A DNA stretch of 64,000 bases, taken from the IMG/VR virus record IMGVR_UViG_3300043122_000050. One strand, given 5' to 3'. Of this stretch, positions 1-64,000 are shown piece after piece. The position numbers and the translations under genes are program-made. Under the pieces are notes generated by a model that did not search any database, was not told the origin of the DNA, and saw only the letters and a list, made by a program, of their open reading frames with translations. Numbering within the stretch: position 1 is the first letter of the stretch; each line of letters opens with the position of its first letter. This DNA comes from a virus.

Positions 1-163
1 ACTCCCCTGGCCTTGCCAGGTAGGCTGAACTCCCCTGGCCTTGCCAGGTAGGCTGAACTCCCCTGGCCTTGCCAGGTAGGCTGAACTCCCCTGGCCTTGC
101 CAGGTAGGCTGAACTCCCCTGGCCTTGCCAGGTAGGCTGAACTCCCCTGGCCTTGCCAGGTAG
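1..163. repeat. 28-bp perfect tandem direct repeat: 5 full copies plus a 23-bp partial copy (unit ACTCCCCTGGCCTTGCCAGGTAGGCTGA). Each unit contains the palindrome CCTGGC-CTT-GCCAGG
   Basis: The unit restarts exactly at 1, 29, 57, 85, 113 and 141 and diverges after 163. The array is cut by the window edge and may extend further left. Confidence 0.95.
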
Positions 164-250
164 CCATATAAAAGAACGCGCACACGCGAGTAGCACAAGC
201 CTGTTAGGTGTGCAAGGGGATTCTTTAAAAGAATTGTTTAAAATAATTGT

Positions 251-278
251 TTGCTTTGCTGGTTTTAGTGTGTATAAT
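251..278 (+). promoter_or_regulatory. sigma70-like promoter candidate (TTGCTT, 16 nt, TATAAT) pointing into an ORF-poor stretch
   Basis: TTGCTT at 251-256 and TATAAT at 273-278, with TG just upstream. No convincing RBS or ORF lies downstream. Confidence 0.35.
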
Positions 279-731
279 GATCACAAGCGGGCAACGCAGA
301 CTAGGACAGTCGAGCGCCGGAGACAAACAGGGAGGGTGGGCGTTATTCTGGGAATGCGAATAGCTCGCATCAAAAATCATGCCAACAATAACGCTTTACA
401 TTGTCCAAATTATATGGGCATAATCAGACAAATTTTCGGCAGCCCAGCAGGGACGGCCATTGTGTGCCTGCTATTCTGAAAATTTAAGCAAACATCATAC
501 CAAGGCGTGACGTATAGATATTTTATATCGGCTATGCCGTGACGGATAGGCTGTCACTATGATGATAGCGGCTATCTATCGGCCAGCGTCTGTCGATAGA
601 ATATAGGCAACGTCTATGGCTACCCCATTAGGCGATAGAGGATGACTATAGTCATCGCCTCTCTGCCCCCCTACAGGGCAAAACAAATCCTGTAGAAACT
701 CAGGGGTCACAGGAAATTTTTGTATAGAATT

Positions 732-825
732 TTCTGGCTGTCAAAAACGCCCTAGGTCTAAATTTTTGGCTGTAAAAAGCTGTCTAGACCTCGTTTTCTG
801 GCTGGGAAAAGCTGTCCAATCCCTG
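732..825. repeat. Three iteron-like direct repeats at 32-bp spacing (TTYTGGCTGnnAAAAnGC..)
   Basis: TTCTGGCTG at 732, TTTTGGCTG at 764 and TTCTGGCTG at 796. Each is followed by an A-run and GC(T)GTC. Confidence 0.6.
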
Positions 826-1143
826 AGAATTTGAAACTGTAAGAGTTTTATAAGACCACCCCGCCTAAACAGCTCACATTAACCACATCACTATCTCCTC
901 TCCCCTCACCCCTCTCAAACATCAAACAAAACACCTCTATTCGTTGCTTAAAACAGCATAGAAATCGTTTTCTACCCCTACCCCATACAAGGGTGGCGCT
1001 ACGCGCTTACAGCGCTTAAAACAGCCTTAAATTAGCTACAAATAATCGAGCCTTCAAGATTCTAGTCCCGGCTCGAAATATTGCAGCATTTTAGGAGGGT
1101 GGCATCAAATATCCAACCCTTCAAATATCATGGTGAAGTATCC

Positions 1144-1425
1144 TTACGGTACAAGACCTAGGCGCAATAGGTTATGACCTTCATACTTAAAGTATCCCTT
1201 TGATATATATCTCACTTCAAAATCTATGGCAGTTCGCTTTAAATCTTCAAGAATACGGTTGAGTTTACCTGTAGATACTGATGGTATCCCACCTTTAGAT
1301 AAAGAAATGTAATGGAAATCTACAGGGTCAATACACATCAAACTATTCCTGACAGTTTGCCCATAAAGATATAAGTAGGGCGTTATATGGTTTTGTTCAA
1401 CGTATAAGATATTCTTATCTGTCAT
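1144..1425 (-). CDS. Hypothetical early protein, paralog family L1 (N-terminal ..ILYVE..PY.Y motif)
   Basis: GGAGGG RBS 9 nt upstream. ATGA overlap with the stop of the upstream gene. Similar to 1802..2053 and 2046..2336. Confidence 0.7.
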   Translation of the reverse strand: MTDKNILYVEQNHITPYLYLYGQTVRNSLMCIDPVDFHYISLSKGGIPSVSTGKLNRILEDLKRTAIDFEVRYISKGYFKYEGHNLLRLGLVP

Positions 1426-1805
1426 ACTTTCTTACCCTCCTCTCTTACCTTCTTCCGCTCTTTAGCAGCTAAAATCTTCTCAATCTCAGCCTTCTTTTCA
1501 CTACGAATTGTAGCCATGGAGTGAAGTATATCAGCAGGAAGACGGTCGTACAACCAATCTTCTTCTACAATCGTAACAGTCCCGTTCTCCACCCACTGAT
1601 GCCCAACCGTAAGCTCACTGGACATTGACCAACTTCCATTGAGATATTTAGAGCCATAGTAAGTGTAGCCTAACTTAATTTTCTTTCGCACTTCCAAGAC
1701 AACTCCGAATTGAATTGTATGCTTATCTTTGACAAACAAACACAAATCCCCTTCTTTGATGTTCTGTCCTAGAATGTCTTTATATTCACTTAGTAATATT
1801 GTCAT
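1422..1805 (-). CDS. Hypothetical protein, 127 aa, with a Lys/Glu-rich C-terminus
   Basis: GGGAGG RBS. Start and stop overlap the neighbouring genes. Confidence 0.7.
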   Translation of the reverse strand: MTILLSEYKDILGQNIKEGDLCLFVKDKHTIQFGVVLEVRKKIKLGYTYYGSKYLNGSWSMSSELTVGHQWVENGTVTIVEEDWLYDRLPADILHSMATIRSEKKAEIEKILAAKERKKVREEGKKV

Positions 1806-2053
1806 TTAATTCCTCCCTCAGTTTGAAACCACTCTACATCCTTATATACAATCTGATATTCAATAGTTGTACCGTCAAGGAATTTTAGGAAAGGCTGATA
1901 CTCCTCCTCAAAGTAAGCCATCCAATGACCATTAGCAAGATGTTCAGAGATGTCCCCATGATTATACAGAGCAGCTATATTCTTAATCGTACTACTCTCT
2001 GTGTAGATATAAGGAACGCCGCTCTTTCCCTCTACATATAATATTTCAGTCAT
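1802..2053 (-). CDS. Hypothetical early protein, family L1
   Basis: GGAGG RBS embedded in the last codons of the upstream gene. Begins MTEILYVEGKSGVPYIY, like its paralogs. Confidence 0.7.
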   Translation of the reverse strand: MTEILYVEGKSGVPYIYTESSTIKNIAALYNHGDISEHLANGHWMAYFEEEYQPFLKFLDGTTIEYQIVYKDVEWFQTEGGIK

Positions 2054-2336
2054 CCCATGCCTCCATTAGCTTCTTAGTATTATCAGAGTTAAAGAATCCT
2101 TTTCCATGAGGAACCATCTCAATAGTTACAAACCCCATTCTTGATACTAACTCTTTTATATTCTTTAGAACCATCTGATCAACAACTACCCTATTCCAAT
2201 CTTCCAGCTTTGATGTACCAACAGTGACATCTCCGAATGCATACTTCATTGTCAAATTCCTGGCTATCATACTACCAAACGTAATATATGGCATGTGGTT
2301 ATCAGCTTCAATATAAATCACATCTTTATCTTGCAT
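2046..2336 (-). CDS. Hypothetical early protein, family L1
   Basis: Begins MQDKDVIYIEADNHMPYITF, like its paralogs. RBS is weak. Confidence 0.65.
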   Translation of the reverse strand: MQDKDVIYIEADNHMPYITFGSMIARNLTMKYAFGDVTVGTSKLEDWNRVVVDQMVLKNIKELVSRMGFVTIEMVPHGKGFFNSDNTKKLMEAWDD

Positions 2337-2339
2337 GAC

Positions 2340-2849
2340 CTAGCCCACTACGTTTAAGTCAGACACTTTAACAATCTTTGTCCACACCCCTTCACTAACA
2401 TTACGCCACCCATCAATACGAAAGAAGTTTTCCAGAGCGTTCTTATCTGCTTCGTTTGAAAGATAAAACTTAGACTCCTCTTTCTCTAGATAACTCTTAA
2501 AGAAGTTTGATACAGCCTTTGTTGATGCTTTCTTAGTGCAACCACTCATACCATCTCTGTAGTTTGATGAGTATTTAGATATATCTTCCACTACCACTGT
2601 ACGGCCAAGATTGTTATAGAGATAGCTACCAAAGAATTTTATAAGGAACCAAACTGGATATAGAAAGAATACAAACATAAGTGGCCCCATGTAAATATGG
2701 ACAATTTCTGGGATTTCCTCGTATGTAAAAAACTTATCTCCATTTAGATACATAGCTACTAAATTCATAGAGCATACAACAAGCCAACCACAAAAAAGCC
2801 ACAAAGAGATGAGAATAAGCAGTCCAGTTAACCCGTACAAAATTTCCAT
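2340..2849 (-). CDS. Hypothetical membrane protein (about 3 hydrophobic helices in the N-terminal half)
   Basis: AGGAGGA RBS. Hydrophobic segments LTGLLILISLWLFCGWLVVC and GPLMFVFFLYPVWFLIKFF. Confidence 0.65.
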   Translation of the reverse strand: MEILYGLTGLLILISLWLFCGWLVVCSMNLVAMYLNGDKFFTYEEIPEIVHIYMGPLMFVFFLYPVWFLIKFFGSYLYNNLGRTVVVEDISKYSSNYRDGMSGCTKKASTKAVSNFFKSYLEKEESKFYLSNEADKNALENFFRIDGWRNVSEGVWTKIVKVSDLNVVG

Positions 2850-2862
2850 ATCTTCCTCCTAA

Positions 2863-3087
2863 TTATTCCTGAAACTCTCGGATGATGGTATCCATCTTAT
2901 CGTTGATGGAGCATAGCACAAGGAACATGCTCATTGGAATAGACGTGAGGATGAATGTTACAAGAGAAGCAATCAACCCAGCAACAATGCCAGATGTAGC
3001 TGCAAATGCAATCCCTACAACCCCTGTCACTACAACAATAATTGCAATACTTAGGAGCTTCAGTGTATTAATAATAAAGCTGTTCAT
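2863..3087 (-). CDS. Small membrane protein, 74 aa (2 TM helices)
   Basis: GGAGGAG RBS. The protein is almost entirely hydrophobic. Confidence 0.65.
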   Translation of the reverse strand: MNSFIINTLKLLSIAIIVVVTGVVGIAFAATSGIVAGLIASLVTFILTSIPMSMFLVLCSINDKMDTIIREFQE

Positions 3088-3254
3088 TTATTGTTCTCCT
3101 CCATTTGTTCTAAGACAGCACGATATTGTTCTGTAAGATATTTCACTTGATTTCTGTAGAAGTCTCTTACAGCTTCAGGGGAATTCTGACAGATGTGTTC
3201 GTTAATGGCAATAGCTTCAGCTAACCCTTGTTTACGAGATTCCAAGCTTTCCAT
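3084..3254 (-). CDS. Hypothetical small protein, 56 aa. Start moved to the internal ATG
   Basis: GAGGAGGAAGGT lies directly before the ATG at 3254. The track's GTG start at 3290 has no RBS. Confidence 0.55.
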   Translation of the reverse strand: MESLESRKQGLAEAIAINEHICQNSPEAVRDFYRNQVKYLTEQYRAVLEQMEENNK

Positions 3255-3264
3255 ACCTTCCTCC

Positions 3265-3546
3265 TCAGAATTTGTAGACTTTACCTTCACACTTCACCTC
3301 GCTCAATGTATCCAAAGAAATATTCACCCACTTATCACTTTTATCAACGTCGCAAGCTGTGTAGTATTGAGGCTTGCTAGCTACAGGGTTTTCTTTAGCA
3401 AGGCTTGCATGGCCCTCTGTAAATGCAGCATGAATAAAACGCTTGCAATTAGCCTCACGAATCTCCCCACTCTTCACTTTCCAGACAGCTTTAAAGAACT
3501 TGCCACCAAAGGAATCAAGAAGTTGACGCTTTTGAGTGATATCCAT
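3265..3546 (-). CDS. Hypothetical protein, 93 aa
   Basis: GAGAGGAG RBS. Confidence 0.65.
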   Translation of the reverse strand: MDITQKRQLLDSFGGKFFKAVWKVKSGEIREANCKRFIHAAFTEGHASLAKENPVASKPQYYTACDVDKSDKWVNISLDTLSEVKCEGKVYKF

Positions 3547-3579
3547 TTTGTTTCTCCTCTCTGAGTTGATGTGTCTATT

Positions 3580-4332
3580 CTAAGACAACCGTGAAACTGC
3601 GTCAAGCAATTCTTTCAGCTTTTGATATTCCTCAAACGCTTCATTCCCAAGGACAGCAATGGCATCTAGTACAGCATGGGCATCTAGGGAGTAATCAAGA
3701 TTGTGCTTAATTTTCAGTGTAGTGGCATAGTTGATTACAGCTTTCTCAGCAGCAACACGATCAGCTTCTTTCTCAGCAGCAGCAAGCTCTGTGATCTTCT
3801 GCTTTGCATACAGTTCAATCTCCCTCATCTTGCTTTCCATATCACGCTTGACAGTATCCCAATTATCCACCGTAGGAACACTACGACGAACATCCTGAAG
3901 CCATCCAGCAGTGTGTGTTGTAATTGTAGGCTTACGACTACGAGATGTCTTGTATTCAGAGGTTGTGTATGTTTCAGGGATACCGATGAATTTCATGATA
4001 TCTTTAACTTTACCACGTACACGCAGATTGTTCTCAATAGCATCTTTATTCACATGCTCTTGAAGCTTATGTGCATCCATTGCAACTTTATAGCTCTGCA
4101 TTACATTCAGCAGTTTCATCTGAAATTCATTGGCTGTCGTGAATTCGTCCCAATTACTCCAGCCACGATTTAGGCTAAAGATTTGCTTTGTTGTTACACT
4201 CTGTAAATCCCAAGGATTCTTATGTGTAATCAGCTTCTGTACGGTTGGGATTGTATCATCACCTTTCTTCTTCAACCCCTCGATCTGAATCTTCATAGCT
4301 TCTAGAGCTTTATCAATATCGCTTACAAACAT
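3580..4332 (-). CDS. Hypothetical protein, 250 aa
   Basis: TAGGAGGA RBS. Long ORF with normal composition. Confidence 0.7.
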   Translation of the reverse strand: MFVSDIDKALEAMKIQIEGLKKKGDDTIPTVQKLITHKNPWDLQSVTTKQIFSLNRGWSNWDEFTTANEFQMKLLNVMQSYKVAMDAHKLQEHVNKDAIENNLRVRGKVKDIMKFIGIPETYTTSEYKTSRSRKPTITTHTAGWLQDVRRSVPTVDNWDTVKRDMESKMREIELYAKQKITELAAAEKEADRVAAEKAVINYATTLKIKHNLDYSLDAHAVLDAIAVLGNEAFEEYQKLKELLDAVSRLS

Positions 4333-4344
4333 AAATCCTCCTAA

Positions 4345-4494
4345 TTATTTAATAGCCTTCATAATCTTTACAAACTTCTCAGGACGACTATACAACCAGC
4401 CTTCTTCACTTCCAATGACAGAAAACTGAGAAGCTCTCTCTAAAGCAATCGCTTTCATAGCGTCGTCAAACGAATTGAATAATGTAGCTACCAT
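4345..4494 (-). CDS. Small ORF, 49 aa (MVATLFNSFDDAMKAIALE...), below the ORF-track length cutoff
   Basis: GAGGTG RBS 6 nt before the ATG. It fills an otherwise empty gap between genes. Confidence 0.45.
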   Translation of the reverse strand: MVATLFNSFDDAMKAIALERASQFSVIGSEEGWLYSRPEKFVKIMKAIK

Positions 4495-4550
4495 TTTATA
4501 CACCTCGTAGAGTTGTGGATAAGATCAGAGTTGTGGATAGAATCACCATT

Positions 4551-4763
4551 CTATAGTTCCTCCAAGAGTTTATTGAGAGCTTTAAGTGCATTGTTTTTGT
4601 TCGCAAACTGGCTTCGCTCCGATGTGCAGATTGTACCTAAGCCAGTGGGTTTGTGCAAGATATAAATTCCTGATGGAATGGTTCCTGTCATCATTCCTGT
4701 GCGTACTACAGGAGGCCATACGCCTATTTCGAGGTCTTCTGGTGGGATTGTGTTAGCGCTCAT
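4551..4763 (-). CDS. Hypothetical protein, 70 aa
   Basis: ATGA start/stop overlap with the upstream gene. Confidence 0.6.
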   Translation of the reverse strand: MSANTIPPEDLEIGVWPPVVRTGMMTGTIPSGIYILHKPTGLGTICTSERSQFANKNNALKALNKLLEEL

Positions 4764-5044
4764 TTGATTTTGATTCCTAGGTTCGTGGATTCAATGGCGG
4801 TGCGTACCTCGTCAGCATCAACCACATCGCTAAACCAGCCGCCTTCATCAATAATTTCTCTGCTTTCTGGGAGGCTAATCACAACACTATCTAGAGCAGC
4901 ATTAAAAGCCTCCCAAGCATACTGTACAACCCAAAAGTTCTTACCAACGTAGCTGTTAGTTGCAACAGACCAACCTACACCTTCTGGAATAGTTGTAGAT
5001 TGTTCAAACAGCTCACGGCGAGTTTCTTTCACTGTCTTATTCAT
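4760..5044 (-). CDS. Hypothetical protein, 94 aa. Start moved to the ATG at 5044
   Basis: GGGAGGGGAA ATGA: the RBS lies in the last codons of the upstream gene, with an ATGA overlap. Confidence 0.65.
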   Translation of the reverse strand: MNKTVKETRRELFEQSTTIPEGVGWSVATNSYVGKNFWVVQYAWEAFNAALDSVVISLPESREIIDEGGWFSDVVDADEVRTAIESTNLGIKIK

Positions 5045-5349
5045 TTCCCCTCCCATTTAATAATCTCTAGAGCAATATCATTTGCAAGACACCCTAGGAT
5101 GATTTTATCCCTAACTGCACCTTCTACAATACACCAGCCTCTTTTAACTCTCTGTGCAGCTGGACCGTAGTAATTTATAAGTTGTTCACCTAATGATTGT
5201 ACAAGTATACCAAACTCTTCTTCTGTAAAGGCACGACAATTCTCTGCTGTCCATTTAGGGCCTTCTTCCTCTGAAAGTGCTGTCCTTAGAACTGACTGAG
5301 GGCCTTTTGTATCGTAAAGGTATAACTTATTGATTACTACAACACTCAT
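5041..5349 (-). CDS. Hypothetical early protein, paralog family L2 (..LYLY.. near the N-terminus, ..ILGCLAN....I.W at the C-terminus)
   Basis: GGGAGA RBS before the ATG at 5349. Similar to 5351..5686 and 5706..5993. Confidence 0.65.
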   Translation of the reverse strand: MSVVVINKLYLYDTKGPQSVLRTALSEEEGPKWTAENCRAFTEEEFGILVQSLGEQLINYYGPAAQRVKRGWCIVEGAVRDKIILGCLANDIALEIIKWEGK

Positions 5350-5350
5350 A

Positions 5351-5686
5351 TTAATTCTCCCAAGTAATAACTTGAACATCTACACTGTTAGCTAGGCACC
5401 CTAGTATGAATTTCTGATAAACCATCTCATTTATCCTTCTGTAATCTGTACCTCCCCAAACATAGAAGAATCCCGGTTTATCTTCAACAAGGGAAGTTGG
5501 GGTTTCGTACATTGTCCCTTCAACAGAATGTTTAATAACCATACGCTCCACTTCTGTAAATGATTTACAATTTTTACTACTCCATGTAGGAGTTTCAGTC
5601 TCTAGAGGAGGATTCTTCCTGATTACAAATGCAGTGTTCTTTAGGCTGTATAGGTATAAATCTGGGAGCTTAGCTTTACTATTCAT
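5351..5686 (-). CDS. Hypothetical early protein, family L2
   Basis: GAGGA RBS. C-terminus KFILGCLANSVDVQVITWEN. Confidence 0.7.
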   Translation of the reverse strand: MNSKAKLPDLYLYSLKNTAFVIRKNPPLETETPTWSSKNCKSFTEVERMVIKHSVEGTMYETPTSLVEDKPGFFYVWGGTDYRRINEMVYQKFILGCLANSVDVQVITWEN

Positions 5687-5705
5687 TCTATTGTCCTCTA
5701 GATGA

Positions 5706-5993
5706 TTAACGCCAGTTTATCACTTCCAAGTCAACATCACAAGCCATACACCCAATAATAAACTTCTCCACGGCGTAATCTGGAAATCTTGTCCATCCAT
5801 ACCCGCGAGTGCTCGGGAACCGCTGTAAGTCTCCATCGCTAAGGACTTTCCTAAGAATATCTTTTTCTTTACCTGAAAAAGACGGGCAGAAATCTGCCTC
5901 CCAGTCAGGAGCCTTACCTCTAAGATCACTTGAGGTTCTTAGTACATGGCTACGTAAATTCCAATCAGTTACGTTAAGATATAGGTATAACAT
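5706..5993 (-). CDS. Hypothetical early protein, family L2. Start moved to the ATG at 5993
   Basis: TAGGAGGA RBS 5 nt before the ATG at 5993. The paralogs begin at the equivalent ..LYLY.. position. Confidence 0.6.
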   Translation of the reverse strand: MLYLYLNVTDWNLRSHVLRTSSDLRGKAPDWEADFCPSFSGKEKDILRKVLSDGDLQRFPSTRGYGWTRFPDYAVEKFIIGCMACDVDLEVINWR

Positions 5994-6222
5994 AGATATC
6001 CTCCTACATATCCACAGAACTACTCCAACGATTGCGTTTTTCCTTACGTTCTTTCCGAAACTCACGTTGTTTCTTCTTAGTGTCTTTCTTGTAAGAGTCA
6101 TACTCATACTGCTTATTGAATTCTTGTGCTTGCATGGTTTTCAAAATTAAATCTCCTGTTGATTGTGTTTAGGCTTACGTTTGTACTTTGTTCGATCACG
6201 CTGTACAGATGGTTTGTTGAAT

Positions 6223-6696
6223 TTATGTAGGTGTATTGCTACTGGGTTGTTCATCTTCAGTCCCTTCTTCCCCGACTTCTTCTTTTTCGTCTTTGTCACC
6301 TTCTCCCTCCAGAGCTTCATCAATCTTCTTGTTCAAGAGTTCAAGAGCTTTACCGCCAAGCTGTTTAGCTGGCTCACTCGTCAATACGTTGTATGTTACA
6401 CCACTCCCTACAATGATTGCAAGCTGTTGTTGTGTAGGAATTAGGTTGGCAATGCATACAAATACAATCCCTATAGGAGCACAAATCTTAGCAAGCTTTC
6501 GTGTCTTCACTGGAAAGCTCATGTTCCAGAAGTCTGTGAAATAATTTTTACGGCTCTCGCTGGCGGCAATACCACAGCCTATTGCCAACACAGGGATTGA
6601 AAACACAGAGAACCAGAACATATGTCCACCAATCATCATTAAGAAGCCGCCAAGACTCTCAGCCATTACAAACAAGTAAATCAAAAAGAATTCCAT
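6223..6696 (-). CDS. Membrane protein with about 4 TM helices and an acidic C-terminal tail
   Basis: GGAGGTG RBS. TAATG overlap with the upstream gene. Confidence 0.65.
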   Translation of the reverse strand: MEFFLIYLFVMAESLGGFLMMIGGHMFWFSVFSIPVLAIGCGIAASESRKNYFTDFWNMSFPVKTRKLAKICAPIGIVFVCIANLIPTQQQLAIIVGSGVTYNVLTSEPAKQLGGKALELLNKKIDEALEGEGDKDEKEEVGEEGTEDEQPSSNTPT

Positions 6697-7070
6697 TATT
6701 CACCTCCGTTATCAAAGTAATATTCCAATACCAATCCGCATCTAACATAAGCTGGAATCTCTGGGTTGTCAAGAGGAAAGCCTGCCAAGCTTTTGTAGCC
6801 TTCAATCTCAGCCCAATCCTTAACATCAATGTTACACACCTTTAACAATCTTTTCAAGTGTTTCGTTTCTGAACAGGGAGTATATGATGTAGGCAATCGA
6901 AACCCAATACGGCTAGCAAGCTCACGCCAATGGTTCTCATCTTGCCACGAGGTTTTTAGATTATCCTCAGCAAAGAGCTTCTTAGCAGCCTTTGAAGCCT
7001 TAGCCTTCTCTCGCATTTCAAGGCGTTGTTCTGGTGTTAAATTGGATAAGTAATCTTTATTCATTTGCAA
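6696..7070 (-). CDS. Hypothetical protein, 124 aa
   Basis: AAGGAGG RBS. Confidence 0.7.
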   Translation of the reverse strand: MQMNKDYLSNLTPEQRLEMREKAKASKAAKKLFAEDNLKTSWQDENHWRELASRIGFRLPTSYTPCSETKHLKRLLKVCNIDVKDWAEIEGYKSLAGFPLDNPEIPAYVRCGLVLEYYFDNGGE

Positions 7071-7551
7071 CCTCCTTAATCTTATCCCGAATCTGCTGGA
7101 TAGAGATTGGGGAGTAGTTAGTATTCTCTAAACAGCAATTGAAGTAGTTGATGTCTGGAATTGTACTACCATGTACATGACCATGCAAGTTAATTTTACC
7201 ACGAAGCTCTTGTGGGTGTAGAGGAGCATGACTCAACCAGAACTCTTTATACTTGATCAGCGAGTGAACACTGTCAAAGTGCTTTACAATCTCACTAATA
7301 TGTACATGCTCTGTGCAATGATTACCTAAAACCAACACCCTCTGTTCACCCACCCAACTACCAATATCTTCCAGACGTTCTTGTGTGAAAGCAATATCTC
7401 CCAAGAAGAACACCTTATCCCGTTTAGTTACAACTTTGTGGTAGTTCTCTTTAATAGTGTTAAAGTGTTCTTCTTCAGATTCAAAGGGACGATACTTACA
7501 AATGGTATTATGTCCACCGTGTATATCTGATATAAACCAAACATTAGCCAT
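7057..7551 (-). CDS. Calcineurin-like metallophosphoesterase
   Basis: Motifs SDIHGGH, LGDIAF, GNHC and HGHVHG occur in the canonical order. Confidence 0.8.
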   Translation of the reverse strand: MANVWFISDIHGGHNTICKYRPFESEEEHFNTIKENYHKVVTKRDKVFFLGDIAFTQERLEDIGSWVGEQRVLVLGNHCTEHVHISEIVKHFDSVHSLIKYKEFWLSHAPLHPQELRGKINLHGHVHGSTIPDINYFNCCLENTNYSPISIQQIRDKIKEVANE

Positions 7552-7702
7552 TCACATTCTCCGTATTAAACTCACAATGTGCAATATAATACAACACTAA
7601 GAAGAATACAAGGAAATCAAACCCTCCAGTTATAATTGTCATAAACAAAGCTAGCATTGAAGCGGGAAGTGTAACTTTCCATTCATGCATTAAATTATTC
7701 AT
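7544..7702 (-). CDS. Small hydrophobic ORF, 52 aa, below the ORF-track cutoff
   Basis: A GGAGGA RBS is supplied by the ..LMED stop region of the upstream gene. One clear TM segment. Confidence 0.45.
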   Translation of the reverse strand: MNNLMHEWKVTLPASMLALFMTIITGGFDFLVFFLVLYYIAHCEFNTENVNG

Positions 7703-7704
7703 AT

Positions 7705-7917
7705 TTAATCCTCCATTAATTCAAGAATATCTATAACAATCTTTACTTCTCTTCTGCTTAATTTATAACAGCCTCCGAATTGAGTGACTTTATATGGCTC
7801 AAACAGTGTGCTAATTATATTCCTAGATGTCTGTGACAGATAATAATCTTCAATATAATACTTAAATCCAACTAACTCAGAACAGTTGAGTAGTATAATA
7901 TCCTGTTTTATACCCAT
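7705..7917 (-). CDS. First leftward early gene, 70 aa, with C-terminus ..IDILELMED (small-protein superfamily)
   Basis: ATGGAGGCTGTC ATG: the RBS favours the ATG at 7917. Confidence 0.6.
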   Translation of the reverse strand: MGIKQDIILLNCSELVGFKYYIEDYYLSQTSRNIISTLFEPYKVTQFGGCYKLSRREVKIVIDILELMED

Positions 7918-7946
7918 GACAGCCTCCATTCGTTTTCAATGAGTCA

Positions 7947-7976
7947 ATCATACCTCAACCCCTTCCCCTCAGTCAA
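7947..7976 (-). promoter_or_regulatory. Leftward early promoter candidate (TTGACT, 18 nt, TATGAT on the minus strand)
   Basis: Plus-strand ATCATA at 7947-7952 and AGTCAA at 7971-7976. Two AGA(A/T)TTCT motif copies lie just upstream at 7988-8006. Confidence 0.45.
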
Positions 7977-8171
7977 GCTCCAAATCAAGAAAATCTACAG
8001 AAATCTCCTACAGAGAGGAGGGGAAGGCATAAAGGCACCTCTAGAATCAAACGAAACCGATTGTTTGTACTGTTTTAGCATCATAAAATCAACGAACGGC
8101 TATCGCCCTAGGCCATGGTAGCTCTTAGCTATAAAGAATGCAAAACTACCTCCTGTAGCATAGGAAGGAGG

Positions 8172-8200
8172 TTGACAAGGGAATCCGTGAGGAATACAAT
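8172..8200 (+). promoter_or_regulatory. Rightward early promoter (TTGACA, 17 nt, TACAAT)
   Basis: Consensus -35 at 8172-8177 and near-consensus -10 at 8195-8200. It lies 30 nt upstream of the gene at 8231. Confidence 0.6.
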
Positions 8201-8230
8201 CCTCTCACACAAGTCAAACCGGAGGGGATT

Positions 8231-8677
8231 ATGTCTGTCAAAAATGGGATGTGGAAAGAACGTGGTGGTGTCTTGCTGCCGATTGTCCGATACCAACAAA
8301 CAATAAAAGAGTTTGTTCCATACTGCGAGGAGATGCATAAGTTTAATTTCATCTGGCCTTTCCCGGAAGTTGTGACCTTAGCAGGATCACAGCAAGTATG
8401 TGTAATTGCATACCCAACAAGTTACGCATTTCGTCAACGTGAGAAAGTATTGAAAGCACAAGGTTGGCATAATACAGGGCCAATGAGAGAAAAGAATTGT
8501 TTTGTATTTGCTAAGAAAGTTGTTGAAGGAAATAACTTAGAGAAAACAAACAGCCCAATACGAATTGCATTAAACTTTGATGGTCGTTGGTTTATCTGGA
8601 TTGATATGGGAATGAGTGAAGATAAAACGGTAGATCAGTTTAAGATGATTGTAAACATGTTGGAGACTGTCTTATAA
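8231..8677 (+). CDS. Hypothetical early protein, 148 aa
   Basis: GGAGGGG RBS. It is the first gene after the strong promoter. Confidence 0.7.
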   Translation: MSVKNGMWKERGGVLLPIVRYQQTIKEFVPYCEEMHKFNFIWPFPEVVTLAGSQQVCVIAYPTSYAFRQREKVLKAQGWHNTGPMREKNCFVFAKKVVEGNNLEKTNSPIRIALNFDGRWFIWIDMGMSEDKTVDQFKMIVNMLETVL

Positions 8678-8679
8678 TT

Positions 8680-8880
8680 TAGGAGTTGTTGTATATAATA
8701 ATATAAGTAATACAAGATAATCTTTTAATACTAGAATAATAAATATAATTCTTATATTTACTAAATAATATTACTTATAGGGTATAATTCTTTAAGTATG
8801 TATAATATATTATTTAATAATAATATAGATATATAATACTTTAATATAAGATCAAGATCAAAAGCTTTTAAAGCTTATTC
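8680..8880. other. Extremely AT-rich non-coding block packed with TATAAT/ATAATA-like words
   Basis: About 200 bp with very few G or C and no ORF. Possible DNA-unwinding element, curved DNA or a promoter cluster. Confidence 0.5.
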
Positions 8881-8982
8881 TACACTAGATTTCTGATTTG
8901 TCAATAGGAGATTTAGAAATATTTCTGTATTGGCTGAAGTTCAGTAAAATCAAGGCTTGTAGACGTATTCAGCAGATTTCTC

Positions 8983-9010
8983 TTGACAACAGAGATTTCT
9001 GTGGTAGGCT
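8983..9010 (+). promoter_or_regulatory. Promoter candidate (TTGACA, 16 nt, TGgTAGGCT extended -10) flanked by AGATTTCT motif copies
   Basis: TTGACA at 8983-8988 and TAGGCT at 9005-9010 with TG at 9002-9003. Motif copies at 8973-8982 and 8992-9002. Confidence 0.45.
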
Positions 9011-9040
9011 TGTCTCATTGGTTCGTATTAGGAGGGTTTT

Positions 9041-9244
9041 ATGGAAATTAAAGATACTAATAGCTATGCTTCCTTAAATTGGAATGGAACTAGGACTAAG
9101 TTGGAGGTACTAACCATAGATGGCAGGTTAGTCCTCAAGGGGCCAAGCAGTAATGTTGAAGGAGATGACGACTATTTCGTGAAGATTAGTGATCCTGTTA
9201 CACTAGAGCATGTATTGAATATCCTGAATATGATGGAGGGATAA
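9041..9244 (+). CDS. Small early protein, 67 aa, C-terminus ..ILNMMEG
   Basis: AGGAGGG RBS. Confidence 0.7.
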   Translation: MEIKDTNSYASLNWNGTRTKLEVLTIDGRLVLKGPSSNVEGDDDYFVKISDPVTLEHVLNILNMMEG

Positions 9245-9246
9245 GA

Positions 9247-9522
9247 ATGAAATATTTTAATGTAAAAGATGTTATAGATAATGAGAGCTGTGTATGTGTT
9301 ACCTTTAAGAAAGGTGATAATTACCAGAGTTTTCTAAACTACTTAAGCTCCCTTAAGGATGATAATAGATATAACGGAGAAGTTGTAGATATTGAAGATT
9401 ATCCATCGTTCAGAAGTAATCATATAGAATACTTCAGTGTGAACAAGGAATATAATTATGCGTATAACTACTTCTTACCGTATTCTGTCGTAAGAGACTA
9501 CTTAAAACTAATGGAGGATTAA
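9247..9522 (+). CDS. Small early protein, paralog family R1 (..F.NYL.S.. and a ..LMED C-terminus)
   Basis: The RBS lies in the preceding gene's C-terminal codons. Clear similarity to 9524..9787. Confidence 0.75.
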   Translation: MKYFNVKDVIDNESCVCVTFKKGDNYQSFLNYLSSLKDDNRYNGEVVDIEDYPSFRSNHIEYFSVNKEYNYAYNYFLPYSVVRDYLKLMED

Positions 9523-9523
9523 T

Positions 9524-9787
9524 ATGAAATATTTTAATAATCACACAACGGAAGATAACCTTGTTTGGGTGGTATTTAAAGAAGAAGATGATAAACAAAC
9601 TTTCTTAAACTACTTAACAAGTATTAGTGAAGATGATAGATATCATTCTGAAGTTGTTCAGCTTGGAGATTACCCTTCCTTTGTAAAGGAATACCAAGAT
9701 TACCTTAACGATGATTATAAGTATGCTTACGCTAACCAAGTACCACAATCTGTAGTTGAAGACTTTATAACTTTAATGGGAGATTAA
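9524..9787 (+). CDS. Small early protein, family R1
   Basis: The N-terminus MKYFN, the FLNYL motif and DYPSF are shared with 9247..9522. Confidence 0.75.
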   Translation: MKYFNNHTTEDNLVWVVFKEEDDKQTFLNYLTSISEDDRYHSEVVQLGDYPSFVKEYQDYLNDDYKYAYANQVPQSVVEDFITLMGD

Positions 9788-9788
9788 T

Positions 9789-9992
9789 ATGCAGAAAACA
9801 ATCTTGTTGACAGACAGCGATGCTAATTCTATAATGGCTCTTGTTGAATACAATCCTGATTACATCCAAGATTTTAAAGTGCTATATGCCACTGTAGAAT
9901 TGAAAGCTAATGGGAATGTGCATTATATTAGTAATCTTGAGATGCTTCGGTTTCAATACTCTGAAGATATTATTAAACAATTGAGGGAATGA
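9789..9992 (+). CDS. Small early protein, 67 aa
   Basis: GGGAGA RBS within the upstream ..LMGD stop region. Confidence 0.7.
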   Translation: MQKTILLTDSDANSIMALVEYNPDYIQDFKVLYATVELKANGNVHYISNLEMLRFQYSEDIIKQLRE

Positions 9993-10261
9993 TTGTGTCT
10001 GAAATTAAAACAATCTATGACAGCGGGGAGCATACTCTTGCTATTTTTAAGAGTGCCTCCACTGCAATTGCATTTGAAAACTACCTAAAATCTCTAGGTA
10101 GTCATACAGGAGAGACAACTAAGGTTAGGTTAATACGTGATTTTAGTGGATATTTATATGAGAGTATTGACAGTCTTGTAGAGGAAGGATATTCTTTTAT
10201 ATATTCAAAGTATATTTACACAAAGACTGTCAAAGACTTTATAAGCTTTATGGAGGACTAA
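9989..10261 (+). CDS. Small early protein, family R1 (..FENYLKSL.., C-terminus ..FISFMED)
   Basis: GAGGGA RBS. ATGA overlap with the upstream gene. Confidence 0.7.
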   Translation: MIVSEIKTIYDSGEHTLAIFKSASTAIAFENYLKSLGSHTGETTKVRLIRDFSGYLYESIDSLVEEGYSFIYSKYIYTKTVKDFISFMED

Positions 10262-10263
10262 TC

Positions 10264-10815
10264 ATGTACGATACAATCCAATTTATTTGTAAATGCATTA
10301 TGCTTGCAGGAACAGCAGCTCTTTCTTGTCAAGCTTTTGATGCCATTATATACAAACGAGAGGTATTTGTAATTGATGCTGTTACATCAGCAGGACAGCC
10401 CTCCATTTCAAAGCAGGAAGAGCTTTCTTGCAGGCAATCAAAGGAATGCTCTACAATGTCTATTGCTGTCTATCACGAAGCAAGAGGGGAAGGGTGGGAT
10501 GGGATGAAAGCTGTTGCCAACGTGATCAAGAATCGTGTAGAATCATCTAAATTCAAGAATACAGTGGTTGATGTTGTTCACCGTCCTTGGCAGTTTTCTT
10601 ATGTGCATGAGCTAGACAATAAAGAGCCTAGAGATTTACGTTCATATAAGAAAGCTTTAATTATTTCACATCGTGTGTTGACAGGGAAGGTGGAAGACAA
10701 TACAATGGGATCAACACATTATCTAGCCCCCAAGAAGCTGAAGAAGCTCCCTCGTTGGGCTAATGAATTTGAACGTACAGTGGCTATCAATAACCACGTG
10801 TTCTTTAGGGGGTAG
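10264..10815 (+). CDS. SleB-like cell-wall hydrolase with an N-terminal signal/anchor
   Basis: The segment VYHEARGEG..GMKAVANVIKNRV...WQFS resembles the SleB/CwlJ (Hydrolase_2) core. The N-terminus is hydrophobic. Confidence 0.65.
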   Translation: MYDTIQFICKCIMLAGTAALSCQAFDAIIYKREVFVIDAVTSAGQPSISKQEELSCRQSKECSTMSIAVYHEARGEGWDGMKAVANVIKNRVESSKFKNTVVDVVHRPWQFSYVHELDNKEPRDLRSYKKALIISHRVLTGKVEDNTMGSTHYLAPKKLKKLPRWANEFERTVAINNHVFFRG

Positions 10816-10819
10816 TTAT

Positions 10820-11080
10820 ATGGATTCAAATGCTTTAGTCCTATTCAAGTGGGTAGGCAATAATAGGGAAGACACAGCTTTTCCTTCTCACGAAGTTGCT
10901 CAGCTATTTTGTAACTGGATAAACACCAAAGACGGGGTAGATACTGAAGTATCTGATTGGGACTTGCCAGAACAAATGAAGGGTGCGTTCGGTATAGATA
11001 ACCGCTGGGTAGATTGGTCAGAAGCTAGAGAATTTTCAAACCTATTTGACTTAGAGGTGAAAGAATATGAAAGTGTTTGA
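10820..11080 (+). CDS. Hypothetical protein, 86 aa. Start moved to the ATG at 10820
   Basis: GGGGG RBS 7 nt upstream. The track's start at 10763 lies inside the previous gene. Confidence 0.6.
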   Translation: MDSNALVLFKWVGNNREDTAFPSHEVAQLFCNWINTKDGVDTEVSDWDLPEQMKGAFGIDNRWVDWSEAREFSNLFDLEVKEYESV

Positions 11081-11321
11081 AACTCACCCTGGTAGATATG
11101 ATGTTTATTTCAAGACTGAAGATTCTGGTAATCAGTTTGTAAACTTCTTGTATGCTGTCAGTGGCCGTGATTGCATGATTTGTAGTATTGCATACTTTAG
11201 TAACTCAGCTAAGGAGCGTGGGGTGTATGGTAGTCATTTATATACCTTACCCAGATACATTGAAGAAAGTGCTATTACTTCTTATTTAGAACTCTTTCCA
11301 GAGGAGGATGAGTCATGTTAG
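11067..11321 (+). CDS. Small early protein, distant family R1 member
   Basis: GAGGTGAAAG RBS. The FVNFLYAV motif sits at the family position. Confidence 0.6.
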   Translation: MKVFETHPGRYDVYFKTEDSGNQFVNFLYAVSGRDCMICSIAYFSNSAKERGVYGSHLYTLPRYIEESAITSYLELFPEEDESC

Positions 11322-11390
11322 GTTTACAAAGTATTTGCTTTTGGGTGGTGTTTAGTGTATGTTATGTTCTAACAGCTGTGACAATTCCAA

Positions 11391-11678
11391 ATGATTAGGG
11401 TTTGTTTAGGAAGCCAACTTGCCACCTACTTCGACATTCATTCCGATACAGAGGGAGAGATTGAGTTTGCAGTTGTTGCTCTCAATGCCGTATGTCCTGA
11501 TATTGTAGACCGTTGGCGATTAAATGGTGACAACCCCACATTCGATAGTTCTGAATTTGACAGGTGGGAGATTGTGTGGTGTATTGATGATGAGGAAGGG
11601 TGGCCTTTGGCTCACAAGGTTTACAACTACATAAAAGATTTTGAATTCGATGTAGAAATAGTTAAAGAAAAAGCTTGA
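11391..11678 (+). CDS. Hypothetical acidic protein, 95 aa
   Basis: ORF of normal composition. RBS is weak. Confidence 0.55.
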   Translation: MIRVCLGSQLATYFDIHSDTEGEIEFAVVALNAVCPDIVDRWRLNGDNPTFDSSEFDRWEIVWCIDDEEGWPLAHKVYNYIKDFEFDVEIVKEKA

Positions 11679-11702
11679 CCAGATTTAGAAACGCTGTATG
11701 AT
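11675..11702 (+). promoter_or_regulatory. Promoter candidate (TTGACC, 16 nt, TATGAT) upstream of the MoxR-like gene
   Basis: The -35 overlaps the stop codon of 11391..11678. The spacer contains CAGATTTAG. Confidence 0.45.
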
Positions 11703-11759
11703 GACCACAAGCCAAACGAAACAAGGCTTACAAATTAAACTGAATGGAGGATTCAACCA

Positions 11760-12899
11760 ATGATCAAATGCACTTTTAGCCAACTCAAAACCCTTCTGCC
11801 TCTCTACATTAAAGCGGATAAGCCAGTCATTCTTTGGGGCGGGCCTGGCGAAGGCAAATCGGGCTTCATTCGCTCCATTGTTGAGAAGATGGAGTATGAT
11901 CTACAAGACTTCCGCTTGCTGATGCGTGACGCTGTTGATATCCACGGCTTGCCTAAGATGAATGAAGCTGGCCGTATGGGTTGGGCTTTGCCAGAAGAGA
12001 TGCCTCTGGCTTCTGACAATATCACTAAGCCACGTGTAATGTTCCTTGATGAATTGCCAGCAGCTCCAACAAACGTACAGACTGTTGCATACCAGATGCT
12101 CCACGAACGTGCAATTGATAACGTAAAGCTGCATGAGAATGTTCGCTTTATCGCAGCAGGTAACCGTGAACGTGATGGTGCTGTAAGCAATCGTATGCCA
12201 ACACCTCTTGCTAATCGCATGGCTCACTTTGATGTTCAAGCTGACATCAAGAGCTTCTTGGAATGGGGTCATCAGAAAGGTATTCACCCGTTTGTTCTGG
12301 CTCACTTGGAAAACAGTCCACAAGATTTGCGTGTAAGTGATGAGAAGGAATACACCACTAGCAAGGCTTTCCGTAGCCCACGTGCTTGGGAATATGCAAG
12401 TGATGTTATTCATGAAGCAATGCGTGGTACTGACACTATCACTGAAACTCAGATTAACTTGATGGGTGATATTGTAGGCAGCTTTGTAGGTACGCCTACA
12501 GCTGCCAACTTCACTGGTTATCTAGCTGTTGGTAGTAAGCTCCCACGTCCACAGGACATTGTGAGTGGTAAGGCTAAAGCACAGAAGTTTGAGCTTCACG
12601 AAGCGTTCTTTATCTCCTGTGGTGTACTGGCTCATTTGAGCGAGCATCGTAAGCATGTAGAGATTAAGGAAGGCACTAACTACCACATGGATGATAAGTT
12701 CACCAAAGCTGTTGATAATACCTTACACTTCGTACAGGACAACTTTGATGCTGAAGTGCTTGCTAGCTTTATTACGCGGTTTGTGGGGCGAGAGGCATAT
12801 AGCTTTAGCTTCAACCCTACCAGTGCAATTCAGAAGCAGTTCGCTCGTTGGGTGTTTGGTGGTGCTAGCGGGGAAGCTCGGCTCATCTATGCAAACTAA
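11760..12899 (+). CDS. MoxR/CobS-like AAA+ ATPase (AAA_5 type)
   Basis: Walker A GGPGEGKS and Walker B VMFLDELP, followed by AAGNRE and the MPTPLANRM region typical of MoxR-type ATPases. Confidence 0.8.
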   Translation: MIKCTFSQLKTLLPLYIKADKPVILWGGPGEGKSGFIRSIVEKMEYDLQDFRLLMRDAVDIHGLPKMNEAGRMGWALPEEMPLASDNITKPRVMFLDELPAAPTNVQTVAYQMLHERAIDNVKLHENVRFIAAGNRERDGAVSNRMPTPLANRMAHFDVQADIKSFLEWGHQKGIHPFVLAHLENSPQDLRVSDEKEYTTSKAFRSPRAWEYASDVIHEAMRGTDTITETQINLMGDIVGSFVGTPTAANFTGYLAVGSKLPRPQDIVSGKAKAQKFELHEAFFISCGVLAHLSEHRKHVEIKEGTNYHMDDKFTKAVDNTLHFVQDNFDAEVLASFITRFVGREAYSFSFNPTSAIQKQFARWVFGGASGEARLIYAN

Positions 12900-12915
12900 T
12901 ATATAACTTAATTAG

Positions 12916-12936
12916 GGGACGCATTGCGTCCCTTTT
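12916..12936 (+). terminator. Rho-independent terminator
   Basis: GGGACGC-ATT-GCGTCCC stem-loop followed by TTTT. Confidence 0.75.
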
Positions 12937-12951
12937 CTTATTGGAGAAAAT

Positions 12952-13587
12952 ATGAAAGAAAGTAAAAGAGCCGTAGGGTTTAATGATGCGGATTATGTCG
13001 TAGTTAGAAAGATAACGGTTGGGTATAAAAATGGTAAGAGAGTTAGAAAAATACTCTGGACTTGTCCTTACTACAGAACTTGGTCTAATATGATAAGTAG
13101 GTGTTACAATAATAAGGCTCTAGATTTACAGCCTTCATATAAAGGGTGCTCTGTTTGTGATCAGTGGTTACTGTTTAGTAATTTTAGAGCATGGATGGAA
13201 ACACAGGATTGGGAAGGGAAACATCTGGATAAAGATTTACTTGTAAGAGGGAATAAAATATATAGACCAGACACTTGTGTTTTTATTAGTGCTAATCTAA
13301 ATACCTTCTTGACAGATTCTTCTGCTTGCAGGGGAGAGTATCCTATAGGGGTATCTTATAAAAAGAAGCCGAAGGATATGATAAATGACCACTCTAAACC
13401 TTACACAGCACAAATAAGCCTTGGTAAAGGGTCTAAGTACATTGGATTATTCGCCACACCAGAAAAAGCTCACCAAGCTTGGTTGACAGCGAAGCTGGAA
13501 CAAGCTAAGATTCTTGCAGCAGAGCAATCTGATCCTAGAGTTGCTAAAGCTTTGGTTGGTAGGTACGAGAATTACACGGAGGATTAA
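12952..13587 (+). CDS. Free-standing homing-endonuclease-like protein with an AP2-type DNA-binding domain
   Basis: GVSYKK....YTAQISLGKGSKYIGLFATPEKAHQAW resembles an AP2 domain. The Cys-rich N-terminal half is common in phage HEG-like proteins. Confidence 0.55.
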   Translation: MKESKRAVGFNDADYVVVRKITVGYKNGKRVRKILWTCPYYRTWSNMISRCYNNKALDLQPSYKGCSVCDQWLLFSNFRAWMETQDWEGKHLDKDLLVRGNKIYRPDTCVFISANLNTFLTDSSACRGEYPIGVSYKKKPKDMINDHSKPYTAQISLGKGSKYIGLFATPEKAHQAWLTAKLEQAKILAAEQSDPRVAKALVGRYENYTED

Positions 13588-13588
13588 A

Positions 13589-13843
13589 ATGACTTTCAAA
13601 CATAAGGCTATACTCCCTAAAGTGGAAGATTGTAATTACCAATATAATACTGACACTGGTGAAGATACACAGACGTGGAACTTGGATGGATATTGTGATG
13701 AGCAAAATAATCCAGACGAAATCTTCTATCTGGGGTTTGATGACGTTATGTCAGCAGATGATAAAGAGGGGTTTCTGTTGATGTGCTCAGAGAATGAGTT
13801 AGTGCAGCTAATCAACCACTTACGAATGATTAGGGGAATTTAA
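13589..13843 (+). CDS. Small protein, paralog family R2 (C-terminus ..LINHLRMIRGI). Start moved to 13589
   Basis: GGAGGA RBS 5 nt upstream of the ATG at 13589. Confidence 0.65.
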   Translation: MTFKHKAILPKVEDCNYQYNTDTGEDTQTWNLDGYCDEQNNPDEIFYLGFDDVMSADDKEGFLLMCSENELVQLINHLRMIRGI

Positions 13844-13844
13844 G

Positions 13845-14096
13845 ATGACTGAACTACCAGTGTTTATCACTAGGATTGAATGCAGTGAGGATGCAAGCCA
13901 TATTCAATACGGGAGACATATGATTGCTCAACCCTCCTCAATGAGCCTTACTCTAGAGGGTTATTTCTCTGTAGATCACCAGTTAGGCTGCTTAATGCTC
14001 AGAGGACACCTAGGAGCAGGAACAGCATTCTTGCTTTCTTGTACAGAAGATGAGATGATTATGGTTCAGAATTTACTAGAGACAATTAGGAGTTGA
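13845..14096 (+). CDS. Small protein, family R2 (..FLLSCTEDEMIMVQNLLETIRS)
   Basis: The C-terminal block is shared with the neighbouring genes. The RBS lies in the upstream stop region. Confidence 0.7.
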   Translation: MTELPVFITRIECSEDASHIQYGRHMIAQPSSMSLTLEGYFSVDHQLGCLMLRGHLGAGTAFLLSCTEDEMIMVQNLLETIRS

Positions 14097-14097
14097 T

Positions 14098-14322
14098 ATG
14101 GCCGAGAAAAGATATGCACTAACTTGTCTTGAAGATGTCAAAGAAGGTCGTAACCACTTCAGGCTGGATAGAGGTGAAATCTCTAACCCGAAGATTACTT
14201 ACTTCGACATAATGTCTACGTGGTATCCAACTGCCCTTAAAAGCCCAGATTTCACCCTTGTGGTTGTGAAGGCAGAAGAATTTGAATCTGTTAAAAACTT
14301 TCTACTAACTTTGAGAGGATGA
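14098..14322 (+). CDS. Small protein, family R2 (..EEFESVKNFLLTLRG)
   Basis: Same C-terminal block. AGGAG RBS. Confidence 0.7.
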   Translation: MAEKRYALTCLEDVKEGRNHFRLDRGEISNPKITYFDIMSTWYPTALKSPDFTLVVVKAEEFESVKNFLLTLRG

Positions 14323-14323
14323 T

Positions 14324-14533
14324 ATGGAGTGTGATGCAGAGCTTACTTTCAAGATTGGAGGGTGTTACCAGTTACAGGAATTTACTGTAGGTGACTAAGG
14401 ATTTAATTTCCGTTTTCTAGGGAGTGATGGGTATAATCAGTATGTCAATAGTAAACAGGAGTACGCACTTATATACGCCAGAGGAGAAGAGATAGAGATT
14501 GTTAAAAACTTCTTGACAACCATCCGTTCGTGA
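14324..14533 (+). pseudogene. Fourth family R2 copy, interrupted by an in-frame TAA (14396-14398)
   Basis: It reads MECDAELTFKIGGCYQLQEFTVGD*GFNF...EEIEIVKNFLTTIRS in one frame, so the family C-terminus is retained after the stop. Confidence 0.55.
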
Positions 14534-14541
14534 TGTACAAT
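14513..14541 (+). promoter_or_regulatory. Strong sigma70-type promoter (TTGACA, 17 nt, TACAAT) embedded in the pseudogene's 3' end
   Basis: Consensus -35 at 14513-14518 and -10 at 14536-14541. It lies 33 nt upstream of the gene at 14575. Confidence 0.6.
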
Positions 14542-14574
14542 CTCAGCACATACAGACAATTGGAGGACTAGGTT

Positions 14575-15729
14575 ATGTCAAATTTCACTACAATGGAGCG
14601 TCTTCAGATTGCTCGTATCAAGCTTCAGCGCCAGGCTCCTTTCTATGGCTTCCTTGCATTACAGCTCAAGCTTATTGAGCAATCATCTGTAGGCACTGCT
14701 GGTGTAGACAGTAAAGGGCGTATGTATTATGCTCCGGAGTTCATTGATAAGCTGGATACAGAAGAGCTTGTATTCTTGTTTGCTCACGAGCTTGGCCACT
14801 TGGTATTTGATCACATCACCCGTAAAGGTAGTCGTAACCACATGCTTTGGAATATGGCTGGTGACTATGTTATCAACCTCACTCTTGAGAAAGACAGTGT
14901 TGGTAAATTCATTGAAGGTGGTTTGAAGGATGACAAATATAAAGGTATGACTGCTGATGAAGTGTATGAGCTTCTGAAGAAGGATATGGAGCAAGCCATG
15001 AAAGATTACCAGAAGTCTCAAGAATCTGGTGGCTCTGACAGCCATGAGATGTGGGGTGATGGAGAGATGACAGAGGAAGAGAAGCAAGCTGTAAGCAAGA
15101 AGTGGCAACAGGCTGCTGTCTCTGCTGCACACGCTGCTAAAGCTGCTGGTAAAGAGGTTCCTGAAGCTTTCCGTGGTTTGATTGCTGAGCTGACAGAGGG
15201 GAAGATTAGCTGGCGTGACCTTGTACGTGAAAAGATCAAGGCTCAGAACAAAGAAGAACAAACTTGGTCTAAGGTGAATCGTCGTCGTCAGCTTGGTCAA
15301 TTCAACGCACCGGGTCAGGCTCCGGGGGAGAAAGTAAGCTTCCTTGTAGCTCTAGACGTATCAGGGAGCTTCACTCAACAGATGGTGAATGATGCTATGT
15401 CTGAGGTGTATAGTGCTACTCGTGAGTTTGAGGAAGTGACTATTGATGTACTACAATGGGATACTCGATGCTATGCTCATAAAGTGTTTACACAGGATAA
15501 TGCTGAAGAGATGCTTCAATATCAAATTGAGGGCGGTGGTGGTACGGATATCACTTGCTTACATGAATGGTTGATTAATGAGCGTAAAGAGCCTGCACAA
15601 ATCTTTGTGTTCACAGATTTGTATTTCACCTACATCCCTGATCATGGTATTGCCCCTACAACATTCATTGTCATTGGGAATGATACTGCTCCTCCTTATG
15701 GTGAGGCTGTGATTTATGATGAAATGTAA
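14575..15729 (+). CDS. vWA-domain protein with an N-terminal HExxH metallopeptidase-like domain (DUF2201-type partner of MoxR ATPases)
   Basis: HELGH zinc motif (FAHELGHLVFDH) in the N-terminal half. MIDAS-like DVSGS (VALDVSGSF) in the C-terminal half. Confidence 0.75.
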   Translation: MSNFTTMERLQIARIKLQRQAPFYGFLALQLKLIEQSSVGTAGVDSKGRMYYAPEFIDKLDTEELVFLFAHELGHLVFDHITRKGSRNHMLWNMAGDYVINLTLEKDSVGKFIEGGLKDDKYKGMTADEVYELLKKDMEQAMKDYQKSQESGGSDSHEMWGDGEMTEEEKQAVSKKWQQAAVSAAHAAKAAGKEVPEAFRGLIAELTEGKISWRDLVREKIKAQNKEEQTWSKVNRRRQLGQFNAPGQAPGEKVSFLVALDVSGSFTQQMVNDAMSEVYSATREFEEVTIDVLQWDTRCYAHKVFTQDNAEEMLQYQIEGGGGTDITCLHEWLINERKEPAQIFVFTDLYFTYIPDHGIAPTTFIVIGNDTAPPYGEAVIYDEM

Positions 15730-15961
15730 GATTAAAACTAATGAAAAGTACGACGATTATCCACACAAAGTTTTTGGGGTAGGTAGGGAGACATCAATGC
15801 TATTACAGAACTTCCTCAATACGCTTGCAATCTCAGATGTTCCTTTGAATGTGGATACCCTTGAAGAGGTTCACTGTTTATGGATTAGTGATGCTGAATA
15901 TAAAGCTCTGTTGGATAACGCAGAGCTTCTTGGTATTAAGTTTATTGTGGAGGGAGCATGA
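15716..15961 (+). CDS. Small protein, paralog family R3 (..LLGI.. near the C-terminus)
   Basis: KALLDNAELLGIKFIVEG resembles the ends of the next two genes. Confidence 0.65.
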   Translation: MMKCKIKTNEKYDDYPHKVFGVGRETSMLLQNFLNTLAISDVPLNVDTLEEVHCLWISDAEYKALLDNAELLGIKFIVEGA

Positions 15962-16236
15962 CAAAGAAAGTATTTTATAAGGAACATCTCATATCAGATG
16001 AAGGCTCTTCACTCGGGTTTAGGGAGTTATTCTTTGATGAGGCTGGTGATACTTGCCGGGATATGCTAATGAATTACCTAACTACATGTCAGCTATGGGG
16101 AAGTGATTCAGAGGCTCCATTTCTAGGAGAGGCGGGGGAGATTGAAATTACTCATGAAGAGTGGGAGAATCTATTATTGAACCAAGACCTTCTAGGAATA
16201 GAGCTGCTTCCTTATCCAGAGGAAGACAGTCCATGA
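15958..16236 (+). CDS. Small protein, family R3
   Basis: GGAGGGAGC ATGA overlap. NYLTT..WG.. and NQDLLGIEL motifs. Confidence 0.7.
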   Translation: MTKKVFYKEHLISDEGSSLGFRELFFDEAGDTCRDMLMNYLTTCQLWGSDSEAPFLGEAGEIEITHEEWENLLLNQDLLGIELLPYPEEDSP

Positions 16237-16487
16237 ACAACGTAATCATCTACACAGACAATGAGATAGAGGTGGATAAGGAGGTTTCAGATATTATTCT
16301 AAACTACCTAACAACTCTTGGTGATTGGGGTGGTATTCATGAAGGTAGTCTTATGGAGCCTGATTGGAGTCATTCTGAGGATGATGAGTATAAGATGTGT
16401 ATCTCTTTGGTGGAGAGGGATGCGTTGATTGCAAATCAAGAGTTGTTAGGAATTAATGTAAAACTAGAATCTAAGGAGGTAAATTAA
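16233..16487 (+). CDS. Small protein, family R3. Start moved to 16233
   Basis: GAGGAAG RBS and an ATGA overlap. NYLTTLGDWGG and NQELLGINV motifs. Confidence 0.65.
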   Translation: MNNVIIYTDNEIEVDKEVSDIILNYLTTLGDWGGIHEGSLMEPDWSHSEDDEYKMCISLVERDALIANQELLGINVKLESKEVN

Positions 16488-18212
16488 TTGGCGTGCATAG
16501 AGCGTGTGAAGCATGATGTACCACATTGCACATCTGAAAAAGGTTTGCAAGTATTTTATGATGACGGTAAGAACAAATTTTCTGGGTACTGCTTCAGTTG
16601 TGCCTCTAAAGGTTTGGAGGCTTATGTAGAAGACCCTTACAACGGTAAACTTCCAGCACCACCTAAGCGCAAATCTGAAGATGAAATCTTTGAAGAGATT
16701 CAGGAGATTCGTAACCTAAAACCACCTCGTGAAGAGCACCGAGGTATTGCAGCAGAATATTTTGCCCGTGCTGGTATTAAGTTGGCTTATAGTGAATATG
16801 ATGGAAAAACTCCGTTTACTTTTAACTTCCCTTATACACTTGAGGGTAAGCTTGTTGGTTATAAGTCGATTATGATTGACAAGAAGGCCATGTGGTCTAT
16901 TGGTGACATTAAAGGCGCTGACCTGTTCAACTGGGAGATTGCCAAGAAGAATGCCAGTGGCCCTAAGCCACGCCTGTACGTCACAGAAGGGGAGTATGAT
17001 TGTAGGGCGCTGGAACAAATGCTTGAAGCACATGCCTTGAAGCACAAGACACAAGCACCTTACAATAAATTCTCAGTGACAAGCCTTCCACATGGAGTTG
17101 GCAGTGCTGTAACCACACTTGGACGTATGCGTAAAGAGGTTGAGAAGTTCTTTACTGAGATTGTCTTGGTGTTTGATAACGATGAAGCGGGACTTAAAGC
17201 TGTAAAAGACGTACAGAAGGTGTTGCCTGACGTAAAGACAGTCACTTACCCAACCAATGCCAAAGATGCCAATGAGGCACTGCTTAAAGGTGATGGTGAG
17301 TTGTTTGCAAGCTTTTGTATTTGGAAGAGCGCAAAGCCTGTAACTGAGGGTGTTGTTAGTGTTGGTACAGTGTTGAGCCGTGACCTTGAACCACCACAAC
17401 CGGGATTTTCATACCCTTGGCAGGCGTTTACAGATATGAACTGCACACAACGGATGGGGGAGGCAACTTGTACTGCTGCTGGTGTTGGCCTTGGCAAGAC
17501 ACTGATTGCCCATATGAAGCACTCGCACAACATTATTGAACACAAAGAGAAGGTTTTCTTGGCTTTGTTGGAGGAACCAAACCGAACAACCTTGTACAAT
17601 ATGGCAGGTAAGATTGACGGTATTCCTTACCATGTACCAAGTATTCATGAGAAGCATCGTGAGCAATACCTTGAGACAGCCTATAGCCTAGAGGGTAAGT
17701 TATTTCTTTGGGAGAGTGAGGGTCAAGCAGCACATAACCGTTTCGATATTGAAGAGATTGTTAAGGCTATCCGATACAACACAATGGAGTATGGGGTACG
17801 TTTCCATGCAATTGATAACATGACCCGTTTGGTTGACCACCTTTCAACAGGGGAGGCAAACGAATTCATTAACAAATGGTCTAGTGAACTTGCTAACCTT
17901 GCTTCTGAGCTTAGTGTTCACATTGACCTTTATAGCCACCTTAACCCTCCAAAAGGTAAAGACGCTAAGGATCATGAGAATGGTGGAGAAGTTTTGGCTA
18001 GTCAACTGACGGGTAGTCGTGGTATCATGCGGGCATTCCCATTAATTATGAGCTTTGAACGTAACAAACATGCCCAAGGGGATTTGAAAGCAAACAGCTT
18101 TTTAGGTTGTATTAAGAATCGTATGTTTGGCGGAGAAGATAAATTCAAAACTCGTTATGAACAAAGCACAGGCCGACTACTTCAATACGAATGGGAAGGT
18201 GATTCACTATAA
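16488..18212 (+). CDS. Bifunctional DNA primase/helicase (T7 gp4-like), TTG start
   Basis: N-terminal Cys-rich zinc-finger region. TOPRIM motifs VTEGEYD and VFDNDEAG. DnaB-type Walker A AAGVGLGKT. AGGAGG RBS. Confidence 0.85.
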   Translation: MACIERVKHDVPHCTSEKGLQVFYDDGKNKFSGYCFSCASKGLEAYVEDPYNGKLPAPPKRKSEDEIFEEIQEIRNLKPPREEHRGIAAEYFARAGIKLAYSEYDGKTPFTFNFPYTLEGKLVGYKSIMIDKKAMWSIGDIKGADLFNWEIAKKNASGPKPRLYVTEGEYDCRALEQMLEAHALKHKTQAPYNKFSVTSLPHGVGSAVTTLGRMRKEVEKFFTEIVLVFDNDEAGLKAVKDVQKVLPDVKTVTYPTNAKDANEALLKGDGELFASFCIWKSAKPVTEGVVSVGTVLSRDLEPPQPGFSYPWQAFTDMNCTQRMGEATCTAAGVGLGKTLIAHMKHSHNIIEHKEKVFLALLEEPNRTTLYNMAGKIDGIPYHVPSIHEKHREQYLETAYSLEGKLFLWESEGQAAHNRFDIEEIVKAIRYNTMEYGVRFHAIDNMTRLVDHLSTGEANEFINKWSSELANLASELSVHIDLYSHLNPPKGKDAKDHENGGEVLASQLTGSRGIMRAFPLIMSFERNKHAQGDLKANSFLGCIKNRMFGGEDKFKTRYEQSTGRLLQYEWEGDSL

Positions 18213-18229
18213 TATTTTAGGAGTAAATA

Positions 18230-20152
18230 ATGCAGGAATATCTAGGTAAGGATGAGATTGTTTTTGACTGTGAAACAGACGGATTCAACGCAAGCAAGAT
18301 TCACGTTGTTAGTATTAGCAACGTGACAACAGGCTCAGAGCGCTCGTTTATTAAATATGATCAAATGCGGGCCTTCCTTGAGAACCCTGATGCCATTCTA
18401 ATTGCACATAACGTAGAGTCTTTCGATAAGCCAACTCTTGAGCGTGTGTTAGGTATTAAAATAAAAGCTACAGTTATTGATACGCTGGGCCTTTCTTGGT
18501 ACTTATACCCAACTCGACAGCTTCACGGACTTGCATCTTGGGGGGAAGATTTTGGAGTTCCTAAGCCGGAGGTTGAGGATTGGAATGATCAGCCAATAGA
18601 GGTGTACATCAACAGGTGTGAGGAGGATGTTAAGATAAACACAGCCCTATGGCTTAAGATTAAGAAAGACCTCCAAACTTTGTATGGTAAGGAAAACTTT
18701 TGGGTTGCTGTTGACTACATATGCTTCAAGATGAAGTGTGCAGCACTTCAAGAGAAGTGCAAGTGGAAGCTAGACGTAGAAAAAGCCAAAGCTCTCGTTT
18801 CAGAGTTTGAAAATAAAATTCAGGATAGTAAAAATACTCTACAGCAGGTTATGCCAAAAGTGCCTGTGTATGTAATCAAAAGCAGACCAAAAAAGCCCTT
18901 TAAAAAAGATAAAAGCTTGTCTTCTATTGGGGAATCTTGGAAAGCTTTATGCGAAGAGCATGGCTATGATTTTGACTATCAGGGAGAGATTAAGTATGTA
19001 AAAGGCTATGAAGAGCCTAATGGCGGGAGTCCTTTGCAGATAAAATCTTGGCTGTACGGTCTTGGCTGGGTTCCCCAACTATTTGTCTATAAGCGAAACA
19101 AAGAAACTGGGGAAGTTAAGAAGATTGAACAAATTAAGAATAAAGATACTGGCGACCTTTGCCCTGATATTGTACGTCTGATAGCTAAGACCCCGGAACT
19201 ACAAGTCTTAGAGGATTTGTCTGTGCTAAGTCATCGTAAATCTGTTGTTCAAGGATTCTTGGATGATGTTGATGAGCATGGTTTTATTGCCGCAAGGATT
19301 CAAGGGTTTACCAACACACTTAGATTTAGGCACAAGGTCTTTCTGAACATCCCTTCCCTAAGAAAGCCTTACGGGAAGGAGATTAGAGGGCTGCTTATTG
19401 CAAGAAGTCCTGATATGGAGCTTATGGGTGCGGACTGCTCTTCTTTGGAAGACAGGACTGGGCAACACTTCATGTGGAAGTATGATCCTGATTATGTAAA
19501 GGATATGATGCAAGATGATTTTGACCCGCACTGTGACATTGCTGCGGAGGCTGGCTTAATGACAGCAGATGAGGTATCTGCGTATAAAATAATGGATGCT
19601 AAGGATTTAAAGGAGGTTGATTATAACGGAAAACATTACATAAAGAAGGTACTAGCTCTGAAGCGTCACGCAGGTAAGTCTTGCAACTATGCCTCTAAGT
19701 ATGGTGCTGGAGGGCCAACTATTGCACGAGCTGCTGGCGTTACAGAAGCAACAGGGAATAAGCTCCATAAGGCTTATTGGAAGCGTAATTGGTCGCTAAA
19801 GAAAATTGCAGAAGACTGTGTAGTAAAACAGACTCTTGGTGTTAAGTGGCTATGGAATCCTATAGCAAATATGTGGTACTGGCTAAAAACGGATAAGGAT
19901 AAGTTCAGCACCCTTAACCAAGGGACAGGCACATTCTGTTTTGATATGTGGATTAAGGAAGTGCTTAAACGTCGTAGACAATTGACTGGCCAAGCTCACG
20001 ATGAGGGAATCTGGGAAGTAAAGAAGGGATACAGGGAGCAAGCTGCTAAACTCCTTAAAGATGCTATTCAAGAGGTAAACAAGCAGCTAAAACTAAATCG
20101 TGACCTTGACGTTGGTATTCAATTCGGGGAGAATTATGGGGAGATTCATTAA
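18230..20152 (+). CDS. Family A DNA polymerase with a 3'-5' exonuclease domain
   Basis: Exo I FDCETDG. Pol motif A DCSSLEDR, motif B KSCNYASKYG and motif C QAHDE. Confidence 0.9.
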   Translation: MQEYLGKDEIVFDCETDGFNASKIHVVSISNVTTGSERSFIKYDQMRAFLENPDAILIAHNVESFDKPTLERVLGIKIKATVIDTLGLSWYLYPTRQLHGLASWGEDFGVPKPEVEDWNDQPIEVYINRCEEDVKINTALWLKIKKDLQTLYGKENFWVAVDYICFKMKCAALQEKCKWKLDVEKAKALVSEFENKIQDSKNTLQQVMPKVPVYVIKSRPKKPFKKDKSLSSIGESWKALCEEHGYDFDYQGEIKYVKGYEEPNGGSPLQIKSWLYGLGWVPQLFVYKRNKETGEVKKIEQIKNKDTGDLCPDIVRLIAKTPELQVLEDLSVLSHRKSVVQGFLDDVDEHGFIAARIQGFTNTLRFRHKVFLNIPSLRKPYGKEIRGLLIARSPDMELMGADCSSLEDRTGQHFMWKYDPDYVKDMMQDDFDPHCDIAAEAGLMTADEVSAYKIMDAKDLKEVDYNGKHYIKKVLALKRHAGKSCNYASKYGAGGPTIARAAGVTEATGNKLHKAYWKRNWSLKKIAEDCVVKQTLGVKWLWNPIANMWYWLKTDKDKFSTLNQGTGTFCFDMWIKEVLKRRRQLTGQAHDEGIWEVKKGYREQAAKLLKDAIQEVNKQLKLNRDLDVGIQFGENYGEIH

Positions 20153-20682
20153 TGACTGAGGTGTGGAAGCCATTGCTTGACAAAGATGTACAGCAAAGGT
20201 ATGCTATTAGCAACTTAGGTAGGGTATTTGACCTTTTCAAAGTTTGCTATCTAAGGTGGCTCGATAACGGGGCTGGGTATAAAATAGTTGGGTTGCAAAG
20301 AAAGGATAAGAATAACGTATCAATGAGGTACGTGCACAGGCTAGTTGCGTTGCATTTTATACAAAATCCTGATAATCTACCTCAAGTTGGGCACAAAGAT
20401 CACGAAAAGGATAACAACAAAGAATCTAACTTGTACTGGACAACAGCAAAGCAAAACACTGCTGATGGTATAAGAGATGGCAGGATAAATGCTAAGAAAA
20501 GGCCGGGAACAAGAAAGCTAAGTAAGTCCGAAATTTGCTTTATCGCCTTATTAAAGGCTGAAGGTCTTGGGGTTAATGAAATTGCCAGAAAGATTGGTTG
20601 TCCAAGAACTACAGTATCTAGCGTGTTCAACAAAAGGTCTAATTGGGAATTGTTTTCTTTTGTTCTGGAAGAAGTTGGCTAA
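20152..20682 (+). CDS. Free-standing HNH_3/NUMOD4-type homing endonuclease abutting the polymerase stop codon
   Basis: The N-terminal W.P....Y.ISN.GRV, then HRLVALHFI.NP and a C-terminal HTH-like region resemble the intron-encoded ORFs at 46857 and 59288. TAATGA overlap with the polymerase gene. Confidence 0.7.
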   Translation: MTEVWKPLLDKDVQQRYAISNLGRVFDLFKVCYLRWLDNGAGYKIVGLQRKDKNNVSMRYVHRLVALHFIQNPDNLPQVGHKDHEKDNNKESNLYWTTAKQNTADGIRDGRINAKKRPGTRKLSKSEICFIALLKAEGLGVNEIARKIGCPRTTVSSVFNKRSNWELFSFVLEEVG

Positions 20683-20715
20683 GATAAAAGATACAGCGAG
20701 ATTCACTAATTAGTA

Positions 20716-20743
20716 TTGACAAATAGAGATGCTGTGTTAAGAT
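20716..20743 (+). promoter_or_regulatory. Promoter (TTGACA, 16 nt, TGtTAAGAT extended -10)
   Basis: -35 at 20716-20721, TG at 20735-20736 and -10 at 20738-20743. Confidence 0.55.
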
Positions 20744-20771
20744 AGCATCTTCAAAACAGGAAGGAGGAAAT

Positions 20772-20936
20772 ATGAACACAAATAAAATTCGATCTTGGGC
20801 AACAGTGGATGAGAAAGGTAATATCATTGCTCTTTGTGCATCGCGCGAAGAAGCTCGTAAACAAAAGAAATATGCAGCACAGAATGGGTGGAAGCAACGT
20901 GTTGCAAAACTTGAATTCTCGGAGTTTTCTAGTTAA
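20772..20936 (+). CDS. Small ORF, 54 aa (MNTNKIRSWATVDEKGNIIALCASREEARK...), below the track cutoff
   Basis: AAGGAGGA RBS 5 nt upstream. It lies just downstream of the promoter. Confidence 0.6.
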   Translation: MNTNKIRSWATVDEKGNIIALCASREEARKQKKYAAQNGWKQRVAKLEFSEFSS

Positions 20937-20958
20937 AATAAGTAATTAGGAGGGGTGT

Positions 20959-21204
20959 ATGACTTGGGAATATCGTTTGGCACAGAAAGTTGTAAACTAT
21001 AATCATCCAATCACCGGGAATAAAGATACTGTTCTCTACGGGATTGTTGAGGTGTACTATGATAAACAAGGTAAGGTAGAGGGCTGGACTGACTTCATTG
21101 ACCCTAATGGTTGGGATAACATTGACGATCTTCAAGTGACTCTTGAGAAGATGTCATCTGCTTTTAACAAACCTTTGTTTGACAAAATTATTGAGGGGGA
21201 GTAA
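20959..21204 (+). CDS. Hypothetical protein, 81 aa
   Basis: TAGGAGGGG RBS. Confidence 0.7.
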   Translation: MTWEYRLAQKVVNYNHPITGNKDTVLYGIVEVYYDKQGKVEGWTDFIDPNGWDNIDDLQVTLEKMSSAFNKPLFDKIIEGE

Positions 21205-21206
21205 GA

Positions 21207-21383
21207 ATGAAAAAGTATAGCAAATCTCGTATGAAAGGTGCTCGTAAAGCAGCACAAGCTCGGTGGCAAGGCAGTGAGAAGATTCTAAAGCTTCTTGCTC
21301 GTGCAAATCATTCCTTGGAGGTTGAACCTGTAGTGGTGAATCATTACGCTGTTGATCTTCTTGTGAATACCTATAGCCTCTAA
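21207..21383 (+). CDS. Small basic ORF, 58 aa (MKKYSKSRMKGARKAAQARW...), below the track cutoff
   Basis: GAGGGGGAG RBS. Followed by the hairpin AGCCTC-TAATC-GAGGCT. Confidence 0.5.
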   Translation: MKKYSKSRMKGARKAAQARWQGSEKILKLLARANHSLEVEPVVVNHYAVDLLVNTYSL

Positions 21384-21457
21384 TCGAGGCTTTCCAAAAC
21401 AGGAATAATGCAAATAAGCACATTCCAAATCTAAATGTAATAAAGGAGAAATACTAT

Positions 21458-22432
21458 ATGTTTAAAGTTCATGGTGGTCAGCAACAATCTTCTTCGTCTT
21501 CTGCTAAGGAAGTGAATTTCGATGAGCTGAATCAATACACTGTTGAAACTGCTGGCCTTCAAGATCGTGAAACTCTTGTTGGCTATATCAGTCAGATTGT
21601 AGACCTTGGCACACAGAAGCTTCCAGATGTGGAGAACGTGTTCACTGGTACAGCAGAGGAAGAAGCTGAGATTATTGCTAAACAACCAGCTACATACTTC
21701 AAAGATGCTTTTGATTGGGAAACTAAGAAGCAGGCTCGATTCAAATGTTACCCACAGAAGGATCAGCCTTGCGTAGCATTCGCTGTTGACTTCCCAGATA
21801 TCATGATTGATAAGGGTCAATTCTTTGGTGAATCTAAGCCTCTTCCATTGCGTCTATGGATGGGTGGTCAATTCTACACACAAGATGGTGGTATGGTGCT
21901 TGGTCGTCCTACTCCCCTGAAGTACACTAATCTGGATAAGAGTCGTGCTACAAAGGTGTGGTCTATGGCTCAGAATAGCCTCCCTTACAAGATGGCTGTT
22001 GCAGCTAAGCTTGTTAAGAATGGAGAACCATTCCTTCCAGAGCGTATTGATGAGCTGCTTGGTAAGAGCTTCCAATTCAGTGCTCAGGTGTGGATGAAGG
22101 AGAGTAAGGGTAAGCAGTATTACACAGAGTATGTTAACTTCGTTGGTGCTCTTGGTCGTGGACAGGCTGAATGTGAACATGTTACAGTGCCACAACTGGT
22201 TCACTTTGAAGCTGATAACTCTGAGGAAGCAATCAAAGAACTTCGTGCTCATGTTGTGAATACAATTAAGAAGGCAACAAACTACGAAGGCTCTAAGATT
22301 AAAGGCCAGATTGAACAATGGCGTTACAATAAGGAGAAGACTTCCCACGAAGCCTCTACTCCTTCAGATGCTCCGGCTCCGCAACAAGTTGCTGATTTTG
22401 ACGCTTTCGATGACACTGATCTACCTTTTTAG
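21458..22432 (+). CDS. Putative ssDNA-binding protein with an acidic SSB-like C-terminal tip
   Basis: The C-terminus ..DFDAFDDTDLPF resembles the bacterial SSB tip DFDDDIPF. It lies in the replication module. AAGGAGA RBS. Confidence 0.5.
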   Translation: MFKVHGGQQQSSSSSAKEVNFDELNQYTVETAGLQDRETLVGYISQIVDLGTQKLPDVENVFTGTAEEEAEIIAKQPATYFKDAFDWETKKQARFKCYPQKDQPCVAFAVDFPDIMIDKGQFFGESKPLPLRLWMGGQFYTQDGGMVLGRPTPLKYTNLDKSRATKVWSMAQNSLPYKMAVAAKLVKNGEPFLPERIDELLGKSFQFSAQVWMKESKGKQYYTEYVNFVGALGRGQAECEHVTVPQLVHFEADNSEEAIKELRAHVVNTIKKATNYEGSKIKGQIEQWRYNKEKTSHEASTPSDAPAPQQVADFDAFDDTDLPF

Positions 22433-22493
22433 AGGTAGTAGGTAACTAGGAATTAACAGCCAAGGATGGCTTTATTTATGGAGGATAATTAAT

Positions 22494-22727
22494 ATGACTG
22501 ATGTTATTAAATTGAAGGGTTATGTAAATGAGCTGGTTACTGGTCTTCAGCGACGTGCAGATTGCAACAGCTTTATGAAGGATGTTCTGGAATCTGCTAA
22601 AGAGGATGGTTTTGACAAGAAGCAACTACGTCAACTAAGTAAGCTTGCTTATGATCGTAACAAAGAGCAAGTGGCAGCAGAGATTGATGAGCTTCTTGAG
22701 TTGTATGATAGCCTAGAGCTTCAATAA
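22494..22727 (+). CDS. Hypothetical helical protein, 77 aa
   Basis: TGGAGGA RBS. Confidence 0.7.
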   Translation: MTDVIKLKGYVNELVTGLQRRADCNSFMKDVLESAKEDGFDKKQLRQLSKLAYDRNKEQVAAEIDELLELYDSLELQ

Positions 22728-22741
22728 AATTTAATAGTTGT

Positions 22742-22793
22742 AGCCCCTGCATGGCTGTCACAGTAGTGGCTTCTTTGCAGGGGCTTTTGTTTT
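22742..22793 (+). terminator. Rho-independent terminator
   Basis: A 10-bp stem AGCCCCTGCA/TGCAGGGGCT, followed by TTTTGTTTT. Confidence 0.7.
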
Positions 22794-22801
22794 AAGGAGG
22801 G

Positions 22802-23752
22802 ATGATGAAAAGAACTCTAATCATTGACGGTGATACGATTTTACATGCGTCAGCCGCCCAACAGCAGAAGAACCATTGTAAAGCAATAAATATTAAGTCT
22901 GGAGATGAGGAAGTTTGGCCTAGTAAAACAGATTTTAATAAGTGGCTAGCTGGACAAGAAGAGTGGGAGAAGACAGACTTTGTGTTTGATGTTGTTCCTG
23001 AGCTTACAGGGCATATTTCATTTGCTTGTAAGTCTATTAGAGAGAAGATTGACAAAATCTTTAACCGCTCTTATTGTGATGACTTCCTATTCATTCAACA
23101 AGGCTCTGGAAACTTCCGAAACTTCTATGAGAGTGAGTATGTCACTTACAAAGGACAGCGTGGGGCCAAACCTCTTTTGTTTGAGGAATGCTTTGAGTTT
23201 ACAAAGAAGAAGTATAAGGATAGATGCCTTGTCACTTCAGGAGTTGAGACTGATGATGTCGTTTGTACAATGGGGTGGGAGAGCTTCAACACTGCTGTAG
23301 AGAGTGGGAAGAAGTCACTGTCTCCGTATGTTATTGCCGCTGTCGATAAAGACATTCCTGCTAATACTCCCGGCTTCATGCTCAACTACGGGAAAGATGA
23401 TCCTATCTTTTGGAATACTAAGTTTAGTCAGACCAAGCAGTTTATGGCTCAATTGCTTAGAGGTGACAGTGCTGACTTTATTCCCGGCTTATCCGTTCTG
23501 TCAGAGGAATCTAAAAAGAAATATGGTATCAATAGAGATGGTATTGGCCCTGTAGCTGTTGAGAAGATTCTTGGGGGCTGTACAACAGAGAAAGAGCTTG
23601 CAGAGAATACAGTTGAATGCTATATATCAGCATGGCCTAACGACTGGAAAGCTAGATTGAATGATATGGGATTCTTCTTGTACTTGCTTAGACATGAGAA
23701 TGATAAGTGGGATGTTGATAGGTATTTTAAAGAGTTAGGAGTGAGCCTGTGA
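22802..23752 (+). CDS. 5'-3' exonuclease / flap endonuclease (FEN, PIN-like)
   Basis: N-terminal LIIDGDTILH, then VDKD, then GDSADFIPGL (compare GD.SDNIPG of 5'-3' exonucleases). Confidence 0.75.
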   Translation: MMKRTLIIDGDTILHASAAQQQKNHCKAINIKSGDEEVWPSKTDFNKWLAGQEEWEKTDFVFDVVPELTGHISFACKSIREKIDKIFNRSYCDDFLFIQQGSGNFRNFYESEYVTYKGQRGAKPLLFEECFEFTKKKYKDRCLVTSGVETDDVVCTMGWESFNTAVESGKKSLSPYVIAAVDKDIPANTPGFMLNYGKDDPIFWNTKFSQTKQFMAQLLRGDSADFIPGLSVLSEESKKKYGINRDGIGPVAVEKILGGCTTEKELAENTVECYISAWPNDWKARLNDMGFFLYLLRHENDKWDVDRYFKELGVSL

Positions 23753-24312
23753 GCAAGTTTGAACCGTGGCTCTTGTACCCTCACATCTGGAAGACTAAGA
23801 GTGCTTGGTTTAGTTGGCTTCGTGGAGGGATTCGTAGAAGCCTGTGGAATAAGTCTCCAATCAAGCTAGAATACATCAGGAATCATCGTAAACGTATTCC
23901 CAACCCCAATCCAAAGGGGAAGGTGGCAACAGTGTGGGGAGGCACGTGTGAGCTTTGTAAGAAGGATTTTGTGATAGCTCAGCTAGACGTTGACCATAAA
24001 CAAGGGAACCACTCCCTGAATGAGTTATCTGATATTCAAAACTTCATAGAAAACATTGTACTTACCACAGAAAATGATCTACAATTCGCTTGCAAGACGT
24101 GCCATAAAATTAAGAATCAACAAGAGAGGAAGGGAATCTCTTTTGAACAGGCATCTTATGAGAAGCTTGCCATCGATATGGAGAAGAAAAAGATGGTTAT
24201 TCCGTGGCTTGAGAGTAAGGGTGTTGTTCCAGCTAAGAACGCTAAGCTTAGACGTATTCAAGTAGTCGATACACTAAAGATCAACAAATTGAAGGAGGAT
24301 AATGATGGCTGA
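23749..24312 (+). CDS. HNH endonuclease-like protein
   Basis: CELCKK...DVDHKQGN....CKTCHKIKN: a Cys-pair/His-Asn-His arrangement. Confidence 0.6.
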   Translation: MSKFEPWLLYPHIWKTKSAWFSWLRGGIRRSLWNKSPIKLEYIRNHRKRIPNPNPKGKVATVWGGTCELCKKDFVIAQLDVDHKQGNHSLNELSDIQNFIENIVLTTENDLQFACKTCHKIKNQQERKGISFEQASYEKLAIDMEKKKMVIPWLESKGVVPAKNAKLRRIQVVDTLKINKLKEDNDG

Positions 24313-24595
24313 GAAACAAAAGAAGATTGTAATTGAGACAACTCACAGTAAACGGAGTGCTGTCCTCCCAGAAGGGGCATTTGTGCAGTATGTTGGTAAC
24401 TACATTGTTGCTTACCCTAATACTTGGGAGAGGAGTACTCCTATCTTCCAATTCAAATGTGAGGATGTAGACCCTCCAATGATTTCTGTCGTAGACATTA
24501 GTGAAGATGAAGAGATTGTTGAGAAAGTGAAGAAGCTTTCTAAAGATGAGATGAATACATTGCGTAACATCATGGACAGCACAGGGCTGTTATAA
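24302..24595 (+). CDS. Hypothetical protein, 97 aa
   Basis: AAGGAGGA RBS. Confidence 0.7.
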   Translation: MMAEKQKKIVIETTHSKRSAVLPEGAFVQYVGNYIVAYPNTWERSTPIFQFKCEDVDPPMISVVDISEDEEIVEKVKKLSKDEMNTLRNIMDSTGLL

Positions 24596-24607
24596 ATAGG
24601 AGGAAGG

Positions 24608-25381
24608 ATGCAGAAGAAACGTATACTCGTTGTAGGGGATTGCCAAGTCAAGCCCGGTGAAGACCAGACACACTTGCTACACATCGGCAGATATTTAGTA
24701 GATAAGCGTCCAGATATTGTTGTTTGTATCGGAGACTTCTACGACTTCCCAAGCCTATCTTCATATGATAAGGGTAAGAAGAGCTTTGAAGGGCGTAGAC
24801 TCAAAGATGACATTGATGCTGGTAATGCTGCAATGGACTTAATGTTGTCCCCTCTTAGAGAGCTTCAGCAACGTCAGAAGGATAATCGTAAGAAGGTGTA
24901 TTCTCCACGGATGATCTTTACAATGGGGAACCATTGTGATCGGTTTGATCGTCTAGCTAATGATCAGCCAGAGCTTGCAGGCTTTGTAGGGACTGAGACA
25001 CTAAATCTTGAAAAGTGGGGCTGGGAGGTGTATCCTTTTCTCAAGCCTGTGGAAGTGGATGGCATCTTCTTTGTTCATTACCTTGCCAATCCTATGACTG
25101 GTAAGCCTTATGCTGGTACAGCGTTGTCTCAGCTTAAAACTGTAGGGCGTAGCTTTGTTGTAGGGCACAAGCAATGCCTGGATATGGCAATCCATCCCCG
25201 TTTAGATGGTAAGATGCAGATTGGCTTGATTAATGGAGCTTCATACCCTCATTTTGAGAATTATAAAGGTTATGTTGGTAACAACCACTTCCGTGGTGTT
25301 ATGATGTTGAATGAGGTGAGTGATGGTATGGCTCTACCTTGCCCTGTTAGTTTGGAATATTTGGAGGACAGATATGGATGA
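24608..25381 (+). CDS. Metallophosphoesterase (Ser/Thr phosphatase-like)
   Basis: VVGDCQ, CIGDFYD and GNHC motifs occur in order. Confidence 0.7.
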   Translation: MQKKRILVVGDCQVKPGEDQTHLLHIGRYLVDKRPDIVVCIGDFYDFPSLSSYDKGKKSFEGRRLKDDIDAGNAAMDLMLSPLRELQQRQKDNRKKVYSPRMIFTMGNHCDRFDRLANDQPELAGFVGTETLNLEKWGWEVYPFLKPVEVDGIFFVHYLANPMTGKPYAGTALSQLKTVGRSFVVGHKQCLDMAIHPRLDGKMQIGLINGASYPHFENYKGYVGNNHFRGVMMLNEVSDGMALPCPVSLEYLEDRYG

Positions 25382-25535
25382 TGTTGAACAACTAAAACTG
25401 ATGCTGAAGAAGTATTTGGAAGTGATGGTTGACACCCACCTTACAGCTTCAGGGCACACTAAGGTAGAGGTGGTTATCTCCTTTGACGGAGAAGAGATTA
25501 CAAAATCCTCGAACTATGTACTTAAGCCAGAATAA
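25374..25535 (+). CDS. Small protein, 53 aa. Start moved to 25374
   Basis: GGAGGA RBS 5 nt upstream of the ATG at 25374. Confidence 0.55.
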   Translation: MDDVEQLKLMLKKYLEVMVDTHLTASGHTKVEVVISFDGEEITKSSNYVLKPE

Positions 25536-25544
25536 GGAGAAGAA

Positions 25545-25871
25545 ATGACATATTTTATTGCTTGGGTTGTAATTGGTGTTTGTTGCTACTACATTGGTAA
25601 GAATCGACGTGATCGTTACCTCCCGAAGTACCACCTTGGTATGCTCTTTATCCAAAAGAATGATGATCTAGGAGAACCTGCAACGCCAGAGAACGTAGCT
25701 CGTTGGAGTAAGATTCTGGAGAATGCAATCTTGGTTACTAACATTATCATTGCCCCAATCTCTCTGCTGTTGAAAATTAAGAAGTTGTTCTCTAAGGGGC
25801 CGGGAGAGGGTATTCTACGTATGAAGTCTTGCTGTGATGAGTTCGTGAAACGTCATGGACTTATATTCTGA
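25545..25871 (+). CDS. Membrane protein, 108 aa (2 TM segments)
   Basis: AAGGAGA RBS. Hydrophobic segments at the N-terminus and mid-protein. Confidence 0.65.
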   Translation: MTYFIAWVVIGVCCYYIGKNRRDRYLPKYHLGMLFIQKNDDLGEPATPENVARWSKILENAILVTNIIIAPISLLLKIKKLFSKGPGEGILRMKSCCDEFVKRHGLIF

Positions 25872-25880
25872 TATACAATA

Positions 25881-25900
25881 GGGCTGGAAGCAGCCCTTTT
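25881..25900 (+). terminator. Rho-independent terminator
   Basis: GGGCTG-GAAG-CAGCCC followed by TTTT. Confidence 0.7.
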
Positions 25901-25916
25901 CTAATTGGAGGGAATT

Positions 25917-26489
25917 ATGGATAAGAAGCTTCTAGCAGTGGACGTAGACTGTGTGGCTGTAGATAGCGCTTATGCTTGGTATAGGTGGTTGGAAGATGTA
26001 ACCAAAGCTGGGTTTGATTATGAGTGGATTAGTCAGTGGTATGACTTCTCGATTCCCTATGGCCCTATCTGGGATCATAAGAATATTGGAGGTACGCCCT
26101 TTGACTACTGGCGGGCTAAAGGGATTTATGATAGCCTAGAGCCAATGGAAGGTTGTGTAGATGCTCTTGAAGAAGCGTCTAAAGACTTTGACATTGTGTT
26201 TATCAGCCAGCATAAAGGGGATCATGGTAAGAGCAAATACTATTTCCTTGATAAGTATTTTCCCTTTAAAGAGGCAGTTATGCTAACGAAAGAGAAGTAC
26301 GTTATGAATAGTGCTGTGGTAGCAATGATTGACGATAGGAAATCTCAACTAAAGGGGTTTGATCTGGATAAGAGGATTCTATTCAAAACTCCACACATGC
26401 AAGATGTTGAGTGCGATGTTTTTACAACACTTGATGGTTGGGATTTAAATAGGTTTAAGGGTTTGATAGAAATTTTGAAATCTCGTTAA
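25917..26489 (+). CDS. HAD-family 5'(3')-deoxyribonucleotidase-like hydrolase. Start moved to 25917
   Basis: DxDxV motif (AVDVDCV) near the N-terminus. GGAGGGA RBS. Confidence 0.6.
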   Translation: MDKKLLAVDVDCVAVDSAYAWYRWLEDVTKAGFDYEWISQWYDFSIPYGPIWDHKNIGGTPFDYWRAKGIYDSLEPMEGCVDALEEASKDFDIVFISQHKGDHGKSKYYFLDKYFPFKEAVMLTKEKYVMNSAVVAMIDDRKSQLKGFDLDKRILFKTPHMQDVECDVFTTLDGWDLNRFKGLIEILKSR

Positions 26490-26498
26490 GGAGGGGTT

Positions 26499-26738
26499 AT
26501 GTTAAAAGATCAACTAGGGCAAGAAATTAAAGTTGGAACTATATTAATACGTCCTGAACTATACAATAAGGCTGCTCGTTTCCGTGTAGTGAAAGTTGTA
26601 GAGCTTACAGATAAGTCCTTCAAATATGTAACTCTATTACCACGTAAAAATGCTCAGGTGAGGTTGTGTAGAATGGCGAACTGTTGTCTAGTTGTTCCTG
26701 AAATCATTATGAATTACTGGAGTATTCTGGAGGGATAA
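26499..26738 (+). CDS. Hypothetical protein, 79 aa
   Basis: AAGGAGGGG RBS. Confidence 0.7.
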   Translation: MLKDQLGQEIKVGTILIRPELYNKAARFRVVKVVELTDKSFKYVTLLPRKNAQVRLCRMANCCLVVPEIIMNYWSILEG

Positions 26739-27421
26739 TGAACGTAATAGCATTCACTGGCATGAAGCGTAGTGGGAAGGATTCTGCTGCTTCATTCCTA
26801 ATTAAACATTTCCCAGACCAATACCTTCCTGTATCATTTGCAGCTCCTTTGAAGGCTGTATGTGAGAAGTATTGGGGAGGTTATGGGATTAGCGAACAAG
26901 ACAGGGAATTGGTACGTGTTTTTAGGCTTCAATTCAGGGATATCGTCAAGGGGATGGGAGAGCTAGGATACTCGGCAAGCCTCGCATATTCCTTCACAGA
27001 ACGTGTGATTGATGTATTCTCTGATTACATTGTCAGTGTAGATGAGAGGTTTATTGAAATCTCTTGCTCATACAGAACAATCCTTCAGCTTGTAGGAACA
27101 GATATTTGTCGTCACTTCAATGATACGATTTGGATTGACAAGGCTAAGAAAGCAATTGATAATGTACATGCTCTGGGAAAGGATGTAGTGATCACAGACC
27201 TACGGTTTGATAATGAAGCTCATATGCTTAGTGAAGAATATAATGCTTTCATTGTTGAAGTTAAAAGGGAATTGTGCTATAATCCCTCCCAGTTACAGAG
27301 GCATGATTCTGAGAAAGGGTTGTCCACTGAGTACGTAGATTATATTATTTACAATACAGGGACACTTGAGGAATATGAGAGTAAAGTATTGAATTTGATT
27401 GGAGGAAATAATGGATTATAA
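26738..27421 (+). CDS. Deoxynucleoside monophosphate kinase-like P-loop protein
   Basis: P-loop FTGMKRSGKDS at the N-terminus. Lies in the nucleotide-metabolism cluster. Confidence 0.6.
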   Translation: MNVIAFTGMKRSGKDSAASFLIKHFPDQYLPVSFAAPLKAVCEKYWGGYGISEQDRELVRVFRLQFRDIVKGMGELGYSASLAYSFTERVIDVFSDYIVSVDERFIEISCSYRTILQLVGTDICRHFNDTIWIDKAKKAIDNVHALGKDVVITDLRFDNEAHMLSEEYNAFIVEVKRELCYNPSQLQRHDSEKGLSTEYVDYIIYNTGTLEEYESKVLNLIGGNNGL

Positions 27422-27788
27422 AGCGATTCAAGGTTTGCAAGATTTGGTGTATAAGAATAATGTAGAAGCTGGGTGGTGGACTAACCTAGACACAGGAGAG
27501 TTGAAAGCTAAGGGTAATATTACAGAAATCCTTGCTAAGCTGGCTCTTGTACACAGTGAAGTCAGTGAGGCTCTTGAAGGAGTTCGTAAGGACTTGATGG
27601 ACGATAAACTCCCTCATCGTAAGATGGTAGAGGTTGAACTAGCAGATGCTGTAATCCGTATCCTTGACCTCTGTGGTCATGAAGGTTATGATCTTGCTGG
27701 AGCCATTGAAGAGAAGTTGGCTTACAATGCTGTGCGAGAAGATCATAAAGTAGAGAACCGCATGAAGGTTGGCGGTAAGAAGGCATAA
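27411..27788 (+). CDS. MazG-like nucleoside triphosphate pyrophosphohydrolase. Start moved to 27411
   Basis: HSEVSEALE and EVELADAVIRILD helices (EExxE/D-type metal site). GGAGGA RBS. Confidence 0.7.
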   Translation: MDYKAIQGLQDLVYKNNVEAGWWTNLDTGELKAKGNITEILAKLALVHSEVSEALEGVRKDLMDDKLPHRKMVEVELADAVIRILDLCGHEGYDLAGAIEEKLAYNAVREDHKVENRMKVGGKKA

Positions 27789-27797
27789 GGAGGAAGA

Positions 27798-28061
27798 ATG
27801 AATTATAAAATTACTGTAGTGTCGGCAAGCTGGTGCAAAAATTGCGGCACACTTAAAGATTCTCTTACACAAGCAAACATCATTTACCACATGATTGATT
27901 CTGATTCGGATCAAGGGATGGAGTATTGTACAGAGCATGGGATCAGAGGTCTTCCAACAACTATCATTACAGATGAAGCTGGGGAGGTTGTTCGTAAGGT
28001 GGTAGGATTGCAACCAGCTAAGGTGTTCCAAGAATATGCCAGTAAAGAAGTGGAGGTGTAA
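27798..28061 (+). CDS. Glutaredoxin/NrdH-like redoxin
   Basis: CKNC active site near the N-terminus and the GLPT motif. Adjacent to the RNR genes. Confidence 0.75.
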   Translation: MNYKITVVSASWCKNCGTLKDSLTQANIIYHMIDSDSDQGMEYCTEHGIRGLPTTIITDEAGEVVRKVVGLQPAKVFQEYASKEVEV

Positions 28062-28733
28062 GTGAGAGGGATTAAAGTAGAACTGCTGGATTGGATGGGT
28101 AATGATTTAGACATTGCAAACGCTGCACGGGTATCATTTAATAAAGAGAGTGAAGAGTTTACATTCCGAGCTGACAAGCCAAAAGGTAGTGATGAAGGCT
28201 TGATTGAGTATCTGGCAAAGTATGACCACTGGACTCCATTCGCCCATACAGCTTTGAAGTTCCGTGTAGCAGCTCCTGTACCAATCCGTACACAATGTTT
28301 TAAACACAAAGTGGGGATGGTGGAGAATGAGGAGAGTCGTCGGTATATTAGTTCTACACCAGAAATATTTGTTCCTGAATTCTTCCGAACTAAGCCAGAA
28401 GGAAGTATTAAGCAAGGGAGTGCTGGTAAACACTACCAGTCTGACCTCTGGATCAGGGAGTATGAAGAAACTGCTGAGCGTTCAGTTAACCTATACTTGG
28501 AAATGATTGAAGATGGGGTGTGCCCAGAACAAGCACGGTTTATTCTCCCACAAGGTACTATCGTTAATTGGATTTGGACTGGTAATCTTATGAGTTTTGC
28601 CAACTTCTATAACAAGCGTACTGACCCAACAGCGCAGAAAGAAGTAGAACAAGTTGCTACGCAATTAGGAAATCTCGTTAAAGATATTTTCCCTGTCAGT
28701 TGGAAAGCCCTTACAAATAAGGAGAACGTATGA
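28062..28733 (+). CDS. thyX: Flavin-dependent thymidylate synthase ThyX, GTG start
   Basis: HWTPFAH and the ..ESRRY.. block are present. The signature RHR reads KHK here. Confidence 0.75.
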   Translation: MRGIKVELLDWMGNDLDIANAARVSFNKESEEFTFRADKPKGSDEGLIEYLAKYDHWTPFAHTALKFRVAAPVPIRTQCFKHKVGMVENEESRRYISSTPEIFVPEFFRTKPEGSIKQGSAGKHYQSDLWIREYEETAERSVNLYLEMIEDGVCPEQARFILPQGTIVNWIWTGNLMSFANFYNKRTDPTAQKEVEQVATQLGNLVKDIFPVSWKALTNKENV

Positions 28734-29101
28734 GTACACAATGGTTTAAGAGCTATCAATACCTTTCAGAAGCAGACCTTCAGAAACTATCTTTCTGGAC
28801 AGAAGACTTCCCAGAAACAAATCCAGAAGCATTCAAAGATATTCTATTTCAACACGGAGCTGAGGTTTCACAAGAGATTGAATGTGTAACAGATACACAT
28901 CGTATGCGTACAAGTAATCAAACACATACAGGTAAGCGTTGGGTGTTTGTTGAACGTCAAGATCGTGATTATTTGAATAGTGGTATTGCATCTATGGAAG
29001 CTTGGATTGCCTCTTCTGATGAATCTACACGAGAAGATATGATGAATATGAGCCGTCGATACCAATTACCAAGTAAGAAAGAAAAGGAGAGTGGAGTTTG
29101 A
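28730..29101 (+). CDS. Hypothetical protein, 123 aa
   Basis: AAGGAGAA RBS. ATGA overlap. Confidence 0.65.
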   Translation: MSTQWFKSYQYLSEADLQKLSFWTEDFPETNPEAFKDILFQHGAEVSQEIECVTDTHRMRTSNQTHTGKRWVFVERQDRDYLNSGIASMEAWIASSDESTREDMMNMSRRYQLPSKKEKESGV

Positions 29102-31275
29102 AAGTACAGAAACGTAATAACACTCTTGAAGAGTTTGATGTAGAAAAGATTAAACAGGTGATTGACTGGGCATGTGAAGGTTTGGATGTAAACCCTCTGG
29201 CACTAGAGGCAAAGTTTGATGAATTCCTATTTGATGGTATTCAGACTATAATCCTCCAAAAGAACCTGATTGAACATTGTAAAGCCTTAGTATCTCCACA
29301 AGAGCCGGACTGGGTTTTTGTAGCAGGGCGACTTAAGACGATGAATCGTTGGGCTGACACTCATAGTTATGAGATTGAGTTTACTGAGTTCGTTGCTCAG
29401 CAGAAGAACCTTGGTATCTGGACTCATGAAGCTTTCTTTGCCTACTCTACACAGGAGTTGGAAGAGATTGGCACTTGGATTGACAAAGAGTATGACCTTA
29501 ATCACTCCTATGCTTCAGTAGTAACAGCAGAAAGTAAATACTTGATGTCCAATGAGTGTATCCAGCACATGTTTATTGGTGAGGCAATGATCTGTGCCTT
29601 TGTTGAGAAGGCTGCTGAAGATCGGATGAAGTGGTGTAAAATCTTCTTCGAGCGCTTCCGTAAACGTAAGCATAGCTTAGCTTCACCTTGGCTTTCAAAC
29701 TTGCGTGGTAATGGTAATATCAGCAGTTGCTTTATTATTGCTCCAGAGGATTCGCTGGTAAGCATCTTCGATAACAATAAGAATGCGGCTTTGATTAGTC
29801 AAGCTGGTGGTGGTCTTGGTTATTATCTTGGCTTCTTGCGAGCATCTGGTTCTAATTTGATGGGTAATGAAGGTGCTGCTGGTGGGATTGTTGGTTGGGT
29901 TAAGATTCTGAATGACATTGCAGTGTATGTTAACCAAGGTGGGAAGCGTGCTGGAGCAATTACAACAGCTCTTCCTATCTGGCACGCTGATATTGCATCT
30001 TTCTTGGACTTGCAAACAGAGGCTGGTGATCAGCGTTCTAAGGCACACGATGTAATGCTGCAAGTGACAATGCATGATTTGTTCATGGAAATGAAGGATG
30101 ACCCTGAAGCAACGTGGTATACTTTCTGCCCTTATGAGGTTAAACAGGCTCTTGGTATTGACTTGCCTGAGTGTTACTGTGAGGCTTTTGAGAATGCATA
30201 CTATACATGTGTAGAAGCTGCGAATCAGGGTTTACTTAAGGTAGTTCGTAAATTCAATGCTAAAGACCTCTTCAAGAAAATGATGAAGGTTGCTTTTGAA
30301 ACTGGCCTGCCTTATGTACCTTTCATTGATGAGATTAACCGCCACAACCCAAATAAGCATGAAGGTAATATCTATTGTGTAAACTTGTGTGTTGAGTCGT
30401 TTAGTGTAATGAAGCCAGATAAGTATGCACACACATGTAACTTGTTATCCCTGGTTACAGGACGTATTCCGATGGATGAACTGAGTGACGAGGCAGAGAT
30501 TGCAGTACGGATTCTAGACAATGGTATTGAGCTTACTAAGCCTCCAATTGGAGAGTCTATGGAGCATAACAACCGCTACCGTACAATTGGGGTTGGGATT
30601 CTGGGTCTTGCAGACATTGTAGCTCGTGAAGGTTCAAGCTTCGGTAATACTAAGTTTGTCACTGAGGTGGCAGAGCGTATTATGTATGGTTGTGTGAAAG
30701 GGAGTATTCAGCTTGCTAAGGAGCGTGGAGCATACCCAGCGTTCAAGGGTAGTATGTGGGATACAGGAGAGATGATTAGCAAATTCCATAAAGAGTCTGT
30801 TTGTAATGATCTAGATTGGCTAGCCTTGCAAGCTCAGATTAACCTCTATGGTATTCGTAATAGTCAGCTAACCTCCCCAGCTCCTAATACGACAACTGCA
30901 TTGTTCATGGATGCTGGCCCAAGCTGGACTCCAGTGTACTCTGCAATGTACTTTGAAGATAACAAAGATGGCCCTATGCCAGTTGTTGCGATGTACCTGA
31001 AAGAGAACCCACTTTCTTATGCACGTAACATCACCAAGTTTAAACCTTGGGAGTTGACAACTGTGGTATCTGCTGTGCAGAAGTTTACGGACACTGGCAT
31101 CTCTGCTGAGTATCTGATGGACAAGAACCAAGAAGGGTTTAGTGCTAAGTGGTTGTGGGATACTTGGGATCAAGCTTGGAGGAAGAAAACAAAGGCTGTA
31201 TACTACATCCGAACAATTAAGAAGGGTGACAGTTACGTGAAAGATAATGACGTTTGCGTCGGGTGTCAGGGATAA
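29098..31275 (+). CDS. nrdA: Class I ribonucleotide reductase large subunit with an N-terminal ATP-cone, TTG start
   Basis: ATP-cone-like N-terminus (V.KRNN.LEEFD.EKI). Active-site NLCVES. C-terminal CVGCQG redox pair. Confidence 0.9.
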   Translation: MKVQKRNNTLEEFDVEKIKQVIDWACEGLDVNPLALEAKFDEFLFDGIQTIILQKNLIEHCKALVSPQEPDWVFVAGRLKTMNRWADTHSYEIEFTEFVAQQKNLGIWTHEAFFAYSTQELEEIGTWIDKEYDLNHSYASVVTAESKYLMSNECIQHMFIGEAMICAFVEKAAEDRMKWCKIFFERFRKRKHSLASPWLSNLRGNGNISSCFIIAPEDSLVSIFDNNKNAALISQAGGGLGYYLGFLRASGSNLMGNEGAAGGIVGWVKILNDIAVYVNQGGKRAGAITTALPIWHADIASFLDLQTEAGDQRSKAHDVMLQVTMHDLFMEMKDDPEATWYTFCPYEVKQALGIDLPECYCEAFENAYYTCVEAANQGLLKVVRKFNAKDLFKKMMKVAFETGLPYVPFIDEINRHNPNKHEGNIYCVNLCVESFSVMKPDKYAHTCNLLSLVTGRIPMDELSDEAEIAVRILDNGIELTKPPIGESMEHNNRYRTIGVGILGLADIVAREGSSFGNTKFVTEVAERIMYGCVKGSIQLAKERGAYPAFKGSMWDTGEMISKFHKESVCNDLDWLALQAQINLYGIRNSQLTSPAPNTTTALFMDAGPSWTPVYSAMYFEDNKDGPMPVVAMYLKENPLSYARNITKFKPWELTTVVSAVQKFTDTGISAEYLMDKNQEGFSAKWLWDTWDQAWRKKTKAVYYIRTIKKGDSYVKDNDVCVGCQG

Positions 31276-31284
31276 GGAGAAGAA

Positions 31285-32292
31285 ATGTTAAACCGTATTA
31301 AACTATTTAACGAGCTGGGAGGGGACTCGTTCTCCGACCAGTCTCTTTTTGGAGGCAACCCTACAGGAATTTCAAACCTAAACAATATTCGTTATGGGTG
31401 GGTCAATCCACTGTATCGGACAATGGTAGGGAATTTCTGGTTGCCTCAGAAGGTGTCTTTGGTTGAGGATAAACTGAGTGTAAAAACTCTCACTGTAGAA
31501 GAAGACCAAGCTGTGCGCGATACACTGTCTTTCTTGATTTTTCTAGATAGCTTTCAGTCAAACAACCTACCTAACGTGGCCGAGTATATTACTTGCCCCG
31601 GTGTTAAGAACTTGATTGCTATCCAGACTTTTCAAGAGGTTATCCATTCTGAAACTTATCAGTATATTATGGAAGCTCTGTATCCCAGTGTAGAAAGGGA
31701 TGAGATTTATAATCGCTGGCGTACAAACGAGAACCTGATGAAGCGTAATAAGTTTGTTGCTTCGATTGCAGACGAGTTCGTAGACAGTCCAATAGAACAG
31801 AACCTACACAAAGTGTTAGTTGCTAACCTTGTACTGGAAGGGGTTTACTTCTACCAAGGCTTTAACCTGTTTGATCAGCTAGGACACCGTGGTAAGATTG
31901 TAGGGACAAGTAAGGAGATTGACTATATCCGCAGGGATGAGCTTACTCACGTAGGTATTTTTACTAACATGATTAAGGAAGTACGACCTTCTGTCGATCT
32001 TGTACATAGTATATTTGAAGAAGGTGCCACTCAAGAGATTGATTGGTGTAAATCAACCTATGGTAACAAGATTCTTGGTATCTCTGAGACAAGTAGTAAA
32101 GCCTATGTTAAGTGGTTGGTGAATGAACGCCTTGGTCGTATCGGGTATCCAGCTCTGTATGACAATGTGGAGAACCCTTACAAACACATCACTGATTCAG
32201 CCAAGGAGGGTAACAAACGGGAGAACTTCTTTGAAACCTCAGTCACATCCTATGATATGGCAGACTCTGTAGATGGTTGGGATGATCTGTAA
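31285..32292 (+). CDS. nrdB: Class I ribonucleotide reductase small subunit
   Basis: Di-iron ligand blocks EVIHSETY, LEGVYFYQGF and RDELTHV. Confidence 0.9.
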   Translation: MLNRIKLFNELGGDSFSDQSLFGGNPTGISNLNNIRYGWVNPLYRTMVGNFWLPQKVSLVEDKLSVKTLTVEEDQAVRDTLSFLIFLDSFQSNNLPNVAEYITCPGVKNLIAIQTFQEVIHSETYQYIMEALYPSVERDEIYNRWRTNENLMKRNKFVASIADEFVDSPIEQNLHKVLVANLVLEGVYFYQGFNLFDQLGHRGKIVGTSKEIDYIRRDELTHVGIFTNMIKEVRPSVDLVHSIFEEGATQEIDWCKSTYGNKILGISETSSKAYVKWLVNERLGRIGYPALYDNVENPYKHITDSAKEGNKRENFFETSVTSYDMADSVDGWDDL

Positions 32293-32328
32293 GATGAGCT
32301 TTACAAAGACAATATGATGATGTAATCT

Positions 32329-32359
32329 AATCCCTATGACTCACGTTGTAGGGATTTTT
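32329..32359 (+). terminator. Rho-independent terminator after nrdB
   Basis: AATCCCTA/TAGGGATT stem followed by TTT. Confidence 0.6.
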
Positions 32360-32375
32360 CTATGGAGGATATTAA

Positions 32376-32645
32376 ATGAACACAGTGTTTATACAGAAAG
32401 ATGGAGGGTTTGAGGTATCTTTTATCTGGTCAGAGGATATCAGTACGTTAAAGAATTTATTAACTGCATACCACGAAGATGTTCTTTCTTTTGGGGATGA
32501 ATCTCTTGGTTACTACACCGAAGATTTTGAAGCAATCTGCTCAGCTTGTAATGTTGTTTTTGATGAGGTGATTATTATTGAAAATGATGAAGGATGTGGG
32601 TATGACTTCATTAAGTCTTGTGTGGGGATGTTAAATGAACAATGA
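32376..32645 (+). CDS. Small acidic protein, 89 aa
   Basis: TGGAGGA RBS. Confidence 0.7.
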   Translation: MNTVFIQKDGGFEVSFIWSEDISTLKNLLTAYHEDVLSFGDESLGYYTEDFEAICSACNVVFDEVIIIENDEGCGYDFIKSCVGMLNEQ

Positions 32646-32820
32646 AACTAATCCTAAAACTACTAAACTCATCCAAGGAGGGTGGATGGATTTCCTAAAA
32701 CAAGTGAGGGATTCTTCTGAAAAAGAATTGACAGAGAATCAAGTGAAAGATATGATGAAGCTCTATATCACTGGCACTTCTGTTGAAGAAGCTTTGAAGA
32801 CATTTAAGAAGGGTATATAG
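32635..32820 (+). CDS. Hypothetical protein, 61 aa
   Basis: ORF overlaps the upstream stop. RBS is weak. Confidence 0.5.
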   Translation: MNNETNPKTTKLIQGGWMDFLKQVRDSSEKELTENQVKDMMKLYITGTSVEEALKTFKKGI

Positions 32821-32829
32821 GTGGATAAT

Positions 32830-33171
32830 ATGAATAGTAAACCTCCAAAGATTTACTTTGCAGAGGTGCACACAGGAGGGAGTAGTGAGAGGACTGCTCT
32901 AGGTTATATTCCTAAAGGGTATGAGATGTTCTGTAATTTCATGCCTGTTAAGTTAAACCATAAATCTGACGATGGTAACACTTTCCGTTTAAAATGTCCT
33001 GAAGATGGTAAAGTGTTGCCAGCAAATACTTTTGTACTGTGGCAAAATGAACATGGGAGCCGTTATACATTTGAAGAGTTCTTTGAAGATATGCAAATGC
33101 TTGGATATGAGGTAATCTTGTTACCAAAAGGAATTAATAATTCTTTGAGCGGAGTGGTAGCTTATGTGTAG
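32830..33171 (+). CDS. Small protein, paralog family R4 (..EEFFEDMQMLGYEV..). Start moved to 32830
   Basis: AGGTGGA RBS 6 nt before the ATG at 32830. Paralogous to 33164..33508. Confidence 0.6.
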   Translation: MNSKPPKIYFAEVHTGGSSERTALGYIPKGYEMFCNFMPVKLNHKSDDGNTFRLKCPEDGKVLPANTFVLWQNEHGSRYTFEEFFEDMQMLGYEVILLPKGINNSLSGVVAYV

Positions 33172-33508
33172 GGTAATTATAATGAATAAAGCTTATATTG
33201 ATTTGTTAGACTTACCAACAAATGCAGTCCTTGTATACATTCCAGAAAACCCTGAACCTATCAATAATCTACTTAACACTAAGTTTCCAAATGGATTCTG
33301 TGGCGAGGATGAAGTGTGGGGTAACGGGTATCAGGATTCTGTGATAAACAATATTAAACAATTAGTAGTGTGGTTCTATTGTAACGTCTATTCACACAAA
33401 GAATTTCTTGAGGATATGGATATGCTTGGCTACACTGTTGTTAGAATAAGTCAGACATTCCATAATTTTGACAAGATGGAGAAGTATATCGAGGAGAACA
33501 ACCTATGA
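33164..33508 (+). CDS. Small protein, family R4 (..KEFLEDMDMLGYTV..)
   Basis: Shares the C-terminal block with the previous gene. The start is uncertain (33164 or 33182). Confidence 0.6.
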   Translation: MCRVIIMNKAYIDLLDLPTNAVLVYIPENPEPINNLLNTKFPNGFCGEDEVWGNGYQDSVINNIKQLVVWFYCNVYSHKEFLEDMDMLGYTVVRISQTFHNFDKMEKYIEENNL

Positions 33509-33840
33509 CAGATACAAAGATTATCTACATTCAAGATGATCGTAGGGATTGCACAACAATCCAATTCTGTTATTCTGAAGATATGCAACCAATTGATAAT
33601 TGGATAGAGGCTGTATATGGGGAAGATAAAGAGGATGTGTTCCATGATCATTGGCAACAGCTAACCCCTATTACCTTCACAGGGATTAGAAACTTAGAGA
33701 CAACAAAGTTAAGTGTTGATGATTTCATATGCATGTGTAACACCCTAGACTATGTTGTAAAAAGAGTTAAGAATGAACTTACAAATGGTGGTGGTTTCAA
33801 AATCTCTTGCCTTGAAGCTTATCCATGGGATTTCAAGTAA
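33505..33840 (+). CDS. Hypothetical protein, 111 aa. Last gene of the rightward block
   Basis: GAGGAGAA RBS. Confidence 0.7.
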   Translation: MTDTKIIYIQDDRRDCTTIQFCYSEDMQPIDNWIEAVYGEDKEDVFHDHWQQLTPITFTGIRNLETTKLSVDDFICMCNTLDYVVKRVKNELTNGGGFKISCLEAYPWDFK

Positions 33841-33863
33841 CTGTTTACTTTTCTGCAATTAAC

Positions 33864-33892
33864 AAAAAGCCCGCCATAAAGGCGGGCATAAT
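33864..33892. terminator. Bidirectional terminator between the convergent transcription blocks
   Basis: AAAAA-GCCCGCC-ATAAA-GGCGGGC-ATAATTATT. Confidence 0.75.
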
Positions 33893-33900
33893 TATTCTTA

Positions 33901-34224
33901 TTATTGTTTATTCTTATTATTGTCTTTTACATCTCCCTTCAAAGCTTCATCCTTGACATTCAGCTCCTCTAAGATCAGGGAGTATCTCCTTTGATTCAAA
34001 TAGACATCACTCTCAATCTTCTTGTTGAGTTTATCTAGGGAGTCTAGATATCCCTGCCTCTCCCTGTCCATCCTCTCTTCTAGCTCTTTCCTTAGAATCA
34101 TCAACTCATAGTCTGCCTTGTGTGTCCTAGTGGCCAACCCCACAGAAACGGAAACACTCCCAACTAATCCAACAGACAGAAGTATCATCACCGCCATCAT
34201 GATAAAATCAGATTTTCTCTGCAT
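33901..34224 (-). CDS. N-terminal TM plus coiled-coil protein, 107 aa
   Basis: AAGGGG RBS. One TM helix, then heptad-like charged sequence. Confidence 0.65.
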   Translation of the reverse strand: MQRKSDFIMMAVMILLSVGLVGSVSVSVGLATRTHKADYELMILRKELEERMDRERQGYLDSLDKLNKKIESDVYLNQRRYSLILEELNVKDEALKGDVKDNNKNKQ

Positions 34225-34241
34225 GAGTGGCCCCTTGACAA

Positions 34242-34538
34242 CTACTTGTTATTATATCTCTGTTGTAACTCCAATTGTTTAAGAATGATATCCATCTTAT
34301 TGTTGAGGTCGCCAATGCGAGTATCAACGAAGGAGATGATTTCTTGTTTAGTTGTTTGAAGCTTCTGCTCTGTAACTGCTGTGGCTTGGAGTTGATAAAT
34401 ACGCTCTTCAAGTTTCTGCACTTGTGATTGCTGCCATGTAAGGCCCAATACAAGAAAAGGAATTAGAAACTTACTGATTGTATCTACTACAATCTTCCAT
34501 CCACCATCATCACTGTTTTGCTGATTCCTTGTTGTCAT
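34242..34538 (-). CDS. TM plus coiled-coil protein, 98 aa
   Basis: One TM helix (FLIPFLVLGLTW), then a coiled-coil-like segment. Confidence 0.55.
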   Translation of the reverse strand: MTTRNQQNSDDGGWKIVVDTISKFLIPFLVLGLTWQQSQVQKLEERIYQLQATAVTEQKLQTTKQEIISFVDTRIGDLNNKMDIILKQLELQQRYNNK

Positions 34539-34812
34539 ACAATTGATTAGCCTCTTCTATAAACTTTCTAGCTGCTTTGAGGCGATTATTACACTCTGCA
34601 ACTTTCTTAGCTGATTTTATATAGGAGCTGGAAACACTGTAGAAAGCAGATTCATAAGAGTCTCCTAGTTCCCCTACATCACTAAATCCACAATCACTCA
34701 GGAGGTGCTGTGGAGGGGCAAGCACTACGGTTTCCTGCAAGACAAGCTGCTTCTGAGAGCAACCGCTTATGCTCAGAAAGATCAAGCTTGACAACAACAT
34801 CTTCTTCAACAT
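34510..34812 (-). CDS. Outer-membrane lipoprotein, o-spanin candidate. Its start is embedded in the i-spanin gene
   Basis: Signal peptide with the lipobox LSISGC. Overlaps the 3' end of 34694..35128 in another frame. Confidence 0.6.
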   Translation of the reverse strand: MLKKMLLSSLIFLSISGCSQKQLVLQETVVLAPPQHLLSDCGFSDVGELGDSYESAFYSVSSSYIKSAKKVAECNNRLKAARKFIEEANQLYDNKESAKQ

Positions 34813-35128
34813 CTGTAATTGCTCTCTGTGTTAGGAGAGGCTTACAAGACTTCCCCTTTAGTCCACTGAATTTAGCCTCTAAATCATCGAACTTCTCTTT
34901 GGTAGTATCTTGGTCAAGGAAAAGCTCAGCGATGATTTCTTCGTGTTTTTTACGTAGACTTTGAGCCTTTTGAAGCTCTTCTGAAGACTTCTCTAAGGAC
35001 TCCCTGAGTGTCTTTACCCTGAGTTCACTAACATCTAAAGATTTACTCTTAGAATCAAGCATTAGGTAAAGACCACTACAAGCTAGTGAGAGAGTTAGCA
35101 CGACCCCTAATAGAATCTTAGTCAGCAT
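34694..35128 (-). CDS. i-spanin candidate (N-terminal TM plus periplasmic coiled coil). Start moved to 35128
   Basis: AGGAGGCAGAGG directly precedes the ATG at 35128. Begins MLTKILLGVVLTLSL (TM helix), followed by charged helical sequence. Confidence 0.6.
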   Translation of the reverse strand: MLTKILLGVVLTLSLACSGLYLMLDSKSKSLDVSELRVKTLRESLEKSSEELQKAQSLRKKHEEIIAELFLDQDTTKEKFDDLEAKFSGLKGKSCKPLLTQRAITDVEEDVVVKLDLSEHKRLLSEAACLAGNRSACPSTAPPE

Positions 35129-35366
35129 CCTCTGCCTCCTTATCACATTCCATAACGTCATCAAGGTTCTGATCAACAAAACGGCCAGCAACCCCCAGAA
35201 GGCCAAGAAAGAGAGCACAACCAACCAGAATAGGGAACGCAAGCTCACTAGATAATACTCCCAATACTGATAACCCGGATACAGATAAAGCAATTAGGAA
35301 GTTAGCTGCCATTGAAAGGAAGCTGTAAGACTTAATAATCTTCTTTTTATTTGGTAGAAGTTTCAT
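35118..35366 (-). CDS. Class II holin / pinholin candidate (2 TM helices, acidic C-terminus)
   Basis: Two hydrophobic helices, then DKEAEDAD. Lies directly downstream of the endolysin. The start is uncertain (35366 ATG or 35387 TTG). Confidence 0.55.
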   Translation of the reverse strand: MKLLPNKKKIIKSYSFLSMAANFLIALSVSGLSVLGVLSSELAFPILVGCALFLGLLGVAGRFVDQNLDDVMECDKEAEDAD

Positions 35367-35856
35367 TAGACTCTTGCACCCCTTCAAGACAAAGTTTATT
35401 CTCAGATTGACGCCTAAGAGTAAGACCTTTTAGCTTCTTACCCCCAGCTTTATCCCAACGCAGCAACTGATTACAAGCTCCAGCTCTGTCCCCACTATTC
35501 AACTTCTTGAGCAGTGTTGACTTAGAGAAAGCTCCAACACCTACGTTGTAAGTGAAAGAGAGGTAAGCAGCTTCTTCTTTCTCACTGATTGGAGTCTTGA
35601 TATACACCACCATCTTCTTGTGGTGTTCTGTAAGCTCTTCAGCAAGAGAATCTAGACACTCTTCACCTGTCTTGTAATCTCCCTTAGCCACACCTTTAGT
35701 TTCTCCGTAGCAGATAGTCCAGATTCCTACAGGGTCAAGATAGGCTTTATTACTAACCCCTTCATAGTAAGATACTGTGCCAGCCCCTGCTAAGACTAAA
35801 GCAGCACTCAGACCAATTCCTGACAAGTGTTTAGCTATCTTCTGATTAAATTTCAT
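35347..35856 (-). CDS. SAR-type endolysin (GH24 / T4-lysozyme fold)
   Basis: E-8-D-5-T catalytic spacing in YYEGVSNKAYLDPVGIWT. A weakly hydrophobic N-terminal signal-arrest helix rich in Gly and Ala. Confidence 0.8.
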   Translation of the reverse strand: MKFNQKIAKHLSGIGLSAALVLAGAGTVSYYEGVSNKAYLDPVGIWTICYGETKGVAKGDYKTGEECLDSLAEELTEHHKKMVVYIKTPISEKEEAAYLSFTYNVGVGAFSKSTLLKKLNSGDRAGACNQLLRWDKAGGKKLKGLTLRRQSENKLCLEGVQESNETSTK

Positions 35857-36770
35857 CAACTAATATCCTTGTACGGATTTATTTCAAAAGTGAATTCTAC
35901 CCACTTACTATCCTGTACAGGTATCCATCCTGAGAGGAAGCGCTTAACTAAGTTTCTCCAAGAAGTGTACCCATGATCGCTGCCGAGCCGTTTCCTTAAG
36001 AAGCTGTAGGTTATATCCTTATTATCTATCCAGACATCATATACTTTATCAGCATCAGCCCAAAACTTTAAGATACTGAGATCAGACTTGGCATGTGGCG
36101 TTTCCCATGGGCGTATATTTCGAAGTTTAGCCCTTTCAGATACGTCCGGCCTTGGCTTACCTTTCGACTTTTCAGACATTTTCTTTCTAGCCTCTTCAGA
36201 ATGGGTTTTACCCCTCATGGGACTGGGTTTGCCCTTATTCTTTTCGGATATCTTTTTCTTAGCCTCTTCAGAGTGCGTTTTACCATACATAGGGTTTCCT
36301 TCCCCAGTATTGTTAATTTTTGCCTTTTCTGATAAAATCTTTCTGGCCTTTTCTGAGTGAGTTCTACCTTTAAAAAAGCTGGGTTTACCTTTCTTGCTTC
36401 TAGACATTTTAATGCGAACTTCTTCCCGTTTCGAAGGGTTATTTTCACCTTTCTGATTCTCGGAGAATGCCGTTTTAAGGTTTTGATACTCTCTGGAAGA
36501 AACTTTATAACCCCTATCATTAGGGTCTATGGACATTTGATAGAGTGCAAAGAAGAGATTCTTCTGCTCTGGGTAAACCTTGCATAGTAATTTATGAGCT
36601 ATAAAGTGCTCTCTTCCTGTAAAGAGCACTAGGTTTTCGGCACTATCGTTACCACCCATGCATTTAGGCAGGACATGATGCTTTTCAAAGTAGCCTTCAA
36701 ATAGCCCCTTGTTTAAACCCCGTGGGGTTGCTCTTTCTACAAGAGAGTCGTAAACTCTTTTATAATTCAT
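35856..36770 (-). CDS. Free-standing HNH homing endonuclease with NUMOD3 repeats
   Basis: HHVLPKCMGGNDSAENLVLFTGREHFIAH (HNH). Three to four repeats of G..H(S/T)EEA(K/R)KK(I/M)SEK.KGK. Confidence 0.8.
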   Translation of the reverse strand: MNYKRVYDSLVERATPRGLNKGLFEGYFEKHHVLPKCMGGNDSAENLVLFTGREHFIAHKLLCKVYPEQKNLFFALYQMSIDPNDRGYKVSSREYQNLKTAFSENQKGENNPSKREEVRIKMSRSKKGKPSFFKGRTHSEKARKILSEKAKINNTGEGNPMYGKTHSEEAKKKISEKNKGKPSPMRGKTHSEEARKKMSEKSKGKPRPDVSERAKLRNIRPWETPHAKSDLSILKFWADADKVYDVWIDNKDITYSFLRKRLGSDHGYTSWRNLVKRFLSGWIPVQDSKWVEFTFEINPYKDIS

Positions 36771-36781
36771 TGCAAACCCTC

Positions 36782-37402
36782 CTATACTATGGATTTGTAA
36801 AGGGAAATTTCAAAAGTGAAACCCTTGAAGTATTTATACTCTTGCTCTGAAGGGTAAGCTTTGAAATTGTCTTGTAAGTCAAACTTATTCCCAAGCTGGA
36901 TTACAACAGCATGAGTGTCAGACCATTTCCATTTCCAAACACCGTAGAATGTGTAATATTTGCCACACTTCAAGAATTGCCATCCTGTAGACCTAAGATC
37001 ATCACGAACATAATCCTGACCAGCAATCTTCTCTACGATGCCCTTACGAACATCACAAGCAAGAATGAAGCGTTTGAAGTAGTTGAAAGGGTTACGGAAA
37101 GCCATCCACCAATATTGCCCAAGAAAAGATGTATTCTTTAAACCAAATGGGATATCCCTTGAAGCCCAACGAAAGTTGTCATCCCCTAATGTACCATCAA
37201 TTTTATTGTTCCAGAACAGGGCAAACTTGGGTAGTGTTCTCAACCACCATTCATTTACACCATCTGTTCTATAGGTAAGCTCTTTCTTTGAATCATCTAC
37301 AAATAGTAGGAAAATGGGTATAAAGAAGACACCCAATACAATCCCTACAAGTTGTGTAATGAATTGAAAGAGCCACAAAAGCGTAGCCCTTACAATGTTC
37401 AC
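36782..37402 (-). CDS. Hypothetical membrane-anchored protein, 206 aa, GTG start
   Basis: N-terminal TM region. Trp/Phe-rich body. Confidence 0.6.
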   Translation of the reverse strand: MNIVRATLLWLFQFITQLVGIVLGVFFIPIFLLFVDDSKKELTYRTDGVNEWWLRTLPKFALFWNNKIDGTLGDDNFRWASRDIPFGLKNTSFLGQYWWMAFRNPFNYFKRFILACDVRKGIVEKIAGQDYVRDDLRSTGWQFLKCGKYYTFYGVWKWKWSDTHAVVIQLGNKFDLQDNFKAYPSEQEYKYFKGFTFEISLYKSIV

Positions 37403-37404
37403 TG

Positions 37405-37785
37405 TTATAACTCTCTTGCTTTAAGGAATAGATCATCAAGCGATTGGTTGTCAAGCTCAAGTGCTGCACCTAGAAGAGTGACAAAGGGGGAATCACGATG
37501 TACCTCGCTTGCATAATCCCATTCAATACGAGCCGCAGTGCGAGGTGGCTCTGGGAGTGTATTAATTGCAAGTTCTACTGTTGCAAGCCTACCTGTATTA
37601 TGCAAAGCAAGGCGAGCCTGCCTCATAGTAACCTTGGTGGGTATACGCGCAACGGGTATCCAAGTGCCGTTGACATACTTGGAGTTGGCATCATCAGGTG
37701 GACTTGGAACCTCTATAGCATCCTCTGGGATATCTTCTGACCAACCACCAAGATAAACTCCTTCAGCATTAGTACAGTATTTCAT
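37405..37785 (-). CDS. Tail-fibre accessory/assembly-like protein. Start moved to 37785
   Basis: ATGA overlap with the fibre gene's stop, with GAGGG upstream. The C-terminal RQARLAL...W...LF..A..L block is typical of fibre-associated small proteins. Confidence 0.5.
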   Translation of the reverse strand: MKYCTNAEGVYLGGWSEDIPEDAIEVPSPPDDANSKYVNGTWIPVARIPTKVTMRQARLALHNTGRLATVELAINTLPEPPRTAARIEWDYASEVHRDSPFVTLLGAALELDNQSLDDLFLKAREL

Positions 37786-38591
37786 GCCCATGCCCTCAGT
37801 ACAAATCTCCAATTACCTACAGTAATTGAAGCAGATGAGCCAGTTGTTTTATTGATAATTACTGGCGGTGCCGATCCAAACCTCACATAAAGGTTTGTAG
37901 CATCCTTGACCACAGATGTACCGACACCTACTGTAGAAGAGGAGTCCCCATAAAATCCCATTACCAACACATCTCCAATTGAGTAACCATGCTCTGCCGT
38001 CTTACATACGTATTCTCCAGCAAGAAGTTTAGGAGAGGCTGATAGTGAGTGTGCTATTGTTAATGATCCAGCAAGTGTAATAACTTGTTCGGAGCTGGTA
38101 AAACCTTTAGTAAAAGGTAGTGCAGCTATTACTGCATCCACTCCAAGATTTGTGCGAGCAGTTGCAGCATTGGGGAGGTCACTAAGGTTATTGGATCGTT
38201 GCGTATAACGAGTATCACCAGCAGCTTGAGTAAGGAATGCTCCTACATCAGCAAATGCAACAGTCCAGTATGTATCTGTACCATCAGTGGTAGGATTACT
38301 TACTACACTAGAGGGGCCACTGGCTGCAACAGACTTATAAACCTTACCGTCACTACCTTGAACATAAGATAGTCCACCGGCTTCATAGTTAGTAAGTCCG
38401 TCCCAAGCAGGGATACCACGCTGGTTAATGTGAGCAAGATATTCATCTTGTCTATTTTGAATCCAGTTTTCAAACTGGTGCGGGGGAACTTCTACAGTCC
38501 ACCCCTGTTGCTTTTTGAGGTCAGATGGTTCTACAATATCCCCACCTGAAGCCCAAACCTGTTGCATATTAGGCTTTGTAATTAATGCCAT
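37782..38591 (-). CDS. Tail fibre protein
   Basis: The N-terminus ..VWASGGDIVEPSDLKKQQGW....PP.QF.NW....DEYL resembles widespread phage fibre N-termini. Its position is consistent. Confidence 0.6.
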   Translation of the reverse strand: MALITKPNMQQVWASGGDIVEPSDLKKQQGWTVEVPPHQFENWIQNRQDEYLAHINQRGIPAWDGLTNYEAGGLSYVQGSDGKVYKSVAASGPSSVVSNPTTDGTDTYWTVAFADVGAFLTQAAGDTRYTQRSNNLSDLPNAATARTNLGVDAVIAALPFTKGFTSSEQVITLAGSLTIAHSLSASPKLLAGEYVCKTAEHGYSIGDVLVMGFYGDSSSTVGVGTSVVKDATNLYVRFGSAPPVIINKTTGSSASITVGNWRFVLRAWA

Positions 38592-38648
38592 TATTTTATT
38601 TCCTTAAATTGATCTTTACGGGAGTGTAATATTTTCAACAACACATGC

Positions 38649-38873
38649 TCACCCAAAAACCCTCCACGGGCTTACTGGCTCAGATCGCACGACATTCTCA
38701 GGCCATTCGATAGGGTCATGCGAGCGCACATTAAAATGCCAGCCTTCCCTATTGGTGCTTGTTTCGGTTTCCGCGTCGTAGTCTGACCAAGTGCCGATAA
38801 CGTCAAGAGTTGCACCTTCTGGAATTTCAGGCATATCGGCTTCGGTTGGTACGCTTAAGTAGTAGTCGATCAT
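38649..38873 (-). CDS. Small protein, 74 aa, in the GC-rich fibre island
   Basis: GGAG RBS. ATGA overlap with the upstream fibre ORF. Confidence 0.6.
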   Translation of the reverse strand: MIDYYLSVPTEADMPEIPEGATLDVIGTWSDYDAETETSTNREGWHFNVRSHDPIEWPENVVRSEPVSPWRVFG

Positions 38874-40070
38874 GCGGTGATCTCCTGTAATTCGGAGTCG
38901 GCTAGACGGCTTGGGAAATAGCGGATATGTTTGATATGCCCAGTGAAGGGCACTCCGCCTGTCCGGAGACCAATTCTCAGTTGGTTAATCCCTGACGGGA
39001 GGGCCGAATATGCAGCCGACCCAAGTAGGTCACCCCCTTCTGCGAGGGTGCCAGTCGTAGCGTCGTAGGTGAGCGCTACCCGCGAAATAGTGCCAATACT
39101 CAACTGGTTGTTCGCTTCAATGATGCTGCCTGCCACGCCTCCGGCGTTTCTGCCTGCCGCTATAGATTTCAGCGGACCCCAACTGCGAATCTCAATGACG
39201 TTCGCCGTAGTGCCGTCATCCAATCTTAGCCAGCCAGTGTTGGCTGCCGGCGCAAACCCCGATGGCGCTGCCTCCACAAACAACGTCCCCTCATCCGCCC
39301 GATACCAAGGCGACAGCGTGTTAACACTCGCGATATCGCTTGCCCTGGTGACCTGTGCGTCTGTCGTGTGTATGAGAGAGGTGGGGAAGGCGCCTGCTTC
39401 GAGTTGGGCGCCCCAGATGTAGATGCCGGAGGTGCCGTCTCCTTGATATAAACGGTTAGCCCATAGACCATCTTTTGATATGCGGAAATCGGGACTGAGG
39501 GCGCTCGTATCAACAGCAGTCGCTGTTACGGAAACCTTCCACCAACCACTCCCAACATTTGTTGCGGAGTAAGATGTAGGCGACCCACTCACAACTGTAG
39601 CGACTCCAGTGGAGAGGTTTACACCGATGAAGGGGGGCAGTAGAAATTCCCCCTCCGACAAATCCGGCCATTACGAAGCCACGCTCAGCAGCTTTTACAA
39701 ATCCAGAATAAGTGTACGCCTGCCCGGCAGTCGGCATGACTGATCTGCCTAGCGTGTGATTACTAAGCGATGAATCCTCTTGCAGCTTAGATGCTGTGAG
39801 TGTGCCATCAGGAGAAAGCACAGCATTTGCAACCACAGTCGATGCCAATTTAGTCCAAACCGCATTCGCAAAATCATTCGAATACGTCAGCAAATTCGTC
39901 CGCTGCTCTTCAATCAAGATGCCAAGCGGAGCACCTGTCACTGGGTCGTGATCGAATCGTGGCTGGTTTACTGCGGCAACTTGCAGCATGCCGTTAGCGT
40001 CAAAGTAGGTGCCGGTTGATGATCTGGTGAAGGTGATAATATCACCAAAGGGTTTATTAACCATCGTCAT
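38870..40070 (-). pseudogene. Tail fibre / receptor-binding-like gene split by a 1-nt frameshift at a G5 run (plus-strand C5 at 39649-39653)
   Basis: ORFs 39510..40070 and 38870..39661 overlap in different frames. Removing one G gives a continuous 1200-nt (399-aa) ORF reading ..GFVGGGEFLLPPFIGVNLSTG.. Confidence 0.6.
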
Positions 40071-40082
40071 ATAAAATTCTCA

Positions 40083-40901
40083 CTAGAATAGTGTTGCATA
40101 TTTACCTCCTCCAACTATTGTGTAAGATGTTTCGTATACGATATACTGCTGGTTAGCAAAATCGAGAATAAGAGATTCCTCTAAGGGGATATCTTCCACT
40201 AAATCTCCATAACCTTTAGCTCCGGGAATCCCTTGAAACCCAAAGAAATTATCACTTGAAAACTGCCCATAGTTAACTTTCACCCCTACAGGTTTAGGGA
40301 TGAATGGGACATCATACCCTTCTGAATTTGTGGTGTAAGTTAGTAGTGCTCTCTCAAAAGAATTAAGCTCTTTACCGACGAGAATAGTGAACTCAGCATT
40401 ACCCTCTGTAATTACAGAATTGAGTGTTGTACCATACACAAAACCAATGAAATTTAGAAAATCATTCGGTGTGGCGTTAGTTCTATTCTTTAGAATCTTA
40501 GCTTTAATGAATAATCTATACTGTTCATCATTAAGAAGTGTGTTACCAGCTAGAGGATCACCAAGTGAATACCAAGTACCTCCTACACTACCATCGTTTA
40601 AATCCCCATAACTCTTACCATCTAGTACCCCATCAAATGCAAAATACTCTAGGAGGGCTGTGTCAATAAGTACTCTCGGTTGTCCTACAATATCCCCAAG
40701 AATGTCTAGTTGAACACCTTCAGCAGTGTCAATACTTCTCTTCTGCATAAGGTCTTTCAAGGCAAGTTGCACATCAATACTATTTTCAAGCATTAGCTGT
40801 ACAAACTTATCGAACATTGGCTTATTCTTGAAGACTTCTGTGTAACGACTTCTAGCTTCTTCTAGGTATTCAACAACTTCAAATTCATTTATCTCACTCA
40901 T
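40083..40901 (-). CDS. Baseplate-associated protein (DUF2612-like position, downstream of gpJ)
   Basis: GAGGGGA RBS. Gene order J-like then this gene then fibres. The family assignment is from memory only. Confidence 0.45.
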   Translation of the reverse strand: MSEINEFEVVEYLEEARSRYTEVFKNKPMFDKFVQLMLENSIDVQLALKDLMQKRSIDTAEGVQLDILGDIVGQPRVLIDTALLEYFAFDGVLDGKSYGDLNDGSVGGTWYSLGDPLAGNTLLNDEQYRLFIKAKILKNRTNATPNDFLNFIGFVYGTTLNSVITEGNAEFTILVGKELNSFERALLTYTTNSEGYDVPFIPKPVGVKVNYGQFSSDNFFGFQGIPGAKGYGDLVEDIPLEESLILDFANQQYIVYETSYTIVGGGKYATLF

Positions 40902-40908
40902 AATCCCC

Positions 40909-42354
40909 TCATACGAAAGTAATAGCTAAGTAGTCAGTCATTGCAAGCTCATCAAAATCAATAGTGAGGTTGGACATTCCTACAGGTGAAGGGGAGGTTG
41001 AGATATTTAAGCTGTTAACTTGATGACCCGGAATACTGTTGATTGGGGTATAAAGTCTACTATATACAACATCATCACCAATCTTCAGATTACCGATATA
41101 TTGAATAAGTGCATCTCTAATAGCATCCTCCCCATTAAGAGGGAATTGGGAGTTGGTGGTAAGAGACAGTTCAATATAGATTGTTACAGGAACAGGTCTT
41201 GAGAAGTTAACATCATGAGGCAACCTTTGAGTGTCCAAGACAGTCACTGTAGTATTCCCTTGACTCAGAATCCCAATCGGTTTATTACCCCAAATGGCCT
41301 GAGCAATAGCAGAGCCTAAACCTCCATCTACAATGGTTAAGAAACTATGACCTAGTACACCATTACCATCAGTGACATTGGTGTCATTCTCATAGATTCT
41401 GAGGTCTTGTACACCCGGAATGCCAAGAATTGCACTATAAAGAGCTTCGGTTACGTTAGTAGACTTGTCGAACTTAGAGTTTCTAAACCTTTCTCTCAGT
41501 TCTGAATCTGTCTCAATGAAACTACCAATAGCAGCCTCTACAGGGTTGCTTATAGAGTCCCATCCGAGTACAGGAGTGGAAATGGTATCAATAGTGTCCA
41601 CTGGTTGCTCTACAGGGCCAACCTCATCTCCGGTAAACACCAGAGGTTTAATCACTTTTATGATGCCGAGGTTAGCAGAACTGGAGTAGGTGAATAGCTG
41701 GAAAGGGTCAACACTCTCAACATATAATATGTTGTTAACTACTGATGTTTTTAAAGCTGGGAAGCTGCCTGCAATTAGCACTTCAAACTGATTAAACAGA
41801 GAAAGGAGCGTTGTACCACTCATGGGAGTAGTGACACTAACATCAATGTTGGTGATATCATTAGCTTCTCTATACGACAATGTATACACTGTATTGTTTG
41901 TCACTGAGATAGGGTTAACACCTACACCAGTAGCACTGACAACAGATAGCTGAGTAAGGAGTAAGTTTGAATACGTCTTACCACTAGTGGAGCTTGTAAC
42001 CTTTGAGTTTGCAGGGATAATAATGTTTGTACTCCCTGTAACAAGGCAAGTAGCTCTTGTAGGGGAAGACGGGATTCTTGTAATACCACCAAGAGCAACA
42101 ATGTTATCCAGAGCAACCCCAACTGCTGTGTTTGGATTGAAAGCGTCGTACACTTGCTGTACAGCTTCCCACAGATCAGCCCCTGACGGTGCTACAACAC
42201 CAATCTGCCTACCAATGGCAGAGTTGTCTTCTACGTTAACAACTTCGCCTTCAGGCACTGTATCTGCCCAGATTTCTCTAGCTTTATCTCTAAGTTCTTC
42301 AACAACCTCTGGCAGTCTGAGAACTGTAAGTCCTTCTGGTGTAAGTCCTGCCAT
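40909..42354 (-). CDS. Baseplate J-like protein
   Basis: Size of 481 aa and position after the gp25/W-like gene. The N-terminal ..VE.LR......W pattern is typical of gpJ/gp6-like wedge proteins. Confidence 0.6.
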   Translation of the reverse strand: MAGLTPEGLTVLRLPEVVEELRDKAREIWADTVPEGEVVNVEDNSAIGRQIGVVAPSGADLWEAVQQVYDAFNPNTAVGVALDNIVALGGITRIPSSPTRATCLVTGSTNIIIPANSKVTSSTSGKTYSNLLLTQLSVVSATGVGVNPISVTNNTVYTLSYREANDITNIDVSVTTPMSGTTLLSLFNQFEVLIAGSFPALKTSVVNNILYVESVDPFQLFTYSSSANLGIIKVIKPLVFTGDEVGPVEQPVDTIDTISTPVLGWDSISNPVEAAIGSFIETDSELRERFRNSKFDKSTNVTEALYSAILGIPGVQDLRIYENDTNVTDGNGVLGHSFLTIVDGGLGSAIAQAIWGNKPIGILSQGNTTVTVLDTQRLPHDVNFSRPVPVTIYIELSLTTNSQFPLNGEDAIRDALIQYIGNLKIGDDVVYSRLYTPINSIPGHQVNSLNISTSPSPVGMSNLTIDFDELAMTDYLAITFV

Positions 42355-42355
42355 T

Positions 42356-42739
42356 TTAGGCTCCTGCGTTCACTTGGATATTATTTGTAATCTGCCCCAG
42401 AGTTGTTCTAACTCTGAAGTTTATTGTGTATGTTCTACCATTGGAGACATCACTAAAGAACTCTGTAAGTTCTACAACATCAGGCTCTTCTAGAATCTTT
42501 TGTTGGAAGATAAGGTCGATGGTTTGTTTGTTCCTCACCTTACCAAATATCTCTTGGTAATAGGGAACACCGTTGTCTGTGTTGATAAACCACTCACCTA
42601 GAAAGGTAGATAGCTTTATCTTCAACTTCTGTGCTACACTGTCAGCTTGATCTAGTGTAGTAGTGGCTCCGGTGTTGTCGTACAATAAATCTCCATAAGT
42701 AGGAGATAGAGGATCATCATCTAATCGCATATCTGTCAT
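42356..42739 (-). CDS. Baseplate wedge protein (gp25 / GPW-like)
   Basis: 127 aa. The ..LKIKLSTFLGEWF.N...G.PY.. block resembles GPW_gp25. Confidence 0.65.
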   Translation of the reverse strand: MTDMRLDDDPLSPTYGDLLYDNTGATTTLDQADSVAQKLKIKLSTFLGEWFINTDNGVPYYQEIFGKVRNKQTIDLIFQQKILEEPDVVELTEFFSDVSNGRTYTINFRVRTTLGQITNNIQVNAGA

Positions 42740-42752
42740 ATTTATCTCCTAG

Positions 42753-43502
42753 TTATTGAGGGACGGATGTATTACTTAGGCCGGGTTGAACACCACCATG
42801 TACGTGAGCATTCATGTTGATACCATCTAGAGAGTAAACACCTAGTTGTGTAAGTGCTCCGTTCAGGGTAACATCCCCATTGAATGTAAGGTTTCCACTC
42901 CACTCAGTTGCTGGACAATTGATGGTTGTAGAAGCGCTGACATTGACAACTGCTTTCTGACACTCTACAGTGATAGCAGTGGGTGATTTGAGAAGTACAC
43001 TCCCATCTGGACGCATTCTCAGCTCAACCTCTGCACCACCCAAGTTATGAGCAACCACCAAATCACTTGTTGAATGAGGAAGACTTCTTACGGTAGCATT
43101 ATTAATAGACTCAGAGAATGGGAATAATCCGGGGATTGCTATTGCATCCCTTTTGTCAAACTTCCTAAAGTCTGTTGGTGTTACAAACCTTGAGTCTGAA
43201 CTTGAGTTCTTGAATGTGTCTAGTCCACGTTGACTGAATACGCACAACACCGTATCACCAATACTGATTGGGAATGTCAAGGCTGATGTAGAGCTAGATG
43301 GGAATATCACTGGAATACTAAGGATTGGAGGGTGTTGCTCTACAGTGTCATTCTTAAATCTCTTATTAACTACAGGCTGTACATCTAGCATCTGAGAAGC
43401 AATGTTAGAGTTACCAACCACTACACAAGGGAGGCAAGTATAGATGTTGCTCATCTGTGATAAGAAGCCTGTACGAGACAACTCTTCAAAAACATCATTC
43501 AT
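42753..43502 (-). CDS. Baseplate spike/plug (gpV / Mu gp45-like)
   Basis: C-terminus ..NAHVHGGVQPGLSNTSVPQ and its position before the W-like gene. Confidence 0.55.
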   Translation of the reverse strand: MNDVFEELSRTGFLSQMSNIYTCLPCVVVGNSNIASQMLDVQPVVNKRFKNDTVEQHPPILSIPVIFPSSSTSALTFPISIGDTVLCVFSQRGLDTFKNSSSDSRFVTPTDFRKFDKRDAIAIPGLFPFSESINNATVRSLPHSTSDLVVAHNLGGAEVELRMRPDGSVLLKSPTAITVECQKAVVNVSASTTINCPATEWSGNLTFNGDVTLNGALTQLGVYSLDGINMNAHVHGGVQPGLSNTSVPQ

Positions 43503-44392
43503 GATGGTATATCTCCATTTAGTATCTCTTCACAGAAGCAGTCAATATACCAATCATTATCGTTATAACCACCATAATATCTAGCGTTCACAACTCTGAA
43601 TGTTCCTGTGATAAGAGTACTCTGAATGACTACAGGACTTCCGGGGAAGATTCTTCCGTTCAAGAGAGCTTTGAATTGAACTCCTTTACGCTTAGTCTTA
43701 TCTCCTTTCAGCTTAGCCCCATCTGCTGTAGTTCTGTAAGGGATATCAATAAGACCAGTGTTTTCACTTAGGATGAAAGCTGTAGTGAGGTTCTTATCTG
43801 TAAGCTGTGATTCATCTGAGACATATAAAGCATCCCTGTCAATCCGATACTCCATACGATTAGCTTCACACACTTCACTAAGCATTTGTCTAGGAGTTCC
43901 TGTTAGGGGATATCCATACAGACACTGTTGGTTCTTATTTAGTCCAACATAACCACCTTTTACAATACCGGGCATCTGCTTTCTAATCTCTTCAATTGTT
44001 TGTTCAACTGTAGAGCCAGCAGGAGTAACACCTTTCAAGTATTGTTGGTTAAGCTCAATGTACCCTTCACCAATAACAATAGTAGTAACTTTATCTGTAC
44101 CGCTACGTCTTGTAGTTACTTGAGTGACTTGTCCTGTAATCAAATTCACAAGACCAGTATCCTCATAACCACAAGACAGACTCACTCCTAAATACTCAGT
44201 TGAGTCTAGTTTAGCAATAGTGTTATTGGAGAGGTTATACACTTCAATATTAGCTGAGTTACTTTTTCTTTTATTATCGCTTGACTTACTTACATCAAAG
44301 GTGACTTGAAGATTAGTGATACTGATAGCGTCTTTATTCTTACTTTTGTAATCACCTAAGATCAGCTCATAAATACGCTGTCTCTGTAGCAT
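43499..44392 (-). CDS. Baseplate hub-like protein, 297 aa
   Basis: Assignment by position (between the TMP-distal genes and the spike). No motif recognised. Confidence 0.4.
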   Translation of the reverse strand: MLQRQRIYELILGDYKSKNKDAISITNLQVTFDVSKSSDNKRKSNSANIEVYNLSNNTIAKLDSTEYLGVSLSCGYEDTGLVNLITGQVTQVTTRRSGTDKVTTIVIGEGYIELNQQYLKGVTPAGSTVEQTIEEIRKQMPGIVKGGYVGLNKNQQCLYGYPLTGTPRQMLSEVCEANRMEYRIDRDALYVSDESQLTDKNLTTAFILSENTGLIDIPYRTTADGAKLKGDKTKRKGVQFKALLNGRIFPGSPVVIQSTLITGTFRVVNARYYGGYNDNDWYIDCFCEEILNGDIPS

Positions 44393-44733
44393 TAATCTTC
44401 TTCCTCATAAATATAAAATAGTCTGTAGTATTGGGCAAGAGCTTCTGGAGAAGTGTCTAGCTTATCCGTAACGAAATCCCCGCTGTCTACCAGAACAAAG
44501 TACCCATTGATGCCAAGGCCCTGAAGCTGATAGTCAGCTAGGATAGGGTAGTAAGGGACGATTTTAATGCCTAGAACAATAGGAGTTAGATCATCCTGCT
44601 TAACATCTAGATACCAAGAGGATGTTCTATCTTGCCAACGGAATGTGATCACTCTTGCTTCATCTTCTAAAGCAATACGGTATTCGTAGAAGGAGTCTGA
44701 ATAGAGGGGAAGCTCTGTAAATTTCTGAGCCAC
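44392..44733 (-). CDS. Tail/baseplate protein, 113 aa, GTG start
   Basis: GGGGG RBS. Assignment by position. Confidence 0.5.
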   Translation of the reverse strand: MAQKFTELPLYSDSFYEYRIALEDEARVITFRWQDRTSSWYLDVKQDDLTPIVLGIKIVPYYPILADYQLQGLGINGYFVLVDSGDFVTDKLDTSPEALAQYYRLFYIYEEED

Positions 44734-44734
44734 G

Positions 44735-45568
44735 TTAACCCCCTGTAGCTTGTTTAGTTAAATCTTTTAAGATAGACGAGTCATTCTTCAAGCTAGAGGT
44801 TTCAGTCTTAGCAGGAGCAGCAATACCCTGAGGAATGTCATACTCTTTAGCAGGCTGATTCCCTTTCTGTGCTTTCTCTGAGCCACTATTCTTAACGTCT
44901 GAGGAAATACGGTTAGTTGGGAATGTTGTTTTCATTAGCTCAACAAACCTAACTTGTTCAAAAGACATTTGAGGGTAGATTGCATCACCACTCTCAGGGT
45001 CTTGTGCAAAGCTAAGCGATGTACATACACAATTATCAAATAGATTCTTTACAGTGAAGTCTGTGTCAAACTCCATAAGAGATACTACTTGTTTTCTCTT
45101 AATGGTTTTTCTATCAGCAGTAACTTCTGTGAATCCGTTAATAATACTCTTAAGGGTTTCATAAACACTTGTTGAATTCTTCTCAAAAGCTACAGCCCCC
45201 ATTACAACTTCTGGAGGTGAGTCGTTACCAATAAACTGACTAATGGAGCTTGGGAGAAGTTTCACAAGAGGATTTTGCTGAGAAGAACCTATAAGAACTT
45301 GTGTTGGTTGGAACTCAAGGTTTTTAATGTTCTCCTGATTAGGAATAACATCCTGAGATATCTTCTGTAAATCAAATGTCTTACAGAAATCTACTTCAGT
45401 GACAACCCCTGAGATAGAAAACTTAGCGTTGTCTTGTATAATGTGGTCGGAAATACTACTTCCACTTTCAATCTGGTGTTTAGTTACGGAAGAGCTGTAG
45501 CTCTCCGAGAAGGAAAGTACAGCATCCATCCAAACAACATCACCAGACTCTAGCTTTAGTGCTATCAT
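44735..45568 (-). CDS. Tail protein, 277 aa, immediately downstream of the tape measure gene
   Basis: ACGGAG RBS. Assignment by position. Confidence 0.5.
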   Translation of the reverse strand: MIALKLESGDVVWMDAVLSFSESYSSSVTKHQIESGSSISDHIIQDNAKFSISGVVTEVDFCKTFDLQKISQDVIPNQENIKNLEFQPTQVLIGSSQQNPLVKLLPSSISQFIGNDSPPEVVMGAVAFEKNSTSVYETLKSIINGFTEVTADRKTIKRKQVVSLMEFDTDFTVKNLFDNCVCTSLSFAQDPESGDAIYPQMSFEQVRFVELMKTTFPTNRISSDVKNSGSEKAQKGNQPAKEYDIPQGIAAPAKTETSSLKNDSSILKDLTKQATGG

Positions 45569-45571
45569 CTG

Positions 45572-46698
45572 TTACTCCGTAACTGGTAGGTTCTTCATCG
45601 CATTAGATGAATATTCCTTGATTTTTTCCAAGACAAGGTCAGCTGTCTTCTGCGGATCACCCCCACCATCCACACTAATGGAAATTTTATCTACCATCAT
45701 CATGGGGGCGTTTACACCGGGCAGTCGATTATAAGAAGATGTTCTGTAAGGATCAAATGCCGGGCGATTCAGGTTATCCATAGTGACTTTCTCTTGGAGA
45801 TTAGAGATAGCTGTACTTGTAGGGAAGTCAGCAGAACTCTTAACTTTTTCAAGGTGCTCTTCAGCTTTTGAAGCATACACACTATGGGCAACATTCAGTG
45901 CGATTGTTGCAGCTACCAAGGCTGCAATTAGTGGGTGTTTGGCTATCACGCTAAGTATTCCTCCTACCATTCCACCAGCGGCACCTGCCCCATTGACAGC
46001 AGCAATACCACCAGCAATCTTGATTAAGTTGGAGGCGATCAACCCAAGTCCCACAGCAAATGCTGTAGTCTTCAAGCCTATCTCAGCCCAAGCATTATCT
46101 TGAAGAAATTCAAGGAAGTCTTTGGTATAAGATTCACCGCCCTTCAGACCAACAGAGATATCTTCCAGTACAAGGAATAGTATACCTGCGGCTGCTGCGA
46201 TTCTACCAAACCTTGCGGCAAGAAGTAAAGCCATTCCTGCTATTCCTGCCATCCCCTCGTCTGAAACCTCAAAATACCTAGCCATCCTTGAAAAGCCGCC
46301 TATTATGTTGTCAATGCCTACCACAACCCTTTTAAAAACATCTCCTAGGTTATTCCAAACACCTCCCAACCTTCGCGCCATTTCATAGTTATCCCTCATA
46401 ATATCTGAGAGGGAGTTAAAGATTTTTGCAAACCCTTGCTCACCACCATTCTTGGAGAATATACCTACAAACTTTTCAAACTGGAAGTTCATCCTTCCTT
46501 GAGCAACAATAGATGTACCGAGCGCAATTTGGTATGCATTGTTTGCTTCAGACATCTTTTCCATGTAAGCTGCCATTTTTGGTAGCATTTCATTAGGGTC
46601 AAGTTGTCCAGCTTCCATCATTTTGTTAAGAGCTTTGGTGTCTCCACCAGTCATAACTTCAGCGGCAATTCTAACTGCTGCTGGTAATCTTTCAGCTA
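45572..46698 (-). CDS. Tape measure protein, exon 2 of 2
   Basis: The frame is open from 46698 (..AERLPAAVRIAAEVMTGGDTKALNKMMEAGQLDP..). Gly/Ala-rich TM-like region. Joins in frame to 47717..48896. Confidence 0.75.
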
Positions 46699-47716
46699 CG
46701 TTTGTGTTCAGGAGAGGTCGTTAATCTCTCCCCGCTTTATTCAAGCTGCTATATGTTTCCATATAGACCAGACTATATCTTGTTGCACATGTGCGCAACC
46801 TCACCATTTCCACTCACTTGAGTGTACGCCCGTAGGCTAGTCGTTGAAGTTTACAACTACCAACTATATTTACAAGATATATGTTTGAAACCTCTACGTC
46901 TTTTTATATCGTAGATATGATCAAGTTTCACACTCTTGTTTGTACACAAATCATAGATTTCTTTCGGGCCTACGCCCCTCTCTATCATTTGGCAAATCCA
47001 TTCCACCGTTTTCTCAGACAACCTTTCGGACTTAGCCTTTATTGGAATATCTGGTAAATTCTTTGTTATCTCAGTCCAGTTAGTTTTGGATTTAATCTCC
47101 ATAACTGCTGTTCTTGAAAGGTTGTACTCTTTAGCAAGATCAGAGTTTCTTGCCCCGTTATATAACTTCCAGTAAACCTCTAATACCTGATCACTAGATA
47201 GGATTGATCTACCGTTTGATTCTCCAACATTAGTGTTAAGTCCGTTAGAAAAAGCATGTTGCTGATTTTCTTCCCTTGTAACCCACTCTAGGTTTGATAA
47301 GGTATTATTTGTCTTAATCCCGTCAATGTGGTTGACTTCACTCTTAAAGTCTGGGTTTGGTATGTAAGTTAGAGCTACAAGTCTGTGTATCAGGAAAGCT
47401 CTAGCTACACCATCGTCACATTTAATATTAACCCTTAAATAGCCATTCCTAATGAGTCTGGGTTTCATTAACCTGTTTCTGTGAAGGCTAAAAACATTAC
47501 CCTGAGTATCTATCTTGTAGTTCTTTGCAAATGGAATTTCTTTCATATAATTCTCCTTACTTAGTCATTCTGGAGTTTGTAGTTGTCTTACCTGCTGATC
47601 GCCCAATCTTGACAATTTTCAAACATTCACGCTCGATATTACTATCCACGTTGTAGTTTGTCAAGCTCTAAGGGGTTTCCAGCAATTAAATGAGTTTAAA
47701 GTCAGCTATTATGTTA
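46699..47716 (-). mobile_element. Group I intron (T4 td-like core) in the tape measure gene, carrying a homing endonuclease ORF
   Basis: The 5' exon ends GUCAGU, which pairs with GCUGAC 10 nt into the intron (U.G at the splice site). The intron ends ..GAUUAACGACCUCUCCUGAACACAAACG. Conserved AACGACUA and GAUAUAGUCUGG blocks are present. Confidence 0.8.
46857..47546 (-). CDS. Intron-encoded HNH_3/NUMOD4-type homing endonuclease
   Basis: HRLVALTYIPNP and VNHIDG.K.NN..SNLEWVT motifs, with C-terminal HTH-like repeats. AAGGAGA RBS. Collinear with 59288..59971. Confidence 0.8.
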   Translation of the reverse strand: MKEIPFAKNYKIDTQGNVFSLHRNRLMKPRLIRNGYLRVNIKCDDGVARAFLIHRLVALTYIPNPDFKSEVNHIDGIKTNNTLSNLEWVTREENQQHAFSNGLNTNVGESNGRSILSSDQVLEVYWKLYNGARNSDLAKEYNLSRTAVMEIKSKTNWTEITKNLPDIPIKAKSERLSEKTVEWICQMIERGVGPKEIYDLCTNKSVKLDHIYDIKRRRGFKHISCKYSW

Positions 47717-48896
47717 ACTGACCGCGAAGTTCCTCCGCATAAACCTGTTGTTTACTTACCATTTGCGACACTGCTCGAAAAGAACCTTTCATGGCCTCTT
47801 CATCAAGACCCATCACAGTGCCGTATTTCATAAACGATTTGAAGATTGTTTGTTCTTGTCCGCCAAGGGCTGTACCTTGAATGGAAGCTGCGAGCTTAAC
47901 AAACTCAGGCCCAAGACCTCTTACCGTTTTACCCATCTCTGCTCCTACAGAGTTGAGGAAAGCCATGTTCTCTGCTGCTGCTTGTTCTGACCCAGATACA
48001 GCCAGCAAAGCGTTCTCTACAGACTTAAGCTCTTGTCCAATCTTATTGAAGTTGACAGCAGCGTATGCAGCACCGAAACCCGGAAGTAATCCAGACATAC
48101 TACTAGAAGCAGCTCCGACAGCACCACCTACTGTAGCACCGCCAAACATACCTCTACCACCCGGTCTTCCAGCTCCACCCCCTCCCATTCTAGAAGCAAT
48201 GGCTTGAGCTTTCAATTCAGCAGCAGTGATAATAGCAGCAGCTCTCTTAGCCCCAGCTTCTCTGATAGCTGCTGTACGTTGAGCCATGATAGCTTCACGT
48301 CTAGCTACGTTCTCTTGGATTCTAGCTAAGTTTTGTGCAGCTCTTGATCTCCGCATATCTTCACGCATTGCAGCAGCGTGAGATTTATCCATACCCTCGT
48401 ATGCAGATTGCTTAGCTCCAAACAACTGATTGTACATTGCCTGCTGGGCATTTCTGGCTTTGTTCGTCATATTAGACGATCCACCAGTTAGTCTACCTAC
48501 ACTCTCCCTGAAGTTTGTTTGCCAAGCCTTAGCATTCTTACCAACTGCTCCGGGGCCAGACCACTTCCTAGTTTGCCTTGTAGCCCCTTCCCCAAACAAT
48601 TTATCATACATTGCTTGTTGGGAAGCTCTACTAACTTTGTTGTTTGCTTGTTGTATCTTTCTAGTAACAGCAGCTCTTTTATTAAGAACCTTATTACCAT
48701 CAGAGATAGCTTTGTTTAAATTCTTATTCTGTGTAACTAAGCTAGAAGCTTGTTTAGCAGACTTCTTAGCGCCAGCCTCCATGTTATGAAGACCACGCTC
48801 AATATTATCTAAAGATTTGCCCAGACGATCAATAGACTTCTGGTCTACCTTAATACCAATCTGAGCAAAATAATCAGCAATCTTTTGTCTTGCCAT
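47717..48896 (-). CDS. Tape measure protein, exon 1 of 2
   Basis: Long Ala/Gln/Lys-rich helical sequence ending ..QQVYAEELRGQ(L). A stop occurs 2 codons into the intron. Confidence 0.75.
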
Positions 48897-48914
48897 TATT
48901 CCACCATTCGTTTA

Positions 48915-49106
48915 CTATTGTTTTTGTTTAGGAGCTGGTGTTGGAGCTGTCAATGTATGGTGAGCATCCATAACTTCAAGGATGTCATACATATCCTCTA
49001 CATCGTATATTGTTTGAAGATCATTCAATGTAGCAAGTTTCAGCTCACTCGTAATAATAGCGAAGATATCAAAGTCTTGTGAAAACTCTTTAGAAACCCT
49101 TCTCAC
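48915..49106 (-). CDS. -1 frame extension ORF of the tail assembly chaperone (gpT-like part)
   Basis: This frame is open back to about 49175 and is offset by -1 from 49139..49531. A T5 run (plus-strand A5 at 49169-49173) is a candidate slip site. Confidence 0.45.
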   Translation of the reverse strand: MRRVSKEFSQDFDIFAIITSELKLATLNDLQTIYDVEDMYDILEVMDAHHTLTAPTPAPKQKQ

Positions 49107-49138
49107 TTCATTACTAACGATCTTGTCCGATTCAGAGA

Positions 49139-49531
49139 TTAGTTGCTTTCTTCTGAACCGAACAGTGTAAAAACCGAGCCGTAGTTAAACTCCACAATCT
49201 CTTTCACCAGAGTGAACAGCTTGCCATACTCACCAGAGAACTCCATATCGAAGTTAATGGCCATACTACCCTTAGTAGCACTTGCAGATACAAGCTCTTT
49301 AATAAGGCTTTCTACGTCTACAGTGTCAAGGTTATCAAACAATTTCTCCATAGCCAATCCCATAGGATTTGCATCAGCTTTCTCATCAGATTCACCGCCC
49401 TTCAAGAGTTCTGTGAAAGATGGGCCAATAAGCTTAGTCAGTTGCTTTAGAAGTTTAATCCCTTTAGTGGCAGGGATAGTGGACAACAGGAATTCTTCGC
49501 CGTTGATAGTAGTTGTCTTTTGCTTAATCAT
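49139..49531 (-). CDS. Tail assembly chaperone (gpG-like)
   Basis: AAGGAGGAA RBS. 130-aa acidic protein between the tube and tape measure genes. Confidence 0.6.
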   Translation of the reverse strand: MIKQKTTTINGEEFLLSTIPATKGIKLLKQLTKLIGPSFTELLKGGESDEKADANPMGLAMEKLFDNLDTVDVESLIKELVSASATKGSMAINFDMEFSGEYGKLFTLVKEIVEFNYGSVFTLFGSEESN

Positions 49532-49558
49532 AAAATAAGTTCCTCCTTAGGAATGTAG

Positions 49559-50098
49559 TTAAAAGCCAATAGCAGAAGATACTGTCTTCACTGCTGATTG
49601 ACCCGCTTGTGCAATCTTGTCTACTCCAGCTCCAAGGAACCCAGCAATATCTTCTAAGAATTGAGGTCTTGATCTAGAGTTACCACCAACCCAGATTACG
49701 TTGGTATTCAACATTTGAATAGTCCAAGTACGAGTAGATAGTTCGGTTGAATAGTTTAGTTCTGAGTAGCTAGAAACAAAAGCATTCTCTGTTTGTACTT
49801 TACTTGTCCCTGCTGTATCCTCTAGAGAGATACTTAGTCTGCCACGCCCTGTAGTAATATCTTGAGAGATAATATCTGACAGAACATCGTTAGCAACGGA
49901 GGTTTGTAAAAGTTCTACACTAAGAGTGCAGGATGTATCTTGTGTTCTAACTCTTGAATGCTGTCCTTTGATCCCCTTAATGATCTTATATCTTTCTGGA
50001 AAAGACATAGAGATACTAACGATACCACCTACTTGGTAATCACCAGCGATAAAGAGTTTTAGGTCAGCTGGTTTATAAGTTTTAACTTGAGCTGCCAT
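49559..50098 (-). CDS. Tail tube-like protein, paralog 3
   Basis: Shares Y.P.D, ..L.Q(T/S)S.(A/S)N..LS and R(T/E)W blocks with 50098..50604 and 50660..51184. Confidence 0.55.
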   Translation of the reverse strand: MAAQVKTYKPADLKLFIAGDYQVGGIVSISMSFPERYKIIKGIKGQHSRVRTQDTSCTLSVELLQTSVANDVLSDIISQDITTGRGRLSISLEDTAGTSKVQTENAFVSSYSELNYSTELSTRTWTIQMLNTNVIWVGGNSRSRPQFLEDIAGFLGAGVDKIAQAGQSAVKTVSSAIGF

Positions 50099-50604
50099 TA
50101 GATAACTCCTAGATCACTGAGAATAGGGAGAGCACTTGCACCAAGACCAATAATGTCTAGTACAGTGTTGCCTTCCTGATTACCACCGATACTCAAGGCT
50201 GCTTCAGAGGTTCCTAACACCCATGTACGGGTTGTCAAGGATGCACCAAAAGAAGTGTCAGGAATATCTTCAATCCATGCTGTACCAGCAAAGAATGTAG
50301 TGGAACCTTTCTGATCTTTAATAAAAAGGGGAAACTTACCCATCTGCGTTGCAACATCTACGTTGTAGATTGCCGAGAGGATATTGTTTGCAGAAGACGA
50401 TTGAGCTAAGGTCAGCTCGACTGTGTAACCTTCGTCTTTGCGATAAATGCGGGCTTGTTCACCATCCATGCTCTTCATGGCATCAAATGGCTTTACATCT
50501 TTTCTAATACTGATGAATGTGTCTGATGCATATCCATCTAGCTTATAGAATCCACCTAAGAGGACTGTAACATCTTTAGGTGAATATAGAGCAATACTTG
50601 CCAT
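50098..50604 (-). CDS. Tail tube-like protein, paralog 2
   Basis: See paralog 3. AAGAGG RBS. Confidence 0.55.
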   Translation of the reverse strand: MASIALYSPKDVTVLLGGFYKLDGYASDTFISIRKDVKPFDAMKSMDGEQARIYRKDEGYTVELTLAQSSSANNILSAIYNVDVATQMGKFPLFIKDQKGSTTFFAGTAWIEDIPDTSFGASLTTRTWVLGTSEAALSIGGNQEGNTVLDIIGLGASALPILSDLGVI

Positions 50605-50621
50605 ATTCGCCTCTTAGAAAT

Positions 50622-50639
50622 GGGGCTGTTTCCAGCCCC
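50622..50639 (-). terminator. GC hairpin between tube paralogs 1 and 2 (attenuator or partial terminator candidate)
   Basis: GGGGCTG-GAAA-CAGCCCC followed by ATTTCT on the minus strand. Confidence 0.4.
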
Positions 50640-50659
50640 TATTCACTTTAATGGATTCC

Positions 50660-51184
50660 TTATGGAGTCCACTGTGCTCCAACAGTACCACCCAGAGCAG
50701 CAACAGAGTTGGCATCGTCAGCACTGAAGCGAGCGTTACCAGCAATGGTGGTGTTGAGCGAAGCAGCGTGGATCACCCACTCACGAAGTTCCATAGAGTT
50801 GCTGAAAGCACTGTTAGGTACAATAGCAATGTAGGCTTCGTCAGAGAAGTAGACAGAACGTCCAGTAAGGTCTTTGATTTGCAGAGAGAACAAGCCATCT
50901 GAGTTCAGACGTGCTCTATCGTACTCGTACAGCAAACTAAAGATATCGTTACTGTTGGAAGTTTGTTGCAGAGGAACAGTGATTGTAGCAGAGCTATTAC
51001 TGTTAAAGATACGAGTCTTGGTATCATCTGCACCGTAGTACATGGTGAATGTTTCAGCATTTCTTTCGATAGAAACAATGCTATCTTCACTGAAACCTGA
51101 TACAGTGTGCACAATCCCAGTAGCAGGGTGTGTGATAATCACACTAACACTATTAGGGCTGTAAGTTTGAAGTCTTTGTGTCAT
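50660..51184 (-). CDS. Tail tube-like protein, paralog 1
   Basis: TAAGGAG RBS. Lies directly downstream of the sheath-like gene. Confidence 0.55.
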   Translation of the reverse strand: MTQRLQTYSPNSVSVIITHPATGIVHTVSGFSEDSIVSIERNAETFTMYYGADDTKTRIFNSNSSATITVPLQQTSNSNDIFSLLYEYDRARLNSDGLFSLQIKDLTGRSVYFSDEAYIAIVPNSAFSNSMELREWVIHAASLNTTIAGNARFSADDANSVAALGGTVGAQWTP

Positions 51185-51195
51185 TTCCTAACTCC

Positions 51196-51507
51196 TTATA
51201 CGAAAACTTTACCTTGGATTTTGACGTAGTGAATAGCGCCTGCTAGGCGAGCTTCAAAACTCAAGTCTTCCAAAGTACGGGTTGCACGGAGGTTAGGGTC
51301 AACAGCCAAAACATCAGGTACACTGATCACAGGAGCAGGACTATCAGCCAGGAAGTTATTACGAATACCTTCTTGAATCTGCGCTCTTACTTCTGCTTCA
51401 ATAATAGAAACTCCAGCCGCCGTATAGGCAATTTTTGAAGTATTAACCAAGCGGAACCAGATACGTTCACGCATACGAGCGGTTAGCCAAAGTACACCAA
51501 TCATAAC
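51196..51507 (-). CDS. Tail sheath-like structural protein (DUF3383-type), exon 2 of 2
   Basis: The frame is open upstream of the track's GTG start. The C-terminus ..RLAGAIHYVKIQGKVFV is typical of this family. Confidence 0.65.
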   Translation of the reverse strand, partial: VMIGVLWLTARMRERIWFRLVNTSKIAYTAAGVSIIEAEVRAQIQEGIRNNFLADSPAPVISVPDVLAVDPNLRATRTLEDLSFEARLAGAIHYVKIQGKVFV

Positions 51508-51840
51508 CGTTACTTTCACAAAGAGGCGTTAACTCTTTGCTGGTTTACTTTTACATAAACTCCACTCACACTTTCATGTAAGACAAGACTATATCTTCAC
51601 CCTCTTAACAAGTAGGGTGTCTCCCATTTCGCCTCACTTGAGGCTACGGCATTCCTGCCTAGTCGTTGAACCTTCCCCTCATCAGGGCTTGGCTGCTGAT
51701 TGCCACATAATGTATTGTTCTCAGACATTCACGCTTAACTATATCTCAAGTTTACGTTGTAGTCAACACACCTTCGCGGGATTCCAGCAATTAAAGAGAT
51801 TTTTCACTAACCAATTACTTGATTAGGCGACCTTTTTCAA
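51508..51840 (-). mobile_element. ORF-less group I intron (333 nt) in the sheath-like gene
   Basis: Shares UUUAAUUGCUGGAA, CUACAACGU, AGCGUGAAUGU, AACGACUAG and GAUAUAGUCUUG blocks with the TMP intron. The 5' exon ends in U (UCGAU/GUCG P1). The intron ends ..AGUAACG. Confidence 0.75.
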
Positions 51841-52800
51841 ATCGACAAATTCACCACCAACCATCTTACCGTTAGTAGTTGCGTTTACACCACCAATGTT
51901 CTCATAAGTGTTTACGTTCTTATTAAGAAGATTGACAGTTTCAGTACCAGTTAGTTTATCTACCGAAGTACCAGTGAGGGTTTTATAAGCCCAAGTGTTA
52001 CTGCCCGGAAGAGGTTGAATCTGATAAGCAGTCCAAGCACACTCTGGATAGTTAGCATCGGCATCGGCTTTCCACATGATAGCTGTCTTGTTATAACCAA
52101 GGTCTTTCAGTTGGGAGGCAACGTCAGTGGTTACAGCAGTTTTGACAGCAGCAGAGTTGGTGGAAGTGATATACACTTTCTCACGAGCTTCAATGGCTTC
52201 AGCCAGCTCAAGGATAACAGCGTCAGAATGATCTTCAGCGTTCAGTGCAATCCATTGGTTGTTAGAGAACTCAACAGCGGTGAGGGCGTCAGACCAACTT
52301 TCAGTGGATGCTTTCTTAACAATACTTAGGTTGCTAGAAGTAGTGATACTCCACTCAGCACCCGGCACTGCAACATCAACTTCAAAAGTACCGTCAAGGT
52401 TGTCTGTGAAGTTTACACCAGTGATTTGGAGTTCGGCAGCTACAGCCAGATCAAGAGCAGTGATAATCTCAATGGCAGTGGCAGAAGCATCAGAGGTGAT
52501 TGCAACCTTGACACCATTAATGGTTACGCTATACTCGGTGCTATTAGAAACAGTAGCAACAGTACCGTCTACACCATCAATCTGCTTACGGCCAATGATT
52601 ACAGAGGCTGGAACAAGCTCTTGACCAAAGTAACGAAGACCAGCTTCATATACCGAGGAACCAGAACGGAAATCTTCAGCGAGAGCGCCAAAGGATGTAT
52701 ATGTACGTGTACGTTCAGCGAACGCTGTATGCTCAGCCAAGAAAAGAGGGATGTTAAAAGCAGCTCTACTTACTGCTTGTGTCTCCCTGCTGATGCTCAC
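51841..52800 (-). CDS. Tail sheath-like structural protein, exon 1 of 2, GTG start without an obvious RBS
   Basis: Ends ..NGKMVGGEFVD and joins to VMIGVLWLTARM.. in exon 2. Total 423 aa. Confidence 0.65.
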
Positions 52801-52857
52801 CTGAACAATGTCGGTTAAAACTGTGATTTTAGTCTCCCACGGAATCCATGATTCCTG

Positions 52858-53568
52858 CTATTTGTTTAAGTATTGATTTTTGATGTAAGTAACAAGTACA
52901 TCGGTCAATTCTTTGTTGATTCCGCCTGAAACGAAACTGAAGTTGTGTACTTCAAAATGACATTCTCGGCAAAGAGTTACAAGGTTGGTTTCTTCATACA
53001 CCAATTCTTCGTTTCCACGAAAGGGTAGTATATGGTGTGCATTTAATTGGCACCCCTTATTATTGCAAAGAACACAGGTGAATGAGTCCCTTTCAAAAAT
53101 CTTACGAGAGAGTCTTCCACCAGTTTCACGTTTCTTAATTAGAGTTTCTGGATCAAGACCTAATGACGCTCTGTATTTCCTAAATCTTTCCTTCTGCGAT
53201 TCTGTAGCCCTCTCTAGTCTGAGACATCCACAACTTTGACTTTCACCAGCTTTTAATGTTCTCAGTTCTACTAAGGCGGTTCCACCGCAATCACAGATAC
53301 ATTCGCAAAGTCTTTTACCAGTATCTTGCCTGTTAGTTACAACTAATCTACCAAACCTATTGCCCACAGGGTCTTCTACAGGCCGAGCTTTACTCTTAGA
53401 GATGCAGCCGCAACTTTTAAATATTCCCAGTTTAGATTTTGATACAACTGTAGAGTTTCCACAAATACATAAGCAATTGTAGTACATTCGCTTAAATTTT
53501 TCATGTATGCCCGCCTCGGAGACGACTGTAAGATAGTTATAGGTTTCCCCTATTTCAACTTTTCTCAA
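52858..53568 (-). CDS. Free-standing HNH endonuclease
   Basis: CVLCN...NAHHILPF......NLVTLCRECH..VH, plus several N-terminal CxxC-like pairs. Confidence 0.8.
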   Translation of the reverse strand: MRKVEIGETYNYLTVVSEAGIHEKFKRMYYNCLCICGNSTVVSKSKLGIFKSCGCISKSKARPVEDPVGNRFGRLVVTNRQDTGKRLCECICDCGGTALVELRTLKAGESQSCGCLRLERATESQKERFRKYRASLGLDPETLIKKRETGGRLSRKIFERDSFTCVLCNNKGCQLNAHHILPFRGNEELVYEETNLVTLCRECHFEVHNFSFVSGGINKELTDVLVTYIKNQYLNK

Positions 53569-53590
53569 TAGTTTTTACTCCTTGCAAGTA

Positions 53591-54133
53591 TTATTTAATA
53601 ATTTGTGTAATTATAACTGGAGGTGAATTATCTAGTTTCTTGTAAGTACCAGTTAACTCTACTGTCTCAATTATATCTACAGATTGTCGGGCCTCGACTT
53701 GATACGCAAAGAAGACATCAATCTGAAAGCACATATACCAATCAGTTTCACGCTTCTTTGGAACTCTTCTCACACTACCTTTACGCATAAAAGAAAGGGC
53801 ATTCTTTAGAAATGCTTCTTGTACTGGGGTAGAGTCGATTTGAAAATAAAACTCGTTAGCCATATCTGCTGCAACGAAGTCGTCATCTTGTTTACCAACA
53901 AACTCAAATAAAACTCTCGTTTCAAACTGACTTACTATTTGTTGTTCACCGATTGAATTTGTCAGTGTAGAGATATATTCTCTTCCAACCTGATCAACTT
54001 GGATAACATCAAATACAATATATTCTGTAGGAACCTCAGGGCCGTTTGTATAGGCTTGTACGATTTGTGTAGTGGGGAATACTAAAGCAAGACTGTCATA
54101 CAGCTTGTCTCTTAAATCTGTGTAGATGCTCAT
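53591..54133 (-). CDS. Head-tail joining/neck-region protein, 180 aa. Start moved to 54133
   Basis: AAGGGA RBS and an ATGA overlap with the upstream gene. Assignment by position only. Confidence 0.5.
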   Translation of the reverse strand: MSIYTDLRDKLYDSLALVFPTTQIVQAYTNGPEVPTEYIVFDVIQVDQVGREYISTLTNSIGEQQIVSQFETRVLFEFVGKQDDDFVAADMANEFYFQIDSTPVQEAFLKNALSFMRKGSVRRVPKKRETDWYMCFQIDVFFAYQVEARQSVDIIETVELTGTYKKLDNSPPVIITQIIK

Positions 54134-54510
54134 GTTAATTCCCTTCTCACGCAAATGCTCTTAAAGTGTGACAAGACTCCCATCTTATAAGAGATAACCT
54201 TCATTACTTCCCATGTTTTACCATCGAAAACGAACGTATCTCCTTGAGTGGGGGTAACACCCTCTGTACGCTGAACCAGCGCAGAAGTGGTGTACACCTT
54301 GACCATTTCCTTACTTCTATCACCTTCTGGCATCAACATAGTCTCTGTTGATTTCAAGACTGGTTGTATGTTAGCTTTCATCACTACAGCTACTGGGGCA
54401 TTTGGTTTATAAACACCTTTCACCCAAGTACCGCCACTACTTCTATTTACAGTGATTTCTACTTGACCATTTAGAGGAAGTAGTAAAGGAGGGGAAATCC
54501 CTAAGCTCAT
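54130..54510 (-). CDS. Head-tail joining protein, 126 aa
   Basis: GAGAGGTG RBS. Assignment by position. Confidence 0.5.
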   Translation of the reverse strand: MSLGISPPLLLPLNGQVEITVNRSSGGTWVKGVYKPNAPVAVVMKANIQPVLKSTETMLMPEGDRSKEMVKVYTTSALVQRTEGVTPTQGDTFVFDGKTWEVMKVISYKMGVLSHFKSICVRRELT

Positions 54511-54512
54511 TG

Positions 54513-55007
54513 TTACACCTCTCTAACTTGGTATTCGACAGAATCAAGAAGTAGTCCAGATTCAATTAAAGGGTCAATAGAAGATTCACCTCTCCATTCC
54601 CTCATAGCTAATGTAGCTTGACTAAGGGTACGTGGCCTGAAGTTGATAATACTTTGTCTAAGCTGCTTTACAGCAAGCTCTCCAAGTGCTTCCATCTTAT
54701 CTTCTGGAGTGATCTTGCCTTGTAAGACAAGACGCTGTAATCTTTTAATGGCTCTACGCATCTCAGCGTGGTTTCCTTTATCGGAAACAGCTTGATCAAA
54801 GAAGGGTCTTGCTGGAGTAGTTGTACCCGGAAATGCACCACCGTTCTGGTGCCCATCATTTACCAGCTTAGCAACTTCTGCTACACTAGCCTCACCTCTA
54901 GGATCAGGATATTCAGTATCAGAGAAGAATCCCCACTCCACTTTCATTCCGTTCATCTTACGAAGGGACTTGAGCATCTTATCCAAGGCTCTGGTGTTCT
55001 TCTTCAT
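54513..55007 (-). CDS. HK97 gp10-like head-tail component
   Basis: The N-terminal ..ALDKMLKSLRKM....VEWGFF pattern and the size are typical of the gp10 family (from memory). Confidence 0.5.
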   Translation of the reverse strand: MKKNTRALDKMLKSLRKMNGMKVEWGFFSDTEYPDPRGEASVAEVAKLVNDGHQNGGAFPGTTTPARPFFDQAVSDKGNHAEMRRAIKRLQRLVLQGKITPEDKMEALGELAVKQLRQSIINFRPRTLSQATLAMREWRGESSIDPLIESGLLLDSVEYQVREV

Positions 55008-55441
55008 TAAAAGAACTCCGTCTCATCCTCATAAATTCTTTTACCCTGTGAAAACCCTTTATAGAAGGTTGGGCAAAGATTATCTGGATTACTATCGTTT
55101 TGAATCATATCACTCTTAGAGATACCACCAGCGTAAGCTCTAGCTCTGTCAAGAAGCATTTGAGGATTTCTGATAAGCTCAATAAGAAAGTCTTTATAAT
55201 TCTTGAACATCTCAGCACCGTACACTTCAATATCACCTGTACGCTGACGGGAGTATTTAGCAAGGCTACCAAGAATGTATCTTGCAGCTTCAAGAGCTGC
55301 TGCTGTCTCATTGTCGTTATACTTATTCAGAAGATACTCATATGTTTCATCTGAAAGGTACTCGAATTCTGTAGCTGTATCCCCTACAATCAACCGCACT
55401 CTGTCTGTGGCGGATAAAGCAGGGTTGTTTGTAAATGCCAT
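55007..55441 (-). CDS. Head-tail connector/adaptor-like protein, 144 aa
   Basis: AAAGGAGAA RBS. First gene after the capsid terminator. Confidence 0.5.
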   Translation of the reverse strand: MAFTNNPALSATDRVRLIVGDTATEFEYLSDETYEYLLNKYNDNETAAALEAARYILGSLAKYSRQRTGDIEVYGAEMFKNYKDFLIELIRNPQMLLDRARAYAGGISKSDMIQNDSNPDNLCPTFYKGFSQGKRIYEDETEFF

Positions 55442-55494
55442 TCTATTCTCCTTTCTTTTTGAGAAGATTCACAACTGGATAGTCATAAACCTTC

Positions 55495-55526
55495 TTAGAA
55501 AGAAAGGAGCCTCTTTCAAGGCTCCA
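55495..55526 (-). terminator. Rho-independent terminator downstream of the major capsid gene
   Basis: Minus strand GGAGCC-TTGAAAGA-GGCTCC followed by TTTCTTTCT. Confidence 0.65.
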
Positions 55527-55540
55527 ATTCTTAATGTTGC

Positions 55541-56569
55541 TTAGTTGCTAGTGGTACCCTTAACTACTCCGGCTGGGCGGCGCAGTACGTTCAAGAAATT
55601 CGACTCAGATTGCAGTTCGATTTTCTCGCCTTTAGGATCAAGGAACTCAAAGGCATAGGCTTCTTCACCAACAGTGTTAACGAAGTCAAACTTGTTAGCT
55701 GGGCCGTAGTAGGTTACGAACAGGTCTTCAACACCCATTGGAACCATAACAGCATCGTTAGCAGGAATCAGGCGACTACCGTTATAACTACCGCGATACT
55801 CAACAAAGCGCATACCACCGTGGAAGAACTCACGATACATAGTGGATGCACCGCCCAGACGCTGACGTAGCGGCTCTTGGGTAGAGGCGTAGAACTGGTA
55901 AGCAGCTTTAACGCTATCATGAGCAATCAGCTTGCCGAAGAACTCAGGCGAGCACAGAGCCATAACACCAGTCATTTGACCACCGTTACCAAGGTTGTCT
56001 TGGATGTGGGCAACTACTTCTTCAATCTTAGCCAGTACGTCAGTGGTGTTAGTGCCTAGAACGAAGTCAACAGACTTCTGAGTAACACCAAACGAGGTGA
56101 ACCAGTTAACCGATACGCTACCGTTAGGAGCATATACAGTACCAGCGGTCAGGGCTTGCATACGAGCAGCTTCAAGAGTCCAAGCATGGGACTGACGAAT
56201 ACGTTGCAGTTTACGAGCACGAACAGCAGCCAAGGTTTCAGCAGCATTAGGCTGACCATAAGCACGCTTGCCTTGTACGTCCTGTGGAGTGATATAATCA
56301 TCCAGTGGGAAGTGTGGGATTGGGAAGCTATGCAGCTTACGGGTGAAATCTTTGTTTTGGTTGTTACGATCACCACGAACGCGGTCAAGGATCAGACCAG
56401 CGGATTCGGTGATTTCTTCAACGGTGATGGTATGATCAGCAACGCCATCGTTGGCGAACAAGCCCATTTCATTGACCAAGCCCCACTGGTTAGGAACCAT
56501 CAACAGTTCTTCAGTGTAGTCTGTCAGTTCAAACTGGCCATTAGCGCCAAAACTTCTTACGAGTGCCAT
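55541..56569 (-). CDS. Major capsid protein (lambda gpE-like family)
   Basis: 342 aa. Follows the protease/scaffold and the gpD-like gene. Strong AAGGAGAA RBS with a terminator downstream. The sequence pattern resembles the Phage_cap_E family (from memory). Confidence 0.7.
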   Translation of the reverse strand: MALVRSFGANGQFELTDYTEELLMVPNQWGLVNEMGLFANDGVADHTITVEEITESAGLILDRVRGDRNNQNKDFTRKLHSFPIPHFPLDDYITPQDVQGKRAYGQPNAAETLAAVRARKLQRIRQSHAWTLEAARMQALTAGTVYAPNGSVSVNWFTSFGVTQKSVDFVLGTNTTDVLAKIEEVVAHIQDNLGNGGQMTGVMALCSPEFFGKLIAHDSVKAAYQFYASTQEPLRQRLGGASTMYREFFHGGMRFVEYRGSYNGSRLIPANDAVMVPMGVEDLFVTYYGPANKFDFVNTVGEEAYAFEFLDPKGEKIELQSESNFLNVLRRPAGVVKGTTSN

Positions 56570-56594
56570 ATTAGTTATTCTCCTTAAATTTAGA

Positions 56595-56966
56595 TTAGAT
56601 AGCTTTTTCTACGATCAGACCTTTGGCCTTGAGAGCTGCGTGTACTGCAACTTTCTCAGGGTCAGTGTCTACATCAGTACCGTAGGTCAGCATGTAATCT
56701 TTCAGGATTACCGGGCCACGAGACAGAACTAGCAAGTTGTGGGTGCCTGGAGCGAGGTCTTTAACACGCTCATCAATCAGGACATAGGAAGCATCAGCAG
56801 TGGTGAGGACGGTGACAAGTGCGCCAACATTGTCCAGAACAGCGCCAATCTTCATACCAGATACAACAGTTACAGCGACAACATCACGGCAATAAGCAAC
56901 AGCAGGCTCATATTCGTGGGCGATGATGGCCGACAATCTTTGGCTATCGTTAGCGATTACAGTCAT
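56595..56966 (-). CDS. Head decoration protein (gpD-like)
   Basis: 123 aa, located between the protease/scaffold and the capsid gene, as in lambda-like head modules. Confidence 0.55.
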   Translation of the reverse strand: MTVIANDSQRLSAIIAHEYEPAVAYCRDVVAVTVVSGMKIGAVLDNVGALVTVLTTADASYVLIDERVKDLAPGTHNLLVLSRGPVILKDYMLTYGTDVDTDPEKVAVHAALKAKGLIVEKAI

Positions 56967-56990
56967 TATTTTATTTCTCCAATTAACTAA

Positions 56991-58355
56991 TTAAGATTTT
57001 GCTTTATTAAGTTGAGCTTTCAGAATCTTTGCTGTATCGCTCAGGGCTTCTTCATCGCCTTGATCACCTACGCCCAGTTCTTTAAACAGGTCAGTTGCCT
57101 CGACGGCTTTTGCTTTCTTCTCAAAGGAGCCAGCTACAGTGTCAAATGCAGCATCTTCCAGCGAGCCAAGGGAAGCCATCAAAGCCTCCGCTTCTTCTTT
57201 ACCAACACTTGCTTCCAGACGAGCTTGACGAGCATCTAGTTTGGCTTGTGCGGCTACAGCTTCAGCTTCCAAACGAGCAGCTTCAGCTTCTGCTTGGAAT
57301 TGAGCCATCTGTTCTTTAATAGAGGTGGCTTCTGCCTGTGCAGCAGTCATAGCTTCAACAGCCTGTGTCAGTTGCGCCTCCATCTGAGTTTTTTCATCAG
57401 TCAGGGCAGCAAAAGCGGCCTGAAGTTCTACGAGTTCTTGCATTTTGGCAGTATCCCCTTGTTTCGATTTATTTAGAAAACGAGCAGTAAGCATTTTGGA
57501 ATTAGTCTCCCCACTTGCTACGGTTGATAGATAAGAGTAGAATTCTTCAACTTCCATAGCTTTATCAGCCAAGCCAAGTTGAATAGCCTTATCGGCAAGG
57601 AATGTCTTAGCCTCTGTGTTAGTCACAGCTTCAGGAGTCATTCCTCTCATTTGAGCAACATGGGAAGTAAATTCCCCATAGAGCACGTTAACCTTCTCTT
57701 GAAGGTCACTAAGAAACTCTTCTGCGAAGTCGCCTTCAGCATTAAAAGGAATCTTAGATTTACCAGCAAAAACATAAGTGTCTTCAACACCCATTGTCTT
57801 CATTGCTTTATTGGTATTACGAAGTCTGACAACAACACCAATACTTCCCACTTCAGCAGAAGGGTTCATGATGATTTCATCAGAGATAGAAGCTAGAGCA
57901 TAAGCAGCAGAAGCAGCCATACCGTCTACATAAGTAATCACTTTAACGCCAGCTTCATCAGCCATTGTGCGAATACGTTTAGCAGATTCAAATACACCGT
58001 AAGCTTCACCACCGGGACTATCTGTATCAAACACAATAGTCTTTGCACCAGAGCTAATCAGCGACTCTACGTCAGCAAGCATACTTTGATAGCTTGTTGG
58101 AGATTCGCCACACATAGGTTGGTAGTGCAAGTAAGTAAGTGGCCCTTTAAGCTCTACAATCCCTACCTTGGTATCGGAGTTGTAAATAAGCTCACGGCTT
58201 TCACTCTTAGCTTTATTTTCAAGAGCTAGCTGAATCTCTCCAGCATTACGATCTTCCAGAAGGGAGGCAATCTTTTCAAAGTATTGAGCCTCCATCATCT
58301 GAGGTGTTGCAACAAGCTTATTTGTTAGCCTAATAAGACTATGAGCTTTTGACAT
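56991..58355 (-). CDS. S49-family (SppA/ClpP-like) head maturation protease fused to a coiled-coil scaffold domain
   Basis: VFDTDSPGGE and GMAASAAYALAS (catalytic Ser region). The C-terminal half is an Ala/Glu/Gln-rich coiled coil. Confidence 0.85.
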   Translation of the reverse strand: MSKAHSLIRLTNKLVATPQMMEAQYFEKIASLLEDRNAGEIQLALENKAKSESRELIYNSDTKVGIVELKGPLTYLHYQPMCGESPTSYQSMLADVESLISSGAKTIVFDTDSPGGEAYGVFESAKRIRTMADEAGVKVITYVDGMAASAAYALASISDEIIMNPSAEVGSIGVVVRLRNTNKAMKTMGVEDTYVFAGKSKIPFNAEGDFAEEFLSDLQEKVNVLYGEFTSHVAQMRGMTPEAVTNTEAKTFLADKAIQLGLADKAMEVEEFYSYLSTVASGETNSKMLTARFLNKSKQGDTAKMQELVELQAAFAALTDEKTQMEAQLTQAVEAMTAAQAEATSIKEQMAQFQAEAEAARLEAEAVAAQAKLDARQARLEASVGKEEAEALMASLGSLEDAAFDTVAGSFEKKAKAVEATDLFKELGVGDQGDEEALSDTAKILKAQLNKAKS

Positions 58356-59105
58356 TAACTGTTCTCCAGATTATCTGTAGAGTTGTCTTGACCGGCGACA
58401 CTATCACTAGTACCATTACCAGAACCTTTAGCCATTCCATCTCCAGCTCTGCTTCTATTTTGAGGAAGCAAATCTTCATCCACTGGCTGATCTTTAGGGT
58501 AAGGAGTAGCACCAAAGCCTCTCTCACGAATGATGTTGGCAATCTCACGATCAAACTCAATAGCATTTACGGAGAAAATACGTTGTACAAGTTTACTGAA
58601 CTCATCCAAGTCTTCTTCGTCAAGGTCGGTGTAGGTGAACTTAGGAAGCTCTTCATCATCCCAGCCATTCAGGGCGAATGTTTGAGGGATAAGGTCTTTG
58701 TTAAGAACATCTGCAATCTCACGAAGGCGAGCTTCAATGGCCATAGCCATGATGGATGTTTTAGCGCCAGCAAGGGCAAAAGAGCCTACTTGATCTTGAC
58801 CAAGTTTTAGGAAGTCAGCAAACAAAGAAGTGAGGATTTTGTAGTCCCAACGTGTGATAATTGCTGATGTGTCATATTGCTTACCAGAAGCAACAGACAA
58901 GAGTTCAAACTCAAATAGAGGTTGTCTTGATTCAGGATCATATGCGTTTGGAAGGACAATACCGGATTGTTCATTACGTTCAAGGTTTCTCACCATGTTG
59001 TAATAATAATCACGGATAGATTTCTGTTCTTCTGTAGCATCGGGGCTAAGATAGATGGCAGGAATTTTTATTACAGGAGTTCCCACCATATTTCGGGTAA
59101 TTCCA
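58355..59105 (-). CDS. Portal protein, exon 2 of 2
   Basis: The frame is open to 59105 (..(I)GITRNMVGTPVIKIPA..). Overlaps the protease start by 1 nt (TAATG). Confidence 0.75.
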
Positions 59106-60125
59106 CGCTTGTTCGACGAAGATCGTTACACTTCGCCCGTTCTCTTATGAACTGCTGCATGTTTCCATGCAGGCCAGACTATATCATCACCCTTCTACTT
59201 GAGTTAGGGTGCCTACCATTTCCACCCACTTGGGTGTACTCCCTTGCGGGATAGTCGTTGGACGCTTACGATTGAATTGCTGATTATTTAAAAGTTATAT
59301 TCTTTAGAGATATTTGTGTAGATTTTCCTTTTACGCAAACCATGTAGAAGGTTGGCATTAATTTCGGAATTTCTACTTTCCGAGATTATCTCGGCGTTTG
59401 TCTTACCTTCGGCAATAAGATCACAAACCCATCTTATAGTGCTTTCGGAGAACCTTTTAGCTCTGTTTACTTGAATATTGTATTCTTTTGAAATGTGTCT
59501 CCATGCTTTCTTAGCACGAACCATTGATATAAAAGAACGATGAACACCTGTGGTGCGCTCTATGTCAATGTTCCGCATACCGCTCTGAAGCAGTTCACAC
59601 ACTTCTCTTACTTCTGCTTCTGTGTACTTTGAGAGGTAGTGGTTTTCACCAATACTATTGTCAAGTAACCCATTCTCATGGGCATGTTCATAATTACCTT
59701 TATGACTAACCCACTCAAGGTTTTCTACACAGTTATTAAGCTTGTTACCATCTTTATGGTTAACGAGAGGTAGACTGTCTACGTTAGGGACAAAAGCTTC
59801 TGCCACAAGTCTGTGTACAGAGTGTTTCTTAACGCTTCCATCTTTGTAGTAAATAGCGACTCTTGCATACCCGGCATTTGAAATATCGGGAGTAAGTGCT
59901 GCACCAGTCTGACCAATCACTGCACCATCTTCAGTAACGAAGTAGTTATCAGTTTTTGCAATTCTTTTCATTTAAGCCTCCTACAGATTCGGAAGCAATT
60001 CAATCGTTTTCGCTCAGGATTACCCACGACATCACTCGTTTGGGCTTCCCCTGAATTAGATAGGTTTTGGAGCTAGGCTCCGAGGTCATCATACCAGATT
60101 TCTCTGTGTATGCCACTAGAAGTTA
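59106..60125 (-). mobile_element. Group I intron in the portal gene, carrying a homing endonuclease ORF
   Basis: P1 is GCCAU/GUGGC (U.G at the splice site, 9-nt loop). A 5-bp P10 forms between UGGAA of exon 2 and UUCUA next to the guide. The core blocks AACGACUAUCCC, CAAGUGGG and GAUAUAGUCUGG are present. The intron ends in G. Confidence 0.85.
59288..59971 (-). CDS. Intron-encoded HNH_3/NUMOD4-type homing endonuclease
   Basis: HRLVAEAFVPN and VNHKDGNKLNN..ENLEWVS motifs. TAGGAGG RBS. Full-length paralog of 46857..47546. Confidence 0.8.
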   Translation of the reverse strand: MKRIAKTDNYFVTEDGAVIGQTGAALTPDISNAGYARVAIYYKDGSVKKHSVHRLVAEAFVPNVDSLPLVNHKDGNKLNNCVENLEWVSHKGNYEHAHENGLLDNSIGENHYLSKYTEAEVREVCELLQSGMRNIDIERTTGVHRSFISMVRAKKAWRHISKEYNIQVNRAKRFSESTIRWVCDLIAEGKTNAEIISESRNSEINANLLHGLRKRKIYTNISKEYNF

Positions 60126-60850
60126 ATGGCCTCTTGTTCTTCTATTCCAGTGCGGTATTTCCATGCAAGCCAAGCATTCTTTAGCATACTTGAACCTTCA
60201 GGGTTATCCCTCTCAGGGTTCACTCTAAAAAGCATAAACTTGTTCCTAGGGATCGTAATAACATTACCATTACGAGCACTTAGGGAGTTGTATCTACCGT
60301 ACTGATTAACCGTTGTGAGGTCTTGCTCTACAGCTTGTAAGTCTCTACCATCGTCACTAAATACCCAACCAGAGATTGTATCTTGTGAGCGAATAGGAAG
60401 TTTCTTCCAGCCAATCAATCCATCATTGAATTTAGAGCCTGTAGCTTTAAGGCGTCTTCGATACACCTTCTCTTGTACAGAGAATCCATAGACATAGCTA
60501 CTAGATACGTCTTGGATGAATGAGGCCCAAGTAGCCTCCATATCGTCTGTACATTGCTGAAGGAATGCAGCCTTCTTTTCTTGTTCTGGTGTAGCCCCTT
60601 TAGGCGCTTCCACTTTCCAATCAATCCGTGCTAACATCATTTTATAGAGGTTGATTGCACTGTTGATTGTAGCGTCTTTCTGCATATTCTTGTAAGTGTT
60701 GATAACCTTTGGCCATCGTAGCTCTGTACGAGCTTCTTCAAGAATAACTTTATTACTGACTTTTAATCCGGTTGTACCTACTTCACCCATTCTAATTCTG
60801 GGTACAGAGGCATCTCCTGATTCTAGTCCAGCAGTATCAAGCTCTGCCAT
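60126..60850 (-). CDS. Portal protein, exon 1 of 2
   Basis: TAGGAGG RBS. Immediately downstream of terL. Ends ..YRTGIEEQEA(I). Exons 1 and 2 together give 491 aa. Confidence 0.75.
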
Positions 60851-60858
60851 CTAACCTC

Positions 60859-62177
60859 CTAAACATGGAATGGGTTTTCTCTTTGCATATTAGGTAATAC
60901 GAAAGAGGTGGGTATTTGTGCTGATCTTGCTAAGTGTTTGAATGCGTCTGAGCAGGAGTCAACGATATCGTCCTTGACCTTGCGGCTACCGTCAAAAGCT
61001 TCTAGTTCGTCAACCAATTCATCATTCCACGGCCCTCTCACCATCGAAACATGCTTAGCTTCAGCTACAGCAGCGAATGGTTGGAATCTCAGCACTTTGG
61101 ATTGACTTGCTTGATAGATACGTGCATAGAAACCACGTTCAGCAAGCTCTTTAACGATTGACTGAGCGTAAGCTTTACCAGCAGCTCCGGGGTCAGCAGG
61201 GATTACAATATCTGTTGTTGGGCCATCATGAATGGCTGTCTGGATAATCTTCTCCAGAACACCATGTGCTCTATCTCTAAAGCGTTCAAGGTCTTCAATG
61301 TAGTAACGTCCATACTTATCTCTGGACATTAGAACACCAGCAGTCCAGTCTGGATTTGGATTAGATTCGGAAGGAATACTTCCGCTAATATCCCAAGCCC
61401 TTACTCTCTTCATGATATGATCTGTTGGCCTTGTAGGGACAATCTCTAACCAATCCCCTTTGAAGTAGCCAGCGGCCTCTTCTTTAGCATACCAAGAGCC
61501 GTCTAGAAGACGCATCCTCTCGATACGTTTCAAACCAAGCAAGAATGCTAGGTATTTAGGGTTCTTCTGAATGCCAATTGGGTTATCATACACATTAGCA
61601 CTTACAAATGTCATAGAGAGGATGTGTTCCTCTTTAATATGTGGAACCTTCTTTAGCATCTCCTCTTTAGTAAGAGCAAACACAGGTTTACCGCCATCGT
61701 TTGTGAAGAAGCGGATTACACCGTCCTTCTCTGGCAGAGGAATCCCTGTCTCTGGGTCAAGGTGCCATTCCACCCAGTTACGGAGAAAGGAGTTGTACAG
61801 AGGGTTACAAGTCATTACTAGCTGACTGCTCATTTGTGCTTTAGAACGCAAACGAGACATTAGATAGAGAACACTTACTTCTTGTTGGTGTTGAGCTTCG
61901 TCAAACACTACGAGAGAATATTGTCCACCGTCGAAGTTATATCTGTCTTCTGGTCTATCAAGGCCAGCAAAACTAATCACTGCCCCGCTTGGGAAAGTTG
62001 CTGAGAGTTTCTGTTCGTGAAACTTTGGCTTGAACGGTTTATACATCTGTTTGGCTTCATCAAACAAGCCACCAGATTGTGTTAGTTGTGTACGTGTCTG
62101 TCGAATAAACACAGCACGGAAATGAGGGTCGCCAATTTGACCTAGTGCTTTAAGTAGAGCACAATGTGATTTACCAC
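60859..62177 (-). CDS. terL: Terminase large subunit, exon 2 of 2
   Basis: Begins in mid Walker A (..GKSHCALL). Walker B VVFDEAQ. C-terminal nuclease-type acidic residues (AWDISGS, DDIVDS). Confidence 0.85.
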
Positions 62178-62424
62178 CATGATTGTTCAAGAAAGTTCGT
62201 TACTCTTTCTCCGCTTTCGCAGCTACATATTCCTATGCAGACCAGACTATATCATCATCCCGTAGGATGCCCACCGCTTCCACTCACTTGAGTGTACTCC
62301 CTTTCGGGATAGTCGTTACGCTTTCTGAAATTAATCAGCTTAGCTCGGTATTGTCCGTTCTGGAGTTTCACCGAATTCAATGGGTTATTCGATCAACATT
62401 ACTGTTGAAAGGGACTGTAGGTCA
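62178..62424 (-). mobile_element. Compact ORF-less group I intron (about 247 nt) inside the terL Walker A codons
   Basis: P1 is GGGAU/GUCCC (9-nt loop, U.G at the splice site). Core AACGACUAUCCCGAAAGGGAGUACACUCAAGUGAGUGG...GAUAUAGUCUGG. The 3' boundary was chosen so that the ligated exons read GGGAGCGKS. Confidence 0.7.
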
Positions 62425-62518
62425 ATCCCGCGCCGCCGCCGAAAATTATAATGTCAGCAGGACAGTTTAAAAACATCTTTTGTTTCGGGCTTGAAGGCCC
62501 ATAAGCTTGATTTGTCAA
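62425..62518 (-). CDS. terL: Terminase large subunit, exon 1 of 2 (31 codons plus 1 nt), TTG start
   Basis: AAGGAGG RBS 6 nt upstream of the TTG. Reads (M)TNQAYGPSSPKQKMFLNCPADIIIFGGGAG. This ORF is not in the supplied track. Confidence 0.7.
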
Positions 62519-62592
62519 AGTTATCCTCCTTGTAGACAGCTTTATCAAGCGTCCTGTATTTCAAAGACGCTTTGTAAAACTTTGTAAAACTC

Positions 62593-62880
62593 TCAGACAG
62601 GTAAATCCCTTATTGAAATTGTAACAAACCTACTTTCAATAAGACCGTTTTCTGTTGTAATCTTATTAAATAATCTATAACTCTGCCCATTCACACCACC
62701 TGAAATATAGCAAGAAGTGGTTTTTTCATCTTCTTCTGTATTAAAGATAACTAACTCTGGATCATTAATCCATTCACTAGAGATAATAGTATCTGTCCCT
62801 AGCCAATCAGACCAATTAATCCCTAGGTCTAGTATAGAGGATTCACCCTTTACAAGACTGCTCGCTTGATGTAGTTTCAT
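62593..62880 (-). CDS. Hypothetical beta-rich protein, 95 aa, in the position usually held by the small terminase
   Basis: GAGG RBS and an ATGA overlap. The pattern ..W.DWLG.DTI.S..W......Y..GG..G..Y.. is seen in phage virion proteins (from memory). Confidence 0.55.
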   Translation of the reverse strand: MKLHQASSLVKGESSILDLGINWSDWLGTDTIISSEWINDPELVIFNTEEDEKTTSCYISGGVNGQSYRLFNKITTENGLIESRFVTISIRDLPV

Positions 62881-63755
62881 ACCTCAAATTCCCTAATCTG
62901 TTTATCTATTTTAAAAGTAGTATCGACCGAATCTACAGTGAACACTCTGTCAACCTTTCTAATGTTAAATACCTTTTTAGGTATAGTAGGCTTATATACC
63001 CTTACCACTACATTAGAAGTTGATTGGTTTGTTGTAGTTGAAAGTTCTACTTTATTTTCAAGAGTAACACTGTAACTACAAAAACTATCATTTGTAAATG
63101 AGTTGAGATTAAGTGTAGAGTTACTACTTAAGTACAGTTCAGATAGGCAATCGCTTGTCCTACATTCAATAGTCAGTGAAGAATTGTTTTCCACATATAT
63201 GGAAGCATAAGACTCTTCAGTGACAGCATTTATAACTACAACAGGCGGTACTTCACCAATATTCAACTCTATATGGGAAATACTTGGGTTAGTATTTACA
63301 GATATAGAAATAAGAGTTTTAGAGTCTAAACTTATTAAAGAGGCTGAATCCTGCGTAACTGCATCTATGTTAACCTGTGAGTAAGTACTAACTGTTACAA
63401 CTGAATTACAAGAGTCTGTGTTGGCGGTAACATCAAGGCTAAGAGCACCAAGAATCTCGATATCTGAGACTACTGAAGCAGTGATTGAATCCAGTGTAGC
63501 ACTGGTACTAACTTCCAACTCTAAACTTGAATATGCCTGACCTGTAACTACATCAATCGTTACTTGAGAACTTGAACTTAGTTGTATCGAAGATTCTGAA
63601 TTGCTTAGCGTTGTTAGTAGGGATACTTCGCTAGAAAGTTTACATTCTATTGATGAGACACTGTTGTTTGTTGTAGATATAACATTTACAACTACTGGGG
63701 TTGGTGTGTAGAACCCGTTGTTATCAAATGCCGCTGCGTAAAAGGCTCCAGACAT
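62877..63755 (-). CDS. Ser/Thr/Val-rich protein built of about ten 21-residue tandem repeats
   Basis: Period-21 pattern S.(S)S(I/L).(L).....(L/V).(I/L/V)..(V/T).., e.g. SESSIQLSSSSQVTIDVVTGQ / AYSSLELEVSTSATLDSITAS. Confidence 0.6.
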   Translation of the reverse strand: MSGAFYAAAFDNNGFYTPTPVVVNVISTTNNSVSSIECKLSSEVSLLTTLSNSESSIQLSSSSQVTIDVVTGQAYSSLELEVSTSATLDSITASVVSDIEILGALSLDVTANTDSCNSVVTVSTYSQVNIDAVTQDSASLISLDSKTLISISVNTNPSISHIELNIGEVPPVVVINAVTEESYASIYVENNSSLTIECRTSDCLSELYLSSNSTLNLNSFTNDSFCSYSVTLENKVELSTTTNQSTSNVVVRVYKPTIPKKVFNIRKVDRVFTVDSVDTTFKIDKQIREFEV

Positions 63756-63797
63756 ATTGATAACCTACCTATTATTTGTTCTAATTTGAATGAGGGC

Positions 63798-64000
63798 TTA
63801 CCCAACCCATAGTCGGGCTTGCTCGGCACCCGCCAAAGTCAAAGCCTCTCGCAGCTCTGCCCCCGTGGCGTCGATTTCAGTATTGTCATGTAAAACCCAG
63901 CGTACAGTCTGCCCTTCCGGTAAAGCGAGAATTGCACGAGCCATTCGCCCCTGACTTACCTCGTCACCGTCGAAAGTGTTTCCGGCAGAGGTGGTTACGG
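63798..64000 (-). CDS. 3' end of a GC-rich ORF that continues beyond the window (fibre-associated C-terminal domain)
   Basis: The minus frame reads ..RMARAILALPEGQTVRWVLHDNTEIDATGAELREALTLAGAEQARLWVG*. It resembles the C-terminus of 37405..37785. No start lies in the window. Confidence 0.55.
   Translation of the reverse strand, partial: VTTSAGNTFDGDEVSQGRMARAILALPEGQTVRWVLHDNTEIDATGAELREALTLAGAEQARLWVG

Follow-up and report, generated by a model that had tools for sequence, protein, structure and literature searches.

The window that we analyzed is a 64,000-nt stretch of viral DNA (IMG/VR record IMGVR_UViG_3300043122_000050). Near its end, on the minus strand, lies terL, which encodes the DNA-packaging ATPase TerL. 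The largest terminase ORF, 60859-62190(-), encodes 443 amino acids and starts midway through the Walker A motif. A preliminary description of this DNA had called the start of the ORF artificial, and the reading from TTG 62190 (MNNHGGKSH...) bears this out. About 330 nt upstream of the ORF's start is another TTG codon, at 62518, with a Shine-Dalgarno sequence (AAGGAGG, 62525..62531, minus strand) 6 nt to its 5' side. This TTG begins exon 1 of terL (62425..62518, minus strand), which has 31 codons plus 1 nt and encodes the first half of Walker A. Its translation is MTNQAYGPSSPKQKMFLNCPADIIIFGGGAG, followed by the U of the Cys32 codon (U62425). Exon 2 (60859..62177, minus strand) opens with GU, which completes Cys32, and continues with GKSHCALL... 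to the stop codon. It encodes the rest of Walker A, Walker B (FDEAQ), and the nuclease domain. Between the exons are 247 nt (62178..62424, minus strand) that we identify as a group I intron from a match to Rfam family RF00028 and from intron-less homologues.

The preliminary description had proposed both the ribosome-binding site and the TTG-initiated mini-exon at 62518-62425, and they hold up: the same ribosome-binding site and TTG are used in two related loci, L004 and L001. It had also stated that exon 1 was missing from the list of ORFs, which needs qualifying. Exon 1 is too short to have been called as a gene, but it is contained within a 49-amino-acid ORF (62399-62548) of the mechanical ORF list. 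The exon-1 frame continues for eight codons past the exon and then reaches a UAA (62401-62399).

Joining exon 1 to exon 2 gives a coding sequence of 1413 nt and a protein of 470 amino acids, ...ADIIIFGGGAG-C-GKSHCALLKALGQI..., as had been predicted. The P-loop of the joined protein is GGGAGCGKS, or G-GAGC-GKS, which leaves the Walker A pattern GxxxxGK[ST] intact. The spliced TerL matches PF03237 (Terminase_6N; 70.5 bits, residues 25-276) and PF17289 (Terminase_6C; 64.9 bits), both above the curated cut-offs. In an alignment of 19 homologues from the family, the invariant residues include G27, G28, A30, G31, G33, and K34 of Walker A, D124 and E125 of Walker B, and four more acidic residues (D294, D434, D435, and D438).

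The exact junction follows from homologues that lack the intron. In a search of 5.8 billion proteins, we found uninterrupted homologues of 468-469 amino acids that are 79-85% identical to TerL and start at the equivalent position. They read ...ADIIIYGGGAGCGKSHCALLKALGQI... across the junction (...YGGGAGCGKSHCALL in those at 83-85% identity), and proteins P0002-P0008 read ...YGGGAGCGKSHCALLKALGQI at the P-loop. The nine-residue motif GGxxGxGK[ST] is intact in 106 of the 120 best homologues, and 22 of the 120 have exactly GGGAGCGKS. We found no homologues that naturally start at the position equivalent to 62190; full-length homologues encoded by a single ORF do exist. At the DNA level, the TerL of IMG/VR contig L004 is 96% identical, and its gene is uninterrupted at the P-loop, where the codons are GGG GCG GGG TGC GGA AAG. 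L002 and L005 are further intron-less alleles at this site.

The preliminary description had placed the junction at U62425 to G62178, with the P-loop continuous across it. This is the only join that gives the sequence of the uninterrupted homologues, and when aligned to them the spliced product matches across the junction. The predicted ligated RNA is ...GCGGGAU|GUGGUAAA... (also given as ...GCGGGAU|GUGGUAAAUC...), and the peptide that spans the junction is IIIFGGGAGCGK. The splice boundaries cannot slide because the first base of the intron (U) differs from the first base of exon 2 (G), and the last base of the intron (G) differs from the last base of exon 1 (U). The intron is in phase 1 of codon 32, that is, after the first base of Cys32 and inside Walker A. 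We rejected a 5' splice site after U62424, which lies away from the U·G pair at the splice site and breaks the frame.

An exact look-up of the 443-amino-acid ORF in the contig index returned nothing, and the exact 19-mer across the 5' junction is absent from IMG/VR. The insertion site of this intron appears to be unique among the loci found so far. Because these searches found no second locus with an intron at the same position, P1 and the splice site of the terL intron are without independent comparative support. A Megablast search of GenBank phages with the terL locus found only short matches to the intron core, so no isolate phage is close. By tblastn, the nearest isolates to TerL are Pseudomonas phages of the KPP10/PAK_P3 type, at 48% identity or less. 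A sequence search of the PDB with a TerL profile found only a PhoH P-loop protein, which confirms the P-loop alignment.

The Rfam match to RF00028 covers 62223-62434(-) and model positions 1-253, with a score of 65.8 bits (E = 1.8e-14). The gathering score for this family is 50, and the match is not due to chance. The model stops at 62223, and the last 45 nt of the intron (62222-62178) are outside its coverage, so the 3' end rests on homology and on the alignment of related introns. The length of about 247 nt given in the preliminary description is correct (62424-62178 is exactly 247 nt), and its description of the intron as very compact was an overstatement: about 250 nt is an ordinary size for a group I intron without an ORF in bacteria or phages.

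In what follows, intron nucleotide i is window coordinate 62425 - i. P1 is formed by the exon sequence GGGAU plus intron nt 1-2, paired with nt 8-14 (CAGUCCC). This 3' strand, the internal guide sequence (62411..62417, minus strand), was identified from the Infernal alignment and from the minimum free energy (MFE) fold, and both give the GGGAU/GUCCC pairing that had been proposed. At the 5' splice site, U(-1) forms a U·G wobble with G10 (U62425 with G62415). P2 is a hairpin in the MFE fold, UCAACA-GUAA-UGUUGA (nt 17-32; 62393..62408, minus strand), and the UAA that ends the exon-1 frame lies in its GUAA loop.

The 5' strand of P3 together with P4, P5, P6, and P6a (the P4-P6 domain) occupies 62320..62384 on the minus strand, as judged from the Rfam/Infernal alignment, the fold, and covariation. 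P3 pairs nt 41-47 with nt 149-155; P4 pairs nt 51-56 with nt 75-80 and P5 pairs nt 61-63 with nt 69-71, both with compensatory changes; and P6 with P6a spans nt 81-105 (RNAalifold places the register at G81-C105), with compensatory changes in P6a. The catalytic core, with P7, P7.1, P7.2, the 3' strand of P3, P8, and J8/7, is at 62245..62314 on the minus strand in the Rfam/Infernal alignment. The P7 pseudoknot pairs GACUA (nt 111-115, 62314-62310) with UAGUC (nt 176-180, 62249-62245), and P8 is at nt 156-169. Between P7 and the 3' strand of P3, at 62309-62281, are the hairpins P7.1 (UCCC-GAAA-GGGA, nt 116-127, with a GAAA loop) and P7.2 (CACUC-AAGU-GAGUG, nt 131-144). P7.1 and P7.2 are a hallmark of IA-type phage introns, and this architecture suggests that the intron is IA2-like.

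The MFE fold places three peripheral hairpins near the 3' end (62190..62240, minus strand): P9 (nt 185-202, 62240-62223) with a GGAA loop, P9.1 (nt 203-214, 62222-62211) with a GAAA loop, and P9.2 (nt 215-235, 62210-62190) with the conserved loop UAACGA (AGUAACGAA). A 3' tail of 12 nt (nt 236-247) ends in G247, the terminal guanosine (omega G; 62178, minus strand), which forms an invariant last column across eight introns and is followed by the 3' splice site. G62178 is the only G that restores both the frame and GGGAGCGKS. The MFE fold contains all of the nested helices from P1 to P9.2 (-79.8 kcal/mol, z = -3.2). By eye, we also see a weak P10 between exon-2 GUGG and intron CUAC (62420-62417), of 4 bp with a 1-nt offset. 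In relatives, P10 is 4-6 bp by eye, with one compensatory change (L042 versus L035).

Covariation was assessed across eight TerL P-loop introns, namely the terL intron at 62178-62424 and seven homologous ones. Of the 36 pairs that RNAalifold predicted, 26 have compensatory changes. With an explicit structure that includes the P7 pseudoknot, both partners have changed in 28 of 59 pairs. In this structure, 75.8% of the cells are paired, versus 33-54% if the partners are slid by 1-3 columns, and none of 500 shuffles reached the observed values. P7 is 100% paired in all eight introns, with one compensatory change. P9.2, which is outside the Rfam model, has compensatory changes in five of its six pairs.

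These results lead us to conclude that terL very probably contains a 247-nt group I intron, without an ORF, that splits the Walker A motif and is removed from the RNA to give a message for intact TerL. We considered three other explanations for the locus. One is that the intron is a decayed remnant that does not splice, in which case the phage genome would be defective or misassembled and its terL a pseudogene. Against decay, every core helix is intact, as are J8/7, the P7 pseudoknot, the U·G pair, and the terminal G; the Rfam score is above gathering; and the exons are both open, with 96% identity to relatives. Also, TerL is essential, and an insertion in its P-loop that failed to splice would be lethal and would not be expected to persist. 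In favor of decay, the intron has no endonuclease ORF and hence no selfish selection for mobility, its insertion site is unique so far, and its splicing is predicted from sequence; we consider decay very improbable.

Another explanation, which we find more improbable still, is a gene in pieces, with a 39-amino-acid N-terminal peptide and a 443-amino-acid C-terminal protein that assemble without RNA splicing. The mechanical ORF list does contain ORFs for both parts (62399-62548 and 60859-62190), and phages are known to have enzymes that were split after insertion of a homing endonuclease, such as ribonucleotide reductase (work cited in PMC5418858). Here, the break would cut a codon in two, midway along the eight-residue P-loop; the intervening sequence is a complete ribozyme; and the full-length homologues are all single chains. 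The C-terminal part would have to start at TTG 62190, a codon without a Shine-Dalgarno sequence that the fold buries in the 3' strand of P9.2. There is as little to be said for a real intron with another 3' splice site. There are several G's near the 3' end, and the Rfam model ends at one of them, G62223, but splicing there would lead to an in-frame stop after seven codons. G62198, which the preliminary description had offered as an alternative site, is part of the conserved L9.2 loop; its use would join U to AA and create an immediate stop codon, so we excluded it. Splicing after G62175 would give GGGAGCKS, in which a Walker A glycine is lost and which falls one residue short of the motif in the 106 intact homologues. 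We also considered whether a constant spacing from the conserved GAACA tail to the terminal G lends independent support to the 3' site, and rejected this, as portal-protein homology puts the terminal G of the portal intron 2 nt earlier than expected from the alignment.

Given group I splicing of terL, the standard chemistry of these introns suggests the following steps. The pre-mRNA would fold so that GGGAU of exon 1 pairs with the guide GUCCC to form P1. An external guanosine bound at P7 would attack after U62425, and the freed 3'-OH of exon 1 would then attack after the terminal G62178, with P10 (exon-2 GUGG with intron CUAC) perhaps helping to align this second attack. The exons would be ligated to read GGA-UGU-GGU-AAA-UCA. 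The sequence and its homologues show the ribozyme signature, the covarying structure, and the exact junction, whereas splicing, its efficiency, and the route by which the intron was acquired are inferred. On unspliced RNA, ribosomes would be expected to halt at the UAA in the P2 loop, ahead of the catalytic core. In the introns of T4, an early in-frame stop similarly keeps ribosomes off the catalytic core.

The unspliced message encodes a 39-residue peptide and possibly an N-truncated protein without the P-loop. Because neither product has an intact P-loop, a functional packaging ATPase would need splicing. The preliminary description had proposed that the ATPase can only be made after splicing, and its sequence supports this, as the P-loop is intact only in the joined frame. 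Production of intact TerL, and hence DNA packaging, would appear to depend on splicing; packaging in this phage would then hang on ribozyme folding and on the availability of guanosine.

Without the 31-codon exon, TerL is annotated minus half of Walker A, and phylogenies or functional calls from the 443-amino-acid ORF would be wrong. Public protein sets contain P0001 (MNKKAGCGKS...) and P0101 (MGGGKSY...), which are exon-2-only TerL products with artificial starts, so the same annotation error is widespread. The practical value of identifying the intron is a corrected TerL annotation, and current understanding is not overturned.

The intron described here adds another case to a known kind: earlier work has documented group I introns in the terL genes of phages and validated them by experiment. 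Those in Bacillus phage SIOphi (Bastillevirinae) splice in vitro and in vivo (PMC11878797), and splicing of the terL intron of Shewanella phage KASIA was demonstrated by RT-PCR (PMC8541194). As in those phages, a group I intron lies in the terL gene of a tailed phage and splicing would restore the frame. In contrast, terL introns of Bastillevirinae average about 800 nt, as opposed to 247 nt, and an HNH gene is present in the KASIA intron and in four Bastillevirinae terL introns but not in the intron that we describe. The TerL families of SIOphi and KASIA are also unrelated to this one. Insertion at Walker A is not described in either study, and the terms "Walker" and "P-loop" do not occur in PMC11878797. 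More broadly, terminases are among the typical targets of phage introns (PMC3984707), and in crAss-like phages introns and inteins are dense in the core genes, among them TerL (PMC7886860).

The IA2 introns of T4 (in td, nrdB, and nrdD or sunY) share the core, P7.1 and P7.2, and the early in-frame stop with the terL intron, and they too are in phage protein-coding genes. The T4 introns differ in that they carry, or once carried, endonuclease ORFs in their loops and are found in genes of nucleotide metabolism rather than in terL.

The intron seems to have a mosaic build. The preliminary description had noted that its 3' core is shared with other introns in the window and that its 5' half differs. 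An alignment within the window confirms this: nt 102-242 match the 3' ends of its three companion introns there at 67-72% identity, and nothing else in the window matches the 5' 100 nt. Outside the window, we compared it segment by segment with two other introns: the TerL intron of L001, which is inserted 7 nt upstream of the equivalent site in a gene whose protein is 96% identical, and an intron of Vibrio phage D69, which carries an endonuclease ORF. In P3-P6, the L001 intron is identical at 60 of 65 positions (92%) and the D69 intron at 35 of 55. From J6/7 through P7, P7.1, P7.2, the 3' strand of P3, P8, and the 3' strand of P7, the D69 intron is the closer one (71/76, 93%, versus 51/73 for L001), and in P9 it is L001 again (18/21 versus 8/21). 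P1-P2, which must match the local exon, resembles neither intron (8/26 for L001; D69 is not informative).

Because the closest relative switches from segment to segment, with sharp boundaries, modular exchange is supported, and the terL intron appears to be a mosaic of modules that are common to other phage introns. The preliminary description had also suggested modular exchange; the incongruence between segments is different and stronger evidence for it than the comparison it used. Could purifying selection on the catalytic core and common descent, without recombination, explain the likeness of the 3' halves? The shared segment does hold P7, the 3' strand of P3, P8, and J8/7, which are the most constrained parts of group I introns, and its identity to the three other introns in the window is only 67-72%. 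But constraint alone does not predict incongruence by segment or sharp boundaries, and we consider this explanation unlikely, if well worth keeping in mind.

Within this TerL family, Walker A is an insertion hot spot for selfish elements. There are related introns at four positions within 10 nt, and inteins at two more. Together, a metagenome scan and protein matches place these elements at six positions within seven codons; of the two patterns used in the scan (80 loci), one was a P-loop peptide without interruption, so intron frequencies from it are biased. The introns are at YGG|AMGGGKS in L042, L030, L035, and L081; at GGG|AGCGKS in L001; at GGAA|GSGKS in L049, L039, and L041; and, in the window, in phase 1 within GGGAG-C-GKS. 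The inteins are at GG(S/A)AG|SGKS in P0030, P0068, and L010, which is 1 nt from the site of the terL intron of the window, and at GK|S in P0096 and P0115. Each intron junction rebuilds a sequence that is found intact in other homologues, and the P-loop introns are homologous to each other (nhmmer E-values of 1e-35 to 1e-60). The inteins interrupt the same few codons as the introns and differ in that they are removed at the protein level instead of from RNA; they are unrelated elements.

Intein-bearing TerL homologues are about 800 amino acids long, with insertion sites that read GG(S/A)AG|C...N|SGKS and GAGK|A...N|S; the GK|S type of intein starts with Ala. The inteins of P0030, P0096, and P0115 match the Pfam family LAGLIDADG_3, and that of P0068 does not. 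A distant TerL homologue in L082 has an intron at Walker B (about 750-1020; group I, 76.2 bits) that splits FLVD|EAQQ between D and E. A second recurrent intron site is near codon 435, in the KDDxVD nuclease motif, and is occupied in loci that include L004, L009, L013, L041, L043, L047, and L049. The introns at Walker B and near codon 435 belong to the same family as those in the P-loop. In L004, this insertion is 784 nt long (1552-2336) and scores 60.2 bits as a group I intron.

The catalytic motifs of TerL (Walker A, the D|E of Walker B, and the KDD of the nuclease) are thus recurrent targets of introns and inteins. That introns and inteins prefer conserved motifs is well known (PMC2814812). 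We speculate, tentatively and with more doubt than conviction, that the Walker A codons serve one lineage of ORF-less introns as a landing pad in several registers, each intron with a P1-P2 guide and interchangeable P3-P6 and P7-P8 cores. If so, these introns would change target when the guide module is swapped or mutated, free-standing endonucleases that abut terL in relatives could assist, with the intron shielding its site from cleavage, and the P-loop introns would form a natural series for how group I introns change insertion sites. Of our results, only this P-loop hot spot, with its several registers and its chimeric introns without ORFs, goes somewhat beyond what would be expected. The close-set alternative sites and the chimeric introns make a useful natural data set on intron mobility.

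The preliminary description had stated that the terL intron has no ORF, and we found no endonuclease ORF in it: same-strand ORFs are 41 amino acids or less, the antisense ORF is 95 amino acids, and none has a Pfam match at E ≤ 1. An intron without a homing endonuclease cannot home by itself, and it was probably acquired via recombination or by homing driven in trans. There is no free-standing endonuclease beside terL in the window; upstream are a Gp77-like structural gene and an unassigned 292-amino-acid ORF. The situation differs in distant relatives. In L042, an HNH_3+AP2 gene (1593-2180) abuts or overlaps the start of the intron-split terL, and in L049 (915-1898) and L039 (659-2170), T5orf172 genes with repeated zinc-ribbon motifs abut or overlap it. 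These endonuclease-like genes suggest the layout of collaborative homing (PMC3984707). In cyanophage S-PM2, similarly, an ORF-less psbA intron is accompanied by the adjacent free-standing endonuclease F-CphI, unlike the window, where the gene upstream of terL is the Gp77-like one.

A comparison of the window with L001 may also bear on how the intron was acquired. DNA identity is 98-100% upstream of terL, 58-68% in nt 1-150 of the coding sequence, and about 93% thereafter. The intron is inserted at nt 94 of the coding sequence, inside the low-identity stretch. This trough is suggestive of a co-converted patch that was brought in with the intron, although the N-termini of the family are variable anyway. 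An identity trough in the exon at 62370-62518 is also seen in the comparison with L004, and there is a second trough at nt 500-690 of the coding sequence.

The preliminary description had reported four introns in the window, and RF00028 matches agree: 51565-51850, 59155-59362, and 62223-62434, plus a sub-threshold match at 46749-46981. A 17-kb stretch holds all four introns, each of them in a late or structural gene. In the portal gene (Portal_Mu type; 58355-60850, minus strand), the intron is about 1 kb long and has an HNH_3 ORF (59288-59971). Its Rfam matches are at 59155-59362 (53.5 bits) and, weakly, at 59801-60135. The uninterrupted portal protein of L002 places the junction at ...EEQEAI|GITRNMVG, with exon 2 from near 59105. 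In the tape-measure gene (TMP_3; 45572-48896, minus strand), the intron has an HNH_3+NUMOD4 ORF (46857-47546). The 3' part of this intron (46749-46981) scores 32.4 bits, which is under the Rfam threshold, and over its 3' 140 nt it shares 71% identity with the terL intron. The strongest match in the window, at 106.6 bits, is the intron at 51565-51850, which is without an ORF and lies in a DUF3383 structural gene (51196-52800, minus strand), where it splits the Pfam profile exactly at 367/368. Among the structural genes there is also a free-standing HNH gene (52858-53568, minus strand), which encodes 236 amino acids with repeated Cys-rich motifs and is a candidate for a trans-acting homing enzyme.
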